A DNA stretch of 20,000 nt. Source: Psammoneis japonica (taxonomy: Eukaryota). The notes under the pieces are model-generated. The model made no database searches. It was not told the DNA's origin and saw only the letters and a list, made by a program, of their open reading frames with translations. A program made the translations under genes and the position numbers. Shown here one piece after another: positions 1-20,000 of the stretch (its first letter is position 1; every line of letters begins with the position of its first letter). The stretch covers positions 416,415 through 436,414 of the forward strand of contig QPGO01000060.1 of the NCBI GenBank assembly GCA_008632985.1, in the 5' to 3' direction.

Positions 1-74
1 CCCTTCAAAGATGTTGCGAATCTGCCGTTGGCGTCCCCAAGGCGACGACGAGTTTGTCGATTGAACATGCCCCG

Positions 75-3000
75 CTATATATGAAACGCAGCACGGGCGA
101 CAATATTACAGACGATAGCAGCCTTGCTACCGAATGACTTCAATCTACTCTGTTCGTTGGACTCGGCATCTTCGTTCTTCTCGGAGTTTGAGGCGTTTTC
201 ATCGTTCTCAAACGAGCTGGAATCCTCTATATCATGCGTCTCGGATGATTTGGATTTCAAAGATGCCAAACGACCAACTAATCGCTTCCGAGAACCTCTA
301 TCAAGAGTTACAGATCCAGTGTCTGACCGAGGGGAGCGTGGAGCGCGGGCATCACTTCCATTCAACACCTGTTTAGAATTTTCAACTGGATCCAACTTGC
401 GTGATATCATTCTCAATGATTCCAAGCTTTCAGCCCGGGCGCTCTTTATTTTCTCGGAACCAAGGTTGAGTTGGCTATCAGGTCTTAGAGAATGGCCTGT
501 TTCCCCACGTAATCTCTCGTTTGGATTTCTCATCATACCTGCACCAAACGGAGTATCTTTCGTCTCATCTCTTTGATCAGTCTCGCTATTGAGCATTCCT
601 CCTCCGAGCGCACCTGGCTGGGATGGAAACTGCGTCACTCCCTCTGCCTTTTTAAGATCAGGCAGGCCAGTTGCTTTTTCTTTTGCTAGGTTTAGCGTGT
701 CCTTTGCGGGATCGATGGAGGAAAACGAGCTCGGAAACGAGGTGGCCGACTCCTCTCCTCCTTCAGTCTCGCCAGAGCCGGAAAGTCGCGACTCGGCCGT
801 CTTTTGAAACATACCTCCGCCAAGTGCACCTGGCTGGGATGGAAACTGCTTCACCCCTTCTGCCTTTTTGAGTCCAGGGAAGCTACTTGACTTTTCCTTT
901 GCTACCTTCATCGCATTCTTTGCAGGATGATCGCTCGAGGAAAACGAACTCGGAAATGAAGTGGTCGATTTCTCTCCTTTTTCGGTAGCGCCGGAAAGTT
1001 GTGACTCAGTCGTCTTTTGAAACATGCCACCACCCAGCGCACCTGGGTTGTCCGACGCGCTAGCCTTCGGTTCTGACTTTCCGTTCTTATCAAACGTTTG
1101 AATCGGCTTCTTCAGCATGTTACTACCGAATGTACTTGGCTTCTGCGTAAACGAGATCAGTGGCTCTGTCTTCCCGTTCTTAACCGGTGTCTCGAAAGGA
1201 TTCTTTTGCGTACTACTTGGGAAAGAACTTGGCTTGTTCTCAATGGAGCTCAATGGCTGAGTCTTCCCGTTCAAAGCCGGTGACTCAAACGGACTCTTCG
1301 ACATGCTACTCCCGAAGGAACCTGGCTTTGACGGCTGAGTCGTTCCTGACTCAAATGACATCTTTTGCGCACTGCTAGGACCGAGTGAGCCTGATCCATC
1401 TTTTGTCGAATTCAACGGATCCGTCTTCCCGTTCGCACTTGTTGAATCAAACGGGCTCTTCAGAGTATTTCCGCCGAACGAACCTTGCTTTAGAGGTTGT
1501 TTTTCCCCGCCAGCGTTCGATGCTCCACTATTAAATGCGCCCGGTATGCCAGTCCCTAACTCCCCTGGTTTGGCCTTTTCGTTCCGTAATGATACATCCG
1601 GTGTCTCGATCGATTTATTATTCAACATCTCCCCATTGAGAGCACCTGGCTGATTTGTCGGTGAAGGAAAAGGTGCGGCTTTCCCGGTCGTAGCGGATGG
1701 AAAGCTCGGATTTCTAGCTCTTCCAACATTCGTTGAACTCAGTGGATCTAAAGACCCATTCCGATTTTCCTTTCCTATGGTCGCCACAGGAGACCCGGTC
1801 GTTTGCAGTGGTATTCCACCACCTGCTTGATTTTGCATTGCAGTGGGATTTGTTGGCCGTATGGTACTTGACGGTTGCGAGTTCTTAGGTATTCCTCCAC
1901 CTGCTTGATTCTGCATTCTAGACGGAGGCGATTTCTGTACGGGGTTGGGCGATTGCGCGTTGTTCGATATTCCGCCGCCGGTTTGATTCTGCATTGCACT
2001 CGGAGGCGCTCCAGTATTCGGCGCTTGGGCGCTGTTTGGTAATCCACTAAAAGATCGATTTTGCGTTTCTTTTGGAGGCGTCGTCGCTCCAGTATTAGGC
2101 GATTGCGTGTTGCTCGGCATTCCAGTGCCTGCTTGACTTTGCATTGCGGTTAGAGGTGTTGTCTGCACGGCATTAGACGATTGCGCATTGTTCGGAATTC
2201 CACCACCAGGTTGATTCTGTATGGCGGATGGTGGCGTCGCCACTCCCGCATTAGGTAGTTGTGCGCTATTTGGTATTCCGCCGCCAACCTGATTTGGAAT
2301 TCCAGACGGAGGCCGTTTCTCTTCGGGTTCACCAGGCAATCGGGCGTTAAACTTTTCAAAAGGATTTCTCGGTTTAGGCGGAGGCTGTGCTGGATTGGAA
2401 GTCTGACTTTGAGACGGAAGACCTGGCTGCATATTATTCGGTTGTTGCTGCGCCATGGTCTTTACAGCGTGCTCTGTCATTTGTGTGGCCATTTCCTTTG
2501 CCATTTTCATCATCATTTCCATATCAACATCATTCCTCTCCTTTCCCAGCTGTGAAGGAATAGGAGGGGGCGGTGGCTTCGGCGGTGCCTTCTTTACTGG
2601 TTGTTTCGCTATCATTGCTGCTTCTCTTGCCTTTTTCATCCCCATTTTAACGGCATAAATCTTTGCTTCTTTGGAAGGACCAAGCCTCCTTGCTTTTTCC
2701 TCCGCAAGTCTCGATGCTAGTGCCGCGGCTACCTTTACGATATCATCTTCGGTAGACATTGGAGTGGGCTTCCCAATCATAGCCTCATCCGAAACGGCTT
2801 TTGCCGCTACTGCAATCTGCTCCTTGGGACTGAGCTTTTGAAATTCAACATCCTGGGCCATTTTATCCATGTACTGGAGCGCTTTCAGTACTTCTTCGTC
2901 TTCGTCCCTGACCGCTTCAACAGTGATTGCCTCTGATATGAGTGACGCTTCAGGTGACAACGCCGGTGGCTTTTTGTAATCTGCATACTTATTTCCTCCC

Positions 3001-3743
3001 TTTGAGATTGACCACCACGGGATTTCTTCCTCATCAGCAGTAAACAAACCTGCTCCCAAACCGCCGAAAGAATGTTTCGGTGGGGGCAAATTGCCTGATT
3101 CCTGTCTAGGAGGGGGCAACCCTGTTGGTATCACGGGCGGCTTCGAGGATGAGGTGGTAAAGACCGGTGTACTTGTTGCAGACTGTGTCCGTTGTTGTGG
3201 ATAATTCGCCCCTTGGATCGGATGAACGGCTTCACCGGATTGAATATCTTCGCTCGTGCCCCCCTTTGCGATGAAATCTCGATCCTCTGCCGATTTCGTA
3301 TGCCAATTCTTATCTGCCCCACCCGGTTTAGCCCATGATGGCATCCTGTATTTTACACCACCATAGTCCTTTGGCTCGTCCAGATCGGGAACACTTTGTT
3401 CCTCACCTCCATAAAATTGATCTCCACCTCCATAAAATTCTTCGGAAGCAGTATTTTGATCCCCCATGTTGCTGCTAATGTGATCCCCCATATCACTACT
3501 TTGCCCCTCCTGAGCCCATGCAGCATTACTATATAATGATTCAAACGAGGTGCTTTGGCTCTGATCGGCTCCTGCGTAATTCTCCGGATCTTCCTGATTG
3601 TTTGTGGAAAGCGAATCAGCGAAATTCGAGATGAAGCATCGCGTCCAGAATCTGCTCAATTTCCCTGCCGGCACAAAAGCATCTGATGACTGTGATGAAT
3701 AAGTCATCAGCATTACTGAGAGTGCATATGACCACCGACCCAT
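75..3743 (-). CDS. Large low-complexity (P/S/G/Q/N-rich) repeat protein with signal peptide and putative plastid transit peptide; paralog of the 4593-7517 gene
   Basis: Uninterrupted 1222-aa ORF. N-terminus MGRWSYALSVMLMTYSSQSSDA|FVP resembles the diatom ASA|FAP cleavage motif. Contains three internal repeat families and one copy of the helical module also found in the neighbour. The 3' end may be spliced and continue beyond position 1. Confidence 0.85.
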   Translation of the reverse strand: MGRWSYALSVMLMTYSSQSSDAFVPAGKLSRFWTRCFISNFADSLSTNNQEDPENYAGADQSQSTSFESLYSNAAWAQEGQSSDMGDHISSNMGDQNTASEEFYGGGDQFYGGEEQSVPDLDEPKDYGGVKYRMPSWAKPGGADKNWHTKSAEDRDFIAKGGTSEDIQSGEAVHPIQGANYPQQRTQSATSTPVFTTSSSKPPVIPTGLPPPRQESGNLPPPKHSFGGLGAGLFTADEEEIPWWSISKGGNKYADYKKPPALSPEASLISEAITVEAVRDEDEEVLKALQYMDKMAQDVEFQKLSPKEQIAVAAKAVSDEAMIGKPTPMSTEDDIVKVAAALASRLAEEKARRLGPSKEAKIYAVKMGMKKAREAAMIAKQPVKKAPPKPPPPPIPSQLGKERNDVDMEMMMKMAKEMATQMTEHAVKTMAQQQPNNMQPGLPSQSQTSNPAQPPPKPRNPFEKFNARLPGEPEEKRPPSGIPNQVGGGIPNSAQLPNAGVATPPSAIQNQPGGGIPNNAQSSNAVQTTPLTAMQSQAGTGMPSNTQSPNTGATTPPKETQNRSFSGLPNSAQAPNTGAPPSAMQNQTGGGISNNAQSPNPVQKSPPSRMQNQAGGGIPKNSQPSSTIRPTNPTAMQNQAGGGIPLQTTGSPVATIGKENRNGSLDPLSSTNVGRARNPSFPSATTGKAAPFPSPTNQPGALNGEMLNNKSIETPDVSLRNEKAKPGELGTGIPGAFNSGASNAGGEKQPLKQGSFGGNTLKSPFDSTSANGKTDPLNSTKDGSGSLGPSSAQKMSFESGTTQPSKPGSFGSSMSKSPFESPALNGKTQPLSSIENKPSSFPSSTQKNPFETPVKNGKTEPLISFTQKPSTFGSNMLKKPIQTFDKNGKSEPKASASDNPGALGGGMFQKTTESQLSGATEKGEKSTTSFPSSFSSSDHPAKNAMKVAKEKSSSFPGLKKAEGVKQFPSQPGALGGGMFQKTAESRLSGSGETEGGEESATSFPSSFSSIDPAKDTLNLAKEKATGLPDLKKAEGVTQFPSQPGALGGGMLNSETDQRDETKDTPFGAGMMRNPNERLRGETGHSLRPDSQLNLGSEKIKSARAESLESLRMISRKLDPVENSKQVLNGSDARAPRSPRSDTGSVTLDRGSRKRLVGRLASLKSKSSETHDIEDSSSFENDENASNSEKNEDAESNEQSRLKSFGSKAAIVCNIVARAAFHI
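590..1050 (-). repeat. Coding tandem repeat, ~70-aa unit (PGALGGGMFQKT.ES.LSG...TSFPSSFSS..PAK....AKEK...P.LKKAEGV.QFPSQ), 2 full copies plus a partial
   Basis: Seen in the translation. Also visible in DNA, e.g. gcacctggctgggatggaaactgc occurs near both 610 and 826. Confidence 0.9.
1070..1485 (-). repeat. Coding repeat, ~31-aa unit (SFGS...K.PFE....NGKT.PL.S), about 4-5 degenerate copies
   Basis: KSPFDSTSANGKTDPL, KSPFESPALNGKTQPL, KNPFETPVKNGKTEPL and KKPIQTFDKNGKSEP in the 1222-aa ORF. Confidence 0.85.
1803..2310 (-). repeat. Coding repeat, ~26-aa unit (MQNQAGGGIP.NAQSPN....TPP.A), 6 copies plus a partial
   Basis: IPNQVGGGIP, IQNQPGGGIP, MQSQAGTGMP, TQNRSFSGLP, MQNQTGGGIS and MQNQAGGGIP (twice), spaced about 26 aa apart. 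Confidence 0.9.
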
Positions 3744-4592
3744 CTCGTATTGCTGTTGCTACAGTACAGTTTGGTTTCACAGAACACGATTCTCTTTCGG
3801 ATGTCTCGTTGTTGCTGACGGCAGTTGATCGTTTCTTTTTTTACGCGGCAAATCCACGGTGCGCACCGTTGCATGTGTTAACGTTCATATGTGCATCGTG
3901 AATGAATATAAAATAATAACGTGTCGGAAAAAGAGGAATGACGTTAGCGAGGAATTTTGGCGATACTTCAACTGATTGGCTAAAAAAATTGACATACGTC
4001 ACATACAGAAACAAAGACATCACTGCAATTGCCCCTGCAACTCATGCGCACGAAATCTCAACGGATGACGGACAGATCTTCGAGGACCAAACGACCTTGA
4101 ACCTCACCTAAAGTACCTACGGTATCATACCCTTATATGGTAAGAGTGCAATGGAAGCAATCAAGTGACGCAACATAATATGTATTATAAAACCGACTAG
4201 TCGTAGTTCCCGCATCGCTGGTCGCTACTGCATATACTCTACGTTCTACTCATTTGCAAAGCGTGTGAACGCCAATAACTGTCCCACTCTGAACGGTTGG
4301 CTGACGAGCGAAAAGCCCTCTTGTCAATATACTCACACATTTCACATTGAACACCGCACACAAACACACTGATCTTCATTTCGTCCCAAAAGCCTGCTGC
4401 AAGAGTCAACTTCACGATTTAAAAAGTGACTACACAAATCCCAATCCCGCGTGGTTTCGTAACAACTGTCCTGTGATTACCATGTACGCCTATCGAGTCT
4501 CCACTCTAAATTTCAATTTTGGGTGGTACCATTGGCAAAAAGGGTCCAGTAGTGCAATAAAAGGGTCAGACACCCCACCACCAGGACATCAA

Positions 4593-7517
4593 CTACGGCG
4601 CAACATCCTTCATGCCGCCCTTCATATCATCATCGTGACGTTTCTTGAGAAACTTTGATATTCGAGACGCCATTCCTTTAGTCTCGATACTGTTTGTTTG
4701 CTTATGGGATTTGGCAGTCGCGTCGTTTGATGGAGGAGACTTTGGTTCTGGGGTGCCATTAATTGCCGCTGCATTTGCTTTTGCAGCTTCGTCTAGCTTT
4801 GGCGGTTTCTCTGGCTTCGCGGCTTCCTTTTTCTGCGGTGGCTCTCTCCAGAAGGTTTCAGCTCCATAAATGGGGCTCTCGGCACCAAACTCTGGAGTCA
4901 ACACGTCTGGTTCGGCTTTTTCAACAACCTGTGGAAACGGATTAACATTCTTGGACATTCGCACAGAGGCCACCGCCGCAGCAACACGTTCTTCCGTGCT
5001 CATTTGACGAAACTCCTCATTGTCCGCCATTTTCTCCATAAACAGCTTCAAGGCTGCCGCAACCTCTTCCTGCTTTTCCTTTTCATCGAGGGGAGTGTGT
5101 GGCACCAATGAGTCCTGGCCGGTATTATCTGGCATTCGTGGTGTCAACAGCGCCTGTCCTGTTCTTCCTTCCAAAGGATCGTCGGGTTTCAAAGATGAAG
5201 CCTTTTTCTCGTTTTGTCTTGTAATATGAGGGGGTGGTCCTGTATGCTCATTCGTGTCAACCACAAACGCCTCTGGCTGCGGCGACGCGCTCAAGCGTCG
5301 ACGATCCATGACATGATTAGGCTGCATCAAACCCGTCGGCACAGTGCTACTACCTCGGCGCACCGCCGCAGCGGCATAGGCAACCCGCTGATCAAACGGG
5401 AGCCGCTGAAACTCGGCATTGTTTGCCATTTTCTGCATGAAAAAGTCCAAAGCCGCCGAAACCTCATCGTCCGAAGCGTCATCATTCCCAGGTAGATACT
5501 TTGGTTCACCGCGTCTTCCGTTTCTTGCCTCGTGCGACGCAATCCGTTGACGCACCGCGTTGGCAGCATAGGCAACGCGCTGCTCAAAACTCATTTGCTG
5601 GAATCTGCCGTCCTCTGCCATTAGCTTCATTAAATCCAACGCGGCAGCCAGCTCGTCGTCTGGGACATCAACCTGTCCATAGACATGCTGTACACATTGT
5701 TGGGGTGGCGCTTGTGAGGCATCAAACTTTGGAGGATCGGCTGGTAAAGAGGATGCAAGATTGTGGTGCTTGGGTGGTGGCGACTTTGGAGTGTCAATAG
5801 TGTCGTCAAAGGATGGTGCATCAGGAGAGAGCGACGCGGGAAGCTTGTGTCGTACGGGCGGCGGAGGCTTTACCGTAGGTACGTCTAACCTTGGAGCATC
5901 CGCCGATAGTGACATGGGCAACTTGCGCTCTCTTGCTGGAGGCCGTTGCAACAAATGCTCAGGAACGTCACAAAGTGGTGGATCCGGCCTGAGCGACGCC
6001 GCAATCTGCAAGCCATCGCCAAATCTGGGCGCCTGCACCGTGTGCGGCATTCCGTATTCTGGTCCAGCCACATCCTGTGGTTCATACACCACGCCGTACA
6101 TTTGAGGATCCGGAGGAAACTCGGGTATCCATTCCTGCTCTTCTTGCAGGCGCTGCTGTTGGTATTGCTGTTGCTGATGATACTGTTGCTGCTGGTAGAA
6201 CTGTTGCTGCTGAAACTGCTGTGGCGGCGGCGCGCGCGTGTATTGCTGATATATTTGTTGAGCAGACAAATTGTCACCCATTTTGGGAGCATCTGGTGTT
6301 AGAGACACTGGCATGGTAGGCCTATACCTCTTGGCAGTGGTTGGCGGCCCATTAATGTGCTCCTTTTGATCGCACATGGGCAAATCGGCCGACAGTCCAG
6401 CCGGCATTTCGGGTGGACGTGGCGGCTGCATTGGTGGCTGTAGTGGCGGCTGCGGTGGTTGAGAATGGTAGGCTCCGTCAAAGCGTGGATCGTGCGCCTG
6501 TTGTTGTGACTGTATGCCTCGGGCATAGACCGAATGGTCCACTCGAGATGGATCACGCCATAGAGTCGTGGGCACCCTGCGTTGCTTTGGCTGAGTAACA
6601 AAGTCCGACCGGTCAATTTTGGGCGCGTCGGGTGGAATCGACCGGTGTGCTTGCGTCGAAGAAAAGCGCTCTTGATTGTGACGAGGTTCGGGAGTCCGAT
6701 GTGCCTCGTGAGGCATCCACTCTTCTGGTACAACATGGTAGTCCTTACCATTCTCGGGTCGGTACGGCGACTGTGACTCGGCCCAGTGCTTTCGAGCTGG
6801 TACAACGTTCGGATGAATTGGCTCGTCTTCATCCCTCAAGAGCCTTGGTTCATCGTGTTGAATCGTGGGGGTCTTTGGCAAGTTGCGTCCGCCACCACCC
6901 GTGCCATTGCGGTGCAACTGATTCCACCGATTGTACATGGCATCACCAGCCTTGTGCGCCCATTCGGGAACCTTGTACTCAGCTTCCACCTTTGGTGGCT
7001 TGGGAATGTCTTCGTCTTCGTCGTCGTCTTCTTTCATGACGGGTATCGGCACGGGTGCGGGTGCCGGAGGAGGCGTGTACTCGACCGTAAGCGGAGGGTC
7101 ATCCTCGCCTGAAATCACAGACATTTGTGCGTCTTCCGCCATGGCCATTTGAACCCACTCAGGCAGGTTGGGATCAATTTCAGGCATGACTGGAACCTTA
7201 TTTCCCTTGTCTTCCTCAGAGATGATGGCGGTGCCACCGTTAATCTCAATGTCATGGCGCGGAGGAGGATCGGCAGACAACACATCATGGTTTTGCTTTT
7301 CAATATCGTCGGCTTTCGAAACATAATCGGCAGCCATTCTCTGAATCCAATCGGGAATGTCTTCACCCTCTGGTTGAGGATGATTTCCCGAAAGAGAATC
7401 GGCATAGGTTCCGAGAAAGAAGCAGCTCCTTGTACGGCATGATAGCGATGACGGTACAAAAGCGTGTGATGTCGGAAGCAGAAGGAGGACTGAAAGTGCG
7501 TACGACCACCGGCCCAT
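4593..7517 (-). CDS. Proline-rich, largely disordered repeat protein with signal peptide and putative plastid transit peptide; paralog of the 75-3743 gene
   Basis: Uninterrupted 974-aa ORF. N-terminus MGRWSYALSVLLLLPTSHA|FVPSSLSCRTRSCF is a hydrophobic stretch, an A|F cleavage site and an S/R-rich segment. Contains SLxxDxP repeats, a Q/Y tract and three helical modules. Confidence 0.88.
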   Translation of the reverse strand: MGRWSYALSVLLLLPTSHAFVPSSLSCRTRSCFFLGTYADSLSGNHPQPEGEDIPDWIQRMAADYVSKADDIEKQNHDVLSADPPPRHDIEINGGTAIISEEDKGNKVPVMPEIDPNLPEWVQMAMAEDAQMSVISGEDDPPLTVEYTPPPAPAPVPIPVMKEDDDEDEDIPKPPKVEAEYKVPEWAHKAGDAMYNRWNQLHRNGTGGGGRNLPKTPTIQHDEPRLLRDEDEPIHPNVVPARKHWAESQSPYRPENGKDYHVVPEEWMPHEAHRTPEPRHNQERFSSTQAHRSIPPDAPKIDRSDFVTQPKQRRVPTTLWRDPSRVDHSVYARGIQSQQQAHDPRFDGAYHSQPPQPPLQPPMQPPRPPEMPAGLSADLPMCDQKEHINGPPTTAKRYRPTMPVSLTPDAPKMGDNLSAQQIYQQYTRAPPPQQFQQQQFYQQQQYHQQQQYQQQRLQEEQEWIPEFPPDPQMYGVVYEPQDVAGPEYGMPHTVQAPRFGDGLQIAASLRPDPPLCDVPEHLLQRPPARERKLPMSLSADAPRLDVPTVKPPPPVRHKLPASLSPDAPSFDDTIDTPKSPPPKHHNLASSLPADPPKFDASQAPPQQCVQHVYGQVDVPDDELAAALDLMKLMAEDGRFQQMSFEQRVAYAANAVRQRIASHEARNGRRGEPKYLPGNDDASDDEVSAALDFFMQKMANNAEFQRLPFDQRVAYAAAAVRRGSSTVPTGLMQPNHVMDRRRLSASPQPEAFVVDTNEHTGPPPHITRQNEKKASSLKPDDPLEGRTGQALLTPRMPDNTGQDSLVPHTPLDEKEKQEEVAAALKLFMEKMADNEEFRQMSTEERVAAAVASVRMSKNVNPFPQVVEKAEPDVLTPEFGAESPIYGAETFWREPPQKKEAAKPEKPPKLDEAAKANAAAINGTPEPKSPPSNDATAKSHKQTNSIETKGMASRISKFLKKRHDDDMKGGMKDVAP
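4959..5660 (-). repeat. Three copies of a ~37-aa predicted helical module (E.AAAL..(F)M..MA....F.......RVA.A...VR)
   Basis: Copies at about 5550-5660, 5358-5471 and 4959-5069. A related copy, DEEVLKALQYMDKMAQDVEFQKLSPKEQIAVAAKAVS, lies at about 2789-2900 in the paralog. Confidence 0.88.
5720..6640 (-). repeat. Dispersed short motif (S/G)L(S/T/R/P)(P/A)D(A/P/L)P..D, about 7 copies, plus a polyQ/Y tract at about 6150-6220
   Basis: SIPPDAPKID, GLSADLPMCD, SLTPDAPKMGD, SLRPDPPLCD, SLSADAPRLD, SLSPDAPSFD and SLPADPPKFD. Outliers LSADPP and SLKPDDP occur elsewhere in the ORF. Confidence 0.85.
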
Positions 7518-8023
7518 CTTTTTGTACTGGATTTTTTTCGAGCTGCCTTTTTCTCAATCGGATAAACTACAGAAAGCGTTTTGCTGCTGCTTGTATGGCG
7601 TGTTGTTTTGTTGTTCTAATGACGGCTTTCGCCCATGAGCAAGAACGTAAACAACGTGATGATTGTAGAACAACCCATCACGGCTTCAACGGATGCCATA
7701 CCGATATCGCTAAATTTTTGGTACCAGGATTGCGTAGAATCTACACTGTTTCCCGCGCGAAAATCTTTTTTGCGATGACTGAATATATTTTATGGAACAG
7801 CATGAGGGGTGTTCCCGCCATCTGCTCCTTTGCGTAGAATTTGTACCACGCCCCACAGAAGCCCGCCTTTCCCAAACTTTTCTCGCGCGTTTCCCGTCGA
7901 TGGAATCGGTGAACGCACCTGACACGACGAACGACGACCCTCTCTGTCCCTTCGCTCACATCACGACTTTTTTGTGGCGATATACCATTCAAGTAACACG
8001 TGTATCACCCTTCACCTGTCGCT

Positions 8024-8710
8024 ATGAGTGAATCCGGTACGACAAAGCGCGTTGTGGACGACCAAGACAATGGTAGTCCCGAGAAAAAGAGGCGTGTGGA
8101 CGCAACCAGTTCCGCCGAGTCTGAACCTGACACCACTTGGTCTCTCGATATCCATCGAGAGTTTGTGAGGGGCATTTACGATGCAGGCATGAAACACTGT
8201 TCCCCAGCTGTCATTTTGGAAAACATGACGAATGAACACAAGAACGAATTGACGACGGAACGAATCAAGTCTCATTTGCAAAAATACCGAAAACGCAAAA
8301 ACAAGACCGAGGAAGAATTTGTGGATTCCTATCAAACATGGATCGAACAGCATGTCAATGCGCCGTTCATACCCAAATCGACACGAGAAAACCTGTCCAG
8401 TGGTGAGCGCGCTGGTTTCTTGACGTACATGACCCTGTGTGAACAGCAGAAAAGAAATCATCCTACACAACCAACGCAGAGGCAACAGCATCCACAGCAA
8501 CAACAACAACAGGGCACAATTCTTCACGCCACCAACCATAATAATCCAACCGTACAGATTCCAACCTTGACACTGGAGGAAATGCAAACACCCCTGGGAG
8601 AATCCATAATGCTTGTTTCGCGGCTACTTACATCCATGTCGAATCATGTGGCTGAAGAACGGGCACGGCGGCGACCACCACCACCCAACAACGGTTCAAA
8701 CCCAACGTGA
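8024..8710 (+). CDS. Myb-like (SHAQKYF-class / GARP G2-like) DNA-binding transcription factor
   Basis: WSLDIHREFVRGIYDAGMKHCSPAVILENM...LTTERIKSHLQKYR matches the W...H..F...G....P..I...M...LT...(I/V)KSHLQKYR signature. Has an NLS-like PEKKRR and a polyQ tract. First ATG is at 8024; the ORF track starts at a GTG at 8000. Confidence 0.92.
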   Translation: MSESGTTKRVVDDQDNGSPEKKRRVDATSSAESEPDTTWSLDIHREFVRGIYDAGMKHCSPAVILENMTNEHKNELTTERIKSHLQKYRKRKNKTEEEFVDSYQTWIEQHVNAPFIPKSTRENLSSGERAGFLTYMTLCEQQKRNHPTQPTQRQQHPQQQQQQGTILHATNHNNPTVQIPTLTLEEMQTPLGESIMLVSRLLTSMSNHVAEERARRRPPPPNNGSNPT

Positions 8711-9038
8711 GCATGCTGCAATGGGCAGAGAGCGATAACGTAGGGAAAGAGTGGTACGTTTAAGTTTACAAGGACTTTTGAAACATCAAATGCGACCCCT
8801 CGTTGCTCAACATTTCGATGCCTGCCCCATCCCTTATTTAGATTTTATCGATCGAAAATAAAACATAACATCGATCTACAGTTCACCGTTTGTCATTCCC
8901 CCGGAACACGTGTGGCGGTCCGTCCGACGACGTGGCAATGACGCATGCACGCAACGCGAAACGCGAAGCGACTTCATCTTCATGACGACGACTCGAGCAA
9001 AGATACAGCGACAATAATAACATGCTGTAGCCGTCGCG

Positions 9039-10337
9039 ATGGGATCCCAAAACGCTGGTGCCTCTGACTCTAGTCAACCATCGACAAAAAAGGAGCGTAA
9101 GAAGCAGGCAGCAGCTCGGAATGCCGTCAAGACCGATCTGACAGCTCTGCAATTGGCACCGACAGAAGACACCACAGACAGTTTCTTCTTGCCAGAGCAA
9201 TTATTGCCGCCTCACATTCAATACGCAGACGACAAGGACGAGTTTCGTGATTCTGTCACGTGGAGATTTCATTCTGTGGCCGGTTATATATTTCATTGGA
9301 AAGGGACTGTGACTCAGTACAGTTGGCCCAAGCTCATTCTGTATGCCATTTACGTTGCGATCGTTTGCATTATAGCGATTGTCAATTGTCCCGAGGAGGA
9401 GCAACTAGCGGATCCTTATGATGCCCCGTTTCGATGTCGGATTGGGTACGAATACACAGACTTTATCGGTGAATCGGTTCTGATTTGGTTTGCATTTTCC
9501 GCATTTCTCTTTCAGAGTTTTGTCAATGCCGGTTTAAGGCGATTTGACAAAACGTTGACTCTTGTTCGTCGCGTGCAGGGCCGGTATCACGAGTTGGGAT
9601 TGCTCTTGCATTCGCATGCGCTACCACCCGCCAGGCATACGCTTGTTGTGATTCGCCGATACATGTTGGCCATGGTATATCTCTTGTTTGACGATCCAGT
9701 CTACGGTCCTGTCAATGGCGAATTCTTGCCATTGGTATCAAAGATACTGGAACCGGAAGAGTACGAAACGATCAGAAACATTAAGAAGCCGTCAGACCGA
9801 GCTCATGCAGTCATGACTTGGATTCTCTCTCTTTGTGAATCCGCAATCAATGCAGATTGCAGCAATGGTCAAGAGCCTCTCTTTCAAGATACAAACGGTA
9901 CACTCGGGTTTCAGATCGCTCGGTGCCTGGAAACTCTGCGAGCAACTGTTGGAAGTTTAACAGACAGCTTGGATGACGCCATGCTACCATTTCCCTTTTC
10001 CCATTTGATCATTTGCAATATTTATCTGGAATTCGCTGTGCTTCCATGGGCCTCGATGGGTCATCTTGGATACTGTATGATTCTTGTTGCCACTATTTAC
10101 TTTTGGTTCTTGGATGGTATGATCACGTTTGTCTTTCTTGTCGATGATCCCTTTGTGAGCAAAATGGGTGGAAGGAAGATTGAGCCACTGATTGACATTC
10201 ACAAAATTATTGCAGAAATAGCCAGTGCCTTGCCGCGGCGATATCCAACTGCGTATGCGACGAAACCAAGGTCGTGCTTGGAAATTATCAGGAGTCCTCC
10301 TACAACTCCTGTGGGAGAAAAGGCGAAACCTTACTAG
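9039..10337 (+). CDS. Bestrophin / UPF0187-like membrane channel protein
   Basis: 432 aa. Two N-terminal hydrophobic segments followed by F..N.G..RF, a soluble helical region, LPFPFSHLI with two more hydrophobic segments, and DDPF. This is the bestrophin-family topology and motif order. No obvious signal peptide. Confidence 0.8.
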   Translation: MGSQNAGASDSSQPSTKKERKKQAAARNAVKTDLTALQLAPTEDTTDSFFLPEQLLPPHIQYADDKDEFRDSVTWRFHSVAGYIFHWKGTVTQYSWPKLILYAIYVAIVCIIAIVNCPEEEQLADPYDAPFRCRIGYEYTDFIGESVLIWFAFSAFLFQSFVNAGLRRFDKTLTLVRRVQGRYHELGLLLHSHALPPARHTLVVIRRYMLAMVYLLFDDPVYGPVNGEFLPLVSKILEPEEYETIRNIKKPSDRAHAVMTWILSLCESAINADCSNGQEPLFQDTNGTLGFQIARCLETLRATVGSLTDSLDDAMLPFPFSHLIICNIYLEFAVLPWASMGHLGYCMILVATIYFWFLDGMITFVFLVDDPFVSKMGGRKIEPLIDIHKIIAEIASALPRRYPTAYATKPRSCLEIIRSPPTTPVGEKAKPY

Positions 10338-10791
10338 GTCGATGGCAGGAGGCTTCGCAATCGTTATCAGATGATAGAGCAACACACCCGCTCAAGACAA
10401 CTCAGTGGGACTGTTTGGAGTGATTTGTTGGCCGCAAAATTAAACCGTGTAGCACGAAGAATCCACAAGACCCTACCTACTAGGTACCAGCAGTGGCGGC
10501 TGTTGTTACACAGCCAATAAGTTTCGAAAAATAGTTTGCAAGCGTGAGAATTTATTTTGTTTGTCTTTTCTGCTGTAGTCTCCAGGAAATCGGCATCTGC
10601 AATGTGGTGCAGTCTGAGCGACTCTCTCCATTGCCCGCCCATTGCCCATCACATAGAGTTAAAATAAAGATACGATAATGTAGCTTTGTAATGCAAGAGC
10701 GGTTGTTCAGTGGTTGTAATAGGCTTTATGCTGCAAAGAAGGCTCCTCAAGAGAAATTTAAATTATGGCCACAAACTCACATCGACTGCTG

Positions 10792-12423
10792 TTATAAGCG
10801 TCTCTGGGCCTTCGAACCACTAATTTTTTTTAACACATGTGACCTACCGAGCAGAGCAGGTAGTGTTAATACATTTTTGGTCAGCACCTCGGTCTCGCAT
10901 GAGGCGACACTTCCTCTACATGTACTGTACCACCAATCGCCACAATCTACTTCAAAGGAACGGATCTCATTAATCAGAATAGCTATCCATGCTCCAAGAA
11001 ATGCAAAAGCAACAAGCAAACATGAAAGCCCGACCCAAAATGAAAGGCGCCTGATAACTATGTGGAAGCCGTTGACTTTGACATATCTCCATCGTTCCTT
11101 CTCGATTTCAGATCCTGGCTTGATTTTGTGACCCGGCGTAACAGCCAAATACCGCAGGAACCAGCAAAGGGTGAACCATGGATTTCCTTTTCGATGCACA
11201 CCGAAGTGACATCGCCCAATCTCTCGAGCGCAGAACTTACAAAACGGCTTACCCCCGACTTTCTCTAGAATATGGAAATAAGCGTCAAGCTTAGCGTCGA
11301 TCAGCTTATGAAAAGAGTCGCCGCGGATCATATTTCGCACGAGAGTTTCAAAGATCTGCAGTGTAGAAAAAATACCAAGGATGATGCCGAGTATGGGGAG
11401 GACAATCAGCAGAGGCGAGTAATGGTCCGGTTGTACACCTGCTGCAAGTCCCACGGTAGCACCATAGAGAAAAGATTGTGCGGCAAGCGCCCAATTGAAG
11501 CGTTCGCCGACCATGATGCTCAGTTCGCTGCTCAAAGTATGGAATTCTGGTGTCCGAAGGAATATCCGGACTGTACTAATCTCAGGATGCCAGAATTTCT
11601 CCATGTAGCCGTTTTCGCCTGCTGTCTTGGTTGCGAGCTCATAGAAATGTCTTGCCGCCGAAAGATTCTGATCTATCTTCTCACTACAGTCATCACAGCC
11701 TTGCTCATAGACAGAGCCAATGACAAAATAGGCTAGAAGCCCCATGCCTCCAAAAGCTGCCCTGTGGAGAAACTGCATACCTTTCGAGACATTGCGCACT
11801 ACTCCTCCCCTACCATACACAAGCGCCTCGCCATGGAGCAATTCACACTCGTGCACCATCAGAGGACTGCAGTTTGCACATATTTTGAGGAAGCGCATGG
11901 CAGCATCGTCGTTCCTGTACTTGAGAGCTGTCATCAAACGAATTGCAAGGTTTGTCATTGCGAGAATTTGGGTCGTTTCATTCTTCCATTTGTGCTCTAA
12001 TCGGGATCGCATCGCTTGGCGTGCCTGCTCAGGGCTACAGTTTTCCGGTGCATCTATCACATCGTCACTCCGCTGGTGAATCGGGACGCGTGGGTCGTCC
12101 TTTCTCAATTCCTTAATGCATTCGACGTAAAGAGGCACAGCCTTGTCTGAATGTTCTGGTTTAGTGTCTATTGCCGCCTTCAAAAAAAGGTCATATGCGT
12201 CTAGACCTGCAACGCGCATCGACTGGTCAGAACTTTGCCAGGCTTTCATCTCGGGGTGCCTACTGATCAAATCGATTAACTCGTCGATCTCAGCAGACTT
12301 CTTTGCAATGCTTCTTGCCAGTCTTTCTTCGTCCAAATCCTCGGTCGATCGTGAATCTGGCTCTTGGAGCATGACGTCGGAGAAACAGCTACGATTCGTC
12401 GGCGGGGGCATGATGAATTTCAA
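10792..12423 (-). CDS. SEL1-like repeat protein with C-terminal multi-pass membrane domain
   Basis: 543 aa. HGEALVYGRGGVVRNVSKGMQFLHRAAFGG and AYFVIGSVYEQG...DQNLSAARHFYELA are Sel1-like repeats. Hydrophobic segments: FNWALAAQSFLYGATVGLAAG, LLIVLPILGIILGIFSTLQIF and LSFWVGLSCLLVAFAFLGAWIAILI. Confidence 0.8.
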   Translation of the reverse strand: MKFIMPPPTNRSCFSDVMLQEPDSRSTEDLDEERLARSIAKKSAEIDELIDLISRHPEMKAWQSSDQSMRVAGLDAYDLFLKAAIDTKPEHSDKAVPLYVECIKELRKDDPRVPIHQRSDDVIDAPENCSPEQARQAMRSRLEHKWKNETTQILAMTNLAIRLMTALKYRNDDAAMRFLKICANCSPLMVHECELLHGEALVYGRGGVVRNVSKGMQFLHRAAFGGMGLLAYFVIGSVYEQGCDDCSEKIDQNLSAARHFYELATKTAGENGYMEKFWHPEISTVRIFLRTPEFHTLSSELSIMVGERFNWALAAQSFLYGATVGLAAGVQPDHYSPLLIVLPILGIILGIFSTLQIFETLVRNMIRGDSFHKLIDAKLDAYFHILEKVGGKPFCKFCAREIGRCHFGVHRKGNPWFTLCWFLRYLAVTPGHKIKPGSEIEKERWRYVKVNGFHIVIRRLSFWVGLSCLLVAFAFLGAWIAILINEIRSFEVDCGDWWYSTCRGSVASCETEVLTKNVLTLPALLGRSHVLKKISGSKAQRRL

Positions 12424-13062
12424 TAATCTTCTTAGTCAGTGATATGATTGATAATGGCCAACTTGATGTCGATGTCAAGAACCAAAATAAACGAGAACCT
12501 TCAGTGTTGGGCGTTCAGTCGTGACACCTTTGGAGGGATGTTTGCATCAATCTGCGCTGTGCATTTCAAATTTTTGACACAGAAATTGTTTCCAAATAAT
12601 GATGGCTTAGCAGCCACGCTCACAAGGATTCTTTGAGTCCTTCCATCCATCTGCCACCAATGGTGACTCCATTGTCGTTTCCCACAGTCCAGTCCGCTCT
12701 ACCGTAGAGGGCTTTGGATACCCGCAATTTTCCTGATCGTATGTACACCCATGGCCCAAACACCTAATCGTTCACGCGCAGTATCGCGCAGTGCGGGGCC
12801 CCGCTCCGCTCCGTGGGGTTGCGTTTTTTTGGGTTTTCTCCCTACCGAACGGCAAACGCAAACGGCACTCTACCTTCTATGGATGCCACTCTTCCCTCTT
12901 CCTCTTCACATGCTCTGCCGGTAGAGAGTGTTGTTGTACTATTTCCTCAAGCTGCTTGTGAGTCGATTACCCTTCCAGTGATTAAAGGATTTTTGTAATT
13001 TAGGCTACTGCGATAGATCAAGAAGTGTCCGTCATATTGCAGCCCACCTCGTTTAGCCCAGT

Positions 13063-13980
13063 ATGAACAATCATTCTCGTCGTCGGCGGCGGCGCTGTTG
13101 CACCTTTTACGACATGAAGCACTCCAATAATGCGGCAAGGATACGGCTCTGGCTTCGAATGAATCAAAACGCGATTCAGTCATGTGAAGATTCTGGAGAC
13201 TTGGTGATAAAGACATTAATGTTGACTCATGCCGACATTGAAGCAGACAGTTACGGACAAGTCAATCCACTGAAAAAGGTTCCTGCGCTTGTGGTGGAGA
13301 TGGAAGACGATGCTGGCGAAACGACAAAGAAAAGCAATCTACATCTATTTGAAGCCTCGGTTATTATCGCATACCTTGAGGATGTAGTTCCAAATTCAGT
13401 GTTCAAAATGAGTGAGGACAACTACTCAACACCCGAGGATCGTGCACTGTTATCTTTGATTGTTCGATGTCATGATTTGTACGTTTCAAGTCCAAACTGT
13501 ACCCAACCAAACTTTTCACATACCCAGGGATGCATGTATCTTGACCCCATGCCAACACCCTTTACGCCCGCAAGACGGATCATGGACACCAAAACACGAG
13601 CTGCCAAATTGGCCGAGCTACACCAGCAACTGCGTTGGTTGGAAAACACGGCAAGGTTCATGCCATATTTATGCGGCGAGCAAGTTTCGCACGCCGATTT
13701 AACTTGGTTCCCAACGGCCGTGTTTATGGAACTGCTCCTCCCCAAGGTATTTGATTGGACGCCGATATTTTCTGTTCTCGACACGGATGGCAGCGAGACG
13801 TCCTCGGAGTTTCCAAAACTTGCGAGCTGGTTCAAAACGTGCATGGAAAATCCGCACTTTGCTCAGACTCGGCGTGAGATTCGTGATACCCTTATAGATC
13901 AAGCAGAACGAGGCAGATTTGCTGGTGTTAGAAATGACGTGAAGGCCCATTGGAATGACTACAAGTGGAAGTATATTTGA
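13063..13980 (+). CDS. Glutathione S-transferase family protein (true start uncertain, possibly an upstream exon from 12879)
   Basis: GST N-domain motifs YDMKHSNNAARIRLWL, VNPLKKVPAL and LFEASVIIAYLED. GST C-domain motifs PYLCGEQVSHADLTWFPTAVF and FPKLASWF. Confidence 0.92.
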   Translation: MNNHSRRRRRRCCTFYDMKHSNNAARIRLWLRMNQNAIQSCEDSGDLVIKTLMLTHADIEADSYGQVNPLKKVPALVVEMEDDAGETTKKSNLHLFEASVIIAYLEDVVPNSVFKMSEDNYSTPEDRALLSLIVRCHDLYVSSPNCTQPNFSHTQGCMYLDPMPTPFTPARRIMDTKTRAAKLAELHQQLRWLENTARFMPYLCGEQVSHADLTWFPTAVFMELLLPKVFDWTPIFSVLDTDGSETSSEFPKLASWFKTCMENPHFAQTRREIRDTLIDQAERGRFAGVRNDVKAHWNDYKWKYI

Positions 13981-14096
13981 AGTTTGCAAATGTGCTACTC
14001 GACGGGAGAACCCTAAGAACATAGGGCTAGATAGATTGCCCTTTGTACCCAGATCTGTAGAGAAACGAAACCTTCTTATCTAGCTAGCAAGAAACG

Positions 14097-14558
14097 ATGA
14101 AGCTTCCACACTCTACACATGAGATCAAGTTAGACTTCCGAGAACCTCATAGTATCCAGATCAATGATGGCCATTGGCATGAAGAGGCTGAGCTGCAGTC
14201 TGACTTGATTAATGATCCTATTCTTCCATATACAAAGCTCGTTGCCAGGGAATGCTTGGTTGACCCCCTTATGAGTTCGTGCATTGGTCGTGGAGATCTT
14301 GTGTTTAAGCGTCCTGGTTTTGAAGAGTATCTTGTGGTTGAGACCAAGTTTCTTAACCAAGCAACCGGGAAAACTGCAAGAACCTCGCGGACTAAAGCTC
14401 GAAAGAAGGTACTCGAACAAGCCCTTCACTATGGCAAGAAGTGGAGTCTGGCACATCCTGATGCGTGGGTGGAGGCCGCTACGTGTACGAACGAGCGAGA
14501 GGGGCTGGCTTGTAGAGTCGTCGCCTTGTTCCGCTCTGGTTCATGCTGCATTCCATGA
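14097..14558 (+). CDS. Small PD-(D/E)XK (restriction endonuclease-like) nuclease-fold protein
   Basis: 153 aa with RE...GRGDLVF...YLVVETK...EQALHY, i.e. E, (P/G)D, E-x-K and QxxxY in the canonical order. Confidence 0.75.
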   Translation: MKLPHSTHEIKLDFREPHSIQINDGHWHEEAELQSDLINDPILPYTKLVARECLVDPLMSSCIGRGDLVFKRPGFEEYLVVETKFLNQATGKTARTSRTKARKKVLEQALHYGKKWSLAHPDAWVEAATCTNEREGLACRVVALFRSGSCCIP

Positions 14559-14718
14559 TGGCGGTTCTGCTCTGAGAGCCGTTACGTTACTGCAAGTGTG
14601 AGCGTGAATTTGCAAGATTCGTATATAGCTAGTAGCTATTGTTATGCATTATACTAAGTCGTCTTTGCTTTAACTTCCGCAAATAATATACCCCAGTCCC
14701 GACCACACTTTAAAGTGG

Positions 14719-16968
14719 TTAGTTGTCTCCGTACTTCTGTAAAAGGCGCTCCAACCGTTGTCTTCTCTTGATCTCTTCATCTTGCTCCTTCGTTTTGGGC
14801 AGTTGCACAGCAACGGGAGGATGAGTTTTTGGCTTGAAGGATTGCAACTGTCCACTACCCTTGGTTGCATTTCGCAAGCCATGAGCCACTTTTTCAAGTC
14901 GTCTTGACTTGCGGCTGCCGCGTACAACACAGCCGCGTCCTTGTCGTTGGGATTCACGTGCAAGATGAACGCAAAGGGGTGCTTGGGGAATTCTGTGGTT
15001 TGAGACACGGTGACACACCAGTGGTGATGGAACCAATCGTGCCCTTGACTTTCTGGTGAGGGCCATCGCTATACGTAATTTGGTAAGTGCCCAGACTTTG
15101 GTACAAGCAAAAGTATCGCTTCTTCCAACCCTTGATAAGCCCCTCTTGATCACGCTTGAGCAAGTAACCAGATGCTATCTTCTCCGAGTCCAACACATGA
15201 AGTGATCTCGAAACGTCCATCAGAGGAGTCCTGTTGGTAGCTGCCTTGGTATCTTCATCCTTATCTGACCGCTCGACAACTAGCGGAAACTTGTTTATTC
15301 TTGAACGTCCGTGCTCAGACACGTGCATGGGGCGGGTGGTGTTTTGCCCGTGCATGGTGGAAAGTTGATGCTCGAGTTCTGCAATGCGCTCTTCCTGGAA
15401 TTGAACTCGGCTTTTGTACTGCTTCTTCTGGAGTTGGGCCTCCATTTCTCTTGCTTCTACTTGAATCTCAAGCAGTTTGGCACGGTCACGTTCCATTTTC
15501 AGCTGTAATTCAGAGTTGCGAAGCCGATCATTAAGACTCTTGCTATCGCCATGGGAGCTGTGTGTCCCCACCGACTCTTCCGAGTCTGTAGTAGTGGTAG
15601 TGACTGTCTGAAGCGTCTTTGTGCTCCCGTGTTTGAGACAACGGACCACTTGCCCTGTTGTCCAGACTTTTGCACGAGCGTCACGTTCTTCATAAGTTCC
15701 ACGAGTTGATCCTTCTGGAATTCACATGTAGAGCTGAGTTGCGATGCCTTGCAGGTTTCATCGCTGAGTGATCGGTACAACTTGGCAAGCTCCTTGCGAA
15801 GAGCCTCCTCTACCTCTTCCAGCTCCCCAACTCGTAATTCCAAGCTGGCAATTGTGCTTTCGTATGATTCCCTCTCAAAGTTGTTGCTGGAAAACAAGCC
15901 ACTCTGAGAGCAGCTCCCCGAAGAGCTACCGAGTAATGTCATGGCGCTGAGCTGAGTGCGGAGAGAAGATATTTGCCCAACAAGTTCCGCATGAGCCTCG
16001 TCATTGCATGCCTCCTCGAGGGTGGCTCGGAGTTCTGACCGAGACGTTCCCTTGAGATTGGTTACGAGTTGCAACTGCCTGTTGAGTCGATCGATTTGAT
16101 CTTCTTGCGACTGGATGGTACCTTGCATTACTCGGAGTTGTTTGGAGAGTACAGACATGCCAGAGGCGTTTGAACCGCTACCACACGAGCCGGTTGTAAA
16201 ATCGCGGTCGTGAGCATGGTTCACATCATCTGTAAAAGCTAGTGTTCCATTTTCTCGATGGTACTCCAAATGGTCTCTCAAGTCAGAACCTGTCGACGGT
16301 CTCCGAAGCTGACGAAAAGATGATTTTCCAACGAATGTGTCGTGAAGAGGCTCGTTCAAGTCTTTCTCTTTCTCATTGTCGCTGTCATCATCGTGCTCGT
16401 CTTGCAACTCTCCGGATCTTTCTTCTTCTTCCTTCATGTTCATTTCACAAACTTCAATGCCCCGTTCTGCCACTTGGTTCTCTGGATCTATTTCTAAAAC
16501 ACGCTGATATGATTCAATCGCAGGTATCCATAATTCCAGTTTTTGAAGAGCTACAGCCAACCGCGAATGCCCTCGGCAATCGTTCGGACACGCTTCAACG
16601 CATGCTCGGTGCATCCTCCAAGGCTTTTCTGGACGACCCAGTGCCAAATGAGCAGCACTACGATTCGACAGCAAGACATGGTTCGTCGGATCTAGCTCTA
16701 GAGCACGGGTATATCTGGAAATGGCCTTGTTGTAGTCTCCAGAACGAAACGCGTAATCTGCTTTGCGTTTGTAATTGTCTCGTTTCTCCTCCAATTCTTC
16801 TTTGGAACGCACATTGTCCTTTTGAGAGGACTTTGTTTTTCGTTCCCTCCGGTGTCGAGATGAATGGTTCGCTTTCCTATTCGCACCTTGCTGATCCCCG
16901 TCAGGTCCAATGCCAATCTCTCCCGGAACATCCTTCCACGGATCCATGTTTGCTATTCCAAACGTCAT
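14719..16968 (-). CDS. TPR + coiled-coil + C-terminal PH-domain protein (~750 aa reconstructed), interrupted by about 5 small indels (assembly errors or pseudogene)
   Basis: STI1-like TPRs (ADYAFRSGDYNKAISRYTRALELDPTNHVLLSNRSAAHLALG; GHSRLAVALQKL...AIESYQRVLEIDPEN), long heptad-rich segments, and a PH domain (ASGYLLKR...GWKKRYFCL...HPFAFILH...LYAAAASQDDLKKWLMA). These lie across four overlapping ORFs that join by 1-2 nt indels. First ATG at 16968; reconstructed stop at 14719. Confidence 0.8.
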
Positions 16969-17564
16969 GTTGTTGTTTATTTTCTCTGTAGTAACGCTCT
17001 CTCTCACACACTTTCTCTAAAGTTCGCTTTTTCAATATCTCCAATGAGAGTTTGTTCCTTGTTGTTGCTGGAATCCCACAATGGAAATCAATCGTTTGTT
17101 ATTATAAGCAACGGGGTATGAAACAAAATTGCTTTTTGTAGAAGCCCTTCGAAAATGGAGTCGTGGGTCGCTGAGTTCACCTTTGCAACCGTCCGTTGGA
17201 ACAACGACGTTTTGTTCACAGCTTGATAGTCATTGATCACTTATAAATGTTTGACTCCAGTGATGAAGTTATTTGAATCATGTATAAGTCATTCTCGTGT
17301 GATATACCTTCAATGGCGTTTAAAGGCACATGAATGAAGTTTATATGACAATGCAGCTGTCCGTTGAAAATTACATAGGAAAGTCAATGTACAATGGACA
17401 GAAAGGTGCTGTCATTAGTGTCATTCAATTTCAAATTCTTGTTTTCCGCGAAAAAAAAACGACGTCTGTCACTGTCAGACATCCAGCGCAACACTGGTCC
17501 ATCTCTGGCAGAGCTTCTCCAGTCTTGCTAACAACGAAAAGTAGAATGACTTGCTAGAGAGATA

Positions 17565-20000
17565 AAGTGCAAGCCCTTCAGGGAGGGAGGGGGGGGGGGG
17601 GGGCTCGGACCACTGGCCTGGAACAGACAGACACAGCAGGGAGGAAAGAAGTGTGAGGCAGGGGCACATCTCGGGGTGCAGATGTGCTCTCCAGAGTGCA
17701 CAGCTGCAAGTGGGAGTGGCTTTGACACAGTGCCACAGTCTGTGTGGTGTGTGAGCTGTGCACATGATTTGCAGCATCACAGCACTGAGATTGTTCCATT
17801 GGTTGCCTGTGTTGCTGGAGGCAGAAAAAGATGATGGGCAGATGTGCTGCACTCTTTTGCATGTGCGATCCAGTGCTGCGACAAAAAATGTGCACATGGA
17901 AGGCATTGTGTGAGATGCTTGTTGGACAGCAAATGAAAAGCTGGTTGCATGCAATGGCACAGCTGACACACCACTTGCAGGGAGTCTAAGAAAAAGCTCC
18001 AGCGTGGCAGCGCTGGGTTGGCTTTGAGGAAGGTGGCTGCGATGTTCTTGTGGAGAATGAACATGGAGTTGGGGTGCCAAATGTGTGTGACAAGCAATGT
18101 CAGAAATGGGGCTGGGCACAACTGTTGGAGGAAACCAGCAACATGTGGAATGGCAGGGAAACAAATGACTGGCAATGTTTCTGTCAGCATCCAGTCATTT
18201 TCGTCAGCACATTTTGTTGCAGCAGCAAATGACGCTGATGTTGTTGTGCCCATGATCCCAGCTCAAACAAAGAACAAACATTGGCACAGCCAATCATTGA
18301 TGGCTGTCTTTTCAGAACTTGCCAAAACAGCACAAGTTGCTCTGATGCCACAAGCCAGCAGTCACGTTGGAGCAGCGCTGGGAGGAGAAGTGGCTGTGAA
18401 AAACCCATTGTTTTGGGTGAAGACCAGATTCACCATGATGCACAGTCAGCAACAATGGCTGGGGCACAATTTTGTGTACAACCAAATTCTTGTCATTGTG
18501 TTGTTTCCCAGCTCAGTCAGTGTCAACTGTTGGTCTCTCATCAATGAAGGGTGTTTTTGTCAGCACTCTCCTTGCCTTGCAGGTCACCTCCATCAAATTG
18601 CTGCCAACATTCAAGGGAACATGGCTCATTTTGCAGCCCTCCTCAAGGGGGGTTGTGGGACAGCCTCCCTTTGGGGCAATGAAAAGAGGTCCTTTTTCCA
18701 ATGGGGTGGTCACCCAACCATGGCTGGGTTGTGTNGGGACGCGAGGTCATTGTCATGAAGCAAGAAAGCAGCTTGGGGTTGTCAGTTGAAACTGGGTGGG
18801 GGTCAGTTTCAGGAGGCAGACTTGGCAGTGGTGGGAGCAGTGGCTGTGGTTGTGACAGTTCTTCTTGGTGTGGTTGCAGCGGCTTGAGTGGAGGAGGCTC
18901 TGATGGCTGCCATGTTCATGGTGGCTTGAGGAGTGGCAGGGGGAGTGTGATGGCATCCCTGAGGTGGGAGCACAGCTCAGAATGTTTGGGTGGGGAAGCC
19001 CAGCACTCCTTTTTACAGGATGCAATGGTTGTCCCTGCAGCAGGCAAAACATGTCTGAGTGTGACATGGAGGCACGACAGAGGTGTGTTGGAGGATTCCA
19101 TTTTGTGTGTGAATGAAAGGTCCCACCATGTGCACTGGCTTGGAGGGGTGGCCAGCTCAGTTGGATGGNCATGATGGGAGGAGGGAAATGAATTAGAGCT
19201 TGCACATCTTCTGGGTTGTTTGCACTCTCCATCTTTGTTGTTGTCACCTCATCACCTTTTGAACCACCAGCTGCATCATGATCATCGCTCTTGTCATTGC
19301 CGCACCCCCCATCATCTTCTTTCTCTTTGTCTTTTTGGCAGAGGAGCTGCACAAAACAGTGACAGAGGCAGCAGGGTGAGCACAAAGGGTGTGGAGTTTG
19401 ACACATGCAACACAGCAGCAACAAGAAAAATGGCTCAAAAGAAGGGCAAGAACTGGACTGACAGGAAGCAACCAGCACAGCAGTTGGCAAAAGCACAAGC
19501 ACCAGTGTTGGAGCTCAGATGATGATGACAAAGAACAAAAGTCTGGCCCAGCCAACTCTTGCAATTGCATCATCTGGTCAAGCGGGATCCTGGCCAGTGG
19601 CTGGCATCATGACAAGCTGGGGATGATCAGCGAGGAAAACATTTTAACAAAAAACTTGACCAAGCAATGAATTTGACAATGAAAGCACCTTGTGATGTGC
19701 AAAAGGCTTTTGTCTGTCTGGCTTTGCAGCGACAAGAAGGAAGGGCAAAGTTTCCTGCAGCAGCGCAAGCTCTTTGTTCTCTGGCAAGGGGTCATTTTGT
19801 GGTTGCAAAAAAATCATGTTTTGCACAACTGACCATCTGTCACAGTGTGACAACACATCCATCAAAAGGAAAAGGGAGCCCTTGACCACCACAGCGCATT
19901 CTGTGACAGGCGAGGCTCCTGCTGCTGATGAAACACTGTCTGCTGCTGCCAGCACAAGGCCAGCATCAAAAAAGCTGCTCTCCTTTTTCAGAATGCTTGT
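17565..20000. mobile_element. Heavily mutated repeat or transposon-derived sequence (family not identifiable), depleted of TpA and CpG and rich in TpG/CpA; runs off the window end
   Basis: Abrupt dinucleotide shift. Only fragmentary ORFs rich in C/H/W/M and nearly free of Y. Two N bases (18735, 19169). TE identity is inferred from the mutation pattern; no RT, integrase or transposase motif was recognised. Confidence 0.55.
17581..17603 (+). repeat. Polypurine / G-tract GGGAGGGAG15 at the compositional boundary
   Basis: Read directly from the sequence. Confidence 0.95.

Follow-up and report, generated by a model that had tools for sequence, protein, structure and literature searches.

Silenced DNA is subject to context-specific decay, including CpG decay and RIP, which underlies the disabling of mobile elements and the evolution of base composition; the forms known to us all begin with cytosine deamination, changing G:C to A:T. 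Where CG-methylated DNA decays, as in vertebrates and methylated transposons, the CpG deficit is matched by a surplus of TpG and CpA while TpA is spared. RIP, described in Neurospora and other ascomycetes, depends on an enzyme of the RID/DNMT4 family, takes place in the sexual phase, requires duplicated DNA and converts CpA to TpA, raising TpA and lowering CpA and TpG; its changes are regional, sharply bounded, non-genic and transition-only, and fall in one dinucleotide context on both strands. VSP repair, a T:G-specific repair present because of 5-methylcytosine (5mC), drives the loss of CTAG in E. coli, and we know of no such T:G-repair activity in diatoms. Diatom transposable elements (TEs) are CG-methylated, methylation of linker DNA in other algae is correlated with DNMT5, and RID-related DNMT4 genes are present in 31 of 60 diatom species, their function being given as unknown in the available text of the source (PMC9998398).

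Depletion of the same dinucleotides is also seen outside DNA decay, with RNA viruses and cytoplasmic RNAs showing a moderate, selected bias against CpG and UpA in functional coding RNA (PMC3829696). Fungal ADAT editing by Tad2/Tad3 supplies a strict UpA adenine deaminase in eukaryotes whose product is read as TpG; as presented in the accessible portions of PMC11156358, PMC11087585 and PMC10962958 it acts on RNA hairpin loops, on a single strand and non-heritably. Aberrant TDG/MBD4 repair, changing TpG/CpA to CpG, offers a precedent in a T:G-specific enzyme for a context-bound T>C change (PMC4041421, in the part available). Literature searches gave no precedent for a joint loss of TpA and CpG in diatom or other algal repeats.

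The window (the whole 20,000-nt stretch of DNA analysed) comes from an organism that is, judging by the sequence of its GST gene, a diatom, the closest named match being Cylindrotheca (55 %), which agrees with the host assumed in the first-pass annotation. Its right end is occupied by a block from which TpA and CpG have been nearly eliminated. The features referred to below are, in window positions:

15499..17007, minus strand: TPR-repeat gene (TPR_1/TPR_2, E 1e-12), its start codon toward the block
17008..17564, no strand: spacer rich in AT (GC 0.39), its TA and CG usage normal
17581..17603, plus strand: G23 tract (TRF, period 1, 23 copies), with GGGAGGGAGG just before it; left edge of the block
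17604..20000, no strand: TpA- and CpG-erased, CpA/TpG-rich non-coding block defined by counts, its right side cut by the window end
17987, 18477, 19014, 19194 and 19645 (17987..19646), no strand: the five residual TpA steps, by count
17606..19912, no strand: the 23 residual CpG steps, by count
18736 and 19170, no strand: two single N calls, the only Ns of the window, both in the block

Direct counting over 17565-20000 (2436 nt: A 618, C 517, G 719, T 580, N 2) gave five TpA against 147 expected from base composition (observed/expected, o/e, 0.03) and 23 CpG against 153 (o/e 0.15), which reproduced exactly the numbers and TpA positions of the first-pass annotation and its estimate of about 150 each by chance. 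The abundance of CpA and TpG that it described amounts to 269 CpA (2.05x) and 286 TpG (1.67x), with ApT at 0.80 and GpC at 1.24. As it had also stated, TA and CG are used freely in the 17,564 nt to the left (TpA o/e 0.56, CpG 0.97). At the per-base rates of this flank 88 TpA and 140 CpG would be expected in the block (Poisson P = 2e-31 and 1e-34), the lowest counts in any flank window of 2436 nt were 59 TpA and 111 CpG, and the longest TA-free run was 537 nt in the block versus 227 nt in the flank. Beyond the dinucleotide level no tri- or tetranucleotide lay more than about 3 SD from dinucleotide expectation, the block was well fitted by a first-order Markov chain in which two steps are forbidden, and CA and TG showed no significant strand clustering (runs test z = -1.42).

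The change is stepwise at the left edge. In 500-nt bins the TA o/e is 0.48 at 17001, 0.18 at 17501 and 0.00-0.06 thereafter, a step with no gradient. The TPR gene, which has the G23 tract about 560 bp upstream of it, has normal dinucleotide usage (TA o/e 0.34-0.52, CG 0.74-1.13), while the spacer, in which Rfam gave a single miRNA match at chance level, holds its final TA at 17563 and its final CG at 17535.

Among sequencing runs the block was listed for X1 only, and for no RNA run. Contigs of X1, a public run, reproduce 17612-19993, although X1 may be the source sample of the window's assembly and so may not be independent. The k-mer depth in X1 was 57.8 for the block and 55.3 for the flank. 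Window and X1 differ by 16 substitutions and 29 gaps in the block, compared with 0 substitutions and 7 gaps over 15011-17573. X1 has still fewer TA and CG steps, with A>G at 17988 and C>T at 18376, 18740 and 19631, such that the TA at 17987 and the CpGs at 18376, 18740 and 19631 are all TG. We rejected this polymorphism as a sign of ongoing TA/CG loss; it speaks neither for nor against it, because the 11 transitions (1 at TA, 3 at CG) fit the 2.6 each expected if transitions fell at random (555 CA/TG in ~2380 nt). Both X1 contigs that reach the G tract (17581-17603) stop within it (contig 1 ~29 nt past 17573, contig 2 ~34 nt before 17612), none spans it, and the join of normal DNA to block is given by the window assembly alone. 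One X1 contig continues 2343 letters beyond the window end, the first 30 of them free of TA and CG; the block is at least 2.4 kb long and probably at least 4.7 kb.

A coding signal was not detected in the block. Its longest ORF has 263 codons, against 187±40 in shuffles, and its period-3 power is 2.5, compared with 3.3-41.6 for the five ORFs tested; a scan for ancient frames by RNY codon phase was uninformative, since it missed even the genuine genes. Pfam searches of the six frames, with stops read as X, gave no match at E < 0.07 in any of them (best DUF2173, E 0.077), and Rfam gave nothing below E 0.77. Homologues were not found for the ORFs at 18753-19502 (minus strand) and 18018-18758 (plus strand), phmmer with the 798-residue minus-strand frame returned no match among 1.84e9 protein representatives, and an exact 25-mer of the block had no occurrence in metagenome_contigs or viral_contigs.

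Searches of the window for tandem and dispersed repeats turned up nothing beyond the G tract and some short pairs at chance level, and cryptic microsatellites were rejected as a cause on the basis of TRF and the tri-/tetranucleotide statistics. Long terminal or inverted repeats, LTR, poly-A, reverse transcriptase (RT), integrase and TE protein domains were not found in the block. It may be a transposable-element relic, being cut by the window end and with ~12 % of its bases possibly rewritten. A search in purine/pyrimidine space for an unmutated ancestor stayed at chance level in the 20-kb window and in 34 comparison loci. The description of the process as 'repeat-directed' in the first-pass annotation is thus unsupported, there being no copy in the window even in purine/pyrimidine space, single-copy depth and no TE domain.

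The comparison set consisted of 34 metagenome loci (150 kb) retrieved via the neighbouring GST gene, many of them not from diatoms. We identified one further block among them, 651 bp long at 2570-3220 of locus L008 (equivalent to 2055-2671 of L009), the sequence of which is unrelated to the block of the window. The GST of L008 is 72 % identical to that of Thalassiosira profunda. TA is again the more depleted step (3 vs 39-53 expected, o/e 0.06; CG 12 vs 26-30, o/e 0.41) and CA and TG are again in excess (74 vs 51, 2.0x, and 80 vs 45, 1.9x), with 0.26 YpR steps per nt. The block was seen in two separate assemblies, L008 and L009 differing by 4 substitutions within it. When 300-nt windows over 170 kb were screened for (TA+CG)/YpR < 0.15, only the block of the window and the L008/L009-type block were flagged. 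The L008 block has a sharp edge at a (CTAG)n array, and its TA-free core (~2386-3220) sits inside a wider CG-poor domain (~1950-3400) with a graded left edge, which links the TA loss to a domain of CpG decay. The occurrence of an unrelated block of the same signature in a Thalassiosira-like diatom suggests that this organism is not alone in harbouring the process, and its presence in another diatom lineage argues for a biological process over a local accident.

Comparison with RIP shows a block that is likewise regional, sharply bounded, transition-only, non-genic and confined in dinucleotide context on both strands, but of opposite sign, with TpA at 0.03 and CpA/TpG at about twofold; nor was a duplicate found, whether direct, inverted or in purine/pyrimidine space, in the 20-kb window or the 34 loci, and the depth in X1 equals that of the flank. 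RIP had already been discounted as the source in the first-pass annotation, as it predicts a gain of TpA, and the TpA change is not one of cytosine deamination because the net change is A:T>G:C. Decay of methylated CpG has in common with the block a CpG deficit matched by TpG and CpA, and the CG/(CA+TG) ratio of 0.041 is, by our estimate, about that of methylated sequence near equilibrium. CpG decay spares TpA, however, whereas both blocks lose TpA more than CpG, and the earlier judgement that CpG decay is insufficient therefore holds. The TDG/MBD4 precedent differs in that the block needs TpA to become CpA/TpG, and ADAR or Pol-eta WA signatures are unlike a block in which ApA is undepleted (1.22). 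The new element is the TA loss, for which no described mutation or repair pathway accounts, while the CpG loss would be ordinary 5mC decay.

From these observations we infer methylation, a direction of change and a mechanism. Our best explanation, for and against which we feel about equally inclined, is that the block is genuine nuclear DNA of the diatom, non-coding and silenced, whose self-complementary YpR steps of both kinds have been replaced through transitions, CpG via 5mC deamination and TpA via a further, TpA-specific A:T>G:C process. Nearly all TpA and CpG of the block would have become CpA/TpG, on both strands. Relative to flank rates the block has gained 198 CA+TG (555 vs 357 expected) and lost 201 TA+CG, and this balance together with a constant YpR fits transitions, which keep purine/pyrimidine class, where avoidance through transversions would lower YpR; the equality of YpR steps per nt (0.239 in the block, 0.240 in the flank) is supportive rather than decisive, because any balanced, unordered purine/pyrimidine sequence gives ~0.25. 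The conversion of TpA to TpG/CpA proposed in the first-pass annotation is supported by this arithmetic and by the second block, whereas the X1 differences are neutral and show no ongoing loss. Only 5 of the 28 residual TA+CG steps are TA (binomial P = 5e-4), which suggests that TA is actively removed or not created, since drift from a clean start would give TA at least as often as CG. The random look beyond dinucleotides and the lack of repeats and coding signal fit old neutral DNA, and, with CA and TG not clustered by strand, nothing points to a deaminase working processively on a single strand.

Under this explanation the CpG loss would stem from 5mC deamination in a CG-methylated silenced domain, and the TpA loss from a second process limited to the same domain and changing A:T to G:C specifically at TpA. 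Steady-state ratios would place the forward change at TpA ~50-100 times faster than the reverse. Candidates for the second process are a deaminase acting on adenine in the TpA context, an oxidation or other modification of the thymine of TpA that makes it pair with G, and a mismatch repair biased at T:G in methylated chromatin. The broader proposition is more tentative, and we lean against it: that a hypermutation targeted to chromatin domains operates in pennate-like as well as Thalassiosira-like diatoms, erasing CpG and driving TpA to TpG/CpA to completion, a system with no described counterpart. Within that proposition one enzyme could perform both steps, since methylated CpG and TpA each present a 5-methylpyrimidine (5mC or T) followed by its own complementary purine. 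Under a TET/JBP-like oxidase or other 5-methylpyrimidine-directed activity on palindromic YpR, 5mC would miscode as T and T as C, and the process would halt at CpA/TpG, which are no longer substrates.

Constraint is the most probable of the rival explanations, though we consider it unlikely. The block or its RNA would be selected against UA and CG, for instance to escape a nuclease that reads them, or would descend from a non-autonomous mobile element that lost both steps in the course of many rounds of replication; were selection to maintain the pattern, a diatom factor reading TA and CG steps would be implied. The symmetrical loss of both self-complementary steps with a rise in CA/TG is qualitatively the pattern reported for RNA viruses and cytoplasmic RNAs (PMC3829696). 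Sharp edges, at the G tract and at the (CTAG)n array of L008, suit an inserted unit, and L008 and L009 have diverged little within the block. The virus and RNA bias is moderate, however, and belongs to functional coding RNA, whereas here the loss is near-total, at an o/e of 0.03 well past any suppression known to us in viruses or mRNAs, in DNA with no ORF signal, period-3 pattern, Rfam match or homologue. With its higher-order composition random, nothing is apparently conserved except the ban itself, the flank-like depth gives no hint of a multi-copy family, and per-site selection at ~230 non-coding sites would need great strength.

Less probable again is that the block was born with its composition, either acquired from a donor genome or made by a polymerase working aberrantly or without a template, the source having a first-order bias against TA and CG, and was inserted at the G tract to drift thereafter. 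The adequacy of a Markov chain with two forbidden steps, the abrupt border at a homopolymer and the lack of any similar sequence in 1.84 billion protein representatives, two ORF searches and two DNA scans all accord with such an origin. We know of no genome or polymerase of such composition, however, and both YpR density and k-mer depth match the host flank. TA is far rarer than CG, the reverse of drift from a clean start, and the L008 block lies within host DNA that is CG-poor over a longer stretch and whose left edge is graded, which looks like decay in place rather than insertion.

RNA editing is very improbable, A-to-I deamination at UpA of an element transcript by an ADAT/TadA-type enzyme being fixed by reverse transcription and followed by CpG decay. 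A deaminase with strict U at -1 exists in fungal Tad2/Tad3 (PMC11156358, available text), and the sharp edges would suit an inserted cDNA. Editing of one strand would nevertheless leave TG far above CA, whereas the 286 TG and 269 CA differ by less than composition predicts (171 vs 131) and are not clustered by strand, so that the block is strand-symmetric DNA; and RT, integrase, other retroelement domains, LTR and poly-A were not found in it. Least probable of all is a technical artefact of basecalling, polishing or misassembly (a false poly-G join, or miscalls on modified DNA), for although both Ns and the excess of differences from X1 fall in the block and X1, perhaps not independent, leaves the G tract unbridged, X1 repeats the block with fewer TA and CG still, L008 and L009 carry the signature in two other assemblies, and a false join could relocate the block but not create it.

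Regional removal of TpA by A:T>G:C change would, if confirmed, constitute a new mutational mechanism in major marine primary producers and would suggest that TpA is subject to a DNA modification or repair bias not yet described. A (TA+CG)/YpR ratio below ~0.1 would then map silenced diatom domains without a methylome. For annotation, TA-free DNA is without two of the three stop codons and gives rise to spurious ORFs.

The residual CpGs of the block are preceded by G in 14 of 23 cases and lie in a CAGCG context in 8 of 23. Their spacing shows a weak tendency to ~172 bp (p 0.010 with all 23 CpGs, 0.03 with the 20 common to X1 and 0.16 when de-clustered), a faint and indirect hint of cytosine methylation at the scale of the nucleosome repeat.

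The 2,436 nt from 17565 to 20000 (618 A, 517 C, 719 G, 580 T and 2 N) contain five TpA, at 17987, 18477, 19014, 19194 and 19645, and 23 CpG, the TpA positions and approximate CpG number of the first-pass annotation proving exact on recount. Base composition predicts 147 and 153, in line with the chance figure of about 150 each proposed there, whereas the per-base rates of the left flank give lower expectations of 88 TpA and 140 CpG (Poisson P = 2e-31 and 1e-34). The claims that TpA is more depleted than CpG (observed/expected, o/e, 0.03 against 0.15), that CpA and TpG abound (269, 2.05×, and 286, 1.67×) and that TA and CG are freely used in the 17.5 kb to the left (o/e 0.56 and 0.97) likewise held. 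ApT (0.80) and GpC (1.24) are close to normal within the block, and no 2,436-nt window of the flank contains fewer than 59 TpA or 111 CpG. In 500-nt bins the composition shifts as a step without gradient, which falls at a G tract:

17581-17603, just after GGGAGGGAGG: G23 homopolymer at the composition boundary, inside which both contigs of the public sequencing run X1 terminate

The tract may act as a domain barrier, mark the end of an element or reflect a join in the assembly, the block/flank junction being supported by the window's assembly alone.

Contigs of X1, a run with 70 % of sampled words, reproduce the block, but X1 is possibly the sample behind the window's assembly and so may not be independent. 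Over the flank (15011-17573) these contigs show 0 substitutions and 7 gaps at a depth of 55.3, and over the block (17612-19993) 16 substitutions and 29 gaps at 57.8, contig depth not being equivalent to copy number. This disagreement is concentrated in the block, where both window Ns also fall, and could reflect poorer assembly of modified DNA, faster evolution or another strain. The differences lower TA further, 17988 A>G destroying one TA, while C>T at 18376, 18740 and 19631 removes three CGs relative to the window. As a sign of live loss these hits (one of five TA, three of 23 CG) were dropped and given no weight because random transitions predict 2.6 differences of each kind among 11 transitions (555 CA/TG steps, ~2,380 nt). 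The contig carrying the block runs 2,343 letters past the window end, the first 30 of which are without TA or CG.

Above the dinucleotide level the block is statistically featureless. Besides the G tract it contains no tandem repeats, and its direct and inverted repeats are short and at chance level only. No coding signal was found in the block, its longest stop-free frame being 263 codons compared with 187 ± 40 in dinucleotide-preserving shuffles and its period-3 power 2.5 compared with 3.3-41.6 for five tested ORFs. None of its six frames gave a credible Pfam match, Rfam returned no match, two block ORFs searched for homologues gave 0 matches and a 798-residue frame gave 0 phmmer matches against 1.84 billion representatives. 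Transition-blind matching in purine/pyrimidine space against the remaining window stayed at chance level.

The block shares with repeat-induced point mutation (RIP) and with CpG decay a regional extent, a restriction to transitions and a dependence on sequence context, although it is a member of neither: the defining CpA>TpA change of RIP is contradicted, and CpG decay leaves TpA untouched whereas here it is nearly gone. CpG/UpA suppression in RNA viruses involves the same dinucleotides, but neither its magnitude nor a functional RNA is matched; we regard an RNA or a mobile element under constraint as an unlikely explanation. The full-text literature searched, in which subscription journals are sparsely covered, yielded no account of TpA and CpG being erased together in diatoms or any other algae and no pathway explaining a TpA to TpG/CpA step. 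On a basis of 2.4 kb here and 0.65 kb at a second locus, we consider the block to be real, unexplained and probably a new form of silenced-DNA hypermutation.

Transitions preserve purine/pyrimidine class, and block and flank are nearly identical in their density of pyrimidine-purine (YpR) steps, at 0.239 and 0.240 per nt. Relative to flank rates, CA+TG gained 198 and TA+CG lost 201, as expected if ~94 % of TA and ~84 % of CG of host-like DNA became CA/TG; this balance is supportive, not decisive, because balanced purine/pyrimidine sequence of any kind has a YpR density near 0.25. DNA born with a TA/CG bias is a less probable origin again: drift from such a clean start should create TA (C>T) at least as often as CG (A>G), whereas TA makes up 5 of the 28 residual sites and CG 23 (P = 5e-4). 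TA was therefore removed faster than CpG, or almost never created. If the counts are at steady state, TA/(CA+TG) = 0.009 implies that A:T>G:C at TpA is ~55× faster than the reverse, and CG/(CA+TG) = 0.041 is about the level of ordinary methylated DNA. CA and TG show no strand clustering (z = -1.42), a symmetry that contradicts RNA editing fixed through reverse transcription, which we consider very improbable.

To the left of the block we identified the following features:

13063-13980, plus strand: GST, zeta/maleylacetoacetate-isomerase-like, with many diatom homologues
9039-10337, plus strand: ORF with a weak, sub-threshold Pfam resemblance to bestrophin (E 3.5e-4)
75-3743, minus strand: long intron-free ORF of 1222 aa, period-3 signal 33, no Pfam family at E ≤ 0.01
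4593-7517, minus strand: long intron-free ORF of 974 aa, period-3 signal 42, no Pfam family at E ≤ 0.01

The two long ORFs are likely lineage-specific diatom genes. Named matches of the GST include Cylindrotheca (55 %), Conticribra, Thalassiosira, Cyclotella and Seminavis, with a best match overall of 77 %, and by this similarity it places the organism among diatoms; its own sequence was absent among the matches from a 5.8-billion-cluster database.

An alignment of 27 GSTs led to 34 metagenome loci (149,784 nt), which were all scanned in 300- and 500-nt windows at a (TA+CG)/YpR threshold of 0.15. One further region fell below it, positions 2401-3200 of locus L008 together with its counterpart in L009, the same locus in another assembly (95 % identity overall, with four substitutions within the block, one being TA/TG). 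L008 2570-3220 (651 nt, YpR density 0.26 per nt) contains 3 TA against 53 expected from composition and 39 from its flank, 12 CG against 30 and 26, 74 CA (51 expected) and 80 TG (45 expected). Its sequence is unrelated to the window's block, without Pfam or Rfam match, and lies ~750 nt downstream of a GST 72 % identical to that of Thalassiosira profunda, which makes its carrier a centric diatom only distantly related to the window's organism. That the pattern recurs in independent assemblies weighs most heavily against a one-off foreign insert and against a technical artefact, the least probable of the explanations we graded. The TA-free core (~2386-3220) is nested in a broader CG-poor domain (~1950-3400), tying TA loss to CpG decay; the left edge is graded and the right edge sharp, the latter at a (CTAG)n array, and two such arrays bracket a ~1.1-kb segment holding the core:

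L008 2067-2102: (CTAG)n array
L008 3236-3263: (CTAG)n array

Of the 14 TpA that survive in the left portion (2096-2390), where the loss is partial, 11 are TAG. A 34-nt tandem duplication lies within the TA-free block at 3051-3118, its copies differing at one CpA/CpG site, and L009 is short of 34 nt somewhere inside L008 2600-2799.

We give about even odds to the following reading: the window's block is a non-coding stretch that was silenced and CG-methylated, perhaps a mobile-element relic beyond recognition, and in it CpG decay acted alongside a domain-confined TpA to TpG/CpA process. CpG would be lost through 5mC deamination, and the second process, restricted to the same domain, would act on both strands. 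Candidates include an adenine deaminase specific for TpA, a strict U-at-minus-1 specificity being described for fungal Tad2/Tad3 RNA editing in PMC11156358; thymine at TpA oxidised or otherwise modified such that T:G mispairing is favoured; or repair biased at T:G in methylated chromatin, aberrant TDG repair in TpG/CpA context being reported in PMC4041421. A single activity might even drive both changes, halting at CpA/TpG, since both targets, the 5mC of CpG and the T of TpA, are 5-methylpyrimidines and each sits in a self-complementary YpR step. For diatoms, PMC9998398 reports that 31 of 60 species carry DNMT4 genes, related to RID and of unknown function, and that TE methylation in Phaeodactylum is maintained by DNMT5a.

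The spacing of the residual CpGs has a ~172-bp period (p 0.010 across periods of 80-400, against random YpR sites), with p 0.03 for the 20 CpGs common to X1 and p 0.16 once close pairs are merged, a weak hint of nucleosome-linked methylation. The five residual TpA occupy the opposite phase half of this period. Among the 23 CpGs (17606-19912), 14 are preceded by G and eight lie in CAGCG.
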